Position numbers and translations under genes: made by a program. Positions 1 through 64,000 of a stretch of DNA of 64,000 nucleotides are shown piece by piece. This DNA comes from Candidatus Rokuibacteriota bacterium (GTDB lineage: Bacteria; Methylomirabilota; Methylomirabilia; Rokubacteriales; CSP1-6). The stretch covers positions 608-64,607 of the forward strand of contig QHSO01000011.1 of assembly GCA_003220475.1 (NCBI GenBank), given 5' to 3'. Under the pieces are notes generated by a model. That model was not told where the DNA came from. It made no database searches and saw nothing but the letters and a program-made list of their open reading frames with translations. How positions within the stretch are numbered: the first letter of the stretch is position 1; each line of letters starts with the position of its first letter.

Positions 1-994
1 CACGTCGGGCACGACGCGGGCGCTGCCCGAGGCCGTGCGGCACACGCATCGCGCCGTCGTGACGTTGATGGTCGCCGCGCTGTACGGCGTCGGCCTCGAG
101 CCCGGCGATCGCTTCTTCTGTCCCTCGTCGCCGGCGTGGGGCCACGGCCTCTGGCACGGGACGATCGCGCCGCTCGCGCTCGGCATCCCCGTCGGCACGC
201 TCGCCGGCCGCTTCGATCCCGCGCGGTTCGCGGCGGCGCTCGACACGTTCGCGATCACCAACGTCGCCGCGGCGCCGACGGTATATCGGATGGCGCGCGG
301 GGCCGGCTGGACGCCCGCGCGCGGCCGCATCGCCAAGTGCTCGTTCACCGGCGAGCCGATGGATGGTGCGACGCGCGAGTTCCTCTCGGGCGCGCTCGGC
401 AGCGCGCCCTGCAGCATGTACGGCAGCACGGAGGTCGGCGTGGTGCTGGTCGACTATCCCGGCTTCGACGGGTATGTCGTGCGACCGGGAGCGCTCGGCT
501 CGCCGGCACCCGGCTGGGACGTCGCGGTCATCGACGACGCCGGAGTCCCCGTCGCGACGGGCGGGGTGGGCGAGATCGCCGTGCGCCGGCGCGGAACGTG
601 GTTTCCGATCAAGGACCGCGGCTGGATGGACGCCGACGGCTACGTGCACCACGCGGGTCGCTCGGACGACGTGATCATCTCCGCGGGCTGGACGATGAGC
701 GCGGTCGAGATCGAGCAGGTGTTGCTGCGACATCCCGACGTCCAGGACGCCGCGGTCGTCGCGATCACCGACGCCGCGCGAGGCCAGATCCCCAAGGCGT
801 TCGTCGTCGCCGCGCGCGCCGGTGAGGCCTTCGAGCGCGAGATCCAGGACTGGGTGAAGACGCGACTGAGCCTGCACGAGTATCCGCGGGCGGTCGAGAT
901 CGTCGACGCGCTGCCGCGCACGCCGGCGGGCAAGGTGGATCGCCGCGCCCTCCGTGCACGAGAGGCCTCATACCCCCAGGGTGGGCACAAGTGA
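1..994 (+). CDS. Acyl-CoA synthetase / AMP-binding enzyme (5' end outside window)
   Basis: Frame from base 2 reads TSGTTRALPEAVRHTH (AMP-binding motif), then YGSTE, GRSDDVI and LPRTPAGK; open from the window edge. Confidence 0.88.
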   Translation, partial: TSGTTRALPEAVRHTHRAVVTLMVAALYGVGLEPGDRFFCPSSPAWGHGLWHGTIAPLALGIPVGTLAGRFDPARFAAALDTFAITNVAAAPTVYRMARGAGWTPARGRIAKCSFTGEPMDGATREFLSGALGSAPCSMYGSTEVGVVLVDYPGFDGYVVRPGALGSPAPGWDVAVIDDAGVPVATGGVGEIAVRRRGTWFPIKDRGWMDADGYVHHAGRSDDVIISAGWTMSAVEIEQVLLRHPDVQDAAVVAITDAARGQIPKAFVVAARAGEAFEREIQDWVKTRLSLHEYPRAVEIVDALPRTPAGKVDRRALRAREASYPQGGHK

Positions 995-2061
995 AATTTC
1001 CGACCATCACCCCCGACGCGCTTGCCGCGCTCCGCGCGCGCGTCGGCCGCGAGGTGCCACGTCCGGAGCCCTACATCGAGGTGGCGACGCGCGACGCGAT
1101 CCGCCACTGGGCGCACGGCATCGGCGACCGCAACCCGCACTGGACTGCCGCCGGTATGGCGCCGCCGACCATCCTGTTCGCGATGGACCGCATCGTGTCC
1201 GGCTACGTCGGCGGCCTGCCCGGTATCCATGCGATGTATGGCGGCACCGAGTTCCGGTGGCGGCGCCCGATCCGCGAGGGCGACCGCCTCGTCGGCACGA
1301 GCGCGCTGCTGCCGCTCGAGGAGAAGCCGTCGCAGTTCGCGCGCCGCGCGATCAAGCAGACGTACCGCACGACGTTCGTGGACGACGCGGGCGCAGTGGC
1401 GGCGGACGCCGATTCGTGGTGCTTCCGCACCGAGCGCGACACCGCGCGTGAGCGGGGCCGCTACGCGCCCGTCGAGCCGCATCGCTACAGCGACGCCGAG
1501 CTCGCGCGCATCCGCGACGCCTATCGCGCCGAGTCGATCCGTGGCGCGACGCCGCGGTACTGGGAGGACGTAAAGGACGGCGAGCCACTCCCGGAGATCG
1601 TGAAGGGGCCGCTCACCGTGACGTCGATCATCGCCTTCGTGCAGGGCTGGGGCAGTCTCTACGTGCGCGCGCACGGCCTGGCCTTCGACCTCTTCGAGCG
1701 CCACCCCGCGCTGGCCATACCCAACGCCTTCGCGGTGCCCGAGCCGCCGGAGCGCGTGCACTGGGACGACGCGCTGGCGCGGGCCGTCGGCGTGCCCGCG
1801 GCGTACGACTACGGCCCCGAGCGGGTGGCGTGGCTCGGGCACATCGTGACCAACTGGATGGGCGATGCCGGCGTTCTCGCGCGGCTGGCCGTGCAGGTGC
1901 GCCGGCACAATCTCATCGGCGACACCACGTGGTGCCGTGGTCGCGTCCGCGCGCGCGGCGCCGACGGCCAGGTGACGCTCGAGCTGCAGGCCGTCAACCA
2001 ACGCGAGGAGACGATCGCCGCCGGCGAGGCGACGGTGATGTTGCCGCGTCGGCTCGCGTGA
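991..2061 (+). CDS. MaoC-like double hot-dog dehydratase
   Basis: IRHWAHGIGDRNP N-terminal MaoC motif, second hot-dog half (VHWD..A...GVP, GDT); GTGA overlap with the upstream gene. Confidence 0.8.
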   Translation: MKFPTITPDALAALRARVGREVPRPEPYIEVATRDAIRHWAHGIGDRNPHWTAAGMAPPTILFAMDRIVSGYVGGLPGIHAMYGGTEFRWRRPIREGDRLVGTSALLPLEEKPSQFARRAIKQTYRTTFVDDAGAVAADADSWCFRTERDTARERGRYAPVEPHRYSDAELARIRDAYRAESIRGATPRYWEDVKDGEPLPEIVKGPLTVTSIIAFVQGWGSLYVRAHGLAFDLFERHPALAIPNAFAVPEPPERVHWDDALARAVGVPAAYDYGPERVAWLGHIVTNWMGDAGVLARLAVQVRRHNLIGDTTWCRGRVRARGADGQVTLELQAVNQREETIAAGEATVMLPRRLA

Positions 2062-2067
2062 CGTCGC

Positions 2068-2394
2068 TCAGCGCGATTTGTCGACGCGCACGAGGTCGTA
2101 ACCGTGCGCGCGCATGCACCGGTCGATCACGCGCTGCTCGGCGGCGAGCTGCCACGCGGGATCGGGCCACGGCCCGATCCACGGACGGCGCCAGGGACCA
2201 TCCCACGGACCCCAGCCGCCCGTCGGCGACCAGGCGCCGACCGCCACCTCGTTGACGACGTCGCTCGCCTGCGAGCGGCAAAGCCGCTCGTCGCTCGCCG
2301 CCATCTGAGGCGACACGTCGGGCCGGTACCACGCGTAGGACGCGCACCCGGTGCACAGCAGCGCAGTCGCCGCGAAGACGATGATGCGTCGCAT
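2068..2394 (-). CDS. Small putative lipoprotein (108 aa)
   Basis: MRRIIVFAATALLCTGC lipobox-like start, Trp/Pro-rich middle, C-terminal CMRAHGY motif. Confidence 0.7.
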   Translation of the reverse strand: MRRIIVFAATALLCTGCASYAWYRPDVSPQMAASDERLCRSQASDVVNEVAVGAWSPTGGWGPWDGPWRRPWIGPWPDPAWQLAAEQRVIDRCMRAHGYDLVRVDKSR

Positions 2395-2426
2395 GGCACC
2401 GGATCTTTCACGCGCCATGCCAGCGA

Positions 2427-3434
2427 CTAGAGTCGCGCGACCACCTCGTCGGCGAACAGCGTAAGGATTTCTTCGCGCGCGGCGAAGCCCTTGCCCGGCG
2501 CTTGCGGAAACGCGATCACGCGCGTGAGGCCGCGCACCGCGCGCAGCCGCCCCACCTGCGCCGCGACGTCCTCGGGCGTCCCGGCCAGGGCCATGAGGTC
2601 CACCAGGCGATCGCTCACGAGCGCGCGGTGTGCCGACGCGGCGCTCGCGTGCTGGTAGGCGTCGTACGACTCGCGCACGCGCTTCATCGCGGCCTCGTCT
2701 TCGTCGGACAGGCGCACCGGCAACGGATGCCGGCACGCCGACGCGACGCGGCCGCGCGCGTGGTCGCGCGCGCGCTCGCGATCGCGGCCGATCGACATCG
2801 GCGCCCAGAGGGCGACGTCGAGGTCGTCGAGCGACCGTCCGGCCGCGCGCGCGCCGGCGGCGACACGCTCGATGGCGACACGCAGCACGTCTGGAGAAAC
2901 GGTCGCGTAGACGATGGCGCCGTCACCGAGCCGGCCGGCCGTCTCGAGCATCTTCGGACCCGAGCCCGCGAGATAGATGGGGATCGCGCGCGGCGCCTCG
3001 AGCCACGCCAGGCGGCCGTCGATGCCTGTCTCGAAGCGGGCGCTGTCGCCATGCAGCAGGCGCCGCAGGCTCGTCGCCGTCTGCGCGAGCGTCGCGGCTT
3101 TCCCGACCTCCGCCAGCGAGAGGCCCATCGTCTGGGCGCTGGAGCCGCCGGTGCCGACGCCGATCACCGTGCGTCCGGGCGCGAGATCGTGCAGCGTCGC
3201 GATCGCGCTCGCGGTGACCGAGACGTGACGCGAGTGCGGCACGGTCACCCCGGGTCCGAGCCGGATGCGCGATGTCGCCGCCGCGCACGCGCCGAGCGTC
3301 ACCCACAGCTCGCGACAGACGAGATGCGAGTCGGTGATCCACGCGGTGTCGTAGCCGAGCCGCTCGGCGAGCTGCACCTGACGCACGACGTCGGGCAGCG
3401 GCTCGGTCGCGAGGATCGCGACGTCGAACTTCAC
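2427..3434 (-). CDS. LLM-class flavin-dependent oxidoreductase (Mer-like)
   Basis: AERLGYDTAWITDSH, TSRIRLGPGVT, PIYLAGSGPKML motifs. Confidence 0.9.
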   Translation of the reverse strand: MKFDVAILATEPLPDVVRQVQLAERLGYDTAWITDSHLVCRELWVTLGACAAATSRIRLGPGVTVPHSRHVSVTASAIATLHDLAPGRTVIGVGTGGSSAQTMGLSLAEVGKAATLAQTATSLRRLLHGDSARFETGIDGRLAWLEAPRAIPIYLAGSGPKMLETAGRLGDGAIVYATVSPDVLRVAIERVAAGARAAGRSLDDLDVALWAPMSIGRDRERARDHARGRVASACRHPLPVRLSDEDEAAMKRVRESYDAYQHASAASAHRALVSDRLVDLMALAGTPEDVAAQVGRLRAVRGLTRVIAFPQAPGKGFAAREEILTLFADEVVARL

Positions 3435-3907
3435 GCAGTCGGGTGAATCGCCGAGGCGCGCTGCACCTGGTTGCGGAAGCCGACGGGATCGTGCACGCGC
3501 CGAAAGACCTCACGCGCGCCGCCGGTGCCGGTCACGACGAGATCGCCGTAGTTCAGCATGCGCCCGGACAGGCCCTGCGTGACCGAGATCGACTCGACTT
3601 TGGAGAGCAGCAGCTCGGTCGTGTACCGCGCGACGAGGCCGACCTTGAAGATCAGCCGCATGGAGGTGACGGCGAACTCGGAAGTTCGAAGCTCGATCCA
3701 GCGGACGATCCACCAGAGCGCGCCGGCCACCGCGATCGCGAGCCCGACGTACCAGAGCCACGGCGGATCGGGAATCTGCGTGAGGACTCCGGTGAGCACC
3801 ACGCCGACGAGGGTCACCAGCAGGGCCTTCAGATAGAGGATCCAGTGCAGGCGCGTCTTGTAGAGAACCCGCTCATCGGGAAGGAGATGGCGTTCGACGT
3901 AGCCCAC
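3431..3907 (-). CDS. Bacterial PH-domain (bPH_2) membrane protein
   Basis: Two TM helices then EFAVTSMRL...KVESISV.QG..GR.LNYGD..V.GTG; GTG at 3907 chosen because TAGGCT lies 7 nt upstream. Confidence 0.8.
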   Translation of the reverse strand: MGYVERHLLPDERVLYKTRLHWILYLKALLVTLVGVVLTGVLTQIPDPPWLWYVGLAIAVAGALWWIVRWIELRTSEFAVTSMRLIFKVGLVARYTTELLLSKVESISVTQGLSGRMLNYGDLVVTGTGGAREVFRRVHDPVGFRNQVQRASAIHPTA

Positions 3908-3949
3908 GCGGGCGAGCCTAGTCCCGCCCGCGTGGGCAGTCAAACGCGC

Positions 3950-4588
3950 TCAGGAGCCCTGCAGCGCCTCGTGGACGCGGCCGACCATCTTGGCGCCGGG
4001 GTTCACGAGTGTCTTGTCGCCCTCGTCCTTCCACTTCGAGGGACAGACCTCGTTGCCGCCCTTTTTCGCCATGTAGATGTTGGCCTTGAACTTCCGCAGC
4101 TGCTCCTCGATGTTGCGGCCGAGGTTGTAGAAGTTCATCTCGCTGCCCATCAGCTTACCCTCGGGATCGATGAGAAAGCTGCCGCGCAGGTCGAGGCCGT
4201 TGTCCTCGTTGTAGACGCCGAACATGCGCGAGAGCTTGCCGGTCGGATCGGCGGCCATCGTGTACTTCACGTTGGCCAGCTCCTTTTCACTCCGCTGCCA
4301 GGCCAGGTGCGTGAACTTGGTGTCCGTGCTGCACGTCACGATGTCGCACCCCATCCGCTGGAACCGCTCGTGCTGCTCTGCCAGAGCAGCGAACTCCGTC
4401 GCTCAGACGAACGTGAAGTCCGCGGGGTAGAAGAACAGCAGCGTCCAGCGCTTGTTCGCGATCTGATCGCGCAGGCGGAACGTGCCGAAGTCGCCCTTGG
4501 ACGGCTCGAACGTCTCGACGTCGAACTCGGGCACCTTCTGCCCGAGCTTGACCGGCGGCGGTGTCGTCGCCGTCATCGTTTCGGCCAT
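3950..4588 (-). CDS. ahpC: Peroxiredoxin (AhpC/Prx1) with selenocysteine at the peroxidatic site, 212 aa
   Basis: FFYPADFTFV-TGA(4403-4405)-ATEFAAL continues in frame into ORF 3950..4354; resolving EVCP motif retained; RBS before ATG 4588; hairpin downstream of TGA. Confidence 0.9.
4372..4390 (-). promoter_or_regulatory. Putative bacterial SECIS hairpin of the peroxiredoxin
   Basis: GCTGCTCT-GGC-AGAGCAGC perfect 8-bp stem starting 13 nt after the in-frame TGA; G-rich apical loop. Confidence 0.7.
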
Positions 4589-5079
4589 GTCGCTCTCCCT
4601 TCGTGCTGAGGTGAACTGCCGACCCGACGCCGGCCGCGGCACGCGGCGCAGCGTCCGAAGATTTCCACCGAGTGACCCGCCGCCTCGAAGCCGTGGCGCG
4701 CGGCCGCCGCCGCCGCCGGCTGCGCCGCCGCCTCCAGCCGCGGCTCGGTGACGTCCGTCACGGTGCCGCACGTGGTGCAGACCAGATGGTGATGCGGCTC
4801 GAGGTTGGCGTCCCAGCGGCCGCGCGCGCCCAGCCGCGAGACCGGCCGGACGGCGCCGATGCGCGCCAGCGTGTCGAGCGTCTTGTAGACCGTGGCCAGC
4901 GACAGCGTCGGCATCTCGCGACGGACCGCGGCGTGCAGCTGTTCGGCGCTCGGGTGGCGCTCGGTCGCCGCCAGCCGGCGGAAGATCGCGAGTCGCTGCG
5001 GGGTCACCGCGATGCCGGCGGCGCGGCAGCGCGCCAGGAACGGATCGAGAGGGTCGCGGTCGAGCGGGCGGTGGCGCAC
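4573..5079 (-). CDS. Fur-family peroxide-responsive regulator (PerR-like)
   Basis: TPQRLAI, HPSAE, SLATVYKTL, RWDAN, HHHLVCTTCG and CxxC; directly upstream of the peroxiredoxin. Confidence 0.88.
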   Translation of the reverse strand: MRHRPLDRDPLDPFLARCRAAGIAVTPQRLAIFRRLAATERHPSAEQLHAAVRREMPTLSLATVYKTLDTLARIGAVRPVSRLGARGRWDANLEPHHHLVCTTCGTVTDVTEPRLEAAAQPAAAAAARHGFEAAGHSVEIFGRCAACRGRRRVGSSPQHEGRATWPKR

Positions 5080-5085
5080 GGAGAA

Positions 5086-5113
5086 AGTTTATCGGCCGAG
5101 AATTTGTTGTCAA
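5086..5113 (-). promoter_or_regulatory. Sigma70-type promoter, leaderless, for the perR-ahpC operon
   Basis: TTGACA-N16-TAAACT, then 6 nt to the GTG start at 5079. Confidence 0.7.
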
Positions 5114-5224
5114 ACGATCGTCAAGCCGCCTTCGCCCCGCGCGCTCGGACGGGACTTGCGCGACGCGCCCGTCCGAGGCTAGCGTATCGGCACCGTGCTC
5201 TCAGGAGGTGTGGCTATAACGTCC

Positions 5225-5938
5225 GTGACCCGGCGCCAGCTTCTCACGCTCGCCGCCGGCGCTGCTGCGCTGGCGCTGGCGCCGCGCGTCGCCTACGCTC
5301 AGGGCATGATCCCCCCGGGCGAGACCGACGTGCTGGCCGTGATCGACGTCCAGAACTGCTTCGTGCCCGGCGGCACGCTGCCCGTGCCCGAGGGCGACAC
5401 GATCATCCCGATCATCAACTGTCTGGCACCGGCGTTCCGCCACGTGGTCATCACGCAGGACTGGCACACCAGGGGCCACGTCTCGTTCGCGTCGAGCCAT
5501 CCCGGCAAGAAGCCGTTCGAGACGACGAGCCTGTCTTACGGCACGCAGGTGCTGTGGCCGGATCACGGCATCCAGGGCACACCGGACGCCGAGCTGCACA
5601 AGGACCTCGAGATCCCGCACGCCGAGCTGATCATCCGCAAGGGTTATCGGCAGCACGTCGACTCCTGCTCCGCGTTTCTCGAGGCGGACCGGCAGACGAA
5701 GACCGGGCTGACCGGTTACCTCAAGGAGCGCGGGCTGACCCGCGTCTTCTTCGTCGGTCTTGCCACCGACTTCTGCGTCGCGTGGTCGGCGCTCGACGCG
5801 CGCAAGGCGGGGTTCGAGGCGGTGGTGATCGAGGACGCCACGCGCGGTATCGACGCGGGCGGCTCGCTCGGCAAGGCGTGGGCGGACATGACGGGCGCGG
5901 GCGTGAAGCGCATTCAATCGGCAGATATCCGCGTATAG
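5225..5938 (+). CDS. pncA: Nicotinamidase/pyrazinamidase with twin-arginine-like signal peptide
   Basis: DVQNCF..GG.L, TQDWH, WPDH, RKG, GLATDFCV motifs; N-terminal TRRQLL plus hydrophobic stretch and AYA; start could be 5195-5225. Confidence 0.85.
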   Translation: MTRRQLLTLAAGAAALALAPRVAYAQGMIPPGETDVLAVIDVQNCFVPGGTLPVPEGDTIIPIINCLAPAFRHVVITQDWHTRGHVSFASSHPGKKPFETTSLSYGTQVLWPDHGIQGTPDAELHKDLEIPHAELIIRKGYRQHVDSCSAFLEADRQTKTGLTGYLKERGLTRVFFVGLATDFCVAWSALDARKAGFEAVVIEDATRGIDAGGSLGKAWADMTGAGVKRIQSADIRV

Positions 5939-5987
5939 CGGAGATTCGCATCGAGCGGACATTCGTGTGTCAACGGAGGTCATTGTG

Positions 5988-6113
5988 ATGGATCCCGAGA
6001 TGAGCGAGCGACTGCAGGTGTTGCTGAGGCAGACCGAAGCGGACGTCATCGCCGACTGGAACTGGCCCCGCTGGCGTCCCGAGGAAGAGGATCTCGGTCA
6101 GGCCGGCGAGTAG
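5988..6113 (+). CDS. Small unannotated acidic protein (41 aa)
   Basis: GGAGG RBS then MDPEMSERLQVLLRQTEADVIADWNWPRWRPEEEDLGQAGE*; fills the pncA-ku gap. Confidence 0.55.
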   Translation: MDPEMSERLQVLLRQTEADVIADWNWPRWRPEEEDLGQAGE

Positions 6114-6126
6114 CACCCCGCATCGC

Positions 6127-6141
6127 TGGCATTGGCGTTGC
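6127..6141 (+). promoter_or_regulatory. Sigma54 (-24/-12) promoter for ku
   Basis: TGGCAT-N5-TTGC, 13 nt before ATG 6155. Confidence 0.6.
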
Positions 6142-6154
6142 TGCTGAGTGACGC

Positions 6155-7039
6155 ATGGCCAGGCATGCGTCGCGACGCCATGGGCGGGAGCAGGACAATG
6201 GCCACGGCCGTCACTCGGGGCCGCGTGCGATGTGGAAAGGCGCGCTCACGTTCGGACTGGTGACCGTGCCCGTCGCGCTCCACGCCGCCACCGAGCGCAA
6301 GAACGAGCTGACCTTTCGCCTCCTGCACGCCAAGGACGAGAGCCCGATCGACTACAAGCGGTTCTGTGAGGAGGAAGGCGTGGAGGTTCCCTGGCGCGAG
6401 ATCGTCAAGGGCTACGAGCTCGCGAAGGGCCGCTACGTGGTGGTGACCGACGAGGATTTCGACAAGGCGCGTGTGAAGGCGACGCAGACCTTCGAGATCC
6501 GTGACTTCGTGCCCGCCGACGCGATCGACGACCTCTACTTCGATCATCCGTATTATCTGGCGCCGGCGGGGCCGGGCGCGGCGAAACCGTACGCGCTGCT
6601 GCGCGATGCGCTCGACAAGAGCGGCCGCGTCGGCGTCGGCACGATCGTGCTGCGGCAGCGCGAGCATCTCGCGTCCGTGGCGCCGTCGGGCGAGGCGCTC
6701 GTGCTCACCACGATGCGCTGGGCGTACGAGATCCGCTCGGCGTCCGGGCTCGGCCTGCCGGGTCGGACGGCCACGCGCGATCGCCGCGAGCTGGATCTGG
6801 CGCTGCAGCTCGTCGACACGCTCGCCGGCGAGTGGAATCCGCGCCGTTACACGGACACCTATCACGACGTGCTGATGGACGTCATCCGGCGCAAGGCGGC
6901 CGGCAAGGAGACGCGCGCGCCGAAGGCCGAGCGGCCGGCGAAGGTGCGCAGTCTCATGAGCGCGCTCGAGGCCAGCCTGCGTGAGCGCCCCCCCGGCGCC
7001 AAGGCCGCGGGCCGACGCCCGGTACGCCGCGCGGCCTGA
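6155..7039 (+). CDS. ku: Non-homologous end-joining protein Ku
   Basis: RAMWKGALTFGLVTVPV, IVKGYE, YFDHPYYLAP, KPYALLRDAL, basic C-terminal tail. Confidence 0.95.
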   Translation: MARHASRRHGREQDNGHGRHSGPRAMWKGALTFGLVTVPVALHAATERKNELTFRLLHAKDESPIDYKRFCEEEGVEVPWREIVKGYELAKGRYVVVTDEDFDKARVKATQTFEIRDFVPADAIDDLYFDHPYYLAPAGPGAAKPYALLRDALDKSGRVGVGTIVLRQREHLASVAPSGEALVLTTMRWAYEIRSASGLGLPGRTATRDRRELDLALQLVDTLAGEWNPRRYTDTYHDVLMDVIRRKAAGKETRAPKAERPAKVRSLMSALEASLRERPPGAKAAGRRPVRRAA

Positions 7040-7086
7040 TCCGCTCTCTCGTTCGCCGTCGCCCGCTGTAGTAGTCTGCCAGCCCG

Positions 7087-7884
7087 ATGATCCGGCTCGC
7101 CGAACGCACGTGGCGCGAGGCGGCGCGGCTCGCGGCCGATCCGCGCAGCGTCGTGCTGTTGCCGCTCGGCGCCATCGAGCAGCACGGACCGCACTTGCCG
7201 CTGCTCGTGGACTGGCTCGGCGCCGAGGAGCTCGCGCGCCGAGTCGCGCCCCACCTGCGCCGCGCGGGGTTCCGGCCTCTGCTGCTGCCGGGCCTTCCCT
7301 ATGGGGCCAGTCCGCTCGCGCGCGGTTTCGCCGGCACGATCGGGCTGTCGACGCGCACGCTGGTCGCCCTCGTGACCGAGATCCTCGGCGCGCTGACGAC
7401 GCAGGGCTTTCGTCGCTTCGTGCTCGCCAACTACCAGGCGGATCCCGCGCATCTCGTGGCGATGGCGCGCATCAAGCGACGACTCGAGCGGCGCGCCGGC
7501 GTGCGCGTGCTCTTCGCCGGCTTCGCGCCCACGCCCCGCGCGCAGCGCGCGATGACGGACGCGCGAGTCACGCGGCTGCTGCGAAGCCCCGCGCCCGCGC
7601 GCGAGTGGCATGCGGGCGAGCTCGAGACGGCGCTGGTGCTGGCCACGCGCCCGAGGCTGGTGCGTCGGCGGCTCGCCCGCCGGCTGCCGGCGCACTGGAT
7701 CGACGTTCGCGGCGCCCTCGACACGTGCACGACCTTCGGCGAGATGGATGCGAGCGGTCGCGGCTACTTCGGCTGGCCGGCGGCCGCGCGCGCCGTCACC
7801 GGTCGTCGAGCGCTCGCCTTGCGCGCTCGGCTCCTCGCCCGCGCGTTGCTGGCCGAGCTCGGCGCGCCGCTCAGGAAGCGATGA
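7087..7884 (+). CDS. Creatininase/creatinine amidohydrolase family protein
   Basis: LPLGAIEQHGPHLPL..D, FAGTI, HAGELET motifs. Confidence 0.85.
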   Translation: MIRLAERTWREAARLAADPRSVVLLPLGAIEQHGPHLPLLVDWLGAEELARRVAPHLRRAGFRPLLLPGLPYGASPLARGFAGTIGLSTRTLVALVTEILGALTTQGFRRFVLANYQADPAHLVAMARIKRRLERRAGVRVLFAGFAPTPRAQRAMTDARVTRLLRSPAPAREWHAGELETALVLATRPRLVRRRLARRLPAHWIDVRGALDTCTTFGEMDASGRGYFGWPAAARAVTGRRALALRARLLARALLAELGAPLRKR

Positions 7885-8443
7885 GCCGGCCGCGCAGACG
7901 CTCGACCTGCTCCGCGAACGGGACGCCGCCGCGATCGGTCATCGGCGTCTTGTCCGCGAGGCCCGTGTGCAGCTCGACCAGGATGGGGCCTTCCTCGCGC
8001 AGCAGGGAAGGCAGCCGACGCTGGAGCTCGGCGACGTCGGTGATGGCGTACGCCGCGCGATAGCCGGCGCCCTTGGCCATCTGCACGAAGTCGACACCGC
8101 CGCCGCCCGGAATCTCCTGCGCGCCCGATGTGTGATAGACGCCGTTCTTGAACAGGAAGTGGACGAGATTGCGCGGCGCCGCGCCCGCGACCGTCGCCAG
8201 CGAGCCGAGCTGCATCAGCAGCGAGCCGTCGCCGTCGAACACGAGCACGCGCCGGTCCGGTCGCGCCAGCGCCAGCCCCAGCCCGAGCGACGACGCGCCG
8301 CCCATGAAGCCCACGCATCCGACCGACTGGTCGTCGGGCGCGAGCGTGCGCCACGCCGGCGCCGTCGTCATCGTCGGCACGCACAGCGCATCGCCGCGCG
8401 CGGCGGCGATCGCGCGCAGCGCTTCCTCGGGCTTCATGGCCAT
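7871..8443 (-). CDS. TPP-dependent decarboxylase beta subunit (sulfopyruvate/phosphonopyruvate decarboxylase-like)
   Basis: GFMGGASSLGLGLALA, GDGSLLM...N TPP-binding motif; coupled to the alpha subunit. Confidence 0.82.
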   Translation of the reverse strand: MAMKPEEALRAIAAARGDALCVPTMTTAPAWRTLAPDDQSVGCVGFMGGASSLGLGLALARPDRRVLVFDGDGSLLMQLGSLATVAGAAPRNLVHFLFKNGVYHTSGAQEIPGGGGVDFVQMAKGAGYRAAYAITDVAELQRRLPSLLREEGPILVELHTGLADKTPMTDRGGVPFAEQVERLRGRLIAS

Positions 8444-9000
8444 CACGCGGTCTCCAGGCCGACGAGCACCGCGGCCGGCCCGCGGCGTTTTTGCGCGAGG
8501 CGGTAGTATTCCGGGATGAAGCGCACGTCGTCGGGCCCCTCGAGCCTCGCGTGCGGCACGCCGAACAGGTCGAGCAACGGCTCGCAATAGCGCACCATCG
8601 AGTGACGCGACTCGCGCGGCTCCTTGTCCTTCTCGCGCTGCAGGAGGCCGATCATGTAGAAGATCGGTACGCGACCGTCCATGGCCACGCCGCGCAGCGT
8701 GTTGACCGACGCGTACAGGCCCGCATGCTGGATCATCAGCGCGAACGGCTCGCCGCCCATCCACAACCCCGCCGCGATCGCGTTGGCCTCGTCCTCCGTC
8801 GAGCACGTCAGCACCCGCAGCGTGCGCTCCTTGTCGAGCGCGGCCAGCACGCTCTTCTGGTGCGTGTCCGGAACGCTGAGGATCCAGCCGAGGTGGTCGT
8901 GGCGCGGGCGCACACCCTCGGCGGCGAGCGAGGCGCGTGCCTCGCGAAACGTGTCCTTGAGCGTGTCGATGATGAGCGGCGCGGGAATCGATTCGGGCAT
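8443..9000 (-). CDS. TPP-dependent decarboxylase alpha subunit (ComD-like)
   Basis: SVPD, STEDEANAIAAG, LMIQHAGL..SVN motifs; MPESIP start at 9000. Confidence 0.78.
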   Translation of the reverse strand: MPESIPAPLIIDTLKDTFREARASLAAEGVRPRHDHLGWILSVPDTHQKSVLAALDKERTLRVLTCSTEDEANAIAAGLWMGGEPFALMIQHAGLYASVNTLRGVAMDGRVPIFYMIGLLQREKDKEPRESRHSMVRYCEPLLDLFGVPHARLEGPDDVRFIPEYYRLAQKRRGPAAVLVGLETA

Positions 9001-9059
9001 CGGGCCCTCCGCAAGCGAAGTGGGCCCGATTCTACCCTGAAACCCGCGCCGCCCCGCCG

Positions 9060-9347
9060 CTACCGCGTGGTGTCTGGGGTGACGACGACTGCGGGCGGCA
9101 CCGAATAATAGCCAGGAACGCTCGCCGAGCCGGCCGCGTCGCTGTGCTGGGCCAGCGGCGCATCGGTGTTCGGCGAGACCAGCACCGGCGAGTCCGGCGA
9201 CGGCGGCGAAGCCGACCAGACGGGCGATGCCGACGGGTATGCCGACGTGTCCGGGTAGTACGACGTGTCTCTGGTCGCGGTGGACGCGCAGCCGGCGACC
9301 GCTGCCGTCAGCGCGAGCGTAAGAGCGACAAAAAGAAACTTCCTCAT
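9060..9347 (-). CDS. Small Ser/Pro-rich lipoprotein (95 aa)
   Basis: GGAGG RBS, MRKFLFVALTLALTAAVAGC lipobox. Confidence 0.7.
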   Translation of the reverse strand: MRKFLFVALTLALTAAVAGCASTATRDTSYYPDTSAYPSASPVWSASPPSPDSPVLVSPNTDAPLAQHSDAAGSASVPGYYSVPPAVVVTPDTTR

Positions 9348-9376
9348 TGCAAGCACCTCCACGTGGCGACGACGGT

Positions 9377-9391
9377 GCAGGGTCGGTGCCA
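9377..9391 (-). promoter_or_regulatory. Sigma54-type promoter for the lipoprotein
   Basis: TGGCAC-N5-CTGC upstream of the RBS. Confidence 0.5.
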
Positions 9392-9430
9392 CCGCGCGAC
9401 GCAAAGCGCTCGCGAAAGCTGCGTCGCCAT

Positions 9431-9462
9431 ATAGTAGTGGCCGTGGATAGTAGTGGCCGTGG
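9431..9462. repeat. Perfect 16-bp tandem duplication at the DinB gene start
   Basis: ATAGTAGTGGCCGTGG at 9431-9446 and 9447-9462. Confidence 0.95.
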
Positions 9463-9962
9463 AGGTTCGTGATCGCCTCGCCGCGTGGGGCCGGCGTCCG
9501 CGCGCGGAGCGACTGGCGCGGTTGGCGACAACCGCCTCGGAGTTGCCGGCGCGTCTGGCGACCGCGCCGGCGACCGTCCTCACGCGCCGACCCGCGCCCG
9601 ACGCCTGGGCGCCGGTCGAGATCGTCTGCCACCTGCGCGATCTCGAAGAATCGTTCCACGAGCGGCTCGCACTCATCCTGACAACCGACGAGCCGCGATT
9701 CCCGACGACGAATCCCGATCGCTGGGCCGCGGAGCGCCAGTATCTGCGTCAGGACACACACGACGCCGCGCGCGCCTTCGCGCGCCGCCGCGCCGACACG
9801 CTGACGGTTCTACGCGGCGTCAACGATGAGGCGTGGACCCGCGCCGGATGGCAGCTCGATTCGCGCGGTCGGCGGACAGTCGACGACTTCCTCACGCTCA
9901 TCGCGTGGCACGACGACAACCACATCGAGCAGCTCGCGCGAGCGCTCGAAGGGCGGCGGTAA
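9453..9962 (+). CDS. DinB/YfiT-like metal-dependent protein
   Basis: W...EIVCHLRD.E and WHDDNHIEQL His motifs. Confidence 0.85.
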   Translation: MAVEVRDRLAAWGRRPRAERLARLATTASELPARLATAPATVLTRRPAPDAWAPVEIVCHLRDLEESFHERLALILTTDEPRFPTTNPDRWAAERQYLRQDTHDAARAFARRRADTLTVLRGVNDEAWTRAGWQLDSRGRRTVDDFLTLIAWHDDNHIEQLARALEGRR

Positions 9963-9964
9963 TT

Positions 9965-9996
9965 CGGAGCGCCCCGGCAAAAGCCGAGGCGCTCCG
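9965..9996. terminator. GC-rich hairpin between convergent genes
   Basis: CGGAGCGCC..GGC-AAAA-GCC..GGCGCTCCG inverted repeat. Confidence 0.55.
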
Positions 9997-10007
9997 AGGC
10001 CGTCCCG

Positions 10008-10448
10008 CTACGCGGCGCGGGCGTGGGGAACGGTCAGTCGATCGATGATCTCGACGTCGGGACGAAGCCGCGCGGCTTCCTCGCGCGCGACACGCAGCAC
10101 CGTATCGCGCATGGCCCCATCGGGAACCTCGCCGCTGAGCTCGATGATCGCCGGGCCGCGGCCCCACGTCGGCACGTTCGCCGTCGGCGTCAGGACGAGA
10201 CCCGCCAACCGCGCGTCACGCATCAGCGCGTCCGAGACCTGCGCCTGCAGATGCACGGCCTCCGCATCGCGCTTGCGCTTGCGATCGTAGAGCTTGACGG
10301 CGATGCCGACGATCACCAGCAGGCCGAGGATGACGAGGAATCCCAGCGCCGCCGAGCCACCGCTCGTCGTCGCCGGTGCGGCCGGCGCAAGGCCGGTGGC
10401 CGGCGCCGTGGCCGAACTTTGCGCCCAGGCAATGCCGAATGTCATCAC
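10008..10448 (-). CDS. Membrane-anchored protein with BON-like C-terminal domain
   Basis: One TM helix followed by QVSDAL..DARL...IELSGEVP...VEIIDRLTV, resembling a BON domain. Confidence 0.6.
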   Translation of the reverse strand: MMTFGIAWAQSSATAPATGLAPAAPATTSGGSAALGFLVILGLLVIVGIAVKLYDRKRKRDAEAVHLQAQVSDALMRDARLAGLVLTPTANVPTWGRGPAIIELSGEVPDGAMRDTVLRVAREEAARLRPDVEIIDRLTVPHARAA

Positions 10449-10479
10449 GGTGCACCCCCTTACGAGGGCCGGACATGCA

Positions 10480-10494
10480 GCAACCCGGGTGCCA
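10480..10494 (-). promoter_or_regulatory. Sigma54 promoter for the BON-like gene
   Basis: Consensus TGGCAC-N5-TTGC. Confidence 0.65.
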
Positions 10495-10504
10495 GAAGAC
10501 TCGT

Positions 10505-10519
10505 CGGCACGGCCTTTGC
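10505..10519 (+). promoter_or_regulatory. Sigma54 promoter for the HPF-like gene
   Basis: CGGCAC-N5-TTGC, back-to-back with the divergent sigma54 site. Confidence 0.55.
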
Positions 10520-10535
10520 GGCGAGATCACACATC

Positions 10536-10955
10536 ATGCGTGTCATCATCGAAGGCCTCGGCGAAGATCGGGCGTTGAGAACTCTGGTAAACGGAAAGAT
10601 CGCGGCGTCGCTCGGGCGGCTGCATGTGCCGGCCACCACGGCGCGCGTGCAGTTCAGCAACGAGACGAGCGCGAAGGGCGGGCCGACCGCGCGCTGCTCG
10701 ATCACCGTCGATCTGCCGCGGCGCCCCGAGCTGCATGCGGATGTCACGGGCGAAAGCACACGGCTCGCGTTCGAGCAGGCGTTCGCCATGCTCGAGCGCC
10801 AGATCGAGCGCGATCGCGAGCGGGGCCGCGAGGAGCGGCGGCGGCCCAAGAAGTATTACCTCGCGAAGCGACTGCTCGAGCCGGGCGCGTCCTCGCAGGA
10901 GCCGCCCGCGCGTCCCGTTACCAGCCGGCGGCTCCTCCGACGCCGGACCGCATAG
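10536..10955 (+). CDS. HPF/RaiA (ribosome hibernation, S30AE)-like protein
   Basis: RVQFSNE...KGG..ARCSITVDLP...AFEQAF..LERQI pattern of HPF-like proteins. Confidence 0.65.
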   Translation: MRVIIEGLGEDRALRTLVNGKIAASLGRLHVPATTARVQFSNETSAKGGPTARCSITVDLPRRPELHADVTGESTRLAFEQAFAMLERQIERDRERGREERRRPKKYYLAKRLLEPGASSQEPPARPVTSRRLLRRRTA

Positions 10956-11030
10956 GCGCTTCGCGCGTGTAGATCCTGCGATCGTTTACGACGTCCTGCG
11001 GCTCGCACTGCCGGTGCTACACTCCGGCGC

Positions 11031-12083
11031 ATGATGAGACGGATCGCAGTCCTCGGTGCGGGCGCCATCGGCTCGGTGGTCGGCGGGATGCTCACCAAGG
11101 CGGGTCACGACGTGACCCTCGTCGATCAATGGCCCGAGCACGTGCAGGCGATGAAGACCATCGGCCTGCGACTCTCGGGCACGTGCGGCGAGCACGTCGT
11201 GCCGGTGCGCGCGCTGCATCTGCACGAGCTGCAGTCCGTGGACGCGACGTTCGACGCCGTGTTCCTCGCCGTCAAGAGCTATGACACCGACTGGGCCGCG
11301 CAGCTGGCCGCGCAGTATCTCGAGCCGCGCGACGGCGTCGTCGTCGATTTCCAGAATGGGATCAACGACGAGCGGGTGGCCGCGATCGTCGGCCGCGAGC
11401 GCACGCTCGGCTGCGTCATCGCGATCAGCGCCGGGATATACGAGGCCGGTCACGCGATCCGTACCGACACGGGAGTGGTCGGCTTCTACGTCGGCGAGCT
11501 GGACGGCCGCGACACGCCGCGTGCGCAAGAGTTGGCGCGTGTGCTCGGCGCCGTGGCGCCGACGAAGGTGACCACGAACCTCTGGGGGCAGCGCTGGTCC
11601 AAGCTCGCCGTCAACTGCATGGGCAACGCGCTCGCCGGGCTCTCCGGACTCGGATCCGCCGAGCTGCGGCTCGAGCCGGGACCGCGGCGCGTGTCGATCC
11701 AGCTCGGCGCCGAGGTCGTCCGCGTCGGCCGCGCGCACGGCCACACGATCGAGCCGCTCATCGGCGGCATCGACGCGCAGCGGATCGTGGACGCGGCCGA
11801 AGGCCGTGGCCTCGCCGAGGTTGAGGCCGACCTCGCCGCGGAGGCCAAGCGCCGCACCGGCGGGCGGCCGTCCCTGCTGCAAGACGTCATCAAGCGACGC
11901 CGCACCGAGGTCGATTTCCTGAACGGCCACGTCTCGGCCGAAGGCCGGACGAAGGCCGTGCCCACGCCGTTCAACGACGCGATCGTCGCCGCCGTGCACG
12001 CGCATCCGGTCGGACAGCTCACGCCCAGTCCCAAGCACCTCGAGCCGCTCATCGCCATGCTGCCACCGGCGCAGCGTCCGTGA
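11031..12083 (+). CDS. Ketopantoate reductase family protein
   Basis: GAGAIG Rossmann motif, AVKSYD, QNG, WSKL.VN, SLLQD...RRTEVDFLNG. Confidence 0.9.
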   Translation: MMRRIAVLGAGAIGSVVGGMLTKAGHDVTLVDQWPEHVQAMKTIGLRLSGTCGEHVVPVRALHLHELQSVDATFDAVFLAVKSYDTDWAAQLAAQYLEPRDGVVVDFQNGINDERVAAIVGRERTLGCVIAISAGIYEAGHAIRTDTGVVGFYVGELDGRDTPRAQELARVLGAVAPTKVTTNLWGQRWSKLAVNCMGNALAGLSGLGSAELRLEPGPRRVSIQLGAEVVRVGRAHGHTIEPLIGGIDAQRIVDAAEGRGLAEVEADLAAEAKRRTGGRPSLLQDVIKRRRTEVDFLNGHVSAEGRTKAVPTPFNDAIVAAVHAHPVGQLTPSPKHLEPLIAMLPPAQRP

Positions 12084-12328
12084 GCGCGACGCAGACGCGC
12101 GTGAACGTCGAAATCCGTCGCTGACTCTTCTGAGGCGATCTTCGCCGGGAGGCCGTGCGCCTCCGCGAGGAGCTGGCCCGCGAGGGCATCACCGCGCCGA
12201 TCCGCCTCGGCGGACTCGGTGAGCTGACGGTGAAGGTCGACGGTCGCGCGGTCTTTTCCTACAAGCAGGCCGGCCGTGTGCCGCAGGCGGGGGAGGTCGC
12301 GCGACTGGTGAAGGAGACGAGCCGATGA
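12080..12328 (+). CDS. SelW/Rdx-like selenoprotein with UxxU motif (82 aa), absent from the ORF track
   Basis: GTG overlaps the upstream stop (GTGA) and its stop overlaps the downstream ATG (ATGA); reads VNVEIRR-TGA-LF-TGA-GDLRREAVRLREEL...GELTVKVDGRAVFSYKQAGRVP...EV, the Rdx fold pattern. Confidence 0.82.
12142..12168 (+). promoter_or_regulatory. Putative SECIS hairpin of the UxxU protein
   Basis: TCGC-cg-GGAGGC-CGTGC-GCCTCC-GCGA; loop 20 nt after the second TGA and 29 nt after the first. Confidence 0.55.
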
Positions 12329-13182
12329 CGACGCTGACGCTGGGCGGCGTGAGCCTCACGCGCGTGATCGAGATCGGGCGTTCGTCGTTTCCGACGACGT
12401 CGATGCTGCCGGAGTCGACGCCAGAGGCGGTCGCCCGACATCACGGATGGCTCAAGCCTCATTTCTGGGACGAGGCGACGGACGATCTCGGCTCGTGCAT
12501 CGGCACCTGGATCGTGCGCACGCCCGAACACCTGGTGCTGATCGACACGGGCGTGGGCAACGACAAGCCGCGCGAGAGCAATCCGATCTGGCATCGTCGC
12601 GCCGGCACCTTCCTCGACGATCTCGCCGCCGCCGGCGTCAGGCCCGAGCAGGTGGACTACGTCGTGATCACGCACATGCATGTGGATCATGTCGGCTGGA
12701 ACACGCGGCTGGTGAATGGCGTGTGGGTCCCGACCTTCCCGAACGCGCGCTATGTGTTCGCCGGCGAGGAGTGGGATTTCTGGAAGCACGAGAGCGAGCG
12801 CGGCGCCGACGAGTACGGGTGTATCGACGACAGCGTGCTGCCGATCGTCGCCGCCGGCCAGGCCCAGCTGGTCGACGCGACGCATCGCATCGACGACTGG
12901 CTGAAATTCGAGCCGTCGGCCGGCCACACGCCCGGCCACGCATCGGTACGACTGACCACGAGCGCGGGCGACGCCGTGTTTTCCGGCGACCTCATGCATC
13001 GGGTGGTGCAGGTGGCCGAGCCGCAGTGGTCGAGCCGCTTCTGCTACGACGGCAAGCAGGCCGCGGTCACGCGCCGCGAGTTCGTCGAGCGCCACGCCGA
13101 CACCGGCACGCTCATCCTGGCCGCACACTTCCCGCGGCCGGGGCTGATCGTGCGCGAACGAGAGGGTCTCCGGTTTAGGTAA
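12325..13182 (+). CDS. MBL-fold metallo-hydrolase
   Basis: LIDTG, THMHVDHVGWN, GHTPGH, SGDLMH, AHF. Confidence 0.93.
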   Translation: MTTLTLGGVSLTRVIEIGRSSFPTTSMLPESTPEAVARHHGWLKPHFWDEATDDLGSCIGTWIVRTPEHLVLIDTGVGNDKPRESNPIWHRRAGTFLDDLAAAGVRPEQVDYVVITHMHVDHVGWNTRLVNGVWVPTFPNARYVFAGEEWDFWKHESERGADEYGCIDDSVLPIVAAGQAQLVDATHRIDDWLKFEPSAGHTPGHASVRLTTSAGDAVFSGDLMHRVVQVAEPQWSSRFCYDGKQAAVTRREFVERHADTGTLILAAHFPRPGLIVREREGLRFR

Positions 13183-13192
13183 GGTGGTCGAG

Positions 13193-13234
13193 GAGCGTGG
13201 GGGGTTGGGGGGCCATGTCGGGGCCCCCCATTTT
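13193..13234 (+). repeat. G-rich REP-like palindrome, copy 1
   Basis: GAGCGTGGGGGGTTGGGGGGCC-ATGTC-GGGGCCCCCCA; similar to 47921 and 34955. Confidence 0.75.
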
Positions 13235-13425
13235 CAACAGACCAGCTCGACGCTCGTGACGCGGATCTTGCCCTCGGCGGCGAGCATCAGCAGCACCGAC
13301 GTGGCTCCGGCGGGAGAGAGGTTGAGCCGGCGCGCCAGGTCACCCGTCGAGATCGGTCCCTCACGCAAGCACGTCAGGACCTGATCGTCGAGCTCGCTCC
13401 ACCACCCGTTCTCCGCCGTCGTCAT
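13234..13425 (-). CDS. Small winged-helix/HTH protein (63 aa)
   Basis: GGAGG RBS; VLTCLREGPISTGDLARRLNLS...LLMLAAEGKI. Confidence 0.7.
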   Translation of the reverse strand: MTTAENGWWSELDDQVLTCLREGPISTGDLARRLNLSPAGATSVLLMLAAEGKIRVTSVELVC

Positions 13426-13452
13426 GCTGGCCTCCGCAGCGGCGCGGAGATC

Positions 13453-13467
13453 GCAAGGACGATGCCA
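13453..13467 (-). promoter_or_regulatory. Sigma54 promoter for the small HTH gene
   Basis: TGGCAT-N5-TTGC upstream of the RBS. Confidence 0.6.
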
Positions 13468-13572
13468 GACGCCAATGGCGCGTGTTCACGCGCATGTCGT
13501 GTCGAGGGACATTACGCAGCTGCGTAGCGTACAGGCGGCGAAACGCTCGATGCCCGTGCGCTGGGCACGCGC

Positions 13573-14487
13573 TCAGCGCCGACGCACAAGCGCGATCAAC
13601 CGCCGCAGCGCGCGTCGCCAGCGCGCGAACACGGACGTGTCGGTTGCGACGCTGACACCTGCGGTGGGAGCGAACTGTCGGGAAACCGACGTGGCGAAGG
13701 CGGCGATGGCGCGGCTGACGACACCAGGTGCCTCGATCAGGAGCATGTGGCCGGCGCCGTCGACGATTTCGAGCCGCGAGCCGGCGATCATCGCGTGCAG
13801 ATCGCGCGACAAGGCCGGTGGCGTGACGCGATCGCGACTGCCGCAGAGAAGCAGCGTCGGCACTCGCACGTCGGCGGCGGTGGCGGTGAGATCCATCTCG
13901 CGCGCGATGGCGACGTCGGCGGCAAGCGTCCGTGGTCGGCACGCGCGCAGCTCCTGCATGCCGAGCGCGACCGCCGCCGGTGAGGCGCCGGCCGCGAACA
14001 GAACGTTCTTCGCGGTCACGAAGAAGAGCGCGCGCCGCACCGCCGCCGGCAGCGATCCCCAGATCCATTGGGCCGAGGTCGAGACTTGCGGCAGGCGCGC
14101 ACACGAGGACACCAGCACGAGGCCGCACACCTCGGCCGGGCGTCGCGCTGCGAGCGCGAGCGCCACGGCGCCGCCCAGCGAATGGCCGATCGCGATCGCC
14201 GGCCATGCCCCGAGCGCGTCGATGAGCGCGGCGGTGACGTCGGCGTAGTGAGCGAGGTCCGGCGTCGCGGCGTCCTCGGATTCGCCGTGACCCGGCAAGT
14301 CCAGCGCGAGCACGCGGGCGGTGCCCGCGAGCGCACGGAGCTGATCGGTCCAGTACCGCGCGCTCACCCCCGAGCCGTGCAGGAATACGAGCGTCGGCGC
14401 GGCGTGGCTGCCATCGTTGCACAAGTACGAGACACGCTGTCCCTCGACGGTCAGCGAATTGCGGTGGATCCGGTCATGGCTCGGCAT
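13573..14487 (-). CDS. Alpha/beta hydrolase
   Basis: FLHG, DLPGHGES, GHSLGG, G..D, GAGH; start 14487 or 14505. Confidence 0.9.
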   Translation of the reverse strand: MPSHDRIHRNSLTVEGQRVSYLCNDGSHAAPTLVFLHGSGVSARYWTDQLRALAGTARVLALDLPGHGESEDAATPDLAHYADVTAALIDALGAWPAIAIGHSLGGAVALALAARRPAEVCGLVLVSSCARLPQVSTSAQWIWGSLPAAVRRALFFVTAKNVLFAAGASPAAVALGMQELRACRPRTLAADVAIAREMDLTATAADVRVPTLLLCGSRDRVTPPALSRDLHAMIAGSRLEIVDGAGHMLLIEAPGVVSRAIAAFATSVSRQFAPTAGVSVATDTSVFARWRRALRRLIALVRRR

Positions 14488-14585
14488 GCGCCAGAGTGCA
14501 AGCACGAGGCGCGCCAGACGCGACGCCGCGCCGTCGAATCAGCAGGTGTTCGGCGCCTGACGCCCTGGCATTCGCCGACTGACGT

Positions 14586-15356
14586 CTATTCGTCGCCGGC
14601 CGGAGCGAGCCACGGACATACGAGCCGCTCGACCAGCGAGACGGCGCCGAAGAGCAGGATCGCCATCAGCGAGAGCAGGATCATCGAGCTGAACGCGAGC
14701 TCGGTCTTCCAGTAGGACGTGGCCGAGAGGATGACGTAGCCGAGGCCCTTGTCCGAGCCGACGAACTCGCCCACGACCGCGCCGATGACCGCGAGGGTGA
14801 TCGCGACCTTCGCGCCGGCGAACATGAACGGCATCGCCATGGGCAGCCGCACCTTCACGAACGTCTTGAACGCGCTCGCGCGGTACGAGCGGCTCAGATC
14901 GAGCAGCTCGGGCGGCGTGGCGGCCAGTCCGGTCGCCGTGTCGACGACGACGGGGAAAAAGGCGACGAGGAACGCGACGACCACCTTCGGGATCGCACCG
15001 TAGCCCAGCACCAGCAGCAGCACGGGCGCGATGGCGATTTTGGGCACGGATTGAGCGAGCACGATCAGCGGATAGAGCGCGCTGCGGAGCACCGGCGAGT
15101 AGACGATGAGGACAGCGAGCGGCACGCCGACGGCGATCGAGAGCGCGAAGCCGCCGAGCGTCTCGTAGAGTGTGACCCACGCGTGCCCGAGAAAACGATA
15201 CCGCCAGTCCCAGCCCTCGACGACGATCGCGGACGGTGCGGGCATGACGAAGCGCGGGACGTGGAAGACGCGCGTGGCCGCCTCCCACACGAGCAGCGCG
15301 CCGACCAGCGTCACCGCCGGGACGAGCCACTCGCCGACCACGCGGCGGCGGATCAT
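14586..15356 (-). CDS. ABC transporter permease (SsuC/TauC/NitT type)
   Basis: PKIAIAP, KVRLP.AMP, GAVVGEF...GLGY motifs. Confidence 0.92.
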   Translation of the reverse strand: MIRRRVVGEWLVPAVTLVGALLVWEAATRVFHVPRFVMPAPSAIVVEGWDWRYRFLGHAWVTLYETLGGFALSIAVGVPLAVLIVYSPVLRSALYPLIVLAQSVPKIAIAPVLLLVLGYGAIPKVVVAFLVAFFPVVVDTATGLAATPPELLDLSRSYRASAFKTFVKVRLPMAMPFMFAGAKVAITLAVIGAVVGEFVGSDKGLGYVILSATSYWKTELAFSSMILLSLMAILLFGAVSLVERLVCPWLAPAGDE

Positions 15357-16117
15357 CGCTCGGCGCGGCGCGTGAAGATCAGCGCGCGCACCTCGTCGCT
15401 CGCGGCCTTGAACCGCGGATCGAACTCCGTTTCGATCGTGCGCGGGCGCGGCAGGTGCACGTCGAGGATGCGCGCGACGCGGCCGGGCCGCGGCGTCATC
15501 ACTACCACGCGGTCGGCCAGCAGGATCGCCTCGGGGATGGAATGCGTGACGAACAGAATCGTCTTGCGTCGCTCCTCCCAGATGCGGAGTAGCTCCAGGC
15601 TCATCTCCTCGCGCGTCATCGCGTCGAGCGCGCCGAAGGGCTCGTCCATCAGCAGGAGGCTCGGATCGGGCAACAACGCGCGGCAGATCGCCACGCGCTG
15701 CTGCATACCGCCCGACAGCTCGCGTGGATACTTCGTCTCGAAGCCGCTCAGCCCGGTCAGCTCGAGGAGGTCGAGCGCTGGCTTACGGTACTGGCGCGGC
15801 TCGAGGCCCAGCATCTCCACGGAAAAGAGCACGTTGTCGAGGACGGAGCGCCAGGGCAGCAGCACGGGCTGCTGAAAGACGAAGCCGACGTCGCCAAACG
15901 GCTCGCGCACCGGCTCGTCGCGAATCGTGATCGTCCCGCGTGTGGCCGGCGTGAGCCCCGCCACGAGCTTCAGCAGCGTGCTCTTGCCGCATCCGCTCGG
16001 GCCGACGAGCGTCACGAACTCGTTGTTCTGGACGTGCAAGGTCACGTCCTCGACGGCGCGCACGAGATCGCCGCGACGCGTGCGGTAGGTCTTCCCGACC
16101 GCGTCGAGCCGGATCAC
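15353..16117 (-). CDS. ABC transporter ATP-binding protein (SsuB/TauB type)
   Basis: GPSGCGKST, LSGGMQQR, LLMDEPFGALD; GTG start coupled to the upstream stop. Confidence 0.93.
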   Translation of the reverse strand: MIRLDAVGKTYRTRRGDLVRAVEDVTLHVQNNEFVTLVGPSGCGKSTLLKLVAGLTPATRGTITIRDEPVREPFGDVGFVFQQPVLLPWRSVLDNVLFSVEMLGLEPRQYRKPALDLLELTGLSGFETKYPRELSGGMQQRVAICRALLPDPSLLLMDEPFGALDAMTREEMSLELLRIWEERRKTILFVTHSIPEAILLADRVVVMTPRPGRVARILDVHLPRPRTIETEFDPRFKAASDEVRALIFTRRAER

Positions 16118-17613
16118 GACCGCGCGGGCGCGGCGTACCGGTCGAACGGCAACGGCGTGGCCACCGCCGCGCGGCACGCCGCGGCGACGTACGGCGCCAG
16201 CCGCGCGGCGAGCGCTCGCGACTCGCCGGAGGCGCGATGCTGGCGCTCGGCGGCCTCCTGCGCCTGCGCGTAAATGCGCGCCTCGTCCACCGTGGTCACA
16301 CGTCCGCCCTCGACGACGACGCGGCCGCCGACCAGCACGGTGTCCACGCTCGCGCCCGTCTCCGCGTAGACGAGCGCATTGACGGGATCGGCGAGCGGAC
16401 GCAAGAACACCGAGTCGGCGCGCAGCAGCACGAGGTCGGCCTTGCGGCCCGGCGCGATGGCGCCGAGATCGGCCGCCTGACCGAGCACGCGCGCGCTGCC
16501 GGACGTCGCGAGCTGCCAGACCGTTGGCGCGTCGAGCCACCGCCCGGTCTCGTGCGGAAAGCGGATGGTGCTGACCACCGACGCGATGCGCAGCGCCTCG
16601 AAGAGATTCTGGTTGTCGGCGCACACCGAGCCGTCCGTGCCGAGCCCCACGGCCACGCCGCGATCCAGCAGCTCGCGCACGGGCGCGATACCGCAGCCCA
16701 GGCGCAGGTTGCTGCCGGGGTTGTGCGCGATCGCGCCCCCGGCATCGGCAAGCATCTTCATGTCCTCGTCGGACAGCCACACGCCGTGCGCGCCGACGAA
16801 GCCGGGACCGAGGAGCCCGTGCGCCGCGAGTCGCGCGACGATGCTCTTCCCCCAGCGCCGCCGGCTCTCGATGACCTGCACCTTGGACTCGGCCAGGTGC
16901 GTGTGCACGCCGACGCCGTACTCGCTCACCAGCCGACGACACCCATCGAGGAACTCGTCGGTCGCCTGGTTGGGGATCGTCGGCGCCACCGCGACGCGCA
17001 CGCGGCCCTCGGCCGCAGAGTGGAAGCGCCGAATCATCCGCTCCGTCAGCTCGAGCAGCCCTTTGGTCGGCGCCGGGCGGATCGCCTCGACGCTCGCGCG
17101 CAGATCGTCGGGCAGCAGCGAGAGCAGTCCCGGCACCGTCTCGTAGAAGACGACGTCGGCCACCGCGGGCGCGAGCACCACGCGCACGCCGACGTCGGTG
17201 TACGCGCGCACCGTCGCCTCGAACGCCTCGTCGGTGATCGCCGGCACGGCCATGTAGAGGTCGTACGCCGAGGTGCAGCCGGTTTTGAGCATTTCGATGG
17301 CGCCGATGGCCGCCGACAGGTAGTCGTCCTCGGGCGTCCGGAAGCCGTAGTTCGCCGGCGCGTTGGTCAGAAGATCCTCGAGCGTCCAGTTGCCGGCGCG
17401 CCCGCGCGCGAGGTGACTCGCGGCGTGCGTGTGAGCGTTGCCGAGCCCCGGCAACAGAATGCGGCCCGTCGCATCGAGCACGCGCGCGTCGGCCGGCGCG
17501 GCGAGTGCCGGGCCCACGGCGGCAACGCGATCGCCGTCGATCAGCACATCGGCGCGTGAGAGCGCGGCCGGCGAGCCCGCGAGGACCTGCGCACCGCGAA
17601 TCAGGACCGTCAT
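16114..17613 (-). CDS. Amidohydrolase family protein (AtzA/TrzA/deaminase-like)
   Basis: PGLGNAHTH, HTHLAES, AHGVW, HNPGSNLRLG, GLGTDG, GRKADLV. Confidence 0.9.
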   Translation of the reverse strand: MTVLIRGAQVLAGSPAALSRADVLIDGDRVAAVGPALAAPADARVLDATGRILLPGLGNAHTHAASHLARGRAGNWTLEDLLTNAPANYGFRTPEDDYLSAAIGAIEMLKTGCTSAYDLYMAVPAITDEAFEATVRAYTDVGVRVVLAPAVADVVFYETVPGLLSLLPDDLRASVEAIRPAPTKGLLELTERMIRRFHSAAEGRVRVAVAPTIPNQATDEFLDGCRRLVSEYGVGVHTHLAESKVQVIESRRRWGKSIVARLAAHGLLGPGFVGAHGVWLSDEDMKMLADAGGAIAHNPGSNLRLGCGIAPVRELLDRGVAVGLGTDGSVCADNQNLFEALRIASVVSTIRFPHETGRWLDAPTVWQLATSGSARVLGQAADLGAIAPGRKADLVLLRADSVFLRPLADPVNALVYAETGASVDTVLVGGRVVVEGGRVTTVDEARIYAQAQEAAERQHRASGESRALAARLAPYVAAACRAAVATPLPFDRYAAPARS

Positions 17614-18638
17614 CACTTCTTCTCCGGCAAGAGATCGTTCGTGTAGATCTCCTCGAGCGGCACCTTGCGCTTGAGCTCGAGGTACTGCGTGTACGTGTCG
17701 CGCGTCTTCTCCAGTCGCCCCGGCTCGAACTGGCCGACCGCGACCTTGCCGCTCGTCACCTCCTCGGCGTAGACGAAGCGCGCGGCCACCTGCGCCGCGC
17801 CGATGGCGCCCTCGGGATCGACCTCGGGATGGTGCTTGAGCACGTAGCCGACGCCCTCGTCGAAGTGTTTGCCTCGAAACGCGTAGTCGGCGCCCTTCAG
17901 CGTGGCCCGCAGAAACGCCTTGAGACCCTCGGGATCCTTGGCGATCGTCTCCTCGCGCGCGACGAGCGAGGTGGACGACAGGTCGAGCCCGAGATCGGCC
18001 CACGCCGTGAGGACACGGATGTCTGCGTTCTGCTGGCGCGCGATCTTGCGGATGCGCGCCTCGTGCACGACGAAGAACGGCACCGCATCGGTGGCGCCTC
18101 TGATCAGCGAGGGTGGCATCGAGGCGGCGTCCATCGTCACCCACGTCACCGAGTTCGGCTTCAGTCCCGAGAGTCGCTCGAACACCGGCCAGAGGATCTG
18201 GTGGCTGTTGCCCGGTGAGATCGCGAGCTTCTTGCCCTCGAGATCTTTCGGCGTCTTGATCGGCGAGTCGGCGCGCACGAAGATCCCGTGGGGCGGCCGG
18301 CGGTACCAGAGCGCGATCGCCTTCACCGCCACGTCGGTGTTCGCCCGCGCGGCAATGAGCGCGGAGATGTCGGAGATACCGACCTCGCCCTGGCCCGCCG
18401 CGATGCGCTTGACGGTGTCGGCGGAGCCCTGGCCGCGCACGATCTTCACGTCGAGTCCTTCCTCGCGGTACCAGCCCTTCTCGAGCGCCGTGTAGTGCGG
18501 CACGTACTCGCCCGTGGGCACGAAGTCGAGGATCAGCGTGTAGGGCTTGAGCGGCTTCTGAGCGACGCCGGCGACGGGCAGGGCGAGCGTAGCGAGGACC
18601 ACGACGAGCGTGAGCAATCGGCGGGCAGCGCGGGTCAT
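17613..18638 (-). CDS. ABC substrate-binding protein (NMT1/THI5-like)
   Basis: Signal peptide, ALEKGWYREEGLDV, IKTPKDLEGKK. Confidence 0.9.
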   Translation of the reverse strand: MTRAARRLLTLVVVLATLALPVAGVAQKPLKPYTLILDFVPTGEYVPHYTALEKGWYREEGLDVKIVRGQGSADTVKRIAAGQGEVGISDISALIAARANTDVAVKAIALWYRRPPHGIFVRADSPIKTPKDLEGKKLAISPGNSHQILWPVFERLSGLKPNSVTWVTMDAASMPPSLIRGATDAVPFFVVHEARIRKIARQQNADIRVLTAWADLGLDLSSTSLVAREETIAKDPEGLKAFLRATLKGADYAFRGKHFDEGVGYVLKHHPEVDPEGAIGAAQVAARFVYAEEVTSGKVAVGQFEPGRLEKTRDTYTQYLELKRKVPLEEIYTNDLLPEKK

Positions 18639-18752
18639 CGACGATCCTCCGGGTCGATCGGGCTCGAAACGGCGTCATGCATCTCACGCGCTCCCGGAGC
18701 GTGTCAAGTGACGACGGGGTAGCCGGCGCTGCGAAAGGCGGCGAGCAGCTCG

Positions 18753-19130
18753 TCAGATAATCCTAAACGACCGCAGACGCCTCCCACGCCGGTAGCCGAC
18801 GCGGACGCACGGATACCACCACCACCAGCCGCGCGTGACCTCCGTGACGTCGCTCCGCGCGATGTCGAGCACCGCAACGCGCGACCAGTACCCCCAAAAC
18901 GAGACGATGCGTCGATCCGTTACGATCAGTGGACCATTCCAGCCCCAAGCGGTGGCCACGCGGCCGTAGTGGACGCTCACCTTACGGTCGACGGTGACAC
19001 GCTCGCCTGGTGCGGGGCCATCGAACCGGCGGCCCAGACCGACCGCTCGCAGGCTCCAGCCAAACAGCGAGAGATCGATGACCGCGACGGCGAACAGCGC
19101 GGCGAGCGTCAGCGCCCACCAAGCGATCAC
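18753..19130 (-). CDS. Hypothetical membrane-anchored protein (PH/GRAM-like), 3' end possibly frameshifted
   Basis: N-terminal TM, GPLIVTDRRIV motif; a plausible C-terminus DELLAAFRSAGYPVVT* lies in another frame ending at 18704. Confidence 0.5.
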   Translation of the reverse strand: MIAWWALTLAALFAVAVIDLSLFGWSLRAVGLGRRFDGPAPGERVTVDRKVSVHYGRVATAWGWNGPLIVTDRRIVSFWGYWSRVAVLDIARSDVTEVTRGWWWWYPCVRVGYRRGRRLRSFRII

Positions 19131-19136
19131 AAACGA

Positions 19137-20567
19137 TCACCGCGCGATCGCCGGCCTCCGATCGAACCACGGCCGCGCCGTCTCGAGCTGCGCGGCGAGA
19201 CGAAACAGCGTGGCCTCGTCGCCGTAGCGCGCGACCAGCTGCACGGCGACCGGCAGATCCCCGGCCACGCCGAGCGGCAGCATCATCGCCGGCTGCCCGG
19301 TGAGGTTGAACCACACGGTGAACGGCGAGAAGTGAAAGACGCGCCGCCAGTACTCGTCGACGTCCCCGAGCATCATGTCGATCAAGCCGAGCTTCGGTGG
19401 CAGCGTCGCCAGGCCGGGCGTCAGCAAGATGTCCCAGCGCTGGTGGAAGGCCGCCATCTGCCGGCCGAGCCGATGCGCGGTCTGCGTCGCGCGCACGTAG
19501 TCGGCGCCGCTCACGCGCTCACCCATCTGGCCCGTCGCCCACGTCACCCGCTCGACCTCGTCCTCGCGCGCGGGCCGGCCTCTGGCCGGATTGCCCCCGA
19601 GGTTCACGACGGTGTTCGCGGCGGCGAGCGTGAGGAACGTTGGCACCACCGCCTCGCCGTCGATGGACGGCTTGACCTCCTCGACATGGTGGCCGAGATC
19701 GACGCACAGCTTTGCCGTCTCGCCGAGCGTGCGCAGGCTGTCGGCCTCTACCTTGGCGCCGTTCGGCGCGACGCTCGTGAACGCGATGCGCAGCCGTCCC
19801 GGATCGGCGCCGACCTCACTCGACAGCGAACGCGCCAGCGGCGGCGCGACGTAGGGATCGCCCGGGCCTGCGCCCGCGGTGGCGTCGAGCAGCGCCGCCG
19901 AATCGCGCACCGTCAGCGTGACCGCGTGCTCCGCCGACAGCCCGCCGAGGCCCTCGCCCGTGTACGGCGCCATCGTGTTGCGGCCGCGCGTGGGCTTGAG
20001 GCCGACGAGGCCGCAGCACGCCGCGGGCGCGCGGATGCTGCCGAAGCCGTCGGTCGCGTGCGCCATCGGCAGCATCCGCGCGCCGACGGCCGCCGCGGCG
20101 CCGCCGCTGCTGCCGCCCGAGATGCGCGTGGGGTCCCACGGGTTCTTCGTCGCGCCGTGCATCTGCGGCTCGCAGGTGAGGGACAGGCCGAGCTCGCACG
20201 TATTGGTGCGTCCGAAGACGACGAGCCCGGCGCGCTTGAGCCGGCGCACGTGCTCGCTGTCCGCGGTCGGCGCCGGCGCGTCGGCGTAATAGCGGCTCGA
20301 GCGTGTCATGGGCACGCCGGCGATCGATGCCGTGAGGTCCTTCATCAGATAGGGCACGCCGCGGAACGGACCGTCCGGCAGCCCGGCCGCGATCGCCCGG
20401 CGGCCGAAGTCGTAGAGCTTCATGGTGACGGCGTTGACCAGCGGGTTGCGCGCCTCCACGCGCGCGATCGCCGCTTCCATCAGCTCTTCCGGCGCGATGT
20501 CCCCTCGCGCGACCAGCTCGGCCAGCCCCAACCCGTCGTACCGCTCATACTCGCCGAATCCCGTCAT
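19137..20567 (-). CDS. Amidase signature family enzyme
   Basis: GVPYLMKD, GGSSGG, DGFGSIRAPA..CG..GLKP; RBS before ATG 20567. Confidence 0.93.
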   Translation of the reverse strand: MTGFGEYERYDGLGLAELVARGDIAPEELMEAAIARVEARNPLVNAVTMKLYDFGRRAIAAGLPDGPFRGVPYLMKDLTASIAGVPMTRSSRYYADAPAPTADSEHVRRLKRAGLVVFGRTNTCELGLSLTCEPQMHGATKNPWDPTRISGGSSGGAAAAVGARMLPMAHATDGFGSIRAPAACCGLVGLKPTRGRNTMAPYTGEGLGGLSAEHAVTLTVRDSAALLDATAGAGPGDPYVAPPLARSLSSEVGADPGRLRIAFTSVAPNGAKVEADSLRTLGETAKLCVDLGHHVEEVKPSIDGEAVVPTFLTLAAANTVVNLGGNPARGRPAREDEVERVTWATGQMGERVSGADYVRATQTAHRLGRQMAAFHQRWDILLTPGLATLPPKLGLIDMMLGDVDEYWRRVFHFSPFTVWFNLTGQPAMMLPLGVAGDLPVAVQLVARYGDEATLFRLAAQLETARPWFDRRPAIAR

Positions 20568-20618
20568 CGGACGCTCCTTTGTCGCGGCCACTCTACAGTA
20601 GAATCGGTGTTGACCCGC

Positions 20619-21752
20619 ATGGGGTGGCACCTTCCGTTCGATCGCGCCGGACGCTGCCTCACGCGAGGCCAGCGTGCGCTCGCCCGCCGCGACTTTCTCG
20701 ACGCCGAACGGCTGCTGCGCGAGGCGCTCGGCGGGCGCCCACACTCCGCGCACGTCCACCTGTATCTCGCGCACGCGCTGGCCGAGCAGGAGCGGCTGGC
20801 GGATGCAGAGGCCGCGTTCGAGCGCGCGGCGGCGCTGGCGCCGCACAACTTCGTCGTCCCGCTGCATCTGGCCATCGTGCGGCTCGACGCCGCCCAGCAC
20901 GCGCGCGCGCGCGAGGCGCTCGAGCGCGCGGCGCGGTTGGCGCCCGACAATCCGCTCGTCGCGGGATATCTCGATCTCATCGCGTGGGCGGAGGGCGAGC
21001 ACGGCCGCCTCGACGGCCTCGGGCGTCGCGCGCGTGAGCTGCCGGAGTCGTTTCGCGCGCGCCTGCTGCTGCACCTGGCGGCCTGGACGCTGCGCACCCG
21101 CGGCGGCAAGGCCGCCGTCGCGCTCCTCGAGCCGCCGCCCGATCGGCCGCTGGCGATCCGCCTGCCCGCGCCGCTGCGCGCGCGCTGGCACCGCCGCCGC
21201 GGCGAGCGCGCGCGCCGGCTGCTCGAGGCCGGCCGCTTCGAGGACGCCGCGGACTATCTCGCCGCGCAGCCCGGCGCGCTCGACGGCGCGGACGCGCACG
21301 CGCTGCTCGAGCGGGCGCGCCGTGGCGCCGTGACCGCCGTGGCGACGGCGCTCGAGCGCGCGGCGCCGCCCGAGCGCCGCGCGCTGCTGCTGCGCCGCTA
21401 CGAGTACGAAAACGACCTCGGCGACCGTGACGCGGCCTATCGCACGCTGCAGGCCTGGCTGGCCGCGTACCAGCAGGACGGCGCGCCCGCGTCGGAGATG
21501 CCGGTGGCCGAGGCGGCGGCGCGGCGACTGGCCGAGCTGGACGTCGAGCGCGGCGAATTCGAGCAGGCTCTGCAACACTGTGGAGCGTCGCGGGCGGCGC
21601 GGCCCGCGCGGGAGACGCACGGCGTGGAGGGGCTCGCGCTGCTCGGCCTCGGGCGGCGGCGGCCGGCGCGGCATCGGTTCGAGGATTTTCTCGCCGATGC
21701 CTTGTTTCCCATCGAAATCGCGGTCGCGCGCGCGCAGAACTCGGCGGCATGA
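20619..21752 (+). CDS. Tetratricopeptide-repeat protein
   Basis: Repeated helical A..P...H..LA..L TPR units; start 20610 (TTG) or 20619. Confidence 0.7.
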   Translation: MGWHLPFDRAGRCLTRGQRALARRDFLDAERLLREALGGRPHSAHVHLYLAHALAEQERLADAEAAFERAAALAPHNFVVPLHLAIVRLDAAQHARAREALERAARLAPDNPLVAGYLDLIAWAEGEHGRLDGLGRRARELPESFRARLLLHLAAWTLRTRGGKAAVALLEPPPDRPLAIRLPAPLRARWHRRRGERARRLLEAGRFEDAADYLAAQPGALDGADAHALLERARRGAVTAVATALERAAPPERRALLLRRYEYENDLGDRDAAYRTLQAWLAAYQQDGAPASEMPVAEAAARRLAELDVERGEFEQALQHCGASRAARPARETHGVEGLALLGLGRRRPARHRFEDFLADALFPIEIAVARAQNSAA

Positions 21753-21774
21753 CGGCTGCATCGTCAACCGTGAG

Positions 21775-23085
21775 ATGGCGTCTGACGTGTCCCCCTGGAA
21801 GCTCGGCGGCCTCACGGTGCGCGAGCTTGCCCGCCGCGTGTGGCGCGAGATCGAGGAGGACGCGGTCGCCGACCGAGGCGCCGCGCTCGCCTACTACTTC
21901 CTGTTTGCGCTGTTCCCCGCGCTGCTGTTCCTGACCGCGCTGCTCGGCCTGCTGCCGATTCCGAGTCTCATGGATCGCCTCATGGAGTACGTCACTCGTG
22001 CGCTGCCCCCGGATGCGGCGTCGGTGACGCAAAAGACGCTCCGCGAGATCGTGCGGGGCGCGCACAGCGGTCTGCTCTCGCTCGGTGTGCTCGGCGCGCT
22101 GTGGGCGGCCTCCAACGGCATGGCCTCGATCATCAGCGCGCTGAACGCGGTGTACGACGTCCCCGAAACGCGGCCGTTCTGGAAGCACAAGACGCTCGCG
22201 ATCGGCCTGACGCTGCTGTTCTCAGGCTTCATCCTCACCGCGCTGGTGTTGATGGTCTTCGGCCCGAAGATCGGCGAGACCATCGCCGGCTGGGTCGGGC
22301 TCGGCTGGCTCTTCACGGTCGTCTGGAACGTGATCAGCATTCCGGTCGTCGTTCTGCTGGTCAGCCTCGGTGTCGCGCTCGTCTACTATCTGGCGCCCGC
22401 CGTCGAGCAGAAATTCCGCTGGGTGACACCGGGCTCCGCCCTGGCCGTCGTCCTCTGGCTGGCGATGTCGGCGGCCCTGCGCTGGTACGTCACCCACTTC
22501 GCGAACTACAACGCCACCTACGGCTCGCTCGGCGGCGCGATCCTCCTGATGCTCTGGCTCTACCTGAGCGGTGTCGCGCTGCTCCTCGGCGGCGAGGTGA
22601 ACGCGGTGATCGAGCACGCCGCCGCCGAGCGTGGCGCCGCGGACGCCAAGGCCGCGGGTGAGGCGGTGCCGGGCGAAGCGCTGCCCGCCAACGTCTTCCG
22701 GCTGCCGGTGCGGCCGGCGGCGCGTGCCGCGGTCTCGGTCACCGAAGGCGTGGCGCGCCTCGCACGGCTGGAGGTCGAGCTGGCGGTGAGCGAGACACGC
22801 CGCGTCGCCGTCGATCTCGGTCTGGCGTCCGCGGTGGCCATGGTGGCCGCGATCATCCTCGTGACCGGCTTGACCGTCACGCTCGCCGCGGCGCTCGCGC
22901 CGATCTTCGGCGCCGACTGGCGGCCACTGCTGAGCGCGGGCGGGGGCGGCGCGCTGCTCGCCGGCGCCGCGCTGGCCTGGTCGATTTATCGCGTGCGCCA
23001 CCTCGGCGTGCTGCGCGAGACCTTTGCATCCATCAAGGAGACGTGGCAATGGGCCGAACGGCGACTGAAGTCCGGGACGACGTAG
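21775..23085 (+). CDS. YihY/BrkB family membrane protein with C-terminal holin-like (YhjD/Phage_holin_3_6-like) extension
   Basis: [30 protein letters not shown]; extension [12 protein letters not shown] plus two TM helices plus ET.ASIKE..W. Confidence 0.85.
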
Positions 23086-23318
23086 CGCTCGCGGGCCGCC
23101 TCGTGGTCGATGCCTTCGAGGAAGTGCGTCGCCGCGGCTGGCTGCCGTGGATTCCGCTGGCGGCGGCGGTGATGGCAGGTCTCGCCCTGCGCAAGCGCCC
23201 GATGTCGGACGTCGCCGAGCGTGCGGGCCGCACGGCCGAGCGCGCGCTGCAGGTGGCCGGCGCGCTCGCGGCGATCGAGCGCTTCCGCGAGATGACCCGC
23301 CGCCGCAAGGCGGCGTAG
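23049..23318 (+). CDS. Small membrane-associated protein (DUF3618-like)
   Basis: [12 protein letters not shown] start, one hydrophobic helix; overlaps the upstream gene end. Confidence 0.55.
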
Positions 23319-23319
23319 T

Positions 23320-24099
23320 CTAGCGGCCCTGGAAGTTCGCCTTGCGCTTCTCGAGGAAGGCGCGCGCGCCTTCCTTGAAATCCTCGCTGAGGTAACAGGA
23401 CAGCAGCAGATCCTCGAGGCTGCCGGGCGACGTCGCCACGATCATTCGCCGCACGGCCTCCTTCGTCGCGGCCAGCGTCAGCGGCGCCAGCTCGGCAATG
23501 TGCGCGGCGAGCTCCTTCACGCGGCCGCGTAGCGCCGCCGCGGGATGGACCTCGTCCACCAGCCCGATGGTCTTGGCGTCCGCCGCACTCACCAGACGCG
23601 CCGTCAGCACGATCTCGCGCGCGCGGACGGGCCCGACGGTGGCCGCGAGCAGGCCGAGGCTGAACGGCGCGGCGAAGTTGCCGAGCGTGCGGGCGACGGG
23701 CGCGCCGAAGCGCGCGTGCTCCGCGACGATGCGCAGATCGCACGCGAGCGACATGAACATGCCGCCGCCGACCGCGTCGCCGCCGACCATCGCGATCGTC
23801 GGCTTGGTCATGTTCGCGATGCGGCCGAGCACGCGCGTGATGCGTGCCTCGTAGCCGAGCGCATCGTCCTTGGTCTTGAAGGTCAGGAACTGCCGGATGT
23901 CGGTGCCGCTCACGAACGCCTTGTCTCCGGCGCCCGTGAGCACCATCACGCGCACGCCCGCGTCCTTGTCGATCTTGTCGCACAGATCGTGCAACGTCTC
24001 GTACATCTCGAACGTCATGGCGTTGCGCGCCTCGGGCCGGTTGAAGGTGACGGTGACGACGCGGCCGTCCTGCTCGACGAGGATGGGATCGAGGGTCAT
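23320..24099 (-). CDS. Enoyl-CoA hydratase/isomerase family protein
   Basis: NRPEARNAM, AFVSGTDI, KPTIA...AVGGG...ACDLRI, AFLEKR. Confidence 0.93.
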   Translation of the reverse strand: MTLDPILVEQDGRVVTVTFNRPEARNAMTFEMYETLHDLCDKIDKDAGVRVMVLTGAGDKAFVSGTDIRQFLTFKTKDDALGYEARITRVLGRIANMTKPTIAMVGGDAVGGGMFMSLACDLRIVAEHARFGAPVARTLGNFAAPFSLGLLAATVGPVRAREIVLTARLVSAADAKTIGLVDEVHPAAALRGRVKELAAHIAELAPLTLAATKEAVRRMIVATSPGSLEDLLLSCYLSEDFKEGARAFLEKRKANFQGR

Positions 24100-24147
24100 G
24101 CCTCAGACGATAGCGCAGCCGCACCACCGCCTGCTACTCTTTGACCG

Positions 24148-24456
24148 ATGCTCGATCGTCTCGCCGATCTGCTGCTGTGGTCGGGGCGCGTCCGCCGTTT
24201 CGACGTCGACGCGGCGCCGGCCGACGTGCTGCTACAGAGCTCGCTGGTCCTGCGCGGGCTCGGCGCGTCGCTCGCGCGCCTGGATCTCGACGCGGGAACG
24301 CTCGAAGCACGGCTGGCCGTGGGCGGCGTCCTGCGCGTGCACGCAGAGGCGGATGCGGACATGCGCAGCCACGTGGCGATCGACGTCGAGGGACGCGACT
24401 GGGCTGGTGTGGCGCGCGTCCTCGCCCGTGAGCTTGCCGACGGAGCCGGCGCGTGA
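24148..24456 (+). CDS. Hypothetical protein (102 aa)
   Basis: TACTCT-N7-ATG leaderless start; GTGA-coupled to pcp. Confidence 0.6.
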   Translation: MLDRLADLLLWSGRVRRFDVDAAPADVLLQSSLVLRGLGASLARLDLDAGTLEARLAVGGVLRVHAEADADMRSHVAIDVEGRDWAGVARVLARELADGAGA

Positions 24457-25013
24457 TCTTGCTGACGGGCTTCGAGCCGTTCGGCACGTATACGACCAAC
24501 CCGTCCGGTGAGGTCGCCAAGGCACTCGACGGCCGCGCGTTCGGCGCCGAAGTCGTCCGCGGCGTGGTGCTGCCGGTGCACCACCGCGAGGCGGCGCTCG
24601 CCGTGACACGCCTGCTCGACGAGGTCGCGCCGCGCGCGATCGTTCACGTCGGGCTCGCGGGCGGCCGCGCGCGCATCGCGCTGGAGCGCGTGGCCGTCAA
24701 TGTCATGGACTTCGAGATCGCCGACAACGCGGGCTATCGCGCCGCCGGCGAGGCCTGCGTGCCGGGCGGACCCGTCGCCTACTTCAGCACGCTGCCGCTC
24801 GGCGCCATCCTCGACGCGCTCGTGGCCGAGGGCGTGCCCGCGTACCTGTCGAGCAGCGCGGGCACCTATCTCTGCAACCAGACGATGTACACGACGCGCG
24901 ACCTGCTCGAGCGGCGCGGGCTCACGATTCCCGCCGGCTTCATCCATCTGCCGCAGTCCGCCGCGATGGTGGCCACCCCGGTCTCGATCAGCCGAGCATG
25001 GATCTGCCGCTGA
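24453..25013 (+). pseudogene. pcp: Pyroglutamyl-peptidase I, C-terminally frameshifted and truncated
   Basis: LLTGFEPFG...NPS, ALERVAVN, SAGTYLCN, GFIHLP intact; expected GLDQPSMDLPL continues in another frame after about 24978 and the final helix is missing. Confidence 0.65.
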
Positions 25014-25129
25014 TCCAGGTGCAGCACGAGTCGGACGAGGTCGAGTGGCCCGAGCTCGCGATCGAGGTACGCCGACATGCGCGCGATCGCTTCGCGGCAC
25101 GTTATCAAGATCGGCGTGCGCCGGCTCAC
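25013..25129 (-). pseudogene. Truncated zf-HC2 anti-sigma-like gene
   Basis: GTG coupled to the cyclase stop; ITCREAIARMSAYLDREL...LVLHL then no CxxC, frame runs into antisense pcp sequence. Confidence 0.6.
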
Positions 25130-26961
25130 GAGGCCTCCGAGGCGGCGCCGGTGGTGCCCATGGTGTCGAGCACGGCGGCGTCGGCCGGGTCCACCGATGT
25201 GAGGTGAATTCGCACGCGTCCGGCCGTCTGGGTCGTGACCTTGCCCCAGAGATCGCCGGACACGCGGCCGAGCTCCGGCCATGTCAGTCGAAGCCGCACG
25301 TTGGTGAGCGGCGCGAGCGGCGTCTCCAGTTCGGCCTCGAGCTGCCGGCCCGACACGCGGCGCACGCGTCCGGCGAACGATTCGCTTCGGACCTGCTTGC
25401 CGTCGACGACCCAGCCGACGAGCGGCAGCGAGACGTCGCGCTCCGCGGTCACAACGGCGTCGCGACGCTGCGCCCACCGGCCACCGAGCCCGCGCAGCTC
25501 GTAGAGCGCCACGGGCGCCTCGAGGCCCTTGAGCTCGACGTGCACAGGCGGCGCCACCTCGGCCAGCGGCCCCAGGTAGCGCACGGTCGACTCGGTCAGC
25601 AAGATCTGGCCGCCGACCGTGCAACTCTCGACGCGCGCCGCGAGATTGACGGCGGCGCCGACCACCGCATACTTCGTTCGCTGCTCGGAGCCGATGTTGC
25701 CGACCACGGCTTCGCCGGTGTTGATCCCGATGCCCATCTCGAATCGTGGGCGCCCGCGCGTGGCGTTGGCCTCGTTCAGCGCATCCATCGCGCGCTGCAT
25801 GGCGAGCGCCGTCGCCGCCGCGCGCTCGGCGTGATCGGTGTGCTCGATCGGCGCGCCGTACACCGCGAAGATCGCGTCGCCGATGAACTCGTTGATGGTG
25901 CCGCCATGCGCGATGACGATCTCGGCCATCTTCCCCAGGTAGTCGTTGAGGACGGCCATGACGCCGGCCGGATCGCCGTGCTCCGCGAATCGCGTGTAGC
26001 CGCGCAGGTCGGACATGAGCACGGTGATCTCGCGCTTGCGGCCGCCGAGCGCCAGCCCGTCCGGCGACTCGAGCACGGCGCTGGCGACCTCGGGGGAGAC
26101 GTAACGGCCGAAGGCGTTGCGAATGATCTCGCGCTGGCGCAGCCCCTCGACCATCGCGTTGAAGGCGCGCGTGAGGTGGCCGACCTCGTCGCGCGAGCTC
26201 ACGGTGGGCGCCTGCGAGAGATCGCCGGCGGCGACTCGGCCGGCGGCGCCGGTCAGCGCGACGATCGGCCGCGTGAGTCGCCGGGCGAAGACGATGGCCA
26301 GCACGACCGACAGCAGCACGCCGGCGACGCTGCCCAGGGCGATCGTCTTATCGAGCTCGCGCAGGCGGTCGAAATAGAAATCGACCGGATAGTCGACCTG
26401 GAGCACGGCCGCCGCGGCGCCACGCGCGTCGAGGATCGGCGCGAAGGCGCTGATGCGCATGCCACCGCGCGTGCGATAGATGCCCGTATAGCGCGCCACG
26501 CCGTCCTCGAACGTCCACGCGACGGCGTTCGCGGCCTCCGGCCCGATCGTCACCGTCTCACCCGGGCGCTCGTCGTCGGCGGTGGTCACGACGATGCGCG
26601 CGCGTCGGCTGACGGGGTCATAGCTGGCCAGCGTCCGCATCGGCGTCGTGAGCAGAGTCTCCTCGCGAATGGCGGCCAGCGCCCTGATGACCCGGCGATA
26701 GGCGGGTGTGTCGGCTCGGACGGCACGCGCGGCCTCGGCGTGTGCGGTGCGGTCGACCATCAGCGCGCTCACGCGCGCGATGTTTAGCAGCTGCGTGCCG
26801 ACGGTATCCTCGACCTCCGCGCTCTGGCGCCGATGCACGAGCACGCCGACGACCCCCACCGTGAGCAGCGTCACGACGACGAAGACGGCGGCGAGCCGCA
26901 CCGCCAGGCGCTGCCACGGGCGCAGCGCCGGCGCCGTCGGAAACGCGCTCGCGCCCATCAT
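25126..26961 (-). CDS. Membrane-bound class III adenylate/guanylate cyclase with HAMP domain
   Basis: 2 TM, HAMP (RPIVAL...RDEVGHL..AFN.M), SDLRGYT, FIGDA, GIGINTG, GAAVNLAARVE; ATGA-coupled to DoxX. Confidence 0.92.
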   Translation of the reverse strand: MMGASAFPTAPALRPWQRLAVRLAAVFVVVTLLTVGVVGVLVHRRQSAEVEDTVGTQLLNIARVSALMVDRTAHAEAARAVRADTPAYRRVIRALAAIREETLLTTPMRTLASYDPVSRRARIVVTTADDERPGETVTIGPEAANAVAWTFEDGVARYTGIYRTRGGMRISAFAPILDARGAAAAVLQVDYPVDFYFDRLRELDKTIALGSVAGVLLSVVLAIVFARRLTRPIVALTGAAGRVAAGDLSQAPTVSSRDEVGHLTRAFNAMVEGLRQREIIRNAFGRYVSPEVASAVLESPDGLALGGRKREITVLMSDLRGYTRFAEHGDPAGVMAVLNDYLGKMAEIVIAHGGTINEFIGDAIFAVYGAPIEHTDHAERAAATALAMQRAMDALNEANATRGRPRFEMGIGINTGEAVVGNIGSEQRTKYAVVGAAVNLAARVESCTVGGQILLTESTVRYLGPLAEVAPPVHVELKGLEAPVALYELRGLGGRWAQRRDAVVTAERDVSLPLVGWVVDGKQVRSESFAGRVRRVSGRQLEAELETPLAPLTNVRLRLTWPELGRVSGDLWGKVTTQTAGRVRIHLTSVDPADAAVLDTMGTTGAASEAS

Positions 26962-27434
26962 TCTCCGCGACAGGTGGGAGGCTCGAGGCCGAGCACGCGG
27001 TCCAGCGACCACGGACCGGCGCCGCGCGTGAGGAGGAACAGGAGAATCGAGGCCCAGGTCAGATGCTCGGAATAGGCGTTCGGGTACACGAACGTCTGGA
27101 TCACCACGATCATGCCGAGCAGCGGCAGCGTGGCGACCCGGGTGGCGAGACCCAGGATCACAAGCGCCGAGCAGCCGAGCTCGAAGGTTGCCGCCATCGT
27201 TGCGGCGAGCTCCGGGGAGAGCACCGGCACCTTGTACTCGTCGGCGAACAGCTGCACGGTCGTCTCCCACGACGCGATCTTGGTGAGCCCGGCCTTGACG
27301 AACACGCTCGCGACGCCCAGCCGGAACATCAGCTGCAGCAGCGCCAGCGGGAACCGGCCGAGCACGTCGAGAAGCCGCGCCAGCGAGGCCCGCACGCCGG
27401 AGGCCGGCATCGTCGTCAGCGCCTGCGTGGCCAT
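26958..27434 (-). CDS. DoxX family membrane protein (BufD-like)
   Basis: FRLGVASVFVKAGLTK, LFADEYKVP, LGLATR, GAGPWSLD. Confidence 0.9.
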   Translation of the reverse strand: MATQALTTMPASGVRASLARLLDVLGRFPLALLQLMFRLGVASVFVKAGLTKIASWETTVQLFADEYKVPVLSPELAATMAATFELGCSALVILGLATRVATLPLLGMIVVIQTFVYPNAYSEHLTWASILLFLLTRGAGPWSLDRVLGLEPPTCRGE

Positions 27435-27435
27435 G

Positions 27436-27705
27436 TCAGGCCTTCTTGGGTTCCTTGCTGCCGCCCACGACCTTGTCGCACGAGCCCGCCGGGATGTAGA
27501 TCCACGCGTCGCCCTGGTTGTCGCGCTTGGAGGTGCCCGCGCACGACGAGTTGGCCGTCTGGCAGTCGTTCTTGCCCGCCTTGGCGATGCCGAAGCACTT
27601 CTCGGCCTCGAACTTGGGTTTGGGCGCGGGGCCGGCGTGCGATGCATAGGGCATCGCGAGCGCGGCGGCCACGGCAGAAGCGATGAGCAACGTCGACGTC
27701 TTCAT
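27436..27705 (-). CDS. DUF2282 family secreted Cys-rich peptide (bufferin BufA1-like precursor), 89 aa
   Basis: AAGGAGG RBS, signal peptide, EKCFGIAKAGKNDC....SCAG...W.YIPAGSC.K..GG with four Cys. Confidence 0.9.
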   Translation of the reverse strand: MKTSTLLIASAVAAALAMPYASHAGPAPKPKFEAEKCFGIAKAGKNDCQTANSSCAGTSKRDNQGDAWIYIPAGSCDKVVGGSKEPKKA

Positions 27706-27733
27706 GATCGGGACCTCCTTATGAGAGTTGCTT

Positions 27734-29743
27734 CTAAGACACGCGCGGCCGCCGGGATGGTGCGGCGGTCGCGCCGAGCACGTGCCAGGCCCGCAGCGTC
27801 TCCGCCACGCTCCAGGCCTGAGCGATGCACCCGTTCGGCGCGAACGGCGGCTCGCCGTCGAAGATCTCGGCAATGGAGCCGAGGCCGTGATCGGTAAGAT
27901 GGTCGGCCATCGGCGTGAGAAAACTGCGCGCCGTGTCGGCGTCACCGTACGCCGCAAAATGGGCGAGGGCGAACGGGCCGAGTAGCCAGCCCCACACGGC
28001 GCCCTGGTGATAGGCGCCATCGCGCGCGCCCTGGTCGCCGCCGTAGCGCGCGACGAAGCGCGGATCGAACGGCGCGAGGCTCCGCAGCCCGTACGAGGTG
28101 ACGAGATGGCGCGCGCACGCGTCGACGACGGCGCGACGCCGCTCCGGCGACAGCGGAGTGGCCGGCAGCGAGACGGCGAAGATCTGGTTGGGGCGCAGCG
28201 TCGCGTCGTGACCGTCGGCCCCGTCGAGCACGTCGTAGCACCAGCCGTCGCGCGCATTCCAGAAGCGCTCGAATCCCTCGGCCACGCGCGCGGCGTCGGC
28301 GTCGAGGTCGCTGGCGGGGCGCCGCAGCCGCCGCGCGAAGTCGGTCATCGCCACGAGAGCGTTGTACCAGAGCGCGTTGATCTCGACGGGCTTGCCGGTG
28401 CGCGGCGTCACGACCCGGTCGCCAACCTTCGCGTCCATCCATGTGAGTTGCACGCCAGGCTCTCCCGCGGCGAGCAAGCCATCGGCGGGGTCCTGCCGAA
28501 TGCTATAGCGCGTGCCTTGGCGATGCCAGGCGAGGATCGACTCGAGCGTCGGATAGAGGTCCTTGAGCAGGCCGTCGTCGCCGGTCGCCGCGTGATACGC
28601 GCGAATCGCCTGGAAGTACCAGAGCGTCGCGTCGACCGTGTTGTACTCCGGCGCCTGGCCGTCGTCCGGGAAGCGATTTGGCAGCAGCCCGCGGTCCACG
28701 AAGCGCGCGAACGTCATCAGAATTTTCCGAGCCACGTCCGTGCGACCCGTCGCCAGCGTGAGGCCGGGCAGCGCGATCATCGTGTCGCGGCCCCAGTCGC
28801 CGAACCAATGGTAGCCGGCGATGACCGTGGCGCCGTCGGGATCGTCGGGCAACGGCCGCCGCACGAGGAACTGATCCGCCGCAAGAACGAGGCGGCGCAT
28901 CCATTCGGGCGCCGTATCCGCGTTCGGCTGCGCGCGCGTCCAGCGCGCCAGCACGTCGCTCTCGTGCTCGATACGCCGCTGCCAGGCGGCATCGCCGTCG
29001 GGTGCCGGCGCCGCTTCCGCGGAGAGCGTCAGCGTGAGCGCGGCGCCGGGTGCGAGCGTGGCGCGGAAGGTTCCTGCGTGCAACTCGTCATCGACGTGGT
29101 CGAGGCCGCGCTCGCGCTCGCGCGGCAGGTCGAAGTCGCGGAACCACGTGTGCGCGCCGTCGGCGTCGGCGCCGGGGGCCAGCAACAGCAGCGGCCGCGC
29201 GCCGTCGAACGCGATGACACGCAGGCCGTCCGCCACGCGGGCGACATCCATGCGCCAGTCTCCGGCCCGCGTCGTCGCGTGATAGTCGCGATAGTTGACG
29301 AGGGTCTTCACCCGCAGCGTCAGTGGCTCGCGCGCGCGCAGCACTCGCCAGCGGATGTGTGTGGTATTGGCGCCGTGCTCCATCCAGACGCACTTTTCGA
29401 CGAGCGCGTCGGCGCATGCGTAGGTCCACACGGGCGTGGTGCCGTCGAGACGGAAGCGCTCGATGAGCCGGTAGCCGTGGGGATCGACGATGCCGCTCAC
29501 CCAGCGCGCGGCGAACAGCGGCCATTCGGCACCGGCGTACTCGACGGTCTCGTGGACGCCGGCGGCCATCACCGTCCGTCCCAGCGGTGGCTTCAGTGCG
29601 GCGACGAGCAGCGCGTGATAACGCCGCGTCGGCGTGCCGGCGATCGTCCCCGAGGCGAAGCCGCCGATGCCGTTGACACAGAGCCACTCGCGCCGCTCGG
29701 CGGCGCGGAGGTCGCCCGTGACGGCGCGGCCCCAGGTCAGCAC
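27734..29743 (-). CDS. Amylo-alpha-1,6-glucosidase (glycogen debranching enzyme family)
   Basis: [54 protein letters not shown]. Confidence 0.95.
27735..27763 (-). promoter_or_regulatory. ECF-type promoter motif upstream of the DUF2282 precursor
   Basis: GCACCA-N15-GTGTCTTA, same spacing as motifs at 29780 and 31937. Confidence 0.5.
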
Positions 29744-29779
29744 GATGCCAGGGCACCGCGAGGCCTGGCCGCGGCGCGC

Positions 29780-29809
29780 GCATCGATCAGCGGCGAGCCC
29801 GTGTCCAAA
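29780..29809 (+). promoter_or_regulatory. ECF-type promoter motif upstream of DUF692
   Basis: GCATCG-N15-GTGTCCAAA, 8 nt before ATG 29818. Confidence 0.55.
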
Positions 29810-29817
29810 GAGGCGCG

Positions 29818-30654
29818 ATGCGTCCCGGCGACTGCGGCATCGGCCTCCGCGCGCCCCACGTGGCCGAGGTGCTCGAGCACCGGCCCGTGGTCGGCTGGCT
29901 CGAGGTCCACGCCGAAAACTACATGGGCGGCGGGACGGCCATCAGAACGCTTGAGCGCGTGCGCGCCGAGTATCCGCTGTCCGTGCACGGCGTGGGCCTC
30001 TCGATCGGCAGCGCGGAGGGTATCGACACCGCGCACCTCGAGCGGCTGGCGAGACTGGTCGAGCGCCTGCAACCCGTGCTCGTCTCCGAGCATCTGTCGT
30101 GGAGCGTGACAGGGGGCGCGTACTTGAATCATCTGCTGCCGTTACCGTACACCGACGAGGCCCTCGCGGTGATCGCCGATAACGTCGCCCGCGCGCAGGA
30201 TCGCCTGGGGTGCCGGCTGCTCGTCGAGAATCCCTCGGGCTATCTGCGGTTTCGCGGCTCGTCGATGTCCGAGCCGGAGTTTCTCAACGCGCTGGCGCGC
30301 CGCACCGGCTGCGGCCTGCTCTGCGACGTCAACAACGTCTATGTCACGTGCGCCAATCTGGGCGGCGACCCGGCGGCATGGCTCGACGCCCTCGACCGCG
30401 CCGCGGTCGCGGAGATTCATCTCGCCGGCCACGCCGTGAACAACGCCGACGGGCGATCGATCCTGATCGACGACCACGGCTCGCCAGTGGCCGATCCCGT
30501 GTGGGAGCTGTTCGCCCACGCGCTCGGCCGATTCGGTCCGGTCCCGACGCTGATCGAGTGGGACACCGATCTTCCAGCGCTCGGCGTCCTGCTGGGCGAG
30601 GCGGCGAAGGCGCGAGCGTATGTCTCGAAGGCGGCCGATGTCGTCGCTGCGTGA
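29818..30654 (+). CDS. DUF692 multinuclear non-heme iron oxidative enzyme (MNIO, BufB-like)
   Basis: [56 protein letters not shown]. Confidence 0.95.
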
Positions 30655-31399
30655 GCTGCAGGCGGGATTCCGCGCCGCGCTGCTCGACGAAGCGGAGGCG
30701 CGCGTGGTTTCGGAGATCATCGACGACGGACTCGGCGCCTCTGCGCGCCTGGCCGTCTATCGTCACCACGTCTTCACGAGTCTCACCGACGCCCTGGGGA
30801 CCACGTATCCCGTCGTCTGCCGGCTCGTCGACCGCCGTTTCTTCGGCTGGCTCGCCGATCGCTACGTGCGCGCGCATCCGCCGGCCAGTCCATGCCTGTT
30901 CGAGTATGGCGGCGAGCTCGCGGCGTTCCTCGCCGCCTTCCCCGCGTGCGCACACCTGCCGTGGCTGGCTGACGTGGCGCGGCTGGAATGGGCGATCAAC
31001 GGCGCGCAGCACGCGCCTGGGGCGACGCCGCTTCTGGCCGATATCTGGCGTAGCCTCGACGCCGATGGGTTGGCGGCGTTGACGGTTCAGGTCGATCGAT
31101 CTGTCACGCTGCTCGAGTCGCCGTGGCCCGTCGATGCGATCTGGCGCGCCAATCAGGCCGGCGCCGATGGCGCCGTCGATCTCGTCGCCGGCGCGGTACG
31201 GCTCGAGGTTCGCCGCATCGACGACGACATCGTCTTGCGCGCGCTCCCTGCTGGATCGTTCGCCCTTCGTGCGGCGCTCGCCGCCGGCCGAACGTTGCAG
31301 GAAGCGGTAGACCGCGCGCTTCTCGCAGAGCCGGCTTTGAACCTCGCGCGTGAGATCCGCGCGCTACTCGACGACGGCATGCTGGTGCTGCCGGGATGA
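30638..31399 (+). CDS. DUF2063 family partner protein (BufC-like)
   Basis: [22 protein letters not shown]...[14 protein letters not shown]; overlaps DUF692 end. Confidence 0.9.
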
Positions 31400-31426
31400 C
31401 GTCCGCACGACGTCATCCTTTTCGCA

Positions 31427-31915
31427 TCAGCCCTGCAGCTGAACCGTCCGCTCTCCGGCGCGCACGCGCGCGTCCCAGCTGACATCGATCGCGCCTTTGA
31501 CGCTCTCGTGCGCCGGGCATCCCGCCGGATGCGCGGCGAGCGCGCGCTCGGTCGCCTCCAGCGCGTCGGCGGGGACGGCGAGCTCGTAGTGCACGTGGAT
31601 CGAGCGGATCTTGATCGTCTTGCCGTGGCCGACGATGCGGCCCTCGACGGAAGCCGTGAAGCCGTCGCGGTCGAACGCGATCTTGCGCCCTGCCAGGGCG
31701 CCACGCAGAGTGCCGAACATTCAGCCGGCGACGCCCGCAACGATGTGGTCGAGCGTCGAGGCCACCGGCGGGCCCTCCGGCACGCCATAGTACTGGCGCA
31801 GGCGGCCCTGCACGCCGTACACGACGGGCTCGGGAACGTCGCCGAGATACGCGTGGCGCGCACCGTTCTTATAGACCAGGCGGGTCTTCGAGACGTATTC
31901 GAAATCGTCGGCCAT
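31427..31915 (-). CDS. OsmC-like selenoprotein (162 aa)
   Basis: STLDHIVAGVAG-TGA(31721-31723)-MFGTL in frame with ORF 31427..31720; second OsmC Cys in GCPAHESV; AAGGAGG RBS. Confidence 0.88.
31685..31701 (-). promoter_or_regulatory. Putative SECIS hairpin of the OsmC-like gene
   Basis: GCGCCCT-GGC-AGGGCGC stem starting 20 nt after the TGA; same CTGGCAG apex as the peroxiredoxin hairpin. Confidence 0.68.
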
Positions 31916-31936
31916 GTCGGACTCCTCCTTCGTTCG

Positions 31937-31966
31937 TTTGGACACGGCTCCGCGCGGCGTCGATTC
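31937..31966 (-). promoter_or_regulatory. ECF-type promoter motif upstream of the OsmC-like selenoprotein
   Basis: GAATCG-N15-GTGTCCAAA. Confidence 0.55.
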
Positions 31967-31988
31967 CGCGAGGTGTAGACTCGCGCGC

Positions 31989-32588
31989 GTGAGCGCCGAC
32001 GATCGCACCCTGCTCACACGCGCGGCAATGGGCGATGGCGAAGCCCTCGAGGCGCTGATGAGCCGCTACGCCTCACGCATCTATCGGCTCGCGTACGGTA
32101 TCACGCGCAGCGCGCCGGACGCCGAGGAGGTCGTGCAAGACGTGTTCTTGCAGATCGTCAACAAGGGCGCGGGCTTCGAGGGCCGTGCGGCGCTGGGCAG
32201 CTGGATCTATCGGATCACGACCAATGTCAGCCTCAACAAGCGGCGCGGCAAGCGCCGCGAGCTCGAGACGCCGCTCGACGAGCTGCTGCCGACGTTCCTT
32301 CCCGACGGTCACCGGGCCGGCGATCGCGCCTTCGTGGTGGCGGATTGGTCGAGCACACCGGACCGGGAGCTGCTGGCCGGCGAGTCGCGCCGACTCCTGG
32401 AGGCGGCGATCGACCGGTTGCCCGCGCACTACCGCGCCGTGCTCGTGCTGAGAGACGTCGAGGAGCTGTCCAACGAGGAGGTCGCCGAGATCGTCGGCGA
32501 CACCGTGGCGGCGGTGAAGACACGGCTGCACCGCGCGCGGATGGCGCTGCGCGAGCAGCTCACGCGGGACCTGAGAACCGGCGCATGA
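31989..32588 (+). CDS. ECF RNA polymerase sigma factor
   Basis: DAEEVVQDVFL, SWIYRI..N, LP..YRAVLVLRDVEELS.EEVAEI...VKTRLHRAR; TAGACT-N7-GTG start. Confidence 0.95.
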   Translation: MSADDRTLLTRAAMGDGEALEALMSRYASRIYRLAYGITRSAPDAEEVVQDVFLQIVNKGAGFEGRAALGSWIYRITTNVSLNKRRGKRRELETPLDELLPTFLPDGHRAGDRAFVVADWSSTPDRELLAGESRRLLEAAIDRLPAHYRAVLVLRDVEELSNEEVAEIVGDTVAAVKTRLHRARMALREQLTRDLRTGA

Positions 32589-32818
32589 CCTGCCGCGACG
32601 CCATCGACATCCTCGCCGATTACGTCGACGGTGCGATGCCGGCTGAGCTCGCGGCCGAGCTCGAGCGGCATCTGGCGGGCTGCGAGCCCTGCCGCGCCTA
32701 CCTCGCCACCTATCGCAAGACAGGCATGCTCGGTGCCATCGCCGGCCGCGTCGACATGCCCGCAGAGATGCAGACGCGACTGCGCCGGTTCCTCAGCGAG
32801 CAGCTTCGCCGCGCCTGA
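32585..32818 (+). CDS. zf-HC2 (ZAS) anti-sigma factor, soluble
   Basis: MTCRD...LADYVDG...HLAGCEPC (HxxxCxxC); ATGA-coupled to sigma. Confidence 0.9.
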   Translation: MTCRDAIDILADYVDGAMPAELAAELERHLAGCEPCRAYLATYRKTGMLGAIAGRVDMPAEMQTRLRRFLSEQLRRA

Positions 32819-32877
32819 CGCTCGCGCACGATCTGCGGACCGGGCGCGCTGGCCCGTCGCGATAGAATCGATTTCCT

Positions 32878-34137
32878 GTGAGACCGCCCCACGTTCGCCA
32901 CAACGTCGTCGCGCTCGGCGCGGACTACGCGCTGTTCATGGTGGCGCTGGCGTTCGTCTCGCCGACGACGATCTTGCCGGCCTTCGCCGCGTGGCTGGGC
33001 GCGCCCAACATCGTGATCGGCGCGATCCCCGCCGTGATGACGCTCGGCTGGTTCCTGCCGTGCCTCTTCGCGGCGCCGCATACCGAAGGGCTCACGCGCA
33101 AGCTGCCGTTCCTGGTGCGGTGGACGGTCTGGGAGCGCGTGCCGTTCCTGCTTCTCGCGGCCGCCGCGTACTGGCTCGCCGAGCGCTCACCCGGGGCGAC
33201 GCTGGCCGTGCTGCTCGCGATGCTGCTGGCTGTGACGGGCGTCGGCGGCCTGCTGATGCCGGCGTGGATGGATCTCATCGGCCGCGCGATTCCGGTGACG
33301 ATGCGCGGACGGTTTTTCGCGGTGTCGAGCGTCGCCGCCAGCCTGCTCGGCCTCGGCGCGAGCGCCGCGACCGCCGACGTGCTCGCGAGCCATCGTCCGG
33401 CCGTCGCGTACGCGCTCTGCTTCGTGTGCGGCTTCGTGTGCCTGATCGTGTCGTTCGTCGCCCTCGTCCTCGTGCGCGAGCCCCTCGCGGCCGCCGCGCG
33501 CCCGCGGGAACCGCTCGGCGCGTATCTGCGGCGCATGCCCGCGCTGCTGCGCGACGATCGCAATCTCGCGTGGTATCTCGTCGCGCGGTCGCTGGCGGCG
33601 GTGGGCGCCGCGGGCACCGCCTTCTACACGGTCTACGCGTTGCACGCGTGGCGGCTGCCCGCGTCGGCCGCGGGCATCTTCACCGCGCTCCTGCTGTGCG
33701 GCACGATCGCCGGCACCATCGTGCTCGGGTGGCTTGCCGACCGTGCGGGCCACCGCATCGTGCTGCTGGCCGGAGTGGCGGCGAGCGTGGTCGGCAACGT
33801 TATCGCGCTGGCGGCGACGTCGCCCGCCACGTTCGGCGTCGCGTTCGCGCTGGCCGGCGTGCAGACCGCGTCGATCACCGTCTCGGGGCTCAACGTGCTC
33901 CTCGAGTTCGCGCCGGTCACCGAGGCGCAGCCGACCTACCTGGGCCTCGGTAACACCTTGCTGGCGCCCATCGCGTTCGTGGCGCCGCTGGCCGCCGGTC
34001 TCCTGGCCGATGCCGCCGGGTTCTCCGCGGTCTTCGCCATCACCGCGCTCGGCGGCACAGCCGGCATGCTGCTGCTGGCGCTACGCGTACGGGATCCGCG
34101 CGCTACGCGCGCGCTGGCCGCCGGGAGCCGCGCGTGA
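32878..34137 (+). CDS. MFS transporter
   Basis: About 12 hydrophobic segments, GWLADRAGHR motif. Confidence 0.88.
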   Translation: MRPPHVRHNVVALGADYALFMVALAFVSPTTILPAFAAWLGAPNIVIGAIPAVMTLGWFLPCLFAAPHTEGLTRKLPFLVRWTVWERVPFLLLAAAAYWLAERSPGATLAVLLAMLLAVTGVGGLLMPAWMDLIGRAIPVTMRGRFFAVSSVAASLLGLGASAATADVLASHRPAVAYALCFVCGFVCLIVSFVALVLVREPLAAAARPREPLGAYLRRMPALLRDDRNLAWYLVARSLAAVGAAGTAFYTVYALHAWRLPASAAGIFTALLLCGTIAGTIVLGWLADRAGHRIVLLAGVAASVVGNVIALAATSPATFGVAFALAGVQTASITVSGLNVLLEFAPVTEAQPTYLGLGNTLLAPIAFVAPLAAGLLADAAGFSAVFAITALGGTAGMLLLALRVRDPRATRALAAGSRA

Positions 34138-34832
34138 AAACGCTGCTGCTCGACCTCGACGACACGCTGCTCGCGTACTCGGCCGGCGTCGACGACTCCT
34201 GGGTCGAAGCCTGCGGCGCCGTGCCGTTGTCGGTGGACACGGCGACGCTCGTGGCCGCGCTGACCGAGACGCGCAAGTGGTTCTGGAGCGGCGATCCCGC
34301 GCGTCACGCACGCGAGCGCGTGAACATGCTGGGCGCCTGGACGAAGATCGTCGCCGAGGCGCTGGTGCGCTGCGGCTGCGCCGACGACGCCGTCGCCGCC
34401 GCGATCGCCGGCGACTTCGCCGCGCGCCGCCGCGCCGCCATGCGACTGTTTCCGGAGACGCGCGCCGTGCTGGACGCGCTCCGCGCGCGCGGGCTGCCGC
34501 TGGCGCTCGTGACCAACGGCGACGTGCGCCAGCAACGCGACAAGATCGAGCGCCACGATCTCGCACGGTATTTCGGCGCCATCGTCATCGAGGGCGAATT
34601 CGGCTGCGGCAAACCCGACGAGCGGGTCTATCGCGAGGCGCTGCGGCGGCTCGGCGCGCAGACGGACGGCGCGTGGATGGTGGGGGACCATCTGGAGTGG
34701 GATGTGCTCGCGCCGCAGCGGCTTGGACTCACGGGCGTCTGGATCGATCGGGAGGGCGCGGGCCTGCCGGCGGCGCACACCGACGCGCGCCCGCAGCGGA
34801 TCATCCGCTCGCTGTCGGAGCTGCTCGGGTGA
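34134..34832 (+). CDS. HAD-superfamily hydrolase (YjjG-like)
   Basis: DLDDTL, VTNG, GKPD, MVGD..EWD. Confidence 0.9.
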   Translation: MKTLLLDLDDTLLAYSAGVDDSWVEACGAVPLSVDTATLVAALTETRKWFWSGDPARHARERVNMLGAWTKIVAEALVRCGCADDAVAAAIAGDFAARRRAAMRLFPETRAVLDALRARGLPLALVTNGDVRQQRDKIERHDLARYFGAIVIEGEFGCGKPDERVYREALRRLGAQTDGAWMVGDHLEWDVLAPQRLGLTGVWIDREGAGLPAAHTDARPQRIIRSLSELLG

Positions 34833-34951
34833 AGCTCGCCCGGTTCGCCATCTGGGTGGCGACCGCGAGCTTCGTTCTCATGCTCTTCTACCCGCTCGTG
34901 ATGGAGATCCTCACGCGCATTGCCGCACGCGGCGACAGCGGGCTGCCGTGA
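34829..34951 (+). CDS. Small single-TM peptide (40 aa)
   Basis: GTGA-coupled to the HAD gene; MKLARFAIWVATASFVLMLFYPLVMEILTRIAARGDSGLP*. Confidence 0.5.
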   Translation: MKLARFAIWVATASFVLMLFYPLVMEILTRIAARGDSGLP

Positions 34952-34954
34952 TAT

Positions 34955-34995
34955 GAAAGGGGGCCTCGAAGGGCCCCCTTTACCCCCATACGCTC
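34955..34995 (-). repeat. G-rich REP-like palindrome, copy 2 (reverse orientation)
   Basis: Minus strand GAGCGTATGGGGGTAAAGGGGGCC-CTTC-GAGGCCCCCTTT. Confidence 0.65.
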
Positions 34996-35035
34996 CGAGC
35001 GCCGCGGGAAACCCGTGGCGCTCCTCGAATTCGCT

Positions 35036-35653
35036 TCAGCGCCCCCAGCGGTATTCGCCGTCGGAGCCGGGGCGGCCGCGGCCGCTGCTGCCGTCGACGC
35101 CGCGCTTGGGACCGCGCTTGTTGGCGCCCGGGCCCTTGCGGCCGGCCGGCTTGTCGCCGAAGCCGCCGGGACCTGCGCCCCGCCGCTGCGCTCGACCTGG
35201 CTTGTCGCCGAAACCGCCGCCCCCGCCGCCGGCCGGCCGATCACCGAAGCCGCCCGCCGGACGCTGGCCGCCGCCGGCGCCGAACCGGGGTCCGCCGCCG
35301 CCTCCTCCGCCGCCGAATCGCGGGCCGCCGAAGCCGCCGCCCGCGGGCCGATCGCCGTAAGGGCGGGGGCCCCCGGCCGGACGCGGCGGGCGCGGACCAC
35401 CCGCGCCGCGCGGCGTGGCCTTGTCGACGCGGATCATGCGGCCGTCGAGGGAAGTCCCGTTGAGCGAGGAGATGGCCTTTTCGGCCTCCTCGGTGGTCGC
35501 CATCTCGACGAAGCCGAAGCCCCGCGAGCGGCCGGTCTCTCGGTCGGTCATCACGGCGGCCGACATCACCTCGCCGAAGCGCGCGAAGGCGCCGCGCAGG
35601 CCCTCGCTCGAGGTGGAAAATGAGAGACCACCGACGAACAGCTTCACGGACAT
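35036..35653 (-). CDS. RRM RNA-binding protein with long Gly/Arg/Pro-rich tail
   Basis: KLFVGGLS (RNP2), RSRGFGFVEM (RNP1); repeated GGFGD(R/K)P units. Confidence 0.95.
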   Translation of the reverse strand: MSVKLFVGGLSFSTSSEGLRGAFARFGEVMSAAVMTDRETGRSRGFGFVEMATTEEAEKAISSLNGTSLDGRMIRVDKATPRGAGGPRPPRPAGGPRPYGDRPAGGGFGGPRFGGGGGGGGPRFGAGGGQRPAGGFGDRPAGGGGGGFGDKPGRAQRRGAGPGGFGDKPAGRKGPGANKRGPKRGVDGSSGRGRPGSDGEYRWGR

Positions 35654-35736
35654 GACCTGCTCCTTTCGTCTGCCGGGTCGAGATTACCCCGAGTATAGCC
35701 CCCGGGTATGGCCATTGCAGCGGAGTAGCACGCACG

Positions 35737-36426
35737 ATGCCGCCCAGGAATCCGGACCTCCACGGCAACGCCCCGGATAGCTCGCGCGTGGCGCTCGTCC
35801 TGGTGGATGTGATCAGCGATCTCGAGTTCGAGGACGGCGACCGGCTGCTGCCTCATGCCCTCGCCGTGGCCGATCGGCTTGCCGTGCTGGCGGCCCGCGC
35901 CCGGCGCGCCCGGGTGCCCGTCATTTACGTCAACGACAACTTCGGGCGCTGGCGATCGGACTTCCGGACGCTGCTCGAGCGCTGTCTCGAGCGGCGCGTG
36001 CGCGGCCGCCCGCTCGCGCGCCGGCTGCGCCCGCGCGCCAGCGACTACGTCGTCTTGAAGACCAAGCATTCGGCGTTCTATGCCACGACGCTCGAGCTGT
36101 TGCTGCGATACCTGGGCGTGAGCTCGCTGGTGCTCACCGGCCTCACCGGCGATCGTTGCGTGCTGTTCAGCGCCAGCGACGCGTTCATGCGGGACTTGCG
36201 GCTCTGGGTCCCGGCCGATTGCGTGGCGTCGATCGATCCCGAGCACAATCGCCGCGCCCTCGACGAGATGGCGCGTCTCTTCGACGCGGATCTCACGGAC
36301 TCGACGCGCCTGGTGCTCTCACGCTCGGCGATCAAGCGGCGGGCGCGGGCAGGAGCAGCGCGACTGCGGTCAGCGCGAGCGCCAGCAGCACGGCCTGCGC
36401 GGAGATCTCACGCCCCTGCCGCTTGA
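35737..36426 (+). CDS. Isochorismatase-like cysteine hydrolase
   Basis: LVDVI.D, PVIYVNDNFG.W, K.KHSAFY.T, TGLTGDRCV. Confidence 0.9.
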   Translation: MPPRNPDLHGNAPDSSRVALVLVDVISDLEFEDGDRLLPHALAVADRLAVLAARARRARVPVIYVNDNFGRWRSDFRTLLERCLERRVRGRPLARRLRPRASDYVVLKTKHSAFYATTLELLLRYLGVSSLVLTGLTGDRCVLFSASDAFMRDLRLWVPADCVASIDPEHNRRALDEMARLFDADLTDSTRLVLSRSAIKRRARAGAARLRSARAPAARPARRSHAPAA

Positions 36427-36706
36427 GCTCCGTGACCGCCCAGGCGTCGGTCACGGGCTCCACGCCGGTCGACGTCTCGCGCAGTCCGCGCGAGGCCAGT
36501 CGCGTTCAGGTGCTGCCGTGCGCCTGCAGGAAGCCGAGCGCGGCGACGAGGAGCGGCACGAACAAGACGAGTCGTGCGCCGCGCGCGAGACCGAAGAGCG
36601 CAAAACCGGCGGCGAGCACGAGGGTCAGCGCCAGTCCCGCCACTCCCATCAGGGAGCGCCGGCGCCGCCCGCGCGATTCGAGATTCGTGACCAGAGGCAC
36701 GGCCAT
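36332..36706 (-). CDS. Putative 3-TM membrane selenoprotein (124 aa)
   Basis: LGFLQAHGST-TGA(36506-36508)-TRLASRGLRE...VTD...LKRQGREISAQAVLLALALTAVALLLP continues with typical codon usage and a third TM; hairpin after TGA. Confidence 0.7.
36470..36502 (-). promoter_or_regulatory. Putative SECIS hairpin of the membrane protein
   Basis: CGAC-tggc-CTCGCGC-GGACT-GCGCGAG-ac-GTCG: lower stem, internal loop, 7-bp upper stem, loop starting GG at the 19th nt after TGA. Confidence 0.6.
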
Positions 36707-36812
36707 CGCGATGCGCGCTTACCCTATCATCGTTGCCAACCGGGCGGCCTGGATGCTAGATTCGACGGCAACTAGCCGTTTTTCAGGCGGTCGAGGCGAG
36801 ACAGGAGATCTC

Positions 36813-37253
36813 ATGGAGAATCCCGCGGTGACGCACGCGCGCGAGCGACTGAGCCGCTGGCTCGAGGACGGCCGCGAGCTGCTCGCCCTGCTGCCGGAGG
36901 TGCTCGACTCCGGGCAGAAGACCGCCGCCAAGCTCGAGCACGCCGAGCGCGACGCGGAGCGGCTGCGCCGCGAGCTGATGGAGCTGCGCAAGGAGCTGTC
37001 GGAGGCGAAGGATCGCGCGCAGAACAACGAGGCGGAGCGGCAGCTCGAGGAATACCGCAGGCAGTTCGAGGAGCTGCGTCGTGCCAACGAGCAGCTGAAG
37101 AACGAGAAGGACGAGGTCGCGCAGGCCTTCGCGAAGCTGCTCGAAACGATGCAGTCGACCAATCAGATCGCGCAGAAGCTCGGCGTCACCAAGAGCCCGT
37201 TCGCCCGCGCCCCGAAAGAGTCCGCGTCGCCGACCTCGCCGACGCACGAATAG
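36813..37253 (+). CDS. Coiled-coil hypothetical protein (146 aa)
   Basis: AGGAG RBS; E/R/K/L heptad-rich sequence. Confidence 0.75.
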   Translation: MENPAVTHARERLSRWLEDGRELLALLPEVLDSGQKTAAKLEHAERDAERLRRELMELRKELSEAKDRAQNNEAERQLEEYRRQFEELRRANEQLKNEKDEVAQAFAKLLETMQSTNQIAQKLGVTKSPFARAPKESASPTSPTHE

Positions 37254-38963
37254 CTACTTCTTCATCCCGCGCGTGTCCTTGCGCAGCGTCAGGCCCAGCT
37301 CGAAGCTCGTCTGCCGCATCGGATCGGCGTTGAAGATCGCCAACCAGATCGCCCCGTAGTCGCGCCCGACGCCCGGCACGCCGGTGCCCTCGGCCGAGAG
37401 GCGCCGCACGTCGAGCTTGCCCGCTTTGCCCGCGGCGGGCACCGTCATCAGAAAGCCGGCGTCGGACGGCGCGCCGTCGACGCTCAGCTTCACCTCGATG
37501 CCGTGCGCGTCCTTGAGGTCGGCCTGGATCGAGAAGAATCGCGTGGTCAACGGCGGCAGCGGCCCGTCGAACTTGTGCTCCTTGAACCGCTGGTTGTCGG
37601 CGAGGAACCGCTGGGCGGTCTGCTCGGTCTCGCCCAGACGCGGTGTGGGGCGGCGGAACACGCGCGTGTCGTCCTTCGAATGGATCATGCGCGCCTGCAC
37701 CCACGGGCCCGGCTCGGGCACGGCGGCGCGCAGAACGTTCTCGATGAACTTCGGGTACGTTTCGCTCAGACGGCCCTGCGCGACGAGATACTCGTAGAGC
37801 TGCGTGCCGATGGGCTTCGACGGATCGGACTTGAGGTTGGTCAGTGCGTTGGCGATGCACCCGGGGCTCTGCTTCTCGACGTGGTCGAGGATGAGCGAGT
37901 ACCCGTACGCAAGCAGGCCCTCCTCGAACTCGAGACTCTGCTGGATCGGCGCCGACAGCAGGTAGGGATACTTCGTAATCTCTTCGCGCGTCGCCTCGGA
38001 AAACCCGAGCGTGTTCTTCCACCCCGACCAGCGGGCCGATGCCGACAGCCACCACTGCGCGCTCTCGTCGGAGCCCGAGCCGTCGCCGCGCCCGGCGGCC
38101 GACGGCGCCGCCGCGGGCGCGCCAGCGACGGGCTCGGGCTCGCGCACCCGCTGCGGCGGCATCCGGTCGACCTTCTTCGGCGGCGTCTGGCGCGGCGGCG
38201 GCGCGACGACCGGTTCCGGCTCCTGGACGCGCACGGGTTCTGGGGGACGCACGGGTTCGGGGGCACGCACCGTCTCGGCGAGGCGCACGGGCTCGGGCTC
38301 GGCCAGCGCGGGCGCGCGTGCGCTCTGCTCGCCGAGCACGAGGTGTTTGCGCGCGGCTGCGACGGCGGTCTGCCGCCCGAAGGCCTCTGAGATGCTCTCC
38401 TCGAGCGCGGAGAATCTGGCGTCGTCCAGCCCCTCCGTGGCCTCGAGCATCGTCAGGAGATCCACGAATGGGTGCGCGGCCGCCTCGAGTGCCTCGATCT
38501 GCTCCGCCGTCGTCTCGGTCAGGGCGAGCGCGGCCTGCTTCAGCTCGGCGGCCTTGTCTTGCGCGACGACGAGCGGCTCGAAGCTCTCGTCGTCCCGGTG
38601 ACGCACGCCGGCGATCCGATCCAGCACGGCGACGACGCGCTCACGCGACTCGTCGAAAGCCGCACGCCGCTGCTCGGCCTGCAGCGCGTCGGTCATGGCG
38701 ACGAGCACCGGCTCGAGGCTCCTGGCGCTCTCGATGCCGTCGGGCACTACGAGGCCGAGCGTTTCGGCGGCGAGGACGATCTCGGCGCGCAGCTCGATGA
38801 ACTCGCGGCTGCCGGTCGCGAGCGCTTCGACGAGCGCATCGGACGGCGGCGCGCCGCCGTCCTGCAGCTCGCGCGCGGCTTCCGCGAGCTTCGCCCCCAG
38901 GTCAGCGAAGCGCCCGGTGAGGTCCGCGAGTTGGCGAGCGAAGGCGTCGAGGTTGACGTTCAT
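37254..38963 (-). CDS. Hypothetical protein (569 aa): helical N-domain, Pro-rich linker, globular C-domain
   Basis: Long ORF with coding-like composition; PEPVR repeats in the linker. Confidence 0.8.
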   Translation of the reverse strand: MNVNLDAFARQLADLTGRFADLGAKLAEAARELQDGGAPPSDALVEALATGSREFIELRAEIVLAAETLGLVVPDGIESARSLEPVLVAMTDALQAEQRRAAFDESRERVVAVLDRIAGVRHRDDESFEPLVVAQDKAAELKQAALALTETTAEQIEALEAAAHPFVDLLTMLEATEGLDDARFSALEESISEAFGRQTAVAAARKHLVLGEQSARAPALAEPEPVRLAETVRAPEPVRPPEPVRVQEPEPVVAPPPRQTPPKKVDRMPPQRVREPEPVAGAPAAAPSAAGRGDGSGSDESAQWWLSASARWSGWKNTLGFSEATREEITKYPYLLSAPIQQSLEFEEGLLAYGYSLILDHVEKQSPGCIANALTNLKSDPSKPIGTQLYEYLVAQGRLSETYPKFIENVLRAAVPEPGPWVQARMIHSKDDTRVFRRPTPRLGETEQTAQRFLADNQRFKEHKFDGPLPPLTTRFFSIQADLKDAHGIEVKLSVDGAPSDAGFLMTVPAAGKAGKLDVRRLSAEGTGVPGVGRDYGAIWLAIFNADPMRQTSFELGLTLRKDTRGMKK

Positions 38964-39019
38964 ACGCAGGGAGCAAAGCGATTCTAGGCGGCGGCGCAGC
39001 GGAGTGTCAAACTGCTGCC

Positions 39020-39034
39020 TGGCACGTGCCGTGC
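39020..39034 (+). promoter_or_regulatory. Sigma54-type promoter for the SLC13 transporter
   Basis: TGGCAC-N5-GTGC, 13 nt before GTG 39048. Confidence 0.5.
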
Positions 39035-39047
39035 TACGTCAGCCGAT

Positions 39048-40862
39048 GTGGCCGGCCTCGACACGCCGCAGCTGATTTTCTTCGTCATCCTCGGCGCGGC
39101 GTTCCTGCTGCTGCTCACCGAGCGGCTGCGCAACGACGTCGTCGCGCTGCTGATCGTGCTCGCGCTGAGCGTGTCGGGACTCCTCAAGCCGGACAAAGCG
39201 CTGTCGGGATTCGGCAGCGAGCCGGCGATCGTCGTCGCCGCGATCTTCGTGCTGAGCGCCGCGCTGCACCGCACGGGCGTGTCCGACGCGCTCGGACGCG
39301 CGGTCGCGCGGCTCGCCGGCGCGGGCCTCGCCCGCGCGCTCGCCGTCATCATGCCATCGGTGGCGCTGCTGTCCGCATTCACCCACCACCTCACGACGAC
39401 GGCGATCATGCTGCCCGTCACGCTCGATCTCGCTCGCTCGCGCAAGATCCCCGCCTCACGCCTGCTGATGCCGATGTCGTTCGCCGCCTCGCTCGGCACG
39501 ACGATCACGATCATCGGCGCGCCCGCGTTCCTCATCGCCTCGCAGGCGCTGCGCGAGGCGGGCCGGCCGGGACTCGGCATCTTCTCGATCGCCCCGATCG
39601 GTCTGGCGCTGTCCGCGGCCGGGACGATCTTCATCCTGCTCGTCGGCCGCTGGCTGTTGCCGGAGCGCAAAGGCGCGGACACGGCGACCGACCCCTTCCG
39701 CCTCGACGAGTATTTCACCGAGCTCACGGTGCTCGACGATTCGCCGTTCCGCGGCAAGACCGTGCGCGAGGTGGGGCGCGACGGGCCGTATCGTGTGAAG
39801 GTCGTCGGTCTGGTGCGCGATGGGCGGCGGGCCCAGCGCCCGCTCGGCGACCGTCGCGTGGAACCCGGCGACGTGCTGCTCGTGCGTACCACGCCCGAGG
39901 ACATCATTGCCATCCGCAGCGAGGCGGGCGTCGAGCTGCATCCGGTCGCGCAATATCAGTCGCGCGGCGCGCCGTCGCGCGAGGCGACGTCGTCCGGCGA
40001 CGATGGCGCTCCGCGCCTCGTGCAGGCGGTCGTGGCGCCGCGCTCGGAGCTGGCCGGCCGCACGATCGGTGCGCTGGACTTCCACCGTCGCTACGGCGTG
40101 ATCGTGCTCGGACTGTGGCGGCGGGCCGGCTGGCTCGATGAGGAGATCGCGCAGACCCCGCTGCGACCCGGCGACGTGCTCGTGCTGCAGGGCGACGACG
40201 AGGCGCTCGAGCGCGTCGCCAACGACCCGGGGATCCTGATGCTCGTGCCGTTCCACGCCGAGCGCAGCCCCCGGCGAAAAGGTCCGCTCGCGGCCGCGAT
40301 CATGCTCGCCACCGTGCTCCTCGCCGCATTCGACGTGCTGTCGATCGAGATGGCCGGCCTCGCCGGCGCTGTGGCGACGGTGCTCACGGGCTGTCTCACC
40401 GCGAGCCAGGCCTACCGTGCGATCGACGCGCGCATCTACGTGTTCATCGCGGGCGCCATTCCGCTCGGAGCGGCGATGAAGTCGAGCGGCGCGGCGGACA
40501 CGCTCGCGGGCTGGCTGCAGGGCGCCGTCGCCGACTGGAGCGAGACGGCCGTGCTGCTCGCGCTGTTCGCGGTCGTCGCGGTCGTCACACAATTCATGTC
40601 CGACAGCGCGACGACCGCGCTGTTTGCGCCGGTGGCGGTGGCGCTGGCCGATGTCCTGGGGCACGCGCCCGAGCCATACGTGGTCACGGTCGCCATGGCG
40701 TCGGTGGTCGCGTTCCTCACGCCGATCGGGCACCACGGCAATCTCCTCGTGTACGGCCCCGGCGGCTATCGCTTCGGCGACTTCGTGCGCGTCGGCGCGC
40801 CGCTCACGCTGGTGTCGGCCGCGGTCGTCGTGATGCTCGCGCCGATACTCTGGCCGGCCTGA
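39048..40862 (+). CDS. SLC13/CitMHS-type permease with two TrkA-C domains
   Basis: SRLLMPMSFAASLG, two GDVL TrkA-C repeats, FLTPIGH..N.LVYGPGGY.F.DF. Confidence 0.92.
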   Translation: MAGLDTPQLIFFVILGAAFLLLLTERLRNDVVALLIVLALSVSGLLKPDKALSGFGSEPAIVVAAIFVLSAALHRTGVSDALGRAVARLAGAGLARALAVIMPSVALLSAFTHHLTTTAIMLPVTLDLARSRKIPASRLLMPMSFAASLGTTITIIGAPAFLIASQALREAGRPGLGIFSIAPIGLALSAAGTIFILLVGRWLLPERKGADTATDPFRLDEYFTELTVLDDSPFRGKTVREVGRDGPYRVKVVGLVRDGRRAQRPLGDRRVEPGDVLLVRTTPEDIIAIRSEAGVELHPVAQYQSRGAPSREATSSGDDGAPRLVQAVVAPRSELAGRTIGALDFHRRYGVIVLGLWRRAGWLDEEIAQTPLRPGDVLVLQGDDEALERVANDPGILMLVPFHAERSPRRKGPLAAAIMLATVLLAAFDVLSIEMAGLAGAVATVLTGCLTASQAYRAIDARIYVFIAGAIPLGAAMKSSGAADTLAGWLQGAVADWSETAVLLALFAVVAVVTQFMSDSATTALFAPVAVALADVLGHAPEPYVVTVAMASVVAFLTPIGHHGNLLVYGPGGYRFGDFVRVGAPLTLVSAAVVVMLAPILWPA

Positions 40863-41052
40863 GCCCGGGCGGGCGCGGCCGCCTGGCATGGAGAGCGGAC
40901 CACGACGGTAGGTAGTCGCTTCCTGAGATAAGTCACGCCGTTGCAGCCTCCTCAGGGTTACAAAAACGTTGGCGAACGCGTGGTTAGCTCATCTGAGGGT
41001 TCGGTACGGAACTTGCGCTCCCCCGGAGCGATACCGTCTGGAGGGGGTGACC

Positions 41053-41670
41053 ATGCTCGACAACGTCCGGGCAGACCTCGAGCACGCACGCGTGATCAAC
41101 GGCTTGTCACCGGGGTGGTTCAATCGGTGGGTGAAGACGCCGTTGCACCCGGGCACGATCGGGGTCCTCAGCTACCGGTTCGCCTGGTGGGCGCACCACG
41201 TCCGCGTCCCCGTGCTCCGGCAGCTGATGATCGTCGTCTCGGCGGTCCTTCGGGCGTTCGTCGACGTCGTCTTCGGCGTGGAGATCTCCGTCAAGGCCGA
41301 GATCGGGCCCGGCCTCGTCGTGCACACCGCGCACGGCGTGTTCATCGCCGACACGAAGATCGGGCGCAACTGCGTCGTCCAGCACGGTGTCGCGATCACG
41401 CAGGGTGTGCGCTCGATCGGGGACAACGTCTACTTCGGTCCCGGCGCCAAGGTGATCGGCGGCGCGGCCATCGGCAACAACGTGCGCGTCGTCGCCAACA
41501 GCGTGGTGATGACCGACGTTCCCGACAACCTGACCGTCGTCGGCGTCCCGGCGCGCATCCGCTGGCGCAACCGCGCGTCGCTGACCCGATCGGCGATGCT
41601 GATGGCCTCGATGCTCTCCGGGCGGGACGGCGAAGCCGTCGATCTCGTCTCGATGCTGCCGATGCTCTGA
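41053..41670 (+). CDS. Serine acetyltransferase-like hexapeptide acyltransferase
   Basis: GVEI...AEIGPGL...H, hexapeptide repeats, VVGVPAR; GGAGG RBS before ATG 41053. Confidence 0.85.
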   Translation: MLDNVRADLEHARVINGLSPGWFNRWVKTPLHPGTIGVLSYRFAWWAHHVRVPVLRQLMIVVSAVLRAFVDVVFGVEISVKAEIGPGLVVHTAHGVFIADTKIGRNCVVQHGVAITQGVRSIGDNVYFGPGAKVIGGAAIGNNVRVVANSVVMTDVPDNLTVVGVPARIRWRNRASLTRSAMLMASMLSGRDGEAVDLVSMLPML

Positions 41671-41674
41671 AGCG

Positions 41675-43225
41675 ATGGCCTACTTGCTCCAGCAATTGCT
41701 CGACGTCAGCGCGGATCGTCATCCCGACAAGCCCGCCGTGCGCGCGCGCGAACGCAGCCTGACCTATGCGGAGCTGCATGCCCGATCCAGCCAGCTCGCT
41801 CATCTGTTGCGGGCGCAGGGCGTGGCGCGGGGCGATCGCGTGGGCTTGTTCTTTCCCAAAGCGGTGGAATCCGTCGTCGCCATGCTCGGAGTCCTGAAAG
41901 CGGGCGCCGTCTACGTGCCGCTCGATCCCCATGCGCCGACCCGCCGCCTCGGGGCGATCGCGGAGAACTGCGGGATCAGTGCGCTCGTCACGACGGCCGA
42001 GCGCCTGCGCACGCTCGAGCCGCGTGCGCTTCGCTGCGCCGTGCTGGTGAGCGGCGAGCCGCGCGCGGCGCACGAGATCGCGTGGTCGGCGCTCGATGCC
42101 TTCCCGACGTCGGCGCCGCCCGACAGCGGCGTGGAGACGGATCTGGCCTACATCCTCTATACGTCGGGCTCGACGGGCCAGCCCAAGGGTGTGATGCTGA
42201 CCCACCGCAACGCGCTCACATTCGTCGACTGGTGTGCGGCGACGTTTGTGATCACCGCTGACGACCGGCTGTCGAACCATGCGCCGCTACACTTCGACCT
42301 CTCGGTCTTCGACATCTACAACGCACTCGGCGCCGGCGCGACGGTGTCGCTCGTCCACGAGGAGCTCACGGTCTTCCCGCGGCGCGTGGCGGACTTCATC
42401 GAGCAGCACGGCATCACGGTGTGGTACTCCGTGCCCTCGGCGCTCGTCTATCTGCTGCTGCACGCCGACCTGGCGGCGCGCGACCTCGACCGACTGCGCC
42501 TCGTGCTCTTCGCCGGCGAGGTCTTCCCGATGAAGTACCTGCAGCAGCTCGCGGACCTGCTGCCGCGCGCCGAGCTCTACAACCTGTACGGGCCCACCGA
42601 GACGAACGTGTGCACGTACCACCATGTCGATCGCTGGCGGCTCGCCGGACAGGACCGTCTGCCGATCGGCCGCGCGTGCGCCAACACGGAGGTACTGGTC
42701 CTCGACGCCGACGGCCGCCGCGTCGCACCCGGCGAGGTCGGCGAGCTCTACGTCCGCGGGCCGTCCGTCACGCCCGGATACTGGGGTGACGCCGAGAAGA
42801 CGCGACGGGCGCTCGTGCCGAATCCGTTCCAGCCGCACCTCGACGAACGGCTCTATCGTACGGGCGATCTCGTGACCCTCGACGAGCACGGCGAGCTCGT
42901 GTTCCTGGGTCGTCGCGACAATCAGGTGAAGAGCCGCGGCTATCGCATCGAGCTGGGCGATATCGAGGCCGCGCTCTATGCGCACCCGGCGGTCGTGGAA
43001 GCCGCCGTGGTGGCCACCCGCGACGAGGATCTCGGCAGCCGCCTCCGCGCGTTCGTCGCGCTCAAGCCCGGAGAGGATGTCACGCCGGCCTCGCTGCAGG
43101 CGCATTGCGCCGGCCTTGTTCCGCGCTACATGGTGCCCGAGACGATCAACGTGCGGGACAGCTTGCCCAAGACCTCCACCGGCAAGACGGATCGCGCGCG
43201 GCTCACCGCCGAGGGGGGGGTCTGA
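41675..43225 (+). CDS. Stand-alone amino acid adenylation domain (DltA-like)
   Basis: LAYILYTSGSTGQPKG, FDLSV, NLYGPTE, YRTGD, GYRIELG.IE, LPKTSTGK. Confidence 0.92.
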   Translation: MAYLLQQLLDVSADRHPDKPAVRARERSLTYAELHARSSQLAHLLRAQGVARGDRVGLFFPKAVESVVAMLGVLKAGAVYVPLDPHAPTRRLGAIAENCGISALVTTAERLRTLEPRALRCAVLVSGEPRAAHEIAWSALDAFPTSAPPDSGVETDLAYILYTSGSTGQPKGVMLTHRNALTFVDWCAATFVITADDRLSNHAPLHFDLSVFDIYNALGAGATVSLVHEELTVFPRRVADFIEQHGITVWYSVPSALVYLLLHADLAARDLDRLRLVLFAGEVFPMKYLQQLADLLPRAELYNLYGPTETNVCTYHHVDRWRLAGQDRLPIGRACANTEVLVLDADGRRVAPGEVGELYVRGPSVTPGYWGDAEKTRRALVPNPFQPHLDERLYRTGDLVTLDEHGELVFLGRRDNQVKSRGYRIELGDIEAALYAHPAVVEAAVVATRDEDLGSRLRAFVALKPGEDVTPASLQAHCAGLVPRYMVPETINVRDSLPKTSTGKTDRARLTAEGGV

Positions 43226-43498
43226 GTGCTCGACATGGATCGTGACGTTCGCAGTGTCGTCCGCGCGTTCATCGCGACGCGGCTGGCGCCATCCGCCGGC
43301 CGAGCCGAGATCGCCGACGACGAGGACCTCATCGACACCGGCGTCGTCAACTCGCTGGGGATCTTCCAGCTCGTGGCGTTCCTCGAGGAGCGCTTTCAGA
43401 TCGCCATCGGCGACGAAGAAATAACGCCCGAGAACTTCGGCACCATCGACGGCATCGAGCGCCTCGTCGCGTCGCGTATCGCGGCACGCGCCGCCTGA
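43226..43498 (+). CDS. Acyl/aminoacyl carrier protein
   Basis: LIDTGVVNSLG phosphopantetheine motif, FLEERF.I, ENF.TI. Confidence 0.88.
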   Translation: MLDMDRDVRSVVRAFIATRLAPSAGRAEIADDEDLIDTGVVNSLGIFQLVAFLEERFQIAIGDEEITPENFGTIDGIERLVASRIAARAA

Positions 43499-43568
43499 GC
43501 GCACCTCACCGGACCCTCGTGGCTGGCGCCAGACGTCGCCGCAAAGCAGAATGACGTCTCGCGCGCCG

Positions 43569-43838
43569 TCAGCCGCGGACGACGAGCATCCATAGGCCGA
43601 TCGCGACGAACACGACGCCGGCGGCACGCCGCAGGTGATCCGGCGCGATCCACGCGCCCAGGCGCTCACCGACGAGGACCGCGAGCGCGCTGGACACCAG
43701 CAATGCCGCCGCCGCGGCGGCGAAGATGCCGAAGCGGCTCGGGCCCGGCGTCGACGCGAACGTCAGCGTCGCCAGCTGCGTCTTGTCACCGAGCTCGGCC
43801 AGAAAGACGCTCGCGAACACGAGCGCGTATGTCTTCAT
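43569..43838 (-). CDS. TMEM165/GDT1 (UPF0016) single-domain protein
   Basis: FLAELGDKTQ motif, three TM helices. Confidence 0.9.
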   Translation of the reverse strand: MKTYALVFASVFLAELGDKTQLATLTFASTPGPSRFGIFAAAAAALLVSSALAVLVGERLGAWIAPDHLRRAAGVVFVAIGLWMLVVRG

Positions 43839-44048
43839 GGCCGCGAGTCTACCGCTTGAACTTGGCCGTCGCGCTGCGGTTGCTGCTCATGGTCAGCGTG
43901 CACGTCGGTGACGTGCCGCTGCAGGCGCCCTCCATCCGGTGAACGTCGGACCGGTCATTTGGGCGAGACAGCGCGCTTCCTTATATACGGCGTCGCGATA
44001 GGTGCCTGACGCCATGAGGCGCTGGTGAGAGGCCGTATCATCGGGCCG

Positions 44049-44570
44049 ATGGGAGACCGGGTCGCGCTCTCGATCATCGGCGTGCTGTCGCTGGCCATCG
44101 TCGGCGTGGTCGGTGTGCTGCTGCTCGCGCACGATCCGGGCCGGCGCTTCAGCGCGGAGGTCACGGCACTGCCTGCGCTCAACGCCGCGCTGAACGCGAC
44201 GTGCGCGGCGCTCCTGGTCGTCGGCTGGATCGCCATCCGCCGGCGGCGTATCGGCGTGCACCGCGCGTGCATGCTCGCGGCGTGCGTGGCTTCCGCGTTG
44301 TTCCTCGTCTCCTACGTCGTCTATCACGCGCTCGCCGGGTCGCGGCCGTTCGGCGGCCAGGGTTGGATCCGGGTGGTGTACTTCCCGATCCTCGTCTCGC
44401 ACGTCGTGCTCGCGGCCGTGATGGTGCCCTTCGTGCTCACGACCGTGTATCGGGCGCTGTCGGGACGCTTCGATCGACACGTGCCGATCGCGCGCCGGAC
44501 GCTGCCGGTGTGGCTTTACGTGTCCGTGACCGGTGTGCTCGTGTACTTGCTCCTGTATCACGTCGGCTGA
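44049..44570 (+). CDS. DUF420 family membrane protein
   Basis: LPALNA.LN, H...M, FLVSY..YH, YF.IL.SH..LA, H..IAR.T.PVWLYVS.TGV.VY. Confidence 0.9.
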   Translation: MGDRVALSIIGVLSLAIVGVVGVLLLAHDPGRRFSAEVTALPALNAALNATCAALLVVGWIAIRRRRIGVHRACMLAACVASALFLVSYVVYHALAGSRPFGGQGWIRVVYFPILVSHVVLAAVMVPFVLTTVYRALSGRFDRHVPIARRTLPVWLYVSVTGVLVYLLLYHVG

Positions 44571-44579
44571 GGCGTGCCC

Positions 44580-45164
44580 ATGCGCGGGATCGAGCAGATT
44601 CCGTGGCTCTACGACGCGTGCTGCGCGCTGGTCGAGCGCTTCGGTCTCGGGCGCTGGCGCCGCTGGCTCGTCGGTGGCGCGGCGGGCCGCGTGCTCGACG
44701 TCGGCTGCGGCACCGGCCGCAATCTGCCGCTCTTCGACACGGGCGTGCGCGTGGTCGGCCTCGATCCCACGCGCGACGCGTTGCTCGCGGCGCGGCGGCG
44801 CGCACCCGCCGTGCCGCTGGTGCAGGGCGACGCGCAGGCGCTGCCGTTCCGGACCGGCGCCTTCGATACCGTCGTCAGCGGGTTGGTATTCTGCAGCGTG
44901 CCGGATCCCGCGCGTGGCCTCGCCGAGGTCAAACGCGTGCTGCGGTCCGGCGGCACGCTCCGCATGCTCGAGCACGTGCGCGCGCTGGGCGGGCTGAAGG
45001 CGCTCGTTCAGGATCGCTGCCAACCGCTGTGGACGCGACTCAGCGGTGGCTGCCACTGGAATCGCGACACCGAGCGCACGGTCGAGGCCGCGGGCTTTCA
45101 CATCGACGCCGCCACGCGCCGCGCGAGGGGCGACATGCGGCGCTTCGTCGCGCGGCCTGGCTGA
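44580..45164 (+). CDS. Class I SAM-dependent methyltransferase
   Basis: VLDVGCGTG.N, ALPF...FDTVV, CSVPD, EHV, GGCH.NR. Confidence 0.9.
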   Translation: MRGIEQIPWLYDACCALVERFGLGRWRRWLVGGAAGRVLDVGCGTGRNLPLFDTGVRVVGLDPTRDALLAARRRAPAVPLVQGDAQALPFRTGAFDTVVSGLVFCSVPDPARGLAEVKRVLRSGGTLRMLEHVRALGGLKALVQDRCQPLWTRLSGGCHWNRDTERTVEAAGFHIDAATRRARGDMRRFVARPG

Positions 45165-45230
45165 GCGGCGTGGCGCAGCGCGGCCGGGCGTGAACCGGCT
45201 CGCGCTTCAACCCATCGGTACAATCGGAGC

Positions 45231-46217
45231 GTGGAGATGCTCTCCCGCCGGCAAATCCTAAAGGCCGCGGCGGCCACCGCCGCCGTGATGGCCACGCCGC
45301 TGTCCGCGTGGCCCGCACCCGAGCGCGGGCGTGTCGTCGTCGCGCGCGAGGCCGATCGCGCCAGGGCGGTGGCCGCGTGTTTGGACGCCCTCGAGTTCCG
45401 CGCGTGCGAGGGACGCGGCGTCGCGGTCAAGGCGAACTTCAACAGCGAGGACGCGTTCCCGGCTTCCACGCATCCCGACACGCTCGCGGCGCTGTTCGCC
45501 ACGCTGAAGGCACGGCGCGCGGGTGCGCTGACGCTCGCCGAGCGCTCCGGTATGGGCGACACACGGCGCGTGCTCGAGCGGACGGGCGCGGCCGACGTCG
45601 CCAAGAAGGCCGGTGCGCGCGTCATCGTGCTCGACGACGTCGGTCGCCCGGCCTGGGAGGCATTCCGCGGCGAGCACTGGCCCAACGGCCTGCACGCCGC
45701 GCGGCTCTTCACCGAGGCGCCGTGCGCGGTGCAGACGATGTGCTGCAAGACGCACCGCTTCGGCGGCCACGTGACGCTGTCGCTCAAGAACAGCGTGGGC
45801 ATGATCGCCAAGCGCCTGCCGGGCGACGGCCACGACTACATGCAGGAGCTGCACCGGTCGCCGCACCAGCGCGCCATGATCGCGGAGGCGAATCTGACGT
45901 GGCGACCAACCCTCAACGTGATGGACGCGCTCGAGGCGTTCGTTGACGGCGGGCCCGAGGCCGGCACGCGCGCGGCGCCCGGCGTGTTCCTCGCCAGCGA
46001 CGACCGCTGCGCGCTCGACGCCGCGGCCATCGCGCTGCTGCGCGAGCACGGGATGAAAGGGCCCGCGGCGAGCGGTCTGATCGCGCGCACCGAGCAGCTG
46101 GCGCGCGCGCTCGCGCTCGGACTCGGCGCCGCGCCGACCACCGTCGAGGTTGTGCCGGCCTCGCCCGCCGCCGCCGACGTGGCCAAGCGGCTCGCCGACG
46201 CACTGGCGGCAGGCTGA
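45231..46217 (+). CDS. DUF362 family protein with twin-arginine-like signal
   Basis: SRRQILK signal; VK.NFNS, THP, KTH...TLSLKN.VG, DGGP, ALDA. Confidence 0.8.
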   Translation: MEMLSRRQILKAAAATAAVMATPLSAWPAPERGRVVVAREADRARAVAACLDALEFRACEGRGVAVKANFNSEDAFPASTHPDTLAALFATLKARRAGALTLAERSGMGDTRRVLERTGAADVAKKAGARVIVLDDVGRPAWEAFRGEHWPNGLHAARLFTEAPCAVQTMCCKTHRFGGHVTLSLKNSVGMIAKRLPGDGHDYMQELHRSPHQRAMIAEANLTWRPTLNVMDALEAFVDGGPEAGTRAAPGVFLASDDRCALDAAAIALLREHGMKGPAASGLIARTEQLARALALGLGAAPTTVEVVPASPAAADVAKRLADALAAG

Positions 46218-46219
46218 GC

Positions 46220-46930
46220 ATGGCCAAGCGCAACGCCCCGCTCGACGATCTCAGCCGCTACGGCCGACTCGCCGAATACAACCGCAAGCGGCGCTTCGAC
46301 GTCACGCCGGAGCCCCCCGGACGCGCGGGGAAGAAGAAGGCGACGCGCGCGCTCGAGTTCGTCGTGCAGAAGCACCGCGCGAGCCACCTGCATTACGACT
46401 TTCGGATCGAGCACGAGGGCGTGATGCTTTCGTGGGCCGTCGCCAAGGGGCCGTCACTCGATTCGAGCGTGCGGCGGCTGGCGATGATGACCGAGCCGCA
46501 CCCGATGGACTATAACGATTTCGAGGGCGTCATTCCCGAGGGTGAGTACGGCGGTGGCACGGTGATGATCTGGGATCGGGGCACGTGGGAGCCGGAGAGT
46601 CCCGACGTCAATCGCGCCCTCGCGAAGGGCGACCTGAAGATGCGGCTTCACGGCAAGAAGATGAAGGGCTCGTGGGTGCTCGTGCGCATGCGCGATCGCC
46701 AGTGGCTGCTGATCAAGCACCGCGACGCCTACGCGTCGGCCACCGAGGACCTTACGCTCTCGAAAGCGAAGTCCGTGGTCTCGCGCCGCGGCATGGTCGG
46801 CATCGCCCGGGCGGCGGGCGCGAGCCCCCGCCAACTGGAGCAGGCCGCCGGAGCCGATCCGCCGCGCACGCCAGCGAGTCCGGCGCGCCCGACGGCACAT
46901 CCGCCGCGCTCGACCGCGAAGCCCGCGTGA
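46220..46930 (+). CDS. LigD 3'-phosphoesterase domain protein
   Basis: Y.RKR.F..TPEP, FVVQKH.A.HLHYDFR.E, SWAV.KGPS, YGGG.V.IWD.G. Confidence 0.93.
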   Translation: MAKRNAPLDDLSRYGRLAEYNRKRRFDVTPEPPGRAGKKKATRALEFVVQKHRASHLHYDFRIEHEGVMLSWAVAKGPSLDSSVRRLAMMTEPHPMDYNDFEGVIPEGEYGGGTVMIWDRGTWEPESPDVNRALAKGDLKMRLHGKKMKGSWVLVRMRDRQWLLIKHRDAYASATEDLTLSKAKSVVSRRGMVGIARAAGASPRQLEQAAGADPPRTPASPARPTAHPPRSTAKPA

Positions 46931-47877
46931 GCGTCGCGAAAGGACCCGCACGCCGAGAGTCGGCATCCGTTCCCCGCGACGTCAAGCCGATGCTCGCCAC
47001 GCTGGTGGACGAGCCGTTTCACCTGCCGGGCTGGGTTTACGAAGAGAAGTACGACGGCATTCGCATCATCGCCGAGAAGGACGGCTCACGCGTGCGTCTG
47101 ATCACGCGCAACCTGATCGATCGCACCGCTGACTTTGCCGAGGTGGCGGCAGCCGTCGCGAAGCTGCCCGCGCCGACGCTGCTGCTGGACGGCGAGGTGG
47201 TGGTGTTCGATCCCAAGGGAATCTCGCGCTTTCAGCTCTTCGGCGCCGACACGCGGCGCCGGCCGGTCTACGTCGTTTTCGACTGTCTCTTCGCGCGCGG
47301 GCGCGATCTCCGCGCGCACCCCCTGGCCGAGCGGCGCGCGATGCTCGAAAAAGAAGTGCGCGCCGCCGGCCCGCTGCGCCTGGCGCGACGGCTCGCCAGC
47401 GACGGCTTCAAGGCGTTCGAGGCGGCGCGCGAGCGCGGCCTCGAGGGTATCGTGGCCAAGGACGCCGCGTCGCCGTACGAAACGGGCAAACGCTCGCCGG
47501 CGTGGCGCAAGGTGAAGGTACGCGCCGAGGAGGAGTTCGTGATCGGCGGCTACACCGCGCCGGAGGGCGCGCGCACGCACTTCGGCGCGCTGCTCATCGG
47601 CGCGTTCGACGACGGCAAGCTGCGGTATGCGGGCAAGGTCGGCACCGGCTTCACGAGCAAGTCGCTCGCCGAGCTCGCGCAGCGGTTCGCGCCGCTGCGG
47701 CGCCCGACGTCGCCCTTCCTCGACGCGCCACGGATGCGGGACGCGACGTGGCTCGAGCCGACGCTGGTCGGGCAGATCGGCTTCATGGAGAAGACGGGCG
47801 ACGGCCGCTTACGCCACCCCGTCTTCCTCGGCCTCCGCGACGACAAGCCCGCCGCCGAAGTGCGCTGGAGCGCGTAA
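46927..47877 (+). CDS. ATP-dependent DNA ligase (LigD ligase domain)
   Basis: PMLA, EEKYDG.R, LDGEVV, EGIVAK, W.KVK, YAGKVGTGF, LRHP.F.GLR.DK. Confidence 0.93.
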   Translation: MSVAKGPARRESASVPRDVKPMLATLVDEPFHLPGWVYEEKYDGIRIIAEKDGSRVRLITRNLIDRTADFAEVAAAVAKLPAPTLLLDGEVVVFDPKGISRFQLFGADTRRRPVYVVFDCLFARGRDLRAHPLAERRAMLEKEVRAAGPLRLARRLASDGFKAFEAARERGLEGIVAKDAASPYETGKRSPAWRKVKVRAEEEFVIGGYTAPEGARTHFGALLIGAFDDGKLRYAGKVGTGFTSKSLAELAQRFAPLRRPTSPFLDAPRMRDATWLEPTLVGQIGFMEKTGDGRLRHPVFLGLRDDKPAAEVRWSA

Positions 47878-47920
47878 GCGCGGGTTATCGAGGCGCGCCA
47901 CGGCTGCGCCGGGGCGCGAC

Positions 47921-47962
47921 GAGCGTGGGGGGGGTTGGGGGCCAGTTCGGGGCCCCCATGTT
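47921..47962 (+). repeat. G-rich REP-like palindrome, copy 3
   Basis: GAGCGTGGGGGGGGTTGGGGGCC-AGTTC-GGGGCCCCCA. Confidence 0.75.
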
Positions 47963-49674
47963 TAAACGGTATAGCGCGCGCGGATCTCGTCGAGCGCGCG
48001 GCGGCGCGATTCGGCGGGCGGCAGGTCGGCCGTCTCCACGGCGGCGAGCGCGCCGGCCAGATCCTCGTCCTTGATCTGTTGGCGCGCCCACGTCGAGTAG
48101 TCGTGCTGGCCCAGGTGCCACGCCCACGTCGGCTCGTCGACGCCTTCCGCGAGCTCGACGAAGCGCACGAGGTTCGACGCGCGCAGGTTCAGCGCGCCGG
48201 CGGGGCCGCGGAAGTAGAACGAGCGGTCGGGCGGCAGCTCGCCCTCCGTGTACTTGCGCACGTGACGCCGGTGCTGCACGCGGCGCTTGGCCACGCGGAA
48301 CCGCTGCGCACGCGGATGGTCGCCGAGCCACGCGATCGCGACCTCGCCCTCGGCGAGTTTGGGCCCGGCGAGCACCGGCGGTCGGCCGGTGGCGGCGGCG
48401 CGCGTGGCCGCCGCGAAGGCGTCGAGCTCGGTGGCGGCCACGACGTTGGGCAGCGTGCGCAGCTCGGGCGCGAGGTCGGTCACCTGGAGCGTGCTCATGC
48501 ACAACGACTCCGTGCCCGCCCGCAGCAGTTCTACGACGGGTGAGCCGTCGGCCGGCGCGATGTGATGCGCTTCATCGAGGATGAGCCAGTGCGGCAACCC
48601 CGTGGTCGAGCGCACGAAGGACACCGCGCCCAGCGCCTTCGTGGCGTACGCGACCTTTTCCGCGCGCGTCATGGCCGACAGATTCAACACGAGGCTCGTG
48701 CGCGGCTGGTGCAGCAGCTGGCGCAGCTCGTCCGGCGTGGGCAGCACGCGCTCGCTGCTGCCGCCGAGTACGACGACGCGCTCGAGCTCGGCGAACGACT
48801 GATAGTCACCCTCCGGATCCACGAGCAGGACGGAGCGTCCGCTTTCGATCAGCCGCTCGACCAGCAGCCCCGTCAGCGTGGACTTGCCGCTCGCGGACGG
48901 GCCCACGATCAGCATGCGCGTGCCATGGGGTGAGATGGTGACCGGCTCGCCGGAGGCGGTGTCCCCGAGCGGCAGGCTGTGACGCGTCAGCCGCGGCATC
49001 AGTGCGGCGAGATCGTTCACGAGGTGCTCCGTGATGAGCTCGATGGCGCCGCGCGAGCCCGGCGCGCGGGTCACGTAATCGGCGCGCTCGCGCAGCGCGG
49101 GAATCGCATCGGCCACGGCCACCGCGCACTCGGACATCGCCAGGAACGCATGGTCGTTCTCCGCATCGCCGATGCCGACCATGTTGTGCGGCGACAGCGC
49201 GAACATCGTCAGCGCCGCGTCGAGTCCGGTCCCCTTCGTGACGCCACCGGGCAGGAGCATGAGCGCGCCCTTGTTGAAGACGAGCGTGCGCTCGACGCCG
49301 ATGTCGCGGATCGCGGCGAGCGCGGCGTCCGCATAGCCCTCGGTGGTCGCGATGATCGACGAGCCGAGGTCGAACGGCACCCCACGGCGCCGCAGCTCCT
49401 CCACCAGCGCGGACTGCGGCGCGTCGCCAAGCGTCCGCGCCTCGCGGGTCTCGGGGAAGTAAAGGAGCGCGCCGTTTTCGGCGACGACGGCGTCGAACAT
49501 CCGGTCGATGTCGGCGCACACGCTGCGTAGATCGGGGAGCATGCGCCCCGTGACCAGCAGAACTTTCCGGCCGGACTCGCGCACGCGCGCCAGCGCCTGG
49601 GCCATTTCGGGGGAGCACCGGCCGCCATCGGCGATGGTGCCGTCGTAGTCACAGGCGAGTACGTGAACGTTCAC
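47962..49674 (-). CDS. Cof-type HAD hydrolase fused to a P-loop NTPase domain
   Basis: DYDGT, VTGR, AENG, GDAEND; GPSASGKS, DPEGDY, LDEAH; GTG 49674 lies 14 nt after TGGTAC-N5-ATGC. Confidence 0.85.
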   Translation of the reverse strand: MNVHVLACDYDGTIADGGRCSPEMAQALARVRESGRKVLLVTGRMLPDLRSVCADIDRMFDAVVAENGALLYFPETREARTLGDAPQSALVEELRRRGVPFDLGSSIIATTEGYADAALAAIRDIGVERTLVFNKGALMLLPGGVTKGTGLDAALTMFALSPHNMVGIGDAENDHAFLAMSECAVAVADAIPALRERADYVTRAPGSRGAIELITEHLVNDLAALMPRLTRHSLPLGDTASGEPVTISPHGTRMLIVGPSASGKSTLTGLLVERLIESGRSVLLVDPEGDYQSFAELERVVVLGGSSERVLPTPDELRQLLHQPRTSLVLNLSAMTRAEKVAYATKALGAVSFVRSTTGLPHWLILDEAHHIAPADGSPVVELLRAGTESLCMSTLQVTDLAPELRTLPNVVAATELDAFAAATRAAATGRPPVLAGPKLAEGEVAIAWLGDHPRAQRFRVAKRRVQHRRHVRKYTEGELPPDRSFYFRGPAGALNLRASNLVRFVELAEGVDEPTWAWHLGQHDYSTWARQQIKDEDLAGALAAVETADLPPAESRRRALDEIRARYTV

Positions 49675-49753
49675 GAGTGAGATCCCGTGCATTCACCGTA
49701 CCACCGCCCGCTCGCCTCGGCCGTGAAGCGCGTGCAGCTCTGTGGAATCTCCG

Positions 49754-50953
49754 TCAGCGCCCGGGGCGGTGGAGGCCGAGAGCGATCGTGCCGGCGGCGG
49801 CGAGCCGGTCGATCTCGCTCGGTGTCACGCCGATCTCGGCGAGCACCTCGGCGGTGTGCTCGCCTAGCAGCGGAGCCGCGCGGCGGATCTCCGCCGGCGT
49901 GGCGGAGGCGCGCACGGGGAACGTCAGCATCCGTGCGGTGCCATAGCCGGGCTGCTCGACCTCCGCGACGAGCTGCAGATGCTTGACCTGCGCGTCGGCG
50001 AAGACCTCGTCGAACTCGTAGACGGGCCCCGCCGCGATGGAGGCGCGCTCGAAGCGCTCGAGCCACTCGGCGGTCGTGCCGTCGGCCAGCGCACGCTCCA
50101 CGCGCGCGCGAAAGTCGTCGTAGTGCGCGAGCCGCGAGTCGTTCGTCGCAAAGCGCGGGTCGGTGGCGAGACTCGAATCGCCGAGCGCCTTGCAGAAGCG
50201 ATCGTACTGATCGGGGTTCATCATGACGACCTGGATCATGCCGTCCTTCGTCGGATAGGCCTCGGCAGGCGTGAGATTCGCGTTGCGATTGCCCAGACGG
50301 CGCGGCGCCTGGCCGGTGTCGAAGTACTGGGCGACCGGATCCGGCAGCAGACTCAGCGTCGACGCCAACAGATTGACGTCGAGATGCTGGCCGGCGCCCG
50401 TGCGGAAGCGGTGCACGAGCGCGGCGTTGACCGCGCCGAACGCGCACAGCGCCGCCGCGAGATCGGAGACCGAGCTGCCCACGCGCGTCGGTGGCTGGCC
50501 GGGCATGCCGGTCAGCGCCATGAGCCCGCTCACGCCCTGCGCGATCGTGTTGTAGCCGGGACGCCTGGCGTGGGGGCCTGTTTGGCCGAAGCCCGTGACG
50601 GACGCGTAGACGACACGCGGGTTCACGGCGCTCACCGTCTCATAGCCCAGGCCCAAGCGGGCGGCGACGCCGGGCAGGAAATTCTCGACGATCACGTCGG
50701 CACGACGGGCCAGCTCGAAGGCCAGGCGCGCGCCCTCGGGATGCTGCAGCTCGACCGCGACCCCGCGCTTGCCGCGGTTGATCGCCGCGAAGGCGGCGCT
50801 CATGCCGTCCCCACCGCGCCAGGCGCGCAGGTCGTCTCCGCGCCCCGGACGCTCGAGCTTGACGACGTCGGCCCCCAGGTCCGCCATCAGGGCCGCGCAG
50901 TAGGGACCGGCGATCACCCGGGAGAGGTCGAGAACGCGGATGCCGGCGAGCAC
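49754..50953 (-). CDS. CaiB/BaiF family III CoA transferase
   Basis: GIRVLDLSRVIAGP, DLGADVVKLE, NRGKR, ENF.PG, GFGQTGP, APLLGEHT. Confidence 0.95.
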   Translation of the reverse strand: MLAGIRVLDLSRVIAGPYCAALMADLGADVVKLERPGRGDDLRAWRGGDGMSAAFAAINRGKRGVAVELQHPEGARLAFELARRADVIVENFLPGVAARLGLGYETVSAVNPRVVYASVTGFGQTGPHARRPGYNTIAQGVSGLMALTGMPGQPPTRVGSSVSDLAAALCAFGAVNAALVHRFRTGAGQHLDVNLLASTLSLLPDPVAQYFDTGQAPRRLGNRNANLTPAEAYPTKDGMIQVVMMNPDQYDRFCKALGDSSLATDPRFATNDSRLAHYDDFRARVERALADGTTAEWLERFERASIAAGPVYEFDEVFADAQVKHLQLVAEVEQPGYGTARMLTFPVRASATPAEIRRAAPLLGEHTAEVLAEIGVTPSEIDRLAAAGTIALGLHRPGR

Positions 50954-51013
50954 GCCGCCGAGTATAATCCGGCACCACTGTCTCTGAGGTATCGGCGTGG
51001 AGGTCAGCTCCCA

Positions 51014-51934
51014 ATGAAACGATTCATTCTCCGACGGGTCGGCTACGCGTTGCTATCACTCGTCGTGTTATCCGCGACGATCTTCGTCTTCGTGAGGCTC
51101 ACGGGCGATCCTTCGGTCCTGCTCGTCGAGCCCGGCGCCAGCAAGGCCGACATCGACGCGATACGCGCCGACCTCGGCCTCGACCGTCCGCTTCTCGTGC
51201 AGTACGCCCTGTTCGTGAAGGGGCTGCTCAAAGCCGACTTCGGCCGGTCCTTCTACTACCGGACGCCGGTGCTCGAGCTCTACCTCGAGCGGCTACCGAA
51301 CTCGCTGATGCTGGCGGTGGTCGCCATGGCGTTCTCGCTGGTCATCGGCATCCCGAGCGGCATCATCGCCGCCATGCGCGTCAACAGCGGCTGGGACGGG
51401 GCGGGCAAGGTGTTTGCGCTCCTCGGGCTCTCCATGCCGTCGTTCTGGGTCGGGCTGCTGATGATCCTCTTCTTCTCCGTGTACCTCGGCTGGCTGCCGT
51501 CGTCCGGCTCCGGCACCCCACTGCATATCCTCATGCCCGCCTTCGCGCTCGGCTGGTACTTCGCGGCCGCGCACATGCGGCTCACGCGCAGCTCGATGCT
51601 CGAGGTGCTCGGCTCCGAGTACATCAAGCTCGCGCGACTCAAGGGGCTGCCGGAGACCCTCGTCATCTGTAAGCACGCCTTCAAGAACGCGCTGATTCCC
51701 GTGCTGACGCTGGCCGGTATCAACCTGGTATTGATGATCAACGTCGCCGTGGTGGTGGAGACCGTGTTCGCGTGGCCGGGGGTGGGCCGGCTGTTCTACG
51801 AGGGCATCGCGTTCCGCGACTTCCCCGTGGTGCAGACGTCGATCATCCTCAGCGGCACGATGATCGTGGCCGTCAACCTCGCGGTGGACCTCCTGTACGC
51901 CGTCATCGACCCGAGGATCCGTTATGAACGGTAG
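51014..51934 (+). CDS. Peptide/nickel ABC permease (DppB-like)
   Basis: GLDRPL.VQY, SMPSFW, RLTRSSMLEVL..EYI..AR.KGL, ETVFAWPG, DPRIR. Confidence 0.93.
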   Translation: MKRFILRRVGYALLSLVVLSATIFVFVRLTGDPSVLLVEPGASKADIDAIRADLGLDRPLLVQYALFVKGLLKADFGRSFYYRTPVLELYLERLPNSLMLAVVAMAFSLVIGIPSGIIAAMRVNSGWDGAGKVFALLGLSMPSFWVGLLMILFFSVYLGWLPSSGSGTPLHILMPAFALGWYFAAAHMRLTRSSMLEVLGSEYIKLARLKGLPETLVICKHAFKNALIPVLTLAGINLVLMINVAVVVETVFAWPGVGRLFYEGIAFRDFPVVQTSIILSGTMIVAVNLAVDLLYAVIDPRIRYER

Positions 51935-52814
51935 CCGCGCCGCCGCACTCACGGTCGCCTGGCGTCTGGCCTCCTTCCGCTCCCGTCTGGAAGGCCTGCC
52001 GGCCTTCCCCATCGTCATCCTCGGCACGCTCGCCCTGCTGGCGATCTTCGCTGACTTCATCGCGCCCCACGACCCCCAGGTGGGGCTGCTCGGCGAGCGC
52101 TTCCGCCCGCCCGCGTGGCAGGCGGGCGGGAGCACCGCGCATCTGCTCGGCACCGATCACGTCGGTCGCGACGTGCTGTCGCGCCTCATCTTCGGCGCGC
52201 GCATCTCGATGACCGTCGGCTTCACGGCCGTGATCTTTGCCGGCGTGGTCGGCACCACGCTGGGGATTCTTGCCGGCTACCTCGGCGGCTGGGTGGATCA
52301 GGTCATCATGCGCGTGACCGACGCGTGGCTGGCGCTGCCCGCGCTCACGTTCGCGATCTTCCTGGCCGCCATCGTGGGGCCGAGCGCGAGCAACATCGTG
52401 ATCATCATGGCCCTCGTCTACTGGACGCGCTACGCGCGCGTCGTGCGCGGCGAGGTGCTCTCGCTCAAGGAGCGCGACTACGTGCGCCTCGCCATCGTGG
52501 CCGGGTGCTCCAAGCGTACGATCATGAAACGCCACATCCTCCCGAACGTGGTGAACTCGTCCATCGTGCTCGCCACCCTCATGCTCGGTGTCGTCATCGT
52601 CACCGAGGCCGCGCTGTCGTTTCTCGGCGTCGGCGTGCCGCCGCCGCAGCCCGCGTGGGGGCTCATGCTCGCCGACGGCAAGAAGGGGCTGATGGCCGGC
52701 TACTGGTGGCTGACCGTGCTGCCCGGCCTGTGCATCATGTTGATGGTGCTCTCCGCCAACCTGCTCGGTGACTGGCTGCGCGTAAAGCTCGACCCGCAGC
52801 TGCGGCAGCTGTAA
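51924..52814 (+). CDS. Peptide/nickel ABC permease (DppC-like)
   Basis: HLLGTD..GRD..SRLI.GAR, ARVVRGEVL, HILPNV, EAALSFLG.G. Confidence 0.93.
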   Translation: MNGSRAAALTVAWRLASFRSRLEGLPAFPIVILGTLALLAIFADFIAPHDPQVGLLGERFRPPAWQAGGSTAHLLGTDHVGRDVLSRLIFGARISMTVGFTAVIFAGVVGTTLGILAGYLGGWVDQVIMRVTDAWLALPALTFAIFLAAIVGPSASNIVIIMALVYWTRYARVVRGEVLSLKERDYVRLAIVAGCSKRTIMKRHILPNVVNSSIVLATLMLGVVIVTEAALSFLGVGVPPPQPAWGLMLADGKKGLMAGYWWLTVLPGLCIMLMVLSANLLGDWLRVKLDPQLRQL

Positions 52815-52862
52815 TGGCTTTGCGAGCCGCAGCCGCAGGCGAGGCGAGCCTGTGATGAGGGC

Positions 52863-53833
52863 ATGAGCGACACGCCCCTGCTCGACGTGCGCGGCCTCAC
52901 CACGCACTACGTCAGCGCGCGGGGCACGCGCGTGACGCGGGCGGTGGAGGACGTGTCGTTCACGCTGCGCGACGGCGAGACGCTGGGCATCGTCGGCGAG
53001 TCGGGCTCCGGCAAGACGACGCTGGCGCTGTCGCTGCTGCGCCTGCTGCCGCCGGGCGCACGTATCATCGCCGGCGCCATCCGGTTCGAGGGCGAGGATC
53101 TGTTGGCGAAGCGCGAGTCCGAGATGCGCCATATCCGCGGCAAGCGCATCGCCATGATCCTGCAGGATCCGATGGCCTCGCTGAACCCGCTCTTCACCAT
53201 CGGCGACCAGGTAGGCGAGCCGCTGCGCGTCCACGAGGGGGCGAGCCGCCGCGGGGCGTGGGAGCGGGCGCGCGAGCTGCTGGGCGCCGTACGCATCTCG
53301 GCGCCCAACGCGCGCGTGCGCAACTATCCGCACGAGCTGTCGGGCGGCATGCGCCAGCGCATCGTCGGCGCTATCGCGATCTCGTGCGGTCCCCGGCTGC
53401 TCATCGCCGACGAGCCCACGACGAGCCTCGACGTGACCATCCAGGCCCAGTACCTGTCGCTGCTGCGCGAGCTGCAGCGCGCGCAGGGCCTGGCCCTGAT
53501 CTTCATCACCCACAACCTTGGCATCGTCGCCCGCATGTGCGACAAGGTCGCCGTCATGTACGGGGGGCGGATCGTGGAGTCGGGCCCGGTGCGGCGCATT
53601 TTCGGCGCCCCGGCGCATCCCTACACGCGCGCGCTCATCGAGTCCATTCCGAAGCTCGGCGACTCGAACGGGCGGCTCACGGCGATCGAGGGCCAGCCGC
53701 CGGACCCGGCGGCGCTACCCGAGGGCTGCGCGTTCCACCCGCGCTGCCCGGTGCGGCTCGAGAAATGCGCGACCGAGCGGCCGCGCGACAGCGTCGTCGG
53801 CGACGAGCACCGCACGGCGTGCTGGTTGCACGG

Positions 53834-53837
<4 letters not shown>
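52863..53837 (+). CDS. Peptide ABC ATP-binding protein (DppD-like)
   Basis: GESGSGKT, LSGGMRQR, ADEPTT, HPYT, GCAFHPRC. Confidence 0.94.
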
Positions 53838-54832
<995 letters not shown>

Positions 54833-54836
54833 GTGA

Positions 54837-55937
54837 TCACGTGCCCCGGCGCGTCGCGCGCGCGGCTTCGTAGACCGCGAGCGTCCGCGCCATCGTCGCG
54901 TCGATCGAGTGCTCCGCGAGCACCAGAGCCTGGCCGCGCTGCGCGAGCGTGCGTGCGCGTGCGGGATCGCGCAGCAGGTCGAGGATCGCGTCGGCGAGGG
55001 CGGCCGCATCCGCCGGCGGGACGAGGCGGCCCGTCTCGCCGTCGCGCACGAGCTCCGGCGTGCCGCCGACGGTGGTGCCCACGACCGGCGTGCCGACCGC
55101 AAGGGCCTGCGGGATCACCTGCGACATCGCCTCCGATTTCACCGACGGCAGCACGAGGACGTCGAGCGCGGCCATGACCTCGGGCACGTCGCGGCGGAAG
55201 CCCGTCATCACGACGTGCGACTCGAGTCCCATCTCCTTCACGCGGCGGCGCACGTCGTCGAAGCCGATGCCGTCGCCGACGATGAGGAAGCGCGCGTCGG
55301 GACGCTGCGCCAGGACGGAGCGCGCGGCCTCGAGGAAGTACGCGTGTCCCTTGCTGCCACGGATGTTGGCGACGAGGCCGACGGCGGGGCCGCGCAAGCC
55401 GAGCTCGGTGCGGACGCCGGCGCCGGAGACGTTCGGATGAAAGCGCGTCGTGTCGAGACCCGGCCCGATCGCGACGACGCGCTCGGCCGGCACGCCGGCG
55501 CCGCGCACGATCGTTGCCACCGCCTCACCGCTGGTGATGATCCGATCGGCGAGCCGGTACACGAACGCGCGGCTTCCCGGAATGGGAATGCTGACGTGAC
55601 GACTCCGAACGATCGGAAGGCGCAGCGAGCGCGCCGCGAGCCCGCCGACCCACGCATCCACCGAGGAGTGCGTGTGGACGACCGCGACGTCGTGGACGCG
55701 GAGGTGGCGTCGGAGCGCAACGATAGCGGCCACGTCCCAGGCGCCGCGCATTCGAACGGCCAGCACAGGCACGTTCGCACGCGCGGCCTCGGTGACCAAC
55801 CGGCTACCGGGTTGCCCGAGGATCGTTGCGCGCCAGCCGTGCGCGATCAGCCAGCGCGATTCGGCGATGATTCGGATCTCCTGCCCACCGAACCCGACCG
55901 AGGATTCCGTGTGCAGGATAACGGAGCCGGGGGCCAT
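54837..55937 (-). CDS. Glycosyltransferase family 4
   Basis: GGQE, KGH, GFRRDV...DVLVLPS..E.......ALA.G.PVV. Confidence 0.9.
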   Translation of the reverse strand: MAPGSVILHTESSVGFGGQEIRIIAESRWLIAHGWRATILGQPGSRLVTEAARANVPVLAVRMRGAWDVAAIVALRRHLRVHDVAVVHTHSSVDAWVGGLAARSLRLPIVRSRHVSIPIPGSRAFVYRLADRIITSGEAVATIVRGAGVPAERVVAIGPGLDTTRFHPNVSGAGVRTELGLRGPAVGLVANIRGSKGHAYFLEAARSVLAQRPDARFLIVGDGIGFDDVRRRVKEMGLESHVVMTGFRRDVPEVMAALDVLVLPSVKSEAMSQVIPQALAVGTPVVGTTVGGTPELVRDGETGRLVPPADAAALADAILDLLRDPARARTLAQRGQALVLAEHSIDATMARTLAVYEAARATRRGT

Positions 55938-55958
55938 CCCGGCTCCGTTATAGCAAAA

Positions 55959-56327
55959 CTACCAGCGGCCGCCGCCGCCGCCGGGTCGGCTGCCGCCGCC
56001 CCCGCCGTAGCCGCCACCGGGCCGGCCGCCGCCGCCGCGACCGCCGAAGCCGCCGCGCCCGCCGCCGCCACCGCCGGCACCGGGACTCTTGGCCTTTTCG
56101 ACCTGGATGGTCCGGCCGTCGAGGCTGGTCCCGTTGAGCTTGTTGATTGCCTGATCGGCCTCCTCATTCGTCGCCATTTCGACGAAGCCGAATCCACGCG
56201 AGCGGCCGGTGTCGCGATCCGTCACCACGCTCGCGGACTCGACATTGCCGCACGCGGCGAACGCCTCGCGCAAACGTTCGGTCGATGTGGAGAAGGAGAG
56301 GCCTCCGACGAAGAGTTTGACAGCCAT
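55959..56327 (-). CDS. RRM RNA-binding protein with Gly-rich tail
   Basis: KLFVGGLS, RSRGFGFVEM; AGGAG RBS. Confidence 0.95.
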   Translation of the reverse strand: MAVKLFVGGLSFSTSTERLREAFAACGNVESASVVTDRDTGRSRGFGFVEMATNEEADQAINKLNGTSLDGRTIQVEKAKSPGAGGGGGGRGGFGGRGGGGRPGGGYGGGGGSRPGGGGGRW

Positions 56328-56463
56328 GGGGAGCGCTCCTTGTGGCCTTCCGACTGTGTCGCGATCCCTGGACTCGGAAGGAGAACCGGGACGCGGCCTG
56401 AGACCGCGGGCGGGGGTTCACGGCGAACCGGCGACCGCACCAGACGGGTAAAGTATACATGCC

Positions 56464-57081
56464 GTGATCAATGATTTCATCGAGGAGTTCACCTACCTCG
56501 GTATCTTCATCGTCCTCTTCCTCGGGGGACTCGGCGTGCCCATTCCCGAGGAGCTCCCGGTCCTGGCCGCCGGCGCGCTCTCCCACGAGGGCTACATGCG
56601 CTCGTGGGTGGCGCTGCCCGTGTGCATCCTCGGCGTGCTCGTCGGGGACTCCGTCCTCTATTGGGTCGGCCACCACTGGGGCGAGCGCATCCTCGACTGG
56701 TCGATCGTGCGCCGCGTGCTCACCGAACAACGCGAGCACGTCCTGCTGGCCGCCTATCGGCGGCACGCCGCGAAGACGGTCTTCACCGCCCGCCACGTGA
56801 TGGGGCTGCGCGCGGCGGCGTTCCTCACCGCGGGCATCGCCCGCGTACCGTTCTGGAAGTTCATCCTCGCCGACGCGACCGCGGCCTCGATCGGTGTGCC
56901 GTTCGGCTTCTCGCTGGCCTATTTTTTCACCGATCAGCTCGGCGCGATCCTCCAGGACGTGCACCGTGTGGAGCGCTGGCTCGCCCTGCTCGCGCTCGTC
57001 GCGCTCGCGACGTGGGTCGCGGTACTGGCGTGGCGCAAGAGCCGTGCGGTGGCCCAGGACGTCGATGACGGCGTGCTATAG
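56464..57081 (+). CDS. DedA family membrane protein
   Basis: GVPIPEE, GDSVLYW.G, F.AR...GLR, AG...PFWKF...D. Confidence 0.92.
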   Translation: MINDFIEEFTYLGIFIVLFLGGLGVPIPEELPVLAAGALSHEGYMRSWVALPVCILGVLVGDSVLYWVGHHWGERILDWSIVRRVLTEQREHVLLAAYRRHAAKTVFTARHVMGLRAAAFLTAGIARVPFWKFILADATAASIGVPFGFSLAYFFTDQLGAILQDVHRVERWLALLALVALATWVAVLAWRKSRAVAQDVDDGVL

Positions 57082-57090
57082 TCGGCGAGC

Positions 57091-58371
57091 GTGGCAACCA
57101 CGACGGCCAAGCGCAAGCCATGGCACGCAATCTTCAGTTTGCTGGAGCGCGACGAGCGTGTGTTCGCCGTGCTGCTCGCGGTGGCCATGGTGGGCGGCCT
57201 CGCCACGCTCGGTCTCGTGCCGCTGCGTCCGCGCCAACACATCGACCTCTTCGCTCTCGTCGTCTGGTTCGCGCTCTACAAGCTCGGCATCTTCGCGCTG
57301 GTCACCGTGCAGCCACACGCGACGCGCGCAATCTTTCTCGGCGCGCTCGCCATCGACCTGCTGCTCGTCTTCGTGCTGGTGCTGCTCACGGGTGGCGGCG
57401 ACAGCCTCTTCTACCTGCTGTTCTTTCCGCTCGTCGCCGTCAACGCGTATTACTTCGGGCCGTGGATCGCCTTCGTCACCGCACTCGCCGCAGGCGGCCT
57501 CATGGCCGCCGCCGCCTCGCTCGCGCCGCCGTGGATCGGATGGACCGGCGTCACGCTGCTCGTGGTGCTCTTCGGCCTGCCGGCGGTGATCGTCGGGATC
57601 GTCGCCGACCGTGAGCGGCGCGCGCGCGGCGAGGTCGAGGGCCTGCTGAGCCGGCTTCAGGCGGCACAGCAGGAGCTGCTCGTCTCCGAGCGGATGGCGA
57701 CGGTGGGCCGGCTCTCGCTCAAGGTCGCGCACGAGGTGCGCAATCCGATCAGCGCCATCGAGCCCAACGCCGAGATGCTCGGCGACATCGTACGCGCCCG
57801 CACTGGCGCCGACATGGATGAGGCGGGCGGCCTCGTCACCTCGATCCGCGACCAGGTCAACACGCTCGACGCGCTGACCGAGGAGTACCTGGCGTTCGCG
57901 CGCTTCCCCAAGGCGCACTTCGAGGAGGAGTCGATCAACCAGCTGGTGGAAGAGCTGGCGGCCTTCGTGCGTCCCGTCGCCGACCGCCAGGGCCTCACGA
58001 TGCACGTGAAGACCGATCCGGCCGTCCCGATGATGGAGATCGATCGCGCGCTGCTCCGCCAGGCCATCCTGAATCTCGTGAAGAACGGCCAGGAAGCGCT
58101 CTCGCGCGGGGGCGCACTGACGATCTCGAGCGAGGCGCTCGGCGACGCCGTCGAGATCGCGGTGGCGGACACCGGGCCGGGCATCGCTCCCGAGGTGGGC
58201 GGGCGGCTGTTCGAGCAGTTCTTCACGACGAAGCCGCAGGGAACGGGGCTTGGGCTCTCGATCTCGCGCCAGATCATCGAGGAACACGGCGGCGAGCTCC
58301 GCTGGGCGAATCGGCCGGGCGGCGGCGCGGTGTTCACCGTCCGCCTGCCGGTGAAGGTGGCGCGTGCCTGA
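57091..58371 (+). CDS. Membrane-bound sensor histidine kinase
   Basis: Several TM helices, AHEVRNP H-box, NLVKN, DTGPGI, FFTTK..GTGLGL. Confidence 0.93.
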   Translation: MATTTAKRKPWHAIFSLLERDERVFAVLLAVAMVGGLATLGLVPLRPRQHIDLFALVVWFALYKLGIFALVTVQPHATRAIFLGALAIDLLLVFVLVLLTGGGDSLFYLLFFPLVAVNAYYFGPWIAFVTALAAGGLMAAAASLAPPWIGWTGVTLLVVLFGLPAVIVGIVADRERRARGEVEGLLSRLQAAQQELLVSERMATVGRLSLKVAHEVRNPISAIEPNAEMLGDIVRARTGADMDEAGGLVTSIRDQVNTLDALTEEYLAFARFPKAHFEEESINQLVEELAAFVRPVADRQGLTMHVKTDPAVPMMEIDRALLRQAILNLVKNGQEALSRGGALTISSEALGDAVEIAVADTGPGIAPEVGGRLFEQFFTTKPQGTGLGLSISRQIIEEHGGELRWANRPGGGAVFTVRLPVKVARA

Positions 58372-59764
58372 GCGCACGCTGCTGGTCGCCGACGACGATC
58401 CCGGGCTGCGCGAGAGTCTCGAGCGCACGCTCACGCGGGAGGGCTACCGCGTGCTGCTCGCCTCCGACGGCCGCGCCGCGCTCGAGCGGCTGCAGACCGG
58501 CGACATCGATCTGATCGTCACCGATCTGAAGATGCCGGGCCTCACGGGGCTCGAGCTGCTGCGCGCGGCCAAGGCCATCGCGCCCCACGTCGACGTGATT
58601 CTCCTCACCGCCTTCGGCACCGTCGAGGAGGCGGTGAAGGCGATGAAGGACGGCGCCTACGACTTCCTCACCAAGCCCTTCCGCCGCGAGCAGCTGCTGA
58701 AGCTGATCGACAAGGCGCTCGAGCGCCGCGAGCTGATCGAGAAGAACAAGGTGCTGCAGCAACGGCTCGACGATCTGCTGCGAGAGGGCGCGATCGTCGG
58801 CGGCAGCCCGGCGTTTCGTCGCACGATGATGCTGATCGAGCAGGTGGCCGCGTCGTCGGCGACCGTGCTGATCCAGGGCGAGAGCGGCACCGGCAAGGAG
58901 CTGTTTGCGCGCGCGATCCACGAGCGCTCGGGACGCGCCGGTAAACCTTTTGTGGCGGTGAATTGCGCGGCGCTGCCTGAGACACTGCTCGAGTCCGAGC
59001 TGTTCGGGTACGAGCGCGGCGCCTTCACCGGGGCCGCCGGCCGCAAGGAGGGGCGTTTCGAGCTCGCCGACGGCGGCACGTTGTTCCTCGACGAGGTGGC
59101 CGACCTCTCGGCCATCACCCAGCCGAAGATCCTGCGCGTGATCCAGGAGGGCGAGTTCGACCGTCTCGGCGGCACGCGCAGCATCAAGGTGGACGTGCGC
59201 CTCGTCGCCGCCTCCAACCAGGACCTCGCGCAGCTGGTGAAGGAGCGGCGGTTCCGCGAGGATCTGTTCTATCGCCTCAACGTCATCACCGTGCACGTGC
59301 CGCCGCTGCGGGAGCGCCGCGAGGACATCCCGATGCTGGCCCAGCACTTCCTGCGCGTGTACGCGGCCAAGAACAACCGCCGGCTCGACGGCCTCTCCGA
59401 CGACGCGCTCAAGCGCCTGGAGGCCTACGCGTGGCCCGGCAACGTGCGCGAGCTCGAAAACGTGATCGAGCGCGGCGTGGTGCTGGCGCGCGGCAGCCAG
59501 ATGGATGTCGCCGATCTGACGCCCGAGATCGCGGGGGCGACGCCACTGCCGGAGGGCGTGGTCTCGGTGCGCATCGGCACGCCGCTGGCCGAGGTCGAAC
59601 AGCGCCTGATGGACGCGACGCTCGCCGCCACCGGGGGCAACAAGACGCTGGCGGCCAAACTCCTCGGCATCGACGTGCGCACCGTCGCCCGCAAGCTCGA
59701 GCGCTGGGAGGAGGAGCGCAGCGCCGAGGAGGCGCCGCCGCCGATAGACGAGCAGCTCTCGTAG
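58364..59764 (+). CDS. Sigma54-dependent NtrC/AtoC-family response regulator
   Basis: Receiver (DDD, D..MP), GESGTGKE, GAFTGA, WPGNVREL.N, Fis-type HTH. Confidence 0.96.
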   Translation: MPERTLLVADDDPGLRESLERTLTREGYRVLLASDGRAALERLQTGDIDLIVTDLKMPGLTGLELLRAAKAIAPHVDVILLTAFGTVEEAVKAMKDGAYDFLTKPFRREQLLKLIDKALERRELIEKNKVLQQRLDDLLREGAIVGGSPAFRRTMMLIEQVAASSATVLIQGESGTGKELFARAIHERSGRAGKPFVAVNCAALPETLLESELFGYERGAFTGAAGRKEGRFELADGGTLFLDEVADLSAITQPKILRVIQEGEFDRLGGTRSIKVDVRLVAASNQDLAQLVKERRFREDLFYRLNVITVHVPPLRERREDIPMLAQHFLRVYAAKNNRRLDGLSDDALKRLEAYAWPGNVRELENVIERGVVLARGSQMDVADLTPEIAGATPLPEGVVSVRIGTPLAEVEQRLMDATLAATGGNKTLAAKLLGIDVRTVARKLERWEEERSAEEAPPPIDEQLS

Positions 59765-59786
59765 GGACGTACGCTATCCTGACGTC

Positions 59787-60962
59787 ATGAAGGCCCTCCA
59801 GCTCACGCGCGAGTATCCGCCGCACATCTATGGCGGCGCCGGTGTCGTCGTCGATCAACTGACCCAGGCCCTGCGGCGACGGATGAAGGTCGAGGTGCGC
59901 TGCTTCGGCCAGCGCGAGCCGACCGACGACGGCGTCGTCGTGCGCGGCTACACGGCGTGGGAGCAGCTCCGAGCCGACAAGAACGGCGAGCCGCGCTTCG
60001 CCCCGGCGCTGGAGACGCTGTCGATCGACCTCGCGATGGCGCGTGATCCGGTGGACGCCGACGTCGCGCATGCGCACACGTGGTACGCGGACATGGCCGG
60101 GCTCTGGATCCGCACGCTGCACCGCATTCCGCTCGTCGTCACGCTGCACAGCATGGAGCCGCTGCGGCCGTGGAAGGCGGACCAGCTCGGCTCGGGCTAC
60201 CTGCTCTCGTCGTGGATCGAGAAGACCGCGGTCGAGGCGGCCGATCGCGTCATCGCGGTCTCGAACAAGATGCGCGAGGACATCCTCGCGCACTTCGCGG
60301 CCGAGCCGGCGCGCGTGGTGGTGATCCACAACGGCATCGATCCCGAGCGCTTTCGCCGCACCGATCGGCGCGATCACCTCGAGCGCCTGGGCGTGCGAAC
60401 GCCCTATGTGCTGTTCGTCGGGCGCATCACCGACCAGAAGGGGATCTTCCACCTGATCGAGGCCGCTCGCAGCCTGCCGGCGGGCGTGCAGGTCGTCGTG
60501 TGCGCGTCCGCGCCCGATACGCCGGAGATCGAGGAGCGCCTGCGCCGCGCCGTCGCGACGATGCCGAACGTGTTGTGGATCAACGAGATGGTCAAGCACG
60601 ACATCGTCGTGCAGCTCTACAGCCACGCCGCGGTGTTCTGCTGTCCGTCGGTCTACGAGCCGTTCGGCATCATCAATCTCGAGGCGATGGCGTGCGAGAC
60701 GCCCGTGGTGGCCTCGGCCGTCGGCGGCATCCTCGAGGTCGTGGTCGACGGCGAGACGGGCCTGCTCGTGCCGCCCGCGCGACCCGATGCGCTGGCGGCC
60801 GCGCTCACGCGGCTGCTCAACGATCCCGACACTCGCCGGCGCATGGGCCAGGCCGGGCGCCGCCGCGTCGAGGCGCACTTCTCCTGGGCGAGCGTCGCCG
60901 AGCGGACCGAGCGCGTCTACAGCGACGCCATCGCCGATTTCAAGAAGTCCGCCGGCGATTAG
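59787..60962 (+). CDS. glgA: GT4 glycogen synthase / alpha-maltose-1-phosphate synthase (actinobacterial GlgA/GlgM type)
   Basis: TREYPP.IYGGAGV, HTWY, HS.EPLRPWK..QLG.GY, GRIT.QKG, PSVYEPFGIINLEAMAC. Confidence 0.88.
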   Translation: MKALQLTREYPPHIYGGAGVVVDQLTQALRRRMKVEVRCFGQREPTDDGVVVRGYTAWEQLRADKNGEPRFAPALETLSIDLAMARDPVDADVAHAHTWYADMAGLWIRTLHRIPLVVTLHSMEPLRPWKADQLGSGYLLSSWIEKTAVEAADRVIAVSNKMREDILAHFAAEPARVVVIHNGIDPERFRRTDRRDHLERLGVRTPYVLFVGRITDQKGIFHLIEAARSLPAGVQVVVCASAPDTPEIEERLRRAVATMPNVLWINEMVKHDIVVQLYSHAAVFCCPSVYEPFGIINLEAMACETPVVASAVGGILEVVVDGETGLLVPPARPDALAAALTRLLNDPDTRRRMGQAGRRRVEAHFSWASVAERTERVYSDAIADFKKSAGD

Positions 60963-60969
60963 CGCGCGG

Positions 60970-61746
60970 TTGCTCGACCGGCTGCGCGGCTTCGTCTTCG
61001 ACCTCGACGGCTGCGTCTGGCAGGGCGAGCGGCTGAACCCAGGCGCGGCGCGCACGCTGACCGCGCTGCATCGCGCCGGACGCGGCGTCGCCTACCTCAC
61101 CAACAACTCGCGCGCGCGCGGCGCCGAGATGTCGGCCAAGCTCCGCCGTCTCGGCGTCACGCCCGTCGAGCCCGCGCTCACGCCGCTCGAGATCTTCGGC
61201 GACGTCGTGACCGAGCGCTGGGGCGCCTCGCGTGTGCTCGTCATCGGTGCGCCCGAGCTCGCCGCCGTCGTGGCGGCGGCCGGTCACACGATCGTCGACG
61301 TCAAGGCGTGGCGTGACGCCACCGTCGTCGCCGTCGGCAACGACTTCGACCTGACCTACGAGCGTCTCGCCGCCGCCGCGCGGGCCGCTGCCGCCGGCGC
61401 CGCCGTCGTCACACCGAATCTGGATCCTCGGCTGCCGCTGGAGGACGGCGACTTTCTGCCGGGCTGCGGTGCCGTCGTCCAGGCCGTGTGCGTGGCCGCG
61501 GGCGTGCGGCCGGTGGTCGTCGGCAAGCCCGAGCCGCCGTTGTTTCGCCTCGCGCTCGATCGGCTCGGCTGCCGGCCACACGAGGCCGCGATGGTCGGCG
61601 ACAGCGTCGCCTCCGACATCGGTGGCGGCCGTGCAGTCGGCATGCGCACCGTGCTGTACGCGCCGGACGGCGCGCCGCCAGACGCGGCCGACGTCGTCGT
61701 GCGCTCGTTCGACGAGCTCGCACAGATGGCCGGCGTCGCGCACTGA
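60970..61746 (+). CDS. HAD-IIA (NagD-like) hydrolase
   Basis: FDLDG, LTNNS, GKPEP, MVGD..SDI; TTG start approximate. Confidence 0.88.
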   Translation: MLDRLRGFVFDLDGCVWQGERLNPGAARTLTALHRAGRGVAYLTNNSRARGAEMSAKLRRLGVTPVEPALTPLEIFGDVVTERWGASRVLVIGAPELAAVVAAAGHTIVDVKAWRDATVVAVGNDFDLTYERLAAAARAAAAGAAVVTPNLDPRLPLEDGDFLPGCGAVVQAVCVAAGVRPVVVGKPEPPLFRLALDRLGCRPHEAAMVGDSVASDIGGGRAVGMRTVLYAPDGAPPDAADVVVRSFDELAQMAGVAH

Positions 61747-61804
61747 TCCTTGGCGCCGCGCCGGCGCGGCGCTGCGCCGACGCGTTCTGCGGGCTTGCGA
61801 CGCG

Positions 61805-62547
61805 TTACGCGGGCTTGCGGGCGAGCGCGGAGATCGACGAGCCGATGAGCACGCGGCCCCGCGTGGCGGCGCCCGCACCGAGCGCGCAGGCGTGGACGAG
61901 CCGCTTGGCGGCATGCATGGCCGCCTCGCGGGCCGCTGGTCGATCCCAAGCGCAACGACGTCTGGGACGCGGCGGCGGCGGCGCCGGCGCAGGCGGTAGG
62001 CCGCGAGCTGGAAGCGCTCGTTCGGCGTCCGCACGAAGACGCGGCCGCCCGGGACGAGCACGCGCTTGACGTCGGCGAGCATCTCGAGCGGCCGCTGCAC
62101 GAACTCCACGACGTTCCACAGCGTCACGGCCGCAAAGGTCTCGGACGGCAGGCCATTCCAATCCGTGCGCGCGTCGAGGCCGCGCTCGCGCGCCCGGGCT
62201 GCGGCGCGCTCGGCGACATCGATGCCCGTCGGTTGCCAGCCTCGCTCGCGCGCGAGCAGCAGGAAGTCGCCGGTGCCGCAGCCGACGTCGAGCAGCCGCG
62301 CCTCGCCGCTCGGCGGCACGCGCTCGAAGAAATCCGAGAAGACCGCCAGCCGGCGTCCGGCGACGCGCGCGACAGCCAGGTCGTGGCCGTAGAGACGCTC
62401 GTACGCGCCGTGGATGATGTCCATCCGCGGCGGTGGATCCGAATAGGCCAGTGTGCACGCGCCGCAACGCACGAGGCGCGCCTCGCCGCTGGCCGCGATC
62501 TCTGCCGCCGTCGGATGCGCGCAGAGCGGACAGCGCGATGCCGTCAC
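61805..62547 (-). pseudogene. Class I SAM methyltransferase with N-terminal CxxC pairs, disrupted near 61922-61980
   Basis: CPLC..CGAC, LLDVGCGTG, L.PGG...RTPN; interrupted by a 59-bp inverted copy of 63396-63454; C-terminus GSSISALARKPA* is in another frame. Confidence 0.7.
61922..61980. repeat. 59-bp perfect inverted copy of 63396-63454
   Basis: Exact reverse complement match by inspection. Confidence 0.92.
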
Positions 62548-63698
62548 GCGAGACCCAGACTGGCGACCGGCGCCGTGCGCGTGGCCCACCGGGGCACGGC
62601 GCGCCACGCAGTCTGCATGGCCGCGGCGCAGCGTCGACCGTGGCGCAGCGTCCACCGCTCGAGCCGGCGTGCGACGTGATACGCGGCGGTGGAGTAGACG
62701 CGGTCGTAGTAGCCCGCATACAGGCAGAGTCGGGCGCCGAGCTCGGTCTTGAAGCGATAGATGCCGTAGTTCGGGTGCGTCGGCGAGGGTGGGATGTCCG
62801 TGCAGCTCGAGCCGAGGTCCAACACGCGACAGCCGCCCTCGCGCGCCCAGCGGATCCATTCCCAGTGCATCAGGTCGCCCACAGGCAGCGAGCGCGCTGC
62901 CGGTGTCATGGCCGCATAGATGAGATGGGCGGTGCCGCCGAAGCGCACACCGAGCGCGGCGCCCGCGAGCTCACCGTTCACGCTGCCGAGCACGGTGGCG
63001 ACGCCGCCGTCGGCGTCGAACAGCGCGTGGAGCCCTTCCAGGTATTCCGGTGAGGGGACGATCACGGGCTCGTGCGCCCCCCGCTCGAGCATCAGAGCGC
63101 GCAGCACGTGCATGGCCGAGAGACCGCGCACGACGTCGGCGCTGACGGCCTTCTTGCTCGCGGTGGAGATGTGCTGACGACGCTTCTTCGCCATGCGAGC
63201 GAGGATATCGCGCTCGTCGCCCTCGAGATCCAGCCGCATCACGTTGCGTGGCGTGTTCCACAGCGACCACAGATCGGGAAGCCGTCGAAACCCGTGGGCC
63301 TCGAGCGGTGTCCACGATCCGGCGTCGTCGAGTAGCACCGCGGGGCTCGCGCGGACCATGAACGCGCGCGTGCGCTCTCGCGCGACGTCGGCCAGCGCCG
63401 CCGCCGCGTCCCAGACGTCGTTGCGCTTGGGATCGACCAGCGGCCCGCGAGGCGCATACACGACCACGCCCAGCCCGCGCATGCGGCGCGCCAGGAACGC
63501 CGCCGCCGCGAGGCATTCGCCGCCGGCGAACGCGGCGACGCGCAGCGGCGTCCAGCCCTGCCGCGCGCGGAGCTCACCCCACTGCCACGAGTGGCGCGCG
63601 TCGCAATGATCGAACGCGCGTACGACGTCGTTCCACTCCTCGCGGCGCTCGACGATGCGCACGCGCGTGCTGGGCTGGCGGCTTCGCTCCGGCGACAT
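62544..63698 (-). CDS. FemAB/FemX-like (GNAT-fold) peptidyltransferase family protein
   Basis: HSWQWG, YAPRGPL, LDL....DIL..M....R..I, W..IRWA...G....DLG, GIYRFK...GA. Confidence 0.85.
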   Translation of the reverse strand: MSPERSRQPSTRVRIVERREEWNDVVRAFDHCDARHSWQWGELRARQGWTPLRVAAFAGGECLAAAAFLARRMRGLGVVVYAPRGPLVDPKRNDVWDAAAALADVARERTRAFMVRASPAVLLDDAGSWTPLEAHGFRRLPDLWSLWNTPRNVMRLDLEGDERDILARMAKKRRQHISTASKKAVSADVVRGLSAMHVLRALMLERGAHEPVIVPSPEYLEGLHALFDADGGVATVLGSVNGELAGAALGVRFGGTAHLIYAAMTPAARSLPVGDLMHWEWIRWAREGGCRVLDLGSSCTDIPPSPTHPNYGIYRFKTELGARLCLYAGYYDRVYSTAAYHVARRLERWTLRHGRRCAAAMQTAWRAVPRWATRTAPVASLGLA

Positions 63699-63701
63699 CG
63701 C

Positions 63702-64000
63702 TCAGCGCTCGAGCGGATAGCCCACGCGGCGCCAGCCATCGATGCCGCCGTCGAGCAGGTACACGGCGCCGCCGCGCCGGGCCCGGATGAAGTGGTACGC
63801 GCGGAAGAGCCGCTCGTTGGAGGCGTCACCATAGAGGAGGATCATGCCATCGGGCGGCAGCTCGTCGGTGCGCGAGGCCAGCGTCGCGAGCGGCACCGAG
63901 CGAGCGCCAGGCAGGCGACCGGTCTGAAACTCGCTCTCCGGGCGAAGATCGATCGCTGCCACACCGCCGCGCGCGATCAGCGCCGCCGCATTTTCGGGAT
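63702..64000 (-). CDS. Rhodanese-like domain protein (5' end outside window)
   Basis: IDLR..SEF..GRLPGA.SVP, LDGGIDGW...GYP; frame open to the window edge. Confidence 0.8.
   Translation of the reverse strand, partial: PENAAALIARGGVAAIDLRPESEFQTGRLPGARSVPLATLASRTDELPPDGMILLYGDASNERLFRAYHFIRARRGGAVYLLDGGIDGWRRVGYPLER

Follow-up and report, generated by a model that had tools for sequence, protein, structure and literature searches.

The closest described relatives of the gene presented here are those of the bacterial SelW-like selenoproteins (PF10262/TIGR02174), which carry selenocysteine (Sec) at the second position of their motif and have a SECIS element within the open reading frame, just downstream of it. 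In the accessible text of two reviews this family is listed as CxxU, with one Sec (PMC13188914, PMC9312934). The window analysed here (the whole stretch of DNA, 64,000 nucleotides) contains a gene that resembles them in predicted fold, in motif position, in Sec at the second motif position and in its SECIS within the open reading frame. However, the first motif residue of its product would also be Sec, and the gene belongs to a divergent subfamily which is confined to one order and does not score above the curated cut-offs.

Double-Sec motifs have been reported earlier in other settings. UxxU-type SELENOW is present in amphioxus and Ostreococcus lucimarinus and, as far as the available part of that paper goes, represents the same Cys to Sec change at the first position in the same family (PMC7539508). 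The eukaryotic SECIS, however, is located in the 3'-UTR and is able to serve many UGAs, whereas the one described here lies in the open reading frame at a set distance from each UGA. Two UGAs two codons apart, with one SECIS-like hairpin, are likewise found in Prx-like 2/SelL-like proteins, NF041115, FmdB-family proteins and Group 4 [NiFeSe] hydrogenases, but these bacterial families have other folds and roles and none of them is Rdx. The first-pass annotation of this DNA had called UxxU rare, which is an overstatement, as several bacterial families (PMC13188914) and eukaryotic SELENOW (PMC7539508) are already in print with this motif in the portions of these papers that are accessible. No report of a bacterial UxxU SelW-like protein was found in open-access text.

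Gene model and predicted fold

Three genes follow one another on the + strand of this locus. The first, a PanE/ApbA-family (2-dehydropantoate 2-reductase-like) gene at 11031..12083, matches Pfam ApbA (E 2.9e-30) and ApbA_C (E 1.5e-23) and scores 173.5 bits against TIGR00745, for which the cut-off is 141.35. The third, an MBL-fold hydrolase gene (lactonase-like) at 12325..13182, matches Pfam Lactamase_B (E 1.9e-25) and scores under the cut-offs of the NCBIfam AidB/YtnP-type lactonase models. The SelW-like/Rdx selenoprotein gene is located between them at 12101..12328 and consists of 75 codons, with a GTG start and a TGA stop (12326-12328); its product would read M-NVEIRR-U-LF-U-GDLRREAVRL... 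from this start. The order PanE-like, SelW-like, MBL is kept in the g1-like and g39-like clades of the family, and the selenoprotein would be the middle member of a unit formed by the PanE-like reductase, the selenoprotein and the MBL-fold hydrolase.

A start seven codons before the first U or C is kept across the 44 orthologues, and here it corresponds to GTG 12101. The first-pass annotation had placed the start at GTG 12080, an alternative in-frame start present in this strain only, from which the longer frame runs on the + strand to the same stop (TGA 12326-12328) as VSATQTRVNVEIRR-U-LF-U-GDLRREAV...KETSR. It had also described the frame as coupled at both ends. The overlaps do exist, as GTGA between GTG 12080 and the PanE-like stop and as ATGA (12325-12328) between the selenoprotein stop and the MBL start. 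However, with the conserved start at 12101, the exact filling of the gap from 12080 is partly a strain-specific coincidence, because in two genus-mates (G006 and G007) the GTG that overlaps the stop of the preceding gene is in another frame than the SelW-like gene. A further correction concerns the MBL gene, which has a Shine-Dalgarno-like site of its own, AAGGAG at 12311..12316 (+ strand), 8 nt before its ATG. The suggestion, made in the same annotation, that coupling could make downstream translation selenium-dependent is not supported.

The frame with two TGAs is a real gene and not a chance reading. It goes far beyond chance, as the frame, both TGAs and the hairpin downstream are found again in 10 genomes and in 54 contigs from metagenomes. 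Over codons 2-7 the entropy at codon positions 1/2/3 amounts to 0.57/0.32/0.83, over codons 12-18 to 0.63/0.49/1.19, and third codon positions are the most variable both before and between the TGAs, which indicates a coding-type constraint running through both. The first 18 codons show this coding pattern of conservation in 97 sequences. Coverage of 11031-13182 by four soil metatranscriptome contig sets is patchy. None of their contigs spans the UGAs, which has no bearing on transcription of the 5' part, and the single 296-nt contig over 12171-12467 ends short of the UGAs and might result from DNA carry-over.

The product is a predicted Rdx/SelW-like protein, and its fold family is directly supported by sequence and structure comparisons. 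In the 82-residue reading of the single sequence, residues 10-78 give 22.5 bits with Pfam Rdx PF10262 (cut-off 22.6). The scores are 20.7 bits with TIGR02174 (cut-off 34.2) and 35.1 bits with NF041051 (cut-off 88; E 1.2e-8), and one public truncated relative has a precomputed PF10262 label. A profile of the orthologues matches 2LJK, 2FA8, 3DEX and 2OKA in the PDB, with the U-L-F-U motif falling on CTQC of 2FA8 and the second UGA on the second Cys. The AlphaFold2 model (pLDDT 94.2, pTM 0.82) is composed of E3-7, H12-27, E34-36, E42-46, E49-53 and H65-74, giving the strand-helix-three strands-helix order of the thioredoxin-like fold required of the Rdx family. It places U8-L-F-U11 in the loop between E3-7 and H12-27, which is the position of the Rdx motif. 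Foldseek returned 20 PDB matches at E <= 0.001, bacterial SelW-related proteins first and then MIEN1 and mouse SelW; the top ones (2P0G, 3DEX, 2OBK, 2OJL, 2OKA and 2FA8) have a TM of 0.77-0.83 and an rmsd of about 1.8-2.1 A. The tail of Rdx proteins is characterized by the motif G-x-F/L-E/D-V...(D/N)G...V(F/W)SK...G..P, which is present here in GGLGELTVKVDGRAVFSYKQAGRVP, aligned with a 25-residue stretch of 2LJK. Orthologue profile, model and Foldseek agree on the hidden Rdx/SelW-like gene that had been proposed earlier from the letters, and the single-sequence HMM scores point to the same family from just or well below their cut-offs. The protein is not a member of the SelL family, because its fold is Rdx and not Prx-like.

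Orthologues, Sec machinery and origin of the UxxU motif

Genome-by-genome search gave 44 strong orthologue matches in 43 of the 183 genomes of the order and was far more sensitive than a single-protein search for related loci, which returned one locus (a Candidatus Rokuibacteriota MAG). Within the phylum the family is present in 43 of 251 genomes (E <= 1e-14), all of them from this one order, and at the same threshold the gene is missing from 6 of the 12 genomes of its own genus. After translation, the orthologues are divided into 10 with UxxU and 34 with CxxU. Both in-frame UGAs are located on the + strand where the first-pass annotation had read them. The first (residue 8, 12122..12124) is Cys (TGC/TGT) in 34 of the 44 orthologues, while the second (residue 11, 12131..12133) is an invariant TGA (44/44) at the position where CxxU SelW-like proteins canonically have their Sec. 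The expected pairing of Cys with Sec is directly seen at both sites, in the 34 CxxU orthologues for the first and in the CTQC of 2FA8 for the motif. A pattern scan of metagenomes yielded 55 contigs, of which 54 are family members carrying UxxU, with frame breaks in just three of these 54 copies. The UxxU motif proposed from a single locus is borne out, and the genome and metagenome sequences together form the UxxU set (n=64) that is compared below with the CxxU set (n=34).

In the tree, UxxU appears in three separate clades and needs three state changes, all of them forced by well-supported branches. This distribution suggests that CxxU is ancestral and that the first Cys codon has turned into UGA about three times in one bacterial order. 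Comparison of G106 with its CxxU genus-mate G097 shows TGC>TGA and GTG>CTG along with the synonymous changes GGG>GGC, CTG>CTT and CGT>CGC.

Sec machinery is directly evident in the genome, in line with the earlier proposal, as selC, selA, selB and selD are all present. The tRNA-Sec (69.7 bits) is adjoined by selA (588.9 bits) and selB (369 bits) on contig C124, and selD (335.5 bits) itself contains an in-frame TGA. A classical SelW-like copy (CGEU...GIFEV...FP) is located on contig C297. Among the AhpC/TSA-type matches in this genome, 12 of 22 have an in-frame TGA. Searches of this genome for further UxxU genes with NF041115, TIGR02605 and PF00578 gave no match with two TGAs. A further tRNA-Sec-like gene, with UCA or GCA as its anticodon, was not found in this genome or in 10 relatives (nine of them UxxU carriers), and the extra Rfam tRNA matches in three relatives are tRNA-Ser(CGA). 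The assembly is 92% complete, with 39 tRNA calls by aragorn; the odd long aragorn calls carry other anticodons.

On comparative grounds we consider it quite probable that 12101-12328 is the gene of a 75-residue Rdx (SelW/SelT/SelH-like) thioredoxin-fold protein in which both UGAs are read as Sec by SelB and tRNA-Sec. The UxxU motif of such a protein may have a selenylsulfide or diselenide redox role.

Hairpins and proposed decoding of the two UGA codons

The GGAGGC/GCCTCC hairpin that had been noticed after the TGAs is conserved throughout the family. This SECIS-like hairpin, h2 (GGAGGC-CGUGC-GCCUCC; 12148..12164, + strand), has a 6-bp stem with arms at 12148-12153 and 12159-12164 and a loop at 12154-12158. 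All 44 sequences keep its five core pairs, with some G-U wobbles, and G 12155 of the loop is invariant. A compensatory G-C to C-G switch is found in three sequences, being the sole two-sided pair change and occurring in one clade. The conservation of h2 may largely be protein constraint, because the hairpin falls in conserved codons (E-A-V/G-R-L). Single-sequence folding of 12116-12185 (z = 0.12 vs shuffles) is uninformative at this G+C content, and the finding of no Rfam family at gathering score in the whole window carries little weight, since such bacterial SECIS elements are not covered. An extended lower stem (12139-12145 with 12165-12171), which RNAfold prefers here, was rejected as a part of the SECIS, as the g39-like UxxU clade does not conserve it.

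Published limits for bSECIS elements, in the accessible part of PMC13188914, are a stem of 4-16 bp, a loop of 3-9 nt with a G in its first two positions, a spacing of 16-37 nt and an MFE at or below -7.5. With a dG of -9.9 kcal/mol and a spacing to the loop of 20 nt for the second UGA and of 29 nt for the first, h2 is inside these limits for both UGAs. The 12 other Sec-UGAs of this genome have a spacing of 16-29 nt (median 20), which puts the first UGA at the top of the range. In NF041115, an unrelated family of the same order, one hairpin is located 22-23 nt from the second UGA and 31-32 nt from the first in 15 of 15 UxxU genes. A single SECIS for both UGAs is also proposed in the UXXU hydrogenase paper, according to its available text (PMC13582414). 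We infer that the single hairpin 12148-12164 within the coding region would most likely direct readthrough of both UGAs.

The first-pass annotation had suggested alternating hairpins, on account of a second hairpin, h1 (GGCGA-UCU-UCGCC; 12134..12146, + strand), which is 13 nt long and starts right after the second UGA. This hairpin is real and linked to UxxU. Of the 64 UxxU sequences, 62 have at least four of its outer pairs, as against none of the 34 CxxU sequences, and it is seen in all three UxxU clades. Two members of the third clade (G047 and L125) build it from a different sequence, CCCG-N5-CGGG, of equal length and position, and the three synonymous changes between G106 and G097 jointly create it. 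Its fifth pair can form only with CTT, which makes up 2.7% of the Leu codons, or with CAT, 22% of the His codons, and the three CxxU genes with Gly at this site all use GGG (14% usage). These observations, and the spacing of the first UGA near the upper end for this genome, speak for a decoding that requires h1 at the first UGA. By folding at the ribosomal mRNA entry, h1 could shorten the path between this UGA and the SECIS, which is 29 nt, to about 16 nt, or it might be a recoding stimulator 9 nt after the UGA; the ribosome would then advance three codons and melt h1, and the same SECIS would serve the second UGA. However, given the peptide G-D-[LH]-R-R and the codon usage of the genome, four outer pairs arise by chance with P about 0.5. 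The UxxU genes G045 and G049 are without h1, its loops have no conserved G, and its equilibrium probability in 60-nt fragments of UxxU sequences takes values between 0 and 1, with 0.02 here, where a longer stem competes. Its identical sequence in the g1-like and g39-like clades might come from a short recombination tract. A hairpin like h1 is a feature of the SelW-like UxxU genes and is not seen in the metal-binding NF041115 family used as a control, where a proximal hairpin is seen in just 3 of 15 genes and is weak (dG -2.5 to -4.0). The first UGA in that family is 31-32 nt from the loop even so, and one UxxC member keeps the first UGA alone, at 32 nt. Because this order has an unrelated UxxU family that does without such a hairpin, h1 is probably not required for decoding. 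Two-hairpin decoding appears unlikely to us, and it is just as doubtful that h1 is a distance-adjusting or recoding-stimulating element which evolved at each Cys to UGA switch.

In E. coli, UGA terminates weakly when C comes after it, and the first UGA has such a C in 63 of 64 sequences, which would suit a first UGA that is read otherwise than as Sec. It might be read as Cys through a SelB-dependent tRNA of the tRNA-ReC type, or by near-cognate tRNA-Cys or tRNA-Trp, giving a CxxU or WxxU product. The 2026 UXXU hydrogenase survey, in its accessible portion, raises this possibility and reports tRNA-ReC-like genes as enriched in UXXU genomes (PMC13582414). At the completeness and number of tRNA calls given above, such a tRNA may have been missed in this assembly, but no tRNA-ReC-type candidate was found in the 11 genomes searched. 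Moreover, if the codon were still read as Cys after TGC>TGA, the change would be a pure cost, whereas it has become fixed about three times and is kept in 64 sequences, and we regard this reading as improbable. Still less probable, to a degree that we give it hardly any weight, is that the UxxU copies are decaying genes with a nonsense codon at position 8, or that the true product is the annotated ORF of 57 residues starting at GTG 12155. All 76 public relatives found are indeed truncated, with a length of 56-69 residues and a coverage of 72-84% of the query, and reading of the sequence reveals no evident Shine-Dalgarno-like site before 12101 or 12080. However, the coding-type conservation of the 18 upstream codons, the maintenance of the start codon position, of the second TGA and of the hairpin, and the small number of frame breaks among the metagenome copies all argue against decay. 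A 57-residue product would also leave out strand 1 of the predicted fold together with its redox motif, and GTG 12155 is itself within the loop of the SECIS hairpin. Readthrough of both UGAs as Sec, directed by h2, is our preferred reading.

Implications for the SelW-like family

A predicted double-Sec (UxxU) form is added by this locus to the bacterial SelW-like family, for which the tables of two reviews, in their accessible text, give CxxU only (PMC13188914, PMC9312934). It also exposes a systematic annotation error, all the public relatives found being 'hypothetical proteins' of the truncated 57-residue type, and it points to a large selenoproteome in this soil lineage. If h1 did take part in decoding, the mRNA would be a natural two-state device by which bacteria insert Sec twice, with one SECIS in the open reading frame serving a pair of stop codons at a distance of 9 nt. 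How two UGAs that lie three codons from each other can be served by one SECIS in the open reading frame is posed as an open question in the 2026 UXXU hydrogenase paper, as far as its text is accessible (PMC13582414). The family described here offers a compact natural test set for this question: the gene has 75 codons, it has switched independently from CxxU to UxxU about three times, with close sister pairs to compare, a single SECIS is conserved, and a candidate helper hairpin is present in some lineages and missing in others.

A SelW-like gene with two in-frame TGA codons

The plus-strand frame at 12080-12328 is open once TGA is read through, with in-frame TGA codons at 12122-12124 (UGA1) and 12131-12133 (UGA2). 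As the first-pass annotation had proposed, it occupies the space between the upstream PanE/ApbA-family gene (11031-12083) and the downstream MBL-fold hydrolase gene (12325-13182), and the sequence does contain the two overlaps listed there (GTGA and ATGA) as well as its two hairpins. Six-frame searches with stops read through recovered the same frame in relatives, and codon-position entropies reveal a coding pattern both upstream of and between the TGAs. The SelW-like gene is real, conserved and unannotated. Public protein collections hold solely a truncated form starting at GTG 12155, all 76 matches being 56-69 residues long and termed 'hypothetical protein' wherever named.

The start suggested earlier at 12080 needs revision. 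Nearly all orthologues have a start codon seven codons 5' of the first U/C (of 66 distinct 5' sequences, 44 have ATG, 14 GTG, 6 TTG and two another codon), which in the window is GTG 12101, giving a protein of 75 residues (MNVEIRRULFU...). Because in two relatives (G006 and G007) the GTG that overlaps the stop of the preceding gene lies in a different frame from the SelW-like gene, the start at 12080 is probably a strain-specific coincidence.

Taken singly, the sequence scores 22.5 bits against Pfam Rdx, just under the cut-off of 22.6, and matches NCBIfam NF041051 with an E-value of 1.2e-8, also under that model's cut-off. A profile built from the orthologues matches PDB 2LJK (MIEN1), 2FA8, 3DEX and 2OKA, aligning the redox motif to CTQC of 2FA8. 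The AlphaFold2 model (pLDDT 94.2, 43-row alignment as input) puts U8 and U11 in the loop that joins strand 1 to helix 1. A Foldseek search of the PDB with this model ranks bacterial SelW-related proteins first (TM about 0.8), with MIEN1 and mouse SelW next. On contig C297 this genome additionally has a SelW-like gene of the classical kind, with CGEU; paralogues of this sort are widespread in the order and score 30-52 bits against the orthologue profile.

Searching 183 genomes of the order with a profile yielded 44 strong matches, each above 86 bits, spread over 43 genomes; all were translated. The UGA2 position is TGA in 44/44. The UGA1 position is TGC or TGT in 34 and TGA in 10: in the own genus (G000, the present genome, and G003, G004, G006, G007 and G008), in a second genus (G106) and in another family (G045, G047 and G049). 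An alignment-derived IUPAC pattern matched 55 metagenome contigs. Family members account for 54 of them, necessarily UxxU since the pattern demands it, and frame breaks interrupt three of the 54. Within the phylum, the subfamily was detected in 43 of 251 genomes at E <= 1e-14, all within one order. The case for selenocysteine (Sec) is very strong at the canonical position (UGA2) and good but indirect at the added position (UGA1).

Selenocysteine machinery and selenoproteome

The Sec machinery on which this reading depends is complete: tRNA-Sec, selA and selB are clustered on contig C124, and selD, with its own in-frame TGA, lies at C102:8784-9734. In-frame TGA occurs once in 12 of the 22 AhpC/TSA-family matches in this genome (the set includes contigs C319, C51, C114, C329, C65, C64, C229, C144, C59, C42 and others), and the selenoproteome of the lineage is unusually large. 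In the window, a minus-strand peroxiredoxin (AhpC/TSA) gene at 3950-4588 has a Sec TGA at 4403-4405 in the peroxidatic position (FFYPADFTFV-U-ATEF), with a SECIS-like hairpin (8-bp stem, GGC loop) 20 nt past it; it is of a known selenoprotein type, TxxU Prx. Just upstream, a Fur-family-like regulator ORF occupies 4573-5079 on the same strand.

As to other ways of reading UGA1, the incomplete assemblies of this genome and 10 relatives (nine of the latter carrying UxxU) yielded no further tRNA-Sec-like gene bearing a UCA or GCA anticodon; the additional Rfam matches in three of them are tRNA-Ser(CGA). Aragorn also called four long tRNA-like genes of 94-97 nt in this genome (C145:3063-3158, C274:3548-3644, C69:13605-13698 and C313:1080-1174; anticodons cag, gcg, atc and cac). 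None of the four is among the tRNA-Sec model matches; they may be unusual tRNAs or spurious calls caused by G+C-rich sequence.

Hairpins and the decoding of two UGAs

The 44 orthologues align gap-free across 75 nt, and RNAalifold predicts one hairpin from this alignment (h2, 12148-12164). Its five core pairs show standard pairing in 44/44 sequences, including five G-U cells and one pair changed from G-C to C-G in three other-family genomes. The six-pair version pairs in 90% of cells, against 42-55% for shifted-partner controls, and the loop G (12155) is invariant. In the window, h2 has a 6-bp stem, a CGUGC loop and a dG of -9.9 kcal/mol. The loop lies 20 nt past UGA2 and 29 nt past UGA1, both in agreement with the consensus bacterial SECIS model as quoted in a 2026 review (PMC13188914). 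A simple hairpin search at 12 further Sec-UGAs of the genome put the spacing at 16-29 nt (median 20); UGA2 thus sits at a usual distance and UGA1 at the top of the range.

Many CxxU orthologues of the large sister genus (e.g. G079, G025 and G073; alignment A2, columns 10-13 and 25-28) have the rare Arg codons AGA/AGG (usage 0.8% and 2.2%) two codons past the Sec codon. These permit pairing of GUCU, including the U of UGA, with AGAC, which places the UGA in a lower stem; this pairing is lost in UxxU forms.

The 13 nt immediately 3' of UGA2 (12134-12146) are able to fold as a second, proximal hairpin (h1). At least four outer pairs form in 62 of 64 UxxU sequences and in 0 of 34 CxxU sequences. 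Compared with G097, a CxxU member of its genus, G106 carries in this stretch TGC>TGA, GTG>CTG and three synonymous substitutions, jointly creating h1, and two members of the third UxxU clade build a hairpin of equal size in the same place from different bases. Codon bias alone, though, yields four h1 pairs with P about 0.5 for this peptide, the fifth pair alone requiring rare codons, and h1 is missing in two UxxU genes. An unrelated UxxU metal-binding family of the same order, NF041115, served as a control. Like the window gene it has a single SECIS-like hairpin for two UGAs (22-23 nt from UGA2 and 31-32 nt from UGA1, 15/15 UxxU genes), but the proximal hairpin is mostly lacking, a weak one being seen in 3/15; one UxxC member retains the first UGA alone, at 32 nt. 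On these three grounds, a single SECIS serving both UGAs is favoured. The evidence argues against a required role of h1, which stays a lead. C follows UGA1 (U-L-x-U) in all UxxU sequences but one; this context is not general, since G follows UGA1 in NF041115.

The NF041115 loci (L181-L199) are small HMA-like metal-binding genes with GMT-U-G-x-U-P, often met with in the order: 15 are UxxU and one is UxxC, and this genome has a Cys-type match only. Each has one conserved GGCCCUG-GNN-AGGGCU hairpin 16-17 nt past the second UGA.

Origin, neighbourhood and relation to known selenoproteins

In a maximum-likelihood tree of 72 distinct proteins (first Cys/Sec column masked, few columns, midpoint root only), UxxU falls in three clades of 26, 8 and 4 rows, and well-supported branches force a minimum of three state changes. 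Because CxxU is the form of the more distant paralogues and of most orthologues, three gains of UxxU is the simplest reading; a short 5' tract may instead have recombined between two UxxU clades.

Gene order (PanE-like, SelW-like, MBL) is conserved throughout the own-genus clade and the second genus, whether the form is CxxU or UxxU. At least one of the two neighbours is present at 16/44 loci; neither was found at 28/44, including all 18 of the large CxxU genus and the three of the other family. The genes bordering these three in the window are unrelated, most of them lying on the opposite strand, and the three genes look like a unit. The Rdx protein might act as redox partner of the reductase-lactonase pair. 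Selenium-dependent coupling to the downstream gene, suggested in the first pass, is possible but unsupported; an AAGGAG belonging to the MBL gene itself precedes its ATG by 8 nt. Immediately past the MBL gene and convergent with it, a minus-strand ORF (13234-13425) encodes a winged-helix protein of 63 residues with DprA_WH/HTH_24/MarR-like matches.

Bacterial SELENOW-like proteins are CxxU with one Sec in two review tables (PMC13188914, PMC9312934), which assign UxxU to Prx-like, metal-binding and FmdB-type proteins, and SelW-like is CxxU in the table of the GOS survey (PMC2398784). In contrast, the first motif position of the window gene is also UGA, as in the UxxU-type SELENOW reported from amphioxus and Ostreococcus (PMC7539508). 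No report of a bacterial UxxU SelW-like protein was found in the open-access literature, and the gene extends an established selenoprotein family by a bacterial UxxU form. UXXU was reported in 2026 for Group 4 [NiFeSe] hydrogenases, with one SECIS proposed for both UGAs and a link with tRNA-ReC noted (PMC13582414). The SelW-like gene is chiefly of value as a small natural model in which to ask how a single in-ORF SECIS can act on two UGAs.

Follow-up and report, generated by a model that had tools for sequence, protein, structure and literature searches.

Putative ECF-type promoter common to both halves of a split bufferin locus and an OsmC selenoprotein gene in an uncultured soil Rokubacterium

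Three copies of one promoter-like motif lie ahead of the two halves of a bufferin (buf) locus and of a selenocysteine-containing OsmC gene in a 64,000-nt stretch (the window) of the genome of an uncultured soil member of the Rokubacteria (Methylomirabilota; assembly of 4.8 Mb, 92 % complete, 70 % G+C), beside genes for an ECF sigma factor and a zinc-finger (ZAS) anti-sigma factor. The best reading is that these probably constitute a compact, ZAS-held regulon of the sigma factor encoded at 31989–32588, with three promoters. That one ECF-type promoter could serve both buf halves and the Sec-OsmC gene was proposed in the initial annotation of this DNA, and comparison with related genomes supports it. 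The wiring of a copper-binding peptide and a selenium peroxidase to shared promoters that would answer to a sigma/ZAS pair has not been described for bufferins.

Gene content of the locus

Features of the buf–OsmC–sigma region (window positions; E-values are from Pfam)
Feature	Position	Strand	Remarks
HAMP-adenylate cyclase	25126..26850	-	Downstream of doxX; HAMP 9.6e-17, Guanylate_cyc 3.2e-27
DoxX (BufD-like) membrane protein	26958..27434	-	DoxX 8.5e-17
BufA1-type bufferin precursor (DUF2282), 89 aa	27436..27705	-	DUF2282 3.3e-23
Archaeal-type glycogen debranching enzyme (GDE)	27734..29743	-	GDE_C 8.1e-117, GDE_N 2.1e-68
bufA motif	27735..27764	-	CGCACC-N16-GTGTCTTA (= GCACCA-N15-GTGTCTTA); 24.5 bits, second in genome
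DUF692 motif	29779..29808	+	CGCATC-N16-GTGTCCAA (= GCATCG-N15-GTGTCCAAA); 25.1 bits, top in genome
MNIO (DUF692) bufferin maturase, BufB	29818..30654	+	MbnB_TglH_ChrH 3.2e-103
DUF2063 partner protein, BufC	30620..31399	+	DUF2063 3.9e-23
GC-rich hairpin, ten bp, then TTTT	31394..31425	+	Between convergent DUF2063 and OsmC genes; read from sequence
OsmC/Ohr-family selenoprotein, 162 aa	31427..31915	-	OsmC 3.8e-09
SECIS-like hairpin	31685..31701	-	GCGCCCU-GGC-AGGGCGC; begins 22 nt past UGA
OsmC motif	31938..31967	-	GGAATC-N16-GTGTCCAA (= GAATCG-N15-GTGTCCAAA); 21.1 bits, third in genome
Housekeeping-type -10 box, TAGACT	31976..31981	+	7 nt upstream of sigma GTG start
ECF sigma, 199 aa from GTG start	31989..32588	+	Sigma70_r2 1.6e-13, r4_2 1.1e-15
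Zinc-finger (ZAS) anti-sigma, about 77-78 aa	32585..32818	+	zf-HC2 3.3e-12

The precursor and doxX genes diverge from those encoding the MNIO and DUF2063 proteins, with the GDE gene between the two halves, a layout already read in the initial annotation and with which the Pfam calls agree. It is not special to this window, since the same split is seen in 18 of the 40 related loci. The bufA gene is single copy in the assembly and its translation has a signal-like segment at the N-terminus and four cysteines in the core; its stop codon (TGA, 27438–27436) is overlapped by one base by the doxX start (ATG, 27434–27432). Among NCBIfam models, the DUF692 protein exceeds the cut-off for the MNIO_BufB equivalog (372.8 bits, cut-off 310) and the GDE that for TIGR01561 (376.4 bits, cut-off 364), and the DoxX protein falls under that for the HvfX family (58.1 bits, cut-off 80). 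The DUF2063 ORF overlaps the end of DUF692 and its start is uncertain; the hairpin that follows it is a possible terminator of the DUF692–DUF2063 unit, and was not called by a terminator scan that needs at least five Ts. Most of the 40 related loci have a cyclase orthologue (56–88 % identity) next to their buf genes, and we regard the cyclase gene as a conserved buf-locus neighbour and possibly a member of the putative regulon.

From its sequence and genomic context we conclude that the OsmC gene is a real selenoprotein gene, since an in-frame TGA (codon 65, 31721–31723) replaces the peroxidatic cysteine, the hairpin beyond it is invariant, and the assembly encodes the Sec insertion machinery (selA, selB, selD and tRNA-Sec). 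U65 aligns with the first conserved cysteine of Ohr 1N2F, which we take to be the peroxidatic one, and the resolving cysteine lies within GCPAH. The TGA is kept in all five orthologues compared and, across the matches from 126 of 201 phylum genomes, wherever that position is covered. The SECIS-like hairpin matches no Rfam model and its folding energy is not exceptional relative to shuffled sequence (z 0.26); its 17 nt (GGCGCCCTGGCAGGGCG) are identical in 34/34 distinct orthologue sequences, whereas flanking synonymous sites vary. OsmC-like selenoproteins of marine metagenomes also have the OsmC fold and Sec at the first redox cysteine followed by a SECIS hairpin with a loop G, although in the accessible text of that report the local motif is U-x-x-T (PMC1088965) where it is U-x3-T here, and the gene here stands under a putative ECF promoter. 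With NF041052, ‘OsmC-related (seleno)protein’, the protein reaches 19.9 where the cut-off is 95, and it therefore belongs to another OsmC subfamily.

The initial annotation had also described an ECF sigma adjoining a soluble HxxxCxxC anti-sigma, and this is borne out by Pfam matches to sigma regions 2 and 4 and to zf-HC2, with no hydrophobic stretch in the ZAS sequence when read by eye. The ATG of the ZAS gene overlaps the sigma stop codon (ATGA), the protein carries the motif H-LAG-C-EP-C, and residues C3, H29, C33 and C36 are kept in all 18 aligned orthologues and paralogues. The best solved relative of the sigma factor is SigW (1.5e-21).

The promoter motif and its conservation

On direct reading the three spaced motifs are exactly where they had been reported. 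The bufA copy lies 30 nt upstream of the bufA ATG and overlaps the last GDE codons and TAG stop, and the OsmC copy lies 21 nt upstream of its ATG. Ahead of DUF692, GTGTCCAAA lies 8 nt from the ATG, with 12 nt between the end of GTGTC and the ATG. A weight-matrix scan of the whole 4.8-Mb assembly gives these sites the first three ranks, the next best scoring 18.4 bits, although the matrix was trained on loci that it then scored, the window's three sites being among the 78 training sites, and only the threshold (99.9th percentile of background, 9.6 bits) is independent. Those weaker matches that were checked fall within ORFs. The sequence GTGTCCAAA occurs four times on both strands of the assembly, and two of these are here, each with ATCG at the same spacing.

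A lack of conservation of the motif, or of co-occurrence of OsmC-Sec with buf genes, had been named at the outset as evidence that would count against a shared promoter. The motif, with the consensus CG[A/C]A[C/T]C-N16-GTGTC[C/T][A/T]A, is kept before the orthologues in related Rokubacteria, and of 40 related buf loci, 13 include OsmC-Sec in the stretch that was fetched; a second genus has it back-to-back with bufA, with paired motifs. Among these genomes, which are not independent samples, the motif is above threshold ahead of bufA in 31 of 39 loci, and its position as in the window is kept in 18/18 split loci. It precedes DUF692 in all 19 split loci, where this gene heads its own unit, but in none of 22 canonical loci, where it is operon-internal; the distance to the DUF692 start ranges from 1 to 35 nt and is 11–13 nt in 11 of these 19 loci. 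Prx-Sec genes have it above threshold in 6/6 loci, and GAATC-N16-GTGTC is found upstream of the (Prx-)OsmC unit in 8/8 same-genus loci that reach that unit. Where OsmC does not lie near buf, only three of 20 loci have the motif and 17 lack it, and the OsmC gene is thus, on this comparison, a lineage-specific member of the putative regulon. The GDE gene of relatives has a -10-like box, GTGTCC(T/A)A, upstream (7 of 11 above threshold), which is degenerate in the window (GGTGCCCTG, score -2.4).

Recognition of the motif

Recognition by the adjacent sigma factor is most likely, to judge from adjacency and co-occurrence. The sigma gene has all three sites within 4.3 kb, and the motif occurs 7.7 times per 100 kb near sigma genes whose products are 59–85 % identical to this one, compared with 0.21 times both near those no more than 50 % identical (two hits over 966 kb) and across the whole genome. 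This enrichment around orthologues, about 37-fold, is seen only at the N16 spacing: over 245 kb around sigma orthologues, GAAYC-N16-GTGTC has 19 hits, the N15 form two and the N17 form none. A sigma factor at least 58 % identical was detected in 25 of 30 genomes with a bufA motif and in three of eight without. In loci L100 and L120 the sigma–ZAS pair comes after DUF2063, is oriented likewise and also stands behind the motif, placing the sigma gene inside the presumed motif-driven operon.

It is unlikely that a different sigma factor serves the motif as a genuine ECF-type promoter, the adjacency being incidental or due to shared paralogue ancestry. The assembly contains ten further ECF-like sigmas, but the nearest paralogues are just 49–51 % identical, and loci around sigmas no more than 50 % identical show no enrichment. 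A paralogous sigma group in relatives (59–70 % identical) is also found among motif sites, and five of the 30 motif-bearing genomes, themselves 72–91 % complete, have no detectable orthologue of at least 58 % identity. We note that the gene preceding this paralogous group reads like a putative STAS-type gene. The sigma gene has no motif copy upstream in this window, which is unusual among ECF sigmas; TG-n-TAGACT (TACTCT in L006) stands 7–8 nt upstream of the sigma start in L003–L006, a position that suggests a leaderless sigma mRNA.

Very unlikely is the view that the motif serves as an operator, bound by a regulator such as DUF2063 (named ‘putative DNA-binding domain’ in Pfam) or a cAMP-responsive factor tied to the cyclase, which together with the cNMP-binding NDH-2 of relatives is a conserved neighbour. 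The motif is bipartite and non-palindromic, its two short boxes strictly 16 nt apart, and is oriented toward the gene (91 of 103 instances face a member of a recurrent gene family no more than 160 nt away); it resembles promoters of the GAAC...GTC class of ECF sigmas, and a search of the region gave no sigma-70-type promoter for such an operator to control. DUF2063 is, moreover, described in the available text on bufferin clusters as the MNIO partner protein (PMC12452194). Chance similarity in G+C-rich intergenic DNA is scarcely credible: the loose pattern first used gave three window matches against 0.31 expected. Two of 100 window shuffles did reach three, and the bufA site is partly within coding sequence, but a chance origin is contradicted by the genome-wide ranks, the conservation of orthologous positions across genera, the single N16 spacing and the conservation of positions that the search pattern left free (C before the -35 element at 0.87, A three bases past GTGTC at 0.91).

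Proposed regulon and known relatives

In the regulon that we favour, the sigma factor would be made together with the cytoplasmic ZAS protein, which by family membership would keep it inactive (Cys3-His29-Cys33-Cys36). A cytoplasmic signal would free it, most likely an electrophile, the oxidation of thiols, or copper or another thiophilic metal at the zinc site, and conservation, position and co-occurrence of the motif suggest that it would then guide RNA polymerase to the three promoters. These would drive (i) bufA–doxX, possibly on into the cyclase gene, (ii) DUF692–DUF2063, maturase and partner, which by homology would make copper-binding thiooxazoles out of cysteines in the exported BufA1-type peptide, and (iii) the selenocysteine-containing OsmC/Ohr-type hydroperoxide reductase. 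An ancestral bufABCD operon would have come apart in this lineage, with each half keeping or gaining a promoter copy, and the sigma gene, read from its housekeeping-type box, would not be auto-induced in this window. We infer the metal or thiol stress trigger from the regulon content and the type of anti-sigma; the signal is not fixed by the latter, because Cys-His-Cys-Cys zinc sites occur in non-redox-sensing anti-sigmas too and RsiW aligns equally well with the ZAS protein as does RsrA. RNA from one run gave three short contigs, which are unable to show transcript starts and may be DNA carry-over.

In Caulobacter, SigF/NrsF controls the buf1 and buf2 clusters (PMC11626156, PMC12452194). The accessible portions of these papers describe the same four component families as here, with the ECF sigma gene adjoining a DUF2282–DUF692–DUF2063–DoxX cluster that it is presumed to drive under stress. 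There, however, the anti-sigma is the membrane protein NrsF, whereas here it is a soluble zinc-finger protein; the promoter differs, the cluster here is split into two divergent units with a putative promoter copy each, and selenoprotein peroxidases appear to have that promoter in common with the buf units. A search for NrsF, the known bufferin-locus anti-sigma, had no match in this assembly (92 % complete) and did match the control genome, Caulobacter. The main text of the MNIO survey lists as regulatory neighbours only sigma-70 regions 2 and 4 and NrsF, and the terms zf-HC2, zinc and RsrA are absent from it (PMC12452194). Sinorhizobium meliloti RpoE7/EcfR7, in the available text, is likewise an ECF sigma that induces a DUF692–DUF2063 operon by its own gene and has a very small regulon, but its promoters are TGTAACA-N16-CGAAT, compared with CG[A/C]AYC-N16-GTGTC here, its sigma and anti-sigma genes are induced, and its regulon has no selenoprotein (PMC6180224).

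The motif targets in relatives comprise an AhpC/TSA selenoprotein, the OsmC selenoprotein, an NDH-2-like flavoprotein with a cNMP-binding domain, an SDR and a second ZAS. SigR/RsrA is the thiol-oxidative stress system of actinomycetes, with a small soluble zinc-finger anti-sigma. It differs in its promoter, GGAAT-N18-GTT, and the sigma factor here best matches SigW, not SigR, among solved relatives; none of the targets observed was a thioredoxin gene, and the ZAS protein, at 30.4 bits, does not reach the 62.5 bits that NCBIfam sets for the RsrA equivalog. Nevertheless, RsrA is its best solved (E 0.0061) and best NCBIfam match, the two share a Cys...His-x3-Cys-x2-Cys site, and the SigR regulon is similarly rich in thiol peroxidases and flavoprotein oxidoreductases.

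Gene content and layout of the bufferin locus

The window has a G+C content of 70 %, and by its sigma factor protein its closest relatives are Candidatus Rokubacteria/Methylomirabilota metagenome-assembled genomes. All of the genes that the initial annotation named in this region are recovered by Pfam. The DUF2282 protein has the features of a bufferin (Buf1) precursor, with four cysteines in its core and a signal peptide judged by eye, and the DUF692 protein is a BufB-type maturase, matching the NCBIfam MNIO_BufB equivalog at 372.8 bits (cut-off 310); a DUF2063 partner and DoxX are encoded alongside, as expected of a Buf1 cluster (Pfam). These genes each occur once in the assembly. The single-operon order bufA-B-C-D is not found in the window, where bufA and doxX lie on the minus strand and DUF692 and DUF2063 on the plus strand, the two halves being 2.1 kb apart with the gene for a glycogen debranching enzyme (GDE) between them. 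The same split is seen in 18 of the 40 related buf loci and is thus a common layout. Insertion of the GDE gene into a buf operon is rejected as its origin, because this gene also lies upstream of bufA in canonical operons of other genera (stretches L124 and L127 from related genomes), and the split is therefore better called a relocation of the DUF692-DUF2063 pair.

Features of the locus in the window
Feature	Coordinates	Strand	Evidence or sequence
HAMP-adenylate cyclase	25126-26850	-	
DoxX	26958-27434	-	Pfam DoxX 8.5e-17
DUF2282 precursor (bufA)	27436-27705	-	Pfam DUF2282 3.3e-23
Motif before bufA			CGCACC-N16-GTGTCTTA
Glycogen debranching enzyme (GDE)	27734-29743	-	Pfam
Stretch compared for the GDE box	29744-29790	-	box GGTGCCCTG
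Motif before DUF692			CGCATC-N16-GTGTCCAA
DUF692/MNIO	29818-30654	+	Pfam 3.2e-103
DUF2063	30620-31399	+	Pfam DUF2063 3.9e-23
Possible terminator	31394-31425	+	10-bp GC-rich hairpin, then TTTT
OsmC	31427-31915	-	Pfam OsmC 37.3 bits, cut-off 27.5
Motif before OsmC			GGAATC-N16-GTGTCCAA
Stretch with TAGACT box and sigma GTG start	31974-31991		
ECF sigma	31989-32588	+	Pfam r2 and r4_2 only, 199 aa
zf-HC2 anti-sigma, 77 aa	32585-32818	+	zf-HC2 3.3e-12
MFS transporter	3' of anti-sigma gene	+	

The HAMP-adenylate cyclase gene is a conserved neighbour of buf genes across the order, as noted for the window and for L100, L105, L108, L109, L111, L112 and L120. The possible terminator contains the DUF2063 stop codon and sits where the DUF2063 and OsmC genes converge; a scan rule of at least five Ts missed it. 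With that rule no intrinsic terminators were called in 26700-33000, nor were any sigma-70 promoters, and an Rfam scan of 26000-34000 gave just a chance miRNA match, and thus no curated SECIS or riboswitch match.

The proposed promoter motif in the window and in related genomes

The initial annotation placed one spaced motif before each of three transcription units, those of bufA, DUF692 and OsmC, and its observation is borne out in genes, motifs and positions; read from the sequence, the three motifs are present exactly as it gave them. Its loose search pattern matches the window 3 times where 0.31 matches are expected, and 3 were reached in two of 100 shuffles. Both strands of the 4.8-Mb assembly together contain four copies of the sequence GTGTCCAAA, two of them at this locus, with ATCG at identical spacing. 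A weight matrix built on 78 strict sites, from the window and 40 related buf loci, gives the window's three sites the three highest scores in the genome (25.1, 24.5 and 21.1 bits, ahead of 18.4 for the next); this ranking is slightly circular because the training set contains those three sites, a circularity of which the plain pattern counts in the assembly are free. Three positions that the search pattern does not constrain are also conserved: the C before the -35 box (0.87), the C before GTGTC (0.72) and the A three bases past GTGTC (0.91). Weaker genome matches of 16-18 bits on contigs C266, C42, C21 and C54 are rejected as regulon members, since they fall within ORFs or are not followed by a gene start. 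An antisense motif-like match inside the sigma gene (about 32516-32547), also present in L099, falls in conserved region-4 coding sequence, and we attribute it to coding conservation.

Of 201 genomes sampled across the phylum, 51 have a DUF692 orthologue, and all of these belong to two families of one order; 40 of the loci were fetched and their genes and motifs mapped. (Genomes flagged as unpublished enter totals and genome-level overlap only, no DNA having been fetched from them; they are G029 and G057 in the tally of 51/201, G029, G046, G100 and G151 in one of 126/201, and G046 and G057 in one of 72/201.) Sites were accepted above 9.6 bits: when random 200-nt pieces were drawn from the genome of the window and the best match in each was scored, 99.9 % of the pieces stayed below this value (maximum 10.3). 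The shared-promoter reading requires that the motif be kept in relatives, and it is. With the window included, an above-threshold site precedes bufA in 31 of the 39 loci with sufficient upstream sequence and DUF692 in 19 of 41; the latter comprise 19/19 loci with DUF692 at the head of a divergent unit of its own and 0/22 canonical bufA-B-C-D operons. Each half has its own copy of the motif wherever the buf operon is split. Among the 19 split loci the DUF692 start lies 1-35 nt from the motif, at 11-13 nt in 11 of them, which suggests a very short leader. All six AhpC/TSA genes at these loci have an above-threshold site (one borderline, at 9.8), and such a site directly precedes OsmC in 3 of 13 loci, the OsmC gene elsewhere lying behind the AhpC/TSA gene or having no site. 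Within the window's genus GAATC-N16-GTGTC precedes the OsmC unit, with or without the peroxiredoxin-like (Prx) gene, in 8/8 loci that reach it.

We note that a GTGTCC(T/A)A box, paired with a weak -35, is conserved before the GDE gene of relatives, where it adjoins the DUF692 promoter and faces away from it, and that it exceeds the threshold in 7 of 11 cases (compared in the window, L097, L098, L101, L104, L106, L112 and L113). The window's box is degenerate, with a score of -2.4, so that GDE may have left the regulon there.

The adjacent sigma factor and its anti-sigma

The motif is asymmetric and bipartite, with strict spacing: the 245 kb around sigmas that are 59-85 % identical to the adjacent one contain 19 copies of GAAYC-N16-GTGTC, as compared with two of the N15 form and none of N17. 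The N16 form has only two copies in the 966 kb around sigmas of no more than 50 % identity, and the whole genome of 4.8 Mb has 10. Of 103 motif instances in the fetched loci, a number that contains duplicates because two locus sets share genomes, 91 are sense-oriented and no more than 160 nt upstream of a recurring gene family. These families, representatives of which were checked in Pfam, are bufA, DUF692, an NDH-2-like flavoprotein with a cNMP-binding domain, SDR, AhpC/TSA, a second zinc-finger anti-sigma, an aquaporin-type channel, a nucleotidyl transferase and OsmC. Asymmetry, two boxes, strict spacing, orientation and a short leader are together properties of an ECF promoter, and we take the boxes to resemble the GAAC...GTC class of such promoters.

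The sigma factor next to these genes has regions 2 and 4 only (TIGR02937, 93.1 bits; cut-off 42.9). Four lines of evidence tie the motif to it. All three window sites are within 4.3 kb of its gene, no other sigma of more than 51 % identity is found in the assembly, and the N16 form is enriched around its closer homologues; finally, a sigma of at least 58 % identity is present in 25 of 30 genomes with the motif at bufA versus three of eight without it, a rough profile given that the genomes are mutually related and some are incomplete. The shared ECF-type promoter proposed in the initial annotation is thus supported, as far as sequence comparison goes.

No motif precedes the sigma gene in the window, so the mark of autoregulation is not found there. 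A TAGACT box lies 7 nt before its GTG start, and a TAGACT-type box with a TG-n extension is kept in four close relatives (L003-L006), which suggests that a housekeeping promoter, back-to-back with that of OsmC, gives the sigma gene a leaderless mRNA. In L100 and L120, from another genus, the sigma and anti-sigma genes lie behind DUF2063 in the same orientation and downstream of the motif, and their place in a motif-driven DUF692 operon would give autoregulation in those genomes.

Among public sequence data, at least half of the words sampled from the stretch are found in each of 19 soil DNA runs, and a fraction of 0.05 in the RNA run X20. Short, near-identical contigs of X20 cover 29864-30014 and 30025-30231 in DUF692 and 32459-32715 across the sigma/anti-sigma junction; we discount them as evidence of expression, as they show neither starts, ends nor strand and DNA carry-over is possible.

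A paralogous group of sigmas, 59-70 % identical, is found in L007, L009-L011, L014, L015, L017 and L018. It has no zinc-finger anti-sigma (ZAS) directly behind the sigma gene, and the gene before it encodes a product ending ...FV(T/A)EQLK(G/V) that by eye reads like a STAS-type antagonist. Motif sites near these paralogues precede the nucleotidyl transferase, the NDH-2-like gene, GDE and the aquaporin-type channel.

The anti-sigma gene overlaps the sigma stop codon with its ATG (ATGA), and its product contains H-x3-C-x2-C; Cys3, His29, Cys33 and Cys36 are invariant in 18/18 aligned orthologues and paralogues. The protein is short, with no hydrophobic segment seen by eye. Both among solved structures and in NCBIfam its best relative is RsrA (E-value 0.0061; 30.4 bits, below the cut-off of 62.5 for the RsrA equivalog TIGR03988), and RsiW, an anti-sigma that is not known as a redox sensor, aligns nearly as well in the PDB search (0.011 vs 0.0061). 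The simplest guess at the signal is thiol oxidation or a thiophilic metal, since the presumed sensor is a cytoplasmic zinc-thiolate site and the regulon contains peroxidases and flavoproteins. A zinc-finger anti-sigma gene also lies directly behind DUF2063 at L105:8617-8838 and L109:10668-10895, where no sigma gene of 40 % identity or more intervenes, and would there sit alone inside the maturase operon. On contig C102 of genome G000 a lone anti-sigma paralogue, 39 % identical (9857-10069, minus strand), adjoins selD (8784-9734, plus strand), with no sigma match on that contig.

The selenoprotein OsmC and relations to known systems

Codon 65 of the OsmC frame is a TGA, behind which conserved sequence continues. 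When residue 65 is read as cysteine, it and Cys133 align with the two conserved cysteines of Ohr (PDB 1N2F), and by Pfam and alignment the protein has an OsmC fold with selenocysteine (Sec) at the peroxidatic position and a resolving cysteine. The TGA is kept in the first five orthologues examined (5/5); the OsmC family was found in 126 of the 201 sampled Methylomirabilota genomes, with TGA in every match that covers codon 65, so that OsmC looks like a phylum-wide selenoprotein whose cysteine form is absent from the sample. The genome encodes the machinery for Sec insertion, selA (1e-153), selB (3.7e-110), selD (4.3e-100) and tRNA-SeC, and selD itself carries an in-frame TGA. A hairpin, GCGCCCU-GGC-AGGGCGC, starts 22 nt past the UGA, and a 17-nt stretch around it is invariant in 34/34 distinct sequences while neighbouring synonymous sites vary; this SECIS-like element has no covariation, an ordinary folding energy (z 0.26) and no Rfam match. 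OsmC-like selenoproteins are a known family (PMC1088965), but the window's OsmC scores 19.9 against the NCBI model for them (cut-off 95).

The initial annotation also called for OsmC and buf genes to occur together in related genomes, and OsmC lies within the fetched stretch at 13 of the 40 buf loci, seven of them among the eight same-genus loci and six in three other genera. In L118 OsmC is back-to-back with bufA, with paired motifs of 25.0 and 23.7. At the genome level 28 of 51 DUF692-positive genomes have an OsmC orthologue with 64 % identity or more, versus 29 of 150 others, a comparison that overstates the link because both genes are concentrated in one family. Away from buf genes the motif is found at just 3 of 20 OsmC loci, several having sigma-70-like boxes instead; we therefore reject OsmC as a core regulon member everywhere and regard it as a recruited, lineage-specific one.

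In same-genus relatives the motif drives an AhpC/TSA gene (Prx-like, W-U-P-Y-C with an in-frame TGA) followed by Sec-OsmC, giving two selenoproteins in one unit (L097:6608-7258, and also L003, L099, L104 and L107). The AhpC/TSA gene is absent between 31916 and 31988 in the window, where it has been lost; in L113 it is partly deleted.

For bufferins, which form a very large family of RiPPs, the accounts cited here describe one regulatory scheme, SigF/NrsF in Alphaproteobacteria: SigF/NrsF control of bufferin clusters is established in Caulobacter (PMC11626156), ECF control is visible for Sinorhizobium meliloti RpoE7, with promoters printed as TGTAACA-N16-CGAAT (PMC6180224), and a survey of MNIO enzymes reports sigma and NrsF genes in Buf1 clusters (PMC12452194). 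The main text of that survey does not mention zf-HC2, zinc or RsrA, and its supplementary tables might list zf-HC2 neighbours (PMC12452194). The window shares with SigF/NrsF and RpoE7 the common logic of an ECF-controlled bufferin locus but differs in its type of anti-sigma, its promoter, its split cluster with duplicated promoters and its selenoprotein peroxidases as co-targets. The anti-sigma beside its sigma is a zf-HC2 protein, whereas the SigF/NrsF system uses the membrane protein NrsF (DUF1109, PF06532), for which the 92 %-complete assembly has no match and the control genome of Caulobacter does. Its sites read CG[A/C]AYC-N16-GTGTC and not GTAAC-N16-CGAA, which we take to be the type of the Caulobacter SigF promoter. 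In the literature searched on bufferins and DUF692 with sigma or anti-sigma factors, on ECF sigmas with selenoproteins and on selenocysteine in Rokubacteria, we found no account of this combination.

We tentatively propose, as a possibility rather likelier to fail than to hold in its entirety, that a minimal ZAS and an ECF sigma form a cytoplasmic thiol/copper redox switch in Rokubacteria that, on a single signal, co-induces a putative periplasmic copper-chelating RiPP and cytoplasmic Sec peroxidases, which may be Sec-OsmC and, in relatives, Sec-Prx. If true, this would be the first known ECF regulon built around selenoproteins, and bufferins would have been rewired, independently and convergently, to an ECF sigma type other than SigF/NrsF. 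The promoter would have been copied onto each fragment when the operon split, and co-regulation thereby kept.

The locus itself offers a neat case of co-regulation kept through promoter duplication after the splitting of an operon. The tie between a putative periplasmic metal chelator and cytoplasmic selenoenzyme peroxidases suggests that bufferins here serve an oxidative or thiol-stress response and not copper defence alone. The locus also provides a second bufferin scheme, well defined and testable, in which the sigma and anti-sigma are named, the promoter consensus is 30 nt long and three target promoters lie within 5 kb, in a phylum (Methylomirabilota) that to our knowledge has no cultured soil representative. 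The locus is moderately surprising to specialists and readily testable, and the sigma with its promoter set would serve directly as an orthogonal expression part.

Two genes that are not in the window, one for the NDH-2-like flavoprotein fused to a cyclic-nucleotide-binding domain and, behind it, one for a second small ZAS, are driven by the motif in relatives. The cyclase neighbour and the cNMP-binding NDH-2-like target hint at a link to cAMP, and the second ZAS hints at feedback.

What the first reader, a model, noticed from the sequence alone, without database searches (positions are those of the whole stretch)
36332..36706. Small integral membrane protein with a probable selenocysteine, family not recognised
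Seen: a 66-aa ORF ending GFLQAHGST-TGA continues for 57 codons with typical codon usage and a third TM helix, and a two-stem hairpin with a GG-starting loop follows the TGA. The convergent hydrolase has a low-complexity tail over this region, consistent with this strand being the constrained one. From recall (not searched), related hypothetical proteins read Q(A)xxxxC followed by LAxxG, placing Cys at the TGA. Inference: a membrane selenoprotein outside the common thioredoxin-like families, loosely reminiscent of DUF2892/YgaP (N..G..RR..G start, Cys after TM2).
Basis: partly seen in the sequence, partly recalled or inferred. Interest (0 to 1): 0.82.

Follow-up and report, generated by a model that had tools for sequence, protein, structure and literature searches.

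The report
New membrane selenoprotein family, soil bacterium
A small three-helix membrane protein of a soil bacterium almost certainly carries selenocysteine at a stop-like TGA codon and belongs to a widespread, unnamed protein family that does not appear in a recent published list of selenoprotein families.

Summary
On the minus strand, 36706..36335 is one 124-codon gene with TGA at codon 67 (36508-36506).

- **Conserved TGA.** 54 of the 63 genomes with a match, out of 251 scanned in the same phylum, keep an in-frame TGA. In all 40 distinct sequences inspected it sits in the same column.
- **Cys in relatives.** 135 of 140 full-length distant relatives have Cys in that column.
- **Coding constraint.** It continues unchanged past the TGA.
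- **Hairpin.** A GC-rich hairpin with a GG-starting loop lies 18 nt after the TGA in every Sec form and constrains synonymous sites.
- **Sec machinery.** The genome has tRNA-Sec, selA, selB and a TGA-containing selD.
- **Truncated entries.** About 22 public entries stop at 66 residues, exactly at this TGA.

The family has no Pfam or NCBIfam model and no solved relative. It matches none of the domain models listed for the 119 families in a 2026 inventory. AlphaFold2 gives a confident model (pLDDT 96): three helices, with Sec in the loop after helix 2, on the predicted cytoplasmic side.

Most Cys forms carry a second Cys at one of two mutually exclusive sites. Most Sec forms carry none. That fits a redox-active nucleophile, but the exact function is only inferred. 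Similarity to DUF2892/YgaP is limited to the N-terminal motif. Separately, true DUF2892 genes of this phylum also have Sec forms.

The parts
36332..36706 (-). Selenoprotein gene: ATG at 36706-36704, 124 sense codons, terminal TGA at 36334-36332
   Evidence: Searches give the read-through translation. 54 genomes of the phylum have the same gene with an in-frame TGA. Coding constraint is the same on both sides of the TGA.
36506..36508 (-). Sec codon (TGA, codon 67)
   Evidence: TGA sits in this column in all 40 distinct Sec-form sequences inspected. Cys sits there in 135 of 140 full-length distant representatives. Two independent soil assemblies covering the stretch show no difference at this place.
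36470..36502 (-). SECIS-like hairpin: inner stem 36494-36488 pairs with 36482-36476, loop GGACU at 36487-36483, outer stem 36502-36497 pairs with 36474-36470
   Evidence: One search gives the fold. In all 40 Sec forms a stem of 4 or more pairs (median 6) closes a loop that starts with GG, 18 nt after the TGA by the columns of alignment A4. Synonymous sites in the stem are constrained. Covariation is modest.
36656..36685 (-). N-terminal conserved motif, residues 8-17 (N-[IL]-G-x3-R-R-x-R); N8 and R17 are nearly invariant
   Evidence: N8 is present in 133 of 140 and R17 in 135 of 140 representatives. The N8-to-Sec spacing is 59 residues in 46 of the 47 sequences measured, both Sec and Cys forms.
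36587..36652 (-). Hydrophobic helix 1 (residues 19-40; model helix 11-38)
36515..36583 (-). Helix 2 (model residues 42-64; hydrophobic core 46-60), ending in Q61-x4-T66 just before the Sec
   Evidence: Q61 is present in 133 of 140 and T66 in 121 of 140 representatives.
36455..36505 (-). Soluble segment after the Sec: short helix 68-72 and beta-hairpin 75-84 (consensus V-x-L-A-A-R-G-x-R-x-x-D-x-G-x-E-P-V-x-D)
   Evidence: secondary structure; consensus.
36353..36445 (-). Helix 3 (model residues 88-118). The first part is amphipathic (LRRQAR) and the last part (104-120) is hydrophobic.
   Evidence: This frame, not the overlapping hydrolase frame, is the constrained one.
35737..36426 (+). Convergent isochorismatase-family ORF; not part of the system. 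Its last ~42 codons overlap the selenoprotein gene and look unconstrained.
   Evidence: (PF00857 covers residues 19-187 of 229).

Best explanation
Window 36706..36335 (minus strand) is a real selenoprotein gene. UGA at codon 67 is decoded as selenocysteine by the cell's SelA/SelB/tRNA-Sec system, directed by a short GC-rich hairpin inside the coding sequence whose GG-starting loop lies 18 nt after the UGA.

The product is a 124-residue integral membrane protein with three helices. The predicted topology is N-terminus in, C-terminus out. The Sec sits in the loop right after helix 2, at the cytoplasmic face of the membrane. It lies next to the family's other near-invariant residues: N8, R17, Q61 and T66.

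The protein belongs to a widespread family of about 120-residue 'hypothetical proteins' with no Pfam or NCBIfam model. Nearly all members outside this phylum have Cys at that position.

Inferred, not shown: the Sec/Cys is a redox-active nucleophile. It would become oxidised, to a selenenic acid or a mixed selenenylsulfide, by a substrate at the membrane surface. In most Cys forms it would be recycled through a second, resolving Cys. The Sec forms mostly lack that second Cys and would be recycled directly by a soluble thiol reductant. The substrate is unknown. My leading guess is a peroxide or another oxidant at the inner leaflet.
For: SHOWN
1. **Sec machinery.** The genome has tRNA-Sec (69.7 bits), selA (589 bits) and selB (369 bits) side by side on one contig. 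It also has a selD with its own in-frame TGA and downstream hairpin.
2. **Conserved TGA, first scan.** With the protein as query, 21 of 61 related genomes matched. All 21 had an in-frame TGA, at identities down to 36%.
3. **Conserved TGA, phylum scan.** With the family profile, 63 of 251 genomes matched. 54 had an in-frame TGA, 7 had none (all in one genus), and 2 gave only fragmentary or weak matches. In the 40 distinct Sec sequences inspected, the TGA is always in the column after the invariant Thr.
4. **Cys in distant relatives.** 448 proteins matched at E <= 1e-3. Of 140 full-length ones among the best 150, 135 have Cys at that column.
5. **Coding constraint.** The synonymous share of single-base codon differences is 0.63-0.76 downstream of the TGA in frame. 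It is 0.58-0.67 upstream and 0.01-0.24 in the other frames, in three groups of close relatives.
6. **Hairpin in Sec forms.** All 40 Sec forms have a contiguous stem of 4-7 pairs (median 6) closing a loop that begins with GG. The 8 Cys forms have 0-5 pairs (median 3), and 3 of the 5 from this phylum lack the GG.
7. **Synonymous sites in the stem.** In Sec forms Ala+5 is GCG in 33 of 33. Arg+6 is CGC 34, CGA 5 and never CGG. Arg+9 is CGC 33, CGT 2, CGA 5. The third base of Gly+7, in the loop, is free. Other Ala and Arg columns of the same genes mix codons.
8. **Not a changed genetic code.** The gene ends in TGA, and 57 of 85 open frames of 300 or more codons in the window end in TGA.
9. **Structure.** AlphaFold2 gives pLDDT 96.4 and pTM 0.86, with the Sec in the loop between helix 42-64 and helix 68-72.

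SUPPORTING THE REDOX INFERENCE
10. **Second Cys in Cys forms.** Of 135 Cys forms, 83 have a second Cys 1-3 residues before N8 and 17 have one at +9. None has both.
11. **Few second Cys in Sec forms.** Of 39 Sec forms, 33 have no partner Cys and 32 have no Cys at all.
12. **Sec-to-Cys reversion.** The Cys forms of one genus are nested inside the Sec clade. Four of those five have gained Cys at +9.
13. **Topology.** K+R counts are 11 on the N-terminus and loop-2 side against 2 on the other side.
Against: - There is no experimental evidence for selenium insertion.
- The hairpin alone is not more stable than shuffled sequence (z = 0.10).
- Covariation is modest, because the stem is a (GC)n repeat that pairs in two registers: 76% and 80% of cells paired, and the slid control at -2 does as well as the named register.
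- The conserved peptide A-R-G-x-R with GC-rich codons yields much of the hairpin by itself. One natural Cys form (L070) keeps the hairpin.
- Only 8 Cys-form DNA sequences were available as contrast. Three of them come from a low-GC phylum.
- Five of 140 representatives have Gly, Asp or Ser instead of Cys. One read-level protein assembly (P0003) shows Gly at the Sec column of a near-copy of a Sec form.
- Gene neighbours are conserved only within a few genera, so context gives no functional lead.
- No fused forms were found, though that search is weak evidence.
- No fold or sequence match to any solved structure was found.
- The redox role rests on Cys patterns in related sequences that are not independent. 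The model's coordinates could not be read, so the distance from the N-terminal Cys to the Sec is not known.
Confidence: 0.85

Rival explanations
1. It is a genuine selenoprotein, but the Sec/Cys carries sulfane sulfur or selenium as a persulfide or perselenide relay at the membrane. This would resemble what is proposed for rhodanese-YgaP, TusA and YeeE-type systems, rather than acting on an oxidant.
For: The architecture resembles YgaP-like TM domains: an N-x-G...R...R...G start, two hydrophobic helices, then the Cys. A local profile match covers the N-terminal motif, and 3 of 60 members weakly hit PF11127. True PF11127 genes in the same phylum also replace their conserved Cys by Sec. Rhodanese-like and YeeE/YedE selenoproteins are listed in Table 1 of PMC13188914. 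Arg residues follow the Sec (U-x-R-x3-R-G-x-R), as they do in anion-binding Cys loops; that comparison is recalled, not tested.
Against: No rhodanese, TusA, DsrE or sulfur-metabolism gene is a conserved neighbour. No fusion to such domains was found. The mutually exclusive second Cys in 100 of 135 Cys forms is more typical of a resolving Cys, although relay proteins can also have two Cys.
Confidence: 0.2
2. It is a genuine selenoprotein whose Sec/Cys binds a soft metal or metalloid (Hg, Cu, As, Cd) for sensing or transport across or along the membrane, possibly as an oligomer.
For: Membrane selenoproteins of this kind exist in the 2026 inventory: a putative mercuric transport protein, the SO_0444 family Cu/Zn efflux transporter and an E1-E2 ATPase. 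The protein is small and might oligomerise.
Against: No His, Met or second Cys is conserved across the family; the invariant partners are Asn, Arg, Gln and Thr. No metal-resistance genes lie nearby. Most Sec forms have a single chalcogen residue.
Confidence: 0.08
3. The TGA is a true stop. The locus would encode a 66-residue two-helix protein, and the downstream part would be a separate small gene, translated by re-initiation, or a decaying remnant.
For: Gene callers annotate it this way: about 22 public entries are 66 aa long, and two 57-aa entries start right after the TGA. In 33 of 40 Sec forms the codon after the TGA is a Val codon, GTG in 22 of them, which could serve as a start.
Against: In the window's own gene and its five closest relatives, the codon after the TGA is ACG, ACC, GCA or CTG, not a usual start. 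135 of 140 distant homologues are continuous, with Cys in exactly that column. The TGA has been kept across at least three families of one class with full coding constraint downstream, which a pseudogene would not show. The Sec machinery and a hairpin at a suitable distance are present.
Confidence: 0.03
4. The UGA is read through as a standard amino acid (Trp, Cys or Gly) by suppression or a variant code, not as Sec.
For: One read-level protein assembly and one contig-derived protein show Gly at the column.
Against: TGA is the commonest end of long open frames in the window and ends this very gene. A complete Sec system and another TGA-containing selenoprotein gene (selD) are present. Cys in homologues is the classical partner of Sec.
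Confidence: 0.03

Closest known systems
YgaP-like transmembrane domain, DUF2892 (Pfam PF11127)
   Same: Both start with a short N-x-G...R...R...G motif, followed by two hydrophobic helices and a conserved Cys right after the second helix. Both occur as small stand-alone membrane proteins. In this phylum both have Sec forms with the Sec at that Cys.
   Different: The window protein has no PF11127 hit. Only 3 of 60 family members hit it weakly, best E 0.0011. hhalign aligned 23 columns at probability 19%. The motif around the Cys differs: Q-A-x3-T-C-V-x-L-A-A-R-G here against G-[WYHF]-C-P-x-[WY] in the stand-alone PF11127 forms (the fused forms vary after the Cys). This family has an extra ~55 residues: a short helix, a beta-hairpin and a third membrane helix.
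Known bacterial membrane selenoproteins: YeeE/YedE family (PF04143), putative mercuric transport protein (PF02411), SaoP permease, SO_0444 efflux transporter (Table 1 of PMC13188914)
   Same: All are integral membrane proteins in which a conserved Cys is replaced by Sec encoded by UGA, with an in-gene bacterial SECIS.
   Different: No sequence relation was found: none of those Pfam or NCBIfam models hit the protein or its relatives. Those proteins are larger transporters. This one is a 124-residue three-helix protein.
One-Cys/two-Cys thiol peroxidases and methionine sulfoxide reductases, with Sec forms that lack the resolving Cys (recalled from the literature, not from any call)
   Same: The pattern is alike: a single invariant nucleophile, a second Cys at alternative positions in Cys forms, and mostly no second Cys in Sec forms. 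Asn, Gln, Thr and Arg are conserved around the nucleophile.
   Different: There is no sequence or fold similarity. This protein is membrane-embedded rather than a soluble thioredoxin-fold protein. No activity has been tested.
NCBIfam NF038216, ABZJ_00895 family protein
   Same: The best HMM hit of the window protein: E 5.7e-4, 19.8 bits, residues 23-74.
   Different: The score is below the curated cut-off of 33 bits. Only 1 of 60 members hits, and that member is the window protein itself. The match covers the hydrophobic helices only and is probably compositional.

Membership tests
Bacterial selenoprotein gene (UGA decoded as Sec) | In-frame UGA conserved at the same column among orthologues | tested here: met
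   54 of 63 matching genomes have an in-frame TGA (251 scanned). All 21 of 21 matching genomes had one. The column is the same in all 40 distinct sequences inspected.
Bacterial selenoprotein gene (UGA decoded as Sec) | Homologues with Cys aligned to the UGA | tested here: met
   135 of 140 full-length representatives have Cys there. So do 5 Cys forms from genomes of the same phylum.
Bacterial selenoprotein gene (UGA decoded as Sec) | Protein-coding conservation continues downstream of the UGA in the same frame | tested here: met
   The synonymous share is 0.63-0.76 downstream, 0.58-0.67 upstream and 0.01-0.24 in other frames. The downstream motifs and helix 3 are conserved in the alignment.
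Bacterial selenoprotein gene (UGA decoded as Sec) | SECIS-type stem-loop shortly after the UGA with G in the apical loop | tested here: met
   The hairpin is present in 40 of 40 Sec forms, with GG opening the loop, 18 nt after the UGA by the columns of alignment A4. Synonymous sites are constrained. Covariation is only modest. No bacterial SECIS model was available: Rfam gave nothing. The usual distance range is recalled, not taken from a call.
Bacterial selenoprotein gene (UGA decoded as Sec) | Sec insertion machinery in the same genome | tested here: met
   tRNA-Sec, selA and selB score above their curated cut-offs. selD scores above its cut-off and has its own TGA.
Bacterial selenoprotein gene (UGA decoded as Sec) | Selenium demonstrated in the protein | not testable with these tools
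   This needs 75Se labelling or mass spectrometry.
Pfam PF11127 YgaP-like_TM (DUF2892) | Score above Pfam's gathering threshold | tested here: not met
   The window protein gave no hit even at E <= 10. 3 of 60 relatives hit at best E 0.0011. True members of the same genomes score 26-78 bits.
Pfam PF11127 YgaP-like_TM (DUF2892) | Profile-profile similarity over the whole two-helix domain, including the Cys motif | tested here: not met
   hhalign of A1 against 20 PF11127 sequences of the phylum gave probability 19% over 23 columns, covering the N-terminal motif only.
Pfam PF11127 YgaP-like_TM (DUF2892) | Architecture: helical hairpin with the conserved Cys just after helix 2 | tested here: met
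   AlphaFold2 gives helices 11-38 and 42-64, with the Sec at residue 67. This is a resemblance only.
Any of the 119 selenoprotein families/subfamilies of the 2026 inventory (PMC13188914, Table 1) | Hit to the Pfam, NCBIfam or TIGRFAM model listed for the family | tested here: not met
   No listed model hits the window protein or its relatives. The table was read. The few rows defined by cd or PTHR identifiers could not be scanned.
Thioredoxin-fold selenoproteins | Thioredoxin-like fold or a UxxC/CxxU motif | tested here: not met
   The motif is T-U-[VT]-x-L-A, with no Cys within 3 residues. The model is three long helices plus a beta-hairpin.

The most novel reading that the evidence does not exclude
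The family is a previously unrecognised type of membrane-embedded chalcogen enzyme with its own three-helix fold. Its active site (N8, R17, Q61, T66, Sec/Cys67) would sit at the inner-leaflet surface and reduce lipid hydroperoxides or another membrane-borne oxidant. The Sec forms would run a one-selenol cycle, and the Cys forms would need one of two alternative resolving cysteines. Together with the Sec forms of DUF2892 in the same phylum, this would point to a whole layer of small membrane selenoproteins in soil bacteria that gene callers cut in half.
Probability: 0.2. Interest if true: 0.8.

Novelty: new member of a known kind. Interest (0 to 1): 0.6.

Why it matters
Selenoprotein genes are routinely cut short at the TGA by gene callers. 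Here about 22 public entries hold only the first 66 residues. Every Sec-form genome of this soil phylum would therefore carry a wrong, half-length protein.

Recognising the family adds a selenoprotein family that a 2026 inventory of 119 does not list. It is one of few that are integral membrane proteins rather than soluble thioredoxin-fold proteins.

Sec marks the one residue that does the chemistry. So the finding also gives a first functional handle on a widespread family of about 120-residue 'hypothetical proteins'. Named members are labelled Planctomycetota, Zixibacteria, Anaerolineales and Actinomycetota. The family has no domain model and no solved relative.

The contrast between Sec forms (no partner Cys) and Cys forms (one of two alternative partner Cys) is a natural experiment on why cells pay for selenocysteine.

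Tried and rejected
- **Hairpin stability against shuffles.** Not informative at 71% GC (z = 0.10).
- **Rfam.** No family matched the region; the best hit had E 0.11, far below its gathering score.
- **Gene neighbourhood.** ORFs of 47 loci were clustered. The coiled-coil protein, the 569-aa protein without Pfam hit, the isochorismatase and the RRM protein recur only in 18-19 loci of a few related genera. Other genera have other neighbours. An Actinomycetota locus has an esterase, a GntR regulator, an FAD oxidase and a solute-binding protein. No partner gene emerged.
- **Fused forms.** None found among proteins of 243-2000 residues. The tool itself calls this weak evidence.
- **Solved structures.** Foldseek against the PDB gave a best E of 1.7. 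A profile search of PDB sequences gave 0 hits at E <= 1. The wider structural search could not be run (see below).
- **Protein atlas.** A natural Cys homologue (P0014) returned only unnamed 'hypothetical protein' clusters without Pfam families.
- **Homodimer prediction.** Two copies of a natural Cys form with an 89-row alignment gave no verdict (score 0.00, controls not run). This is evidence neither for nor against oligomerisation.
- **Expression.** Contigs from two soil metatranscriptome runs cover only 36200-36320, the isochorismatase side. A short 33-base piece at 36610-36642 has 3 mismatches and unlike flanks. Nothing can be said about transcription of the gene.
- **Taxon.** I did not try exact look-ups of neighbouring proteins to name the genome. 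The DNA is held by many runs labelled soil metagenome.
- **Covariation.** It was counted in two registers. I do not lean on it.
- **Literature limits.** Haft and Tolstoy 2025 (mSystems) is not held. Its families were judged only through the NCBIfam models listed in the 2026 review. Supplementary tables of all papers were closed, so a mention of this family in a supplement cannot be excluded. Searches 'selenoprotein + DUF2892' (0 papers) and 'YgaP + selenocysteine' (3 unrelated papers), and the broader searches, found no description.
Full report
**The observation**

Under the standard bacterial code, the minus strand of the window has a 66-codon ORF (36706..36506) that ends ...GFLQAHGST-TGA. 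Reading that TGA as a sense codon extends the frame by 57 codons, to a second TGA at 36334-36332.

- **Composition.** The window is 70.7% G+C. In-frame GC3 is 0.85 before and 0.91 after the internal TGA, against 0.80 and 0.57 in the other two frames downstream.
- **Hydrophobic segments.** Hydropathy shows three: about residues 19-40, 46-60 and 104-120.
- **Hairpin.** Directly after the TGA the RNA can form a two-stem hairpin with loop GGACU: inner stem 7 pairs, outer stem 5 pairs, window 36502-36470.
- **Caveat.** Taken alone the fold is no more stable than shuffled sequence (z = 0.10), as expected at this G+C content. The case has to rest on comparison with other genomes.

**Is the TGA a selenocysteine codon?**

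*Machinery.* The genome holding the window has tRNA-Sec (69.7 bits; gathering score 47), selA (589 bits) and selB (369 bits), adjacent on one contig. It also has a selD gene with its own in-frame TGA followed by an 8-pair hairpin. The organism therefore decodes some UGA codons as Sec.

*Not a reassigned codon.* UGA ends this very gene. It also ends 57 of 85 open frames of 300 or more codons in the window (that count includes spurious frames).

*Orthologues keep the TGA.*
- With the read-through protein as query, 21 of 61 related genomes had a match. All 21 had an in-frame TGA, at identities down to 36%.
- With a profile of the family, 63 of 251 genomes of the phylum matched. 54 had an in-frame TGA, and one of these has two copies. 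7 had no stop, all in one genus. 2 gave fragmentary or weak matches that do not cover the column.
- I extracted the loci that were fetched. In all 40 distinct Sec-form sequences the TGA lies in one column, after an invariant Thr and before [VT]-x-L-A-[AS]-R-G-x-R.

*More distant relatives have Cys.* A search of 1.84 billion representative proteins found 448 relatives at E <= 1e-3. Among the best 150:
- Two are long repetitive proteins, which I left out.
- Four are halves that end or begin exactly at the TGA (two of 66 aa, two of 57 aa).
- Four more are shorter than 100 residues.
- Of the 140 full-length ones, 135 have Cys in the column, 2 Gly, 2 Asp and 1 Ser.

*Public databases hold truncated entries.* About 22 of the 37 hits are 66 residues long, with 53% query coverage.

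*The downstream half is under coding constraint in the same frame.* In three groups of close relatives, the synonymous share of single-base codon differences is:

| Region and frame | Synonymous share |
|---|---|
| Downstream of the TGA, in frame | 0.63-0.76 |
| Upstream of the TGA, in frame | 0.58-0.67 |
| Other frames | 0.01-0.24 |

In the stretch that overlaps the convergent isochorismatase ORF, the selenoprotein frame scores 0.68 and the hydrolase frame 0.24. The hydrolase's Pfam domain ends at residue 187 of 229.

*The DNA is confirmed elsewhere.* Two soil-metagenome assemblies that hold the whole stretch show no difference at the TGA. One or both may be the source of the window, so this is weak support.

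**The hairpin**

All 40 Sec forms have a contiguous stem of 4-7 pairs (median 6) closing a loop that starts with GG. By the columns of alignment A4 the loop lies 18 nt after the UGA. From my recall of the E. coli fdhF element and of published bacterial SECIS models, that distance and a G in the apical loop are typical. No call tested this.

The stem is a (GC)n run that can pair in two registers. Different subgroups use different registers, so formal covariation is modest:
- 76% and 80% of cells are paired in the two registers.
- One pair shows CG, GC and GU.
- Four sequences show a loop-closing A-U pair, made by Arg CGA plus Ser TCG.
- One sequence shows an A-U pair made by an Arg-to-His change together with an Ala-to-Val change.

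Codon usage gives stronger evidence. Within the stem:
- Ala+5 is GCG in 33 of 33 Sec forms.
- Arg+6 is CGC in 34 and CGA in 5, never CGG.
- Arg+9 is CGC in 33, CGT in 2 and CGA in 5.

By contrast, the third base of the loop codon Gly+7 is free (GGG 16, GGC 12, GGT 11, GGA 1). Other Ala and Arg columns of the same genes mix GCC/GCG and CGC/CGG/CGT/AGG.

The eight Cys-form genes available have stems of 0-5 pairs (median 3). Three of the five from this phylum have lost the GG, through Gly-to-Asn or Gly-to-Ser changes.

Two caveats apply. One Cys form (L070) keeps the hairpin. The contrast set is also small and partly from a low-GC phylum.

**What the protein is**

*No known family.*
- No Pfam family matches the protein. 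The best NCBIfam hit is below its cut-off (ABZJ_00895 family, 19.8 against 33 bits).
- Scanning 60 family members one by one gives only scattered weak hits.
- Two natural Cys forms also hit nothing in NCBIfam.
- All named members are 'hypothetical protein', from MAGs labelled Planctomycetota, Zixibacteria, Anaerolineales and Actinomycetota.
- A language-model atlas returns only unnamed clusters.

*Structure.* AlphaFold2 with the 60-row alignment gives a very confident model (pLDDT 96.4, pTM 0.86). It has helix 11-38, helix 42-64, the Sec at 67 in a short loop, helix 68-72, a beta-hairpin at 75-84 and helix 88-118. Foldseek finds no solved structure (best E 1.7). A profile search of PDB sequences finds none either.

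*Topology.* Lys+Arg counts are 11 on the side of the N-terminus and the long loop, against 2 on the other side. By the positive-inside rule (established knowledge), this places the N-terminus and the Sec in the cytoplasm and the C-terminus outside.

*Conserved residues.* The near-invariant residues are N8 (133 of 140), R17 (135), R45 (121), Q61 (133), T66 (121) and C/U67. The N8-to-Sec distance is 59 residues in 46 of the 47 sequences measured.

**How it probably works**

Replacing a Cys by Sec marks that residue as the reactive nucleophile. That is general knowledge about selenoproteins, and the 2026 review PMC13188914 states the same expectation (section 7, read). The distribution of other cysteines adds to this:

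| Set | Partner Cys 1-3 residues before N8 | Partner Cys at +9 | Both | Neither |
|---|---|---|---|---|
| 135 Cys forms | 83 | 17 | 0 | 35 |
| 39 Sec forms | 6 | 0 | 0 | 33 (32 of them entirely Cys-free) |

On a tree built with the Sec/Cys column masked, the Cys forms of one genus are nested within the Sec clade, next to a Sec form of the same genus (SH-aLRT 84-85, weakly resolved). Four of those five Cys forms have a Cys at +9, where every Sec form has Arg.

This pattern is what I recall for thiol peroxidases and methionine sulfoxide reductases. There the Cys enzymes need a resolving Cys, while the Sec enzymes often do without. I therefore commit to a redox-active selenol at the cytoplasmic membrane surface. 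It would be oxidised by a membrane-proximal substrate and be re-reduced by a soluble thiol system.

*Shown:* the gene, the conserved TGA, the Cys homologues, the hairpin, the machinery, and the Cys patterns.

*Inferred:* Sec insertion itself, the topology, the redox cycle, and above all the substrate.

A sulfane-sulfur or selenium relay is the main rival for function, and metal binding a lesser one. Gene context does not discriminate between them, because neighbours are conserved only within a few genera.

**Comparison with DUF2892/YgaP**

True PF11127 genes are present in the same genomes. They occur in three forms: stand-alone, fused to rhodanese-like regions, or followed by another domain.

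A profile-profile comparison of the new family with 20 of them aligned only the N-terminal N-x-G...R...R...G motif (23 columns, probability 19%, E 0.0012). The architecture is alike, with a helical hairpin and then the Cys. The Cys motif, the length and the third helix all differ. The new family works from a similar plan but is not a member of PF11127.

**A side finding**

In 8 of 12 PF11127 loci inspected, the family's conserved Cys is itself a TGA (G-[WY]-U-P...). The TGA is followed by a strong, conserved 8-9-pair hairpin. About 17 genomes of the phylum show TGA-bearing PF11127 matches. PF11127 is not in the 2026 table either.

**Novelty**

Table 1 of the 2026 review lists 119 prokaryotic selenoprotein families and subfamilies with their domain identifiers (read in full).
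- None of the Pfam, NCBIfam or TIGRFAM models named there hits this protein or its relatives.
- The review text contains neither 'transmembrane' nor 'membrane protein'.
- deep-Sep (PMC12013277) and BSepDB (PMC13326102) were read as passages only. They describe other new families, or only known ones.
- Full-text searches found no paper linking selenoproteins with DUF2892 or YgaP, and no description of such a family.
- Haft and Tolstoy 2025 is not held, and supplements were closed.

Within those limits this is a new selenoprotein family: a new member of a well-known kind. It is of real but moderate interest. It is notable for being membrane-embedded, for lacking any domain model, and for the clean Sec-versus-Cys contrast in partner cysteines.

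**Limits**

- Three of the genomes counted (G020, G094, G135) are marked unpublished. They contribute 3 of the 54 TGA-bearing genomes and 2 of the 40 sequences, and no conclusion depends on them.
- Related genomes are not independent, so the counts describe conservation and are not statistical tests.
- The taxon was not determined. Runs holding the DNA are labelled soil metagenome.
The wider structural search could not be run, because the machine was busy on eight tries.

Noticed in passing
L073, L102-L105, L107-L109 (Sec forms); L099-L101, L106 (Cys forms): Stand-alone DUF2892/YgaP-like_TM (PF11127) genes of this phylum have TGA at the family's conserved Cys (G-[WY]-U-P...). The TGA is followed about 15 nt later by a strong conserved 8-9-pair hairpin. 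This held in 8 of 12 loci inspected. About 17 genomes show TGA-bearing matches. PF11127 is not in the 2026 table of selenoprotein families, so this is probably a second unlisted membrane selenoprotein family.
   Followed up: partly
Own genome outside the window: G000:C124:11791-16492 (L001, L009, L011) and G000:C102:8784-9734 (L093): tRNA-Sec, selA and selB lie next to each other on one contig. selD carries its own in-frame TGA (...SCAGU-ASK...) followed by an 8-pair hairpin with loop GAUC.
   Followed up: partly
window 36298-36426 (+): The last ~42 codons of the isochorismatase ORF lie outside its Pfam domain. They are Ala/Arg-rich, overlap the selenoprotein gene by 95 nt, and show no coding constraint (synonymous share 0.24 against 0.68 for the opposite gene). 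The annotated end of that gene may be too far downstream, or the tail is a tolerated by-product.
   Followed up: partly
window 36721-36729 (-) and 36733-36762 (+): The 108-nt gap between the selenoprotein gene and the divergent coiled-coil gene holds an extended -10-like TGnTAGGGT, 14 nt before the selenoprotein ATG (read). That would suggest a very short leader. Its TGATA part recurs upstream of the start in same-genus loci. On the other strand the scan tool found a promoter-like TTGCCA-18-TAGATT.
   Followed up: no
window 36815-37253 (+), 37254-38963 (-), 35036-35653 (-): Neighbours conserved with the gene in 19 loci of a few genera: a 145-aa coiled-coil protein and a 569-aa protein, both without Pfam hits, and an RRM-type RNA-binding protein with a long Gly/Arg-rich tail.
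   Followed up: partly
P0003, P0040, P0111, P0123, P0137, P0148: A few relatives have Gly (2), Asp (2) or Ser (1) at the Sec/Cys column. P0003 comes from a read-level protein assembly and closely resembles one Sec form (G007, L020), but has Gly where that form has TGA. This could be a one-base variant, a sequencing error or an assembly artefact. It is unexplained.
   Followed up: no
L038 (G037:C75): In this genome only the part from residue 37 onward matches. The N-terminal motif is missing from the frame, so the gene may be frameshifted or broken there.
   Followed up: no
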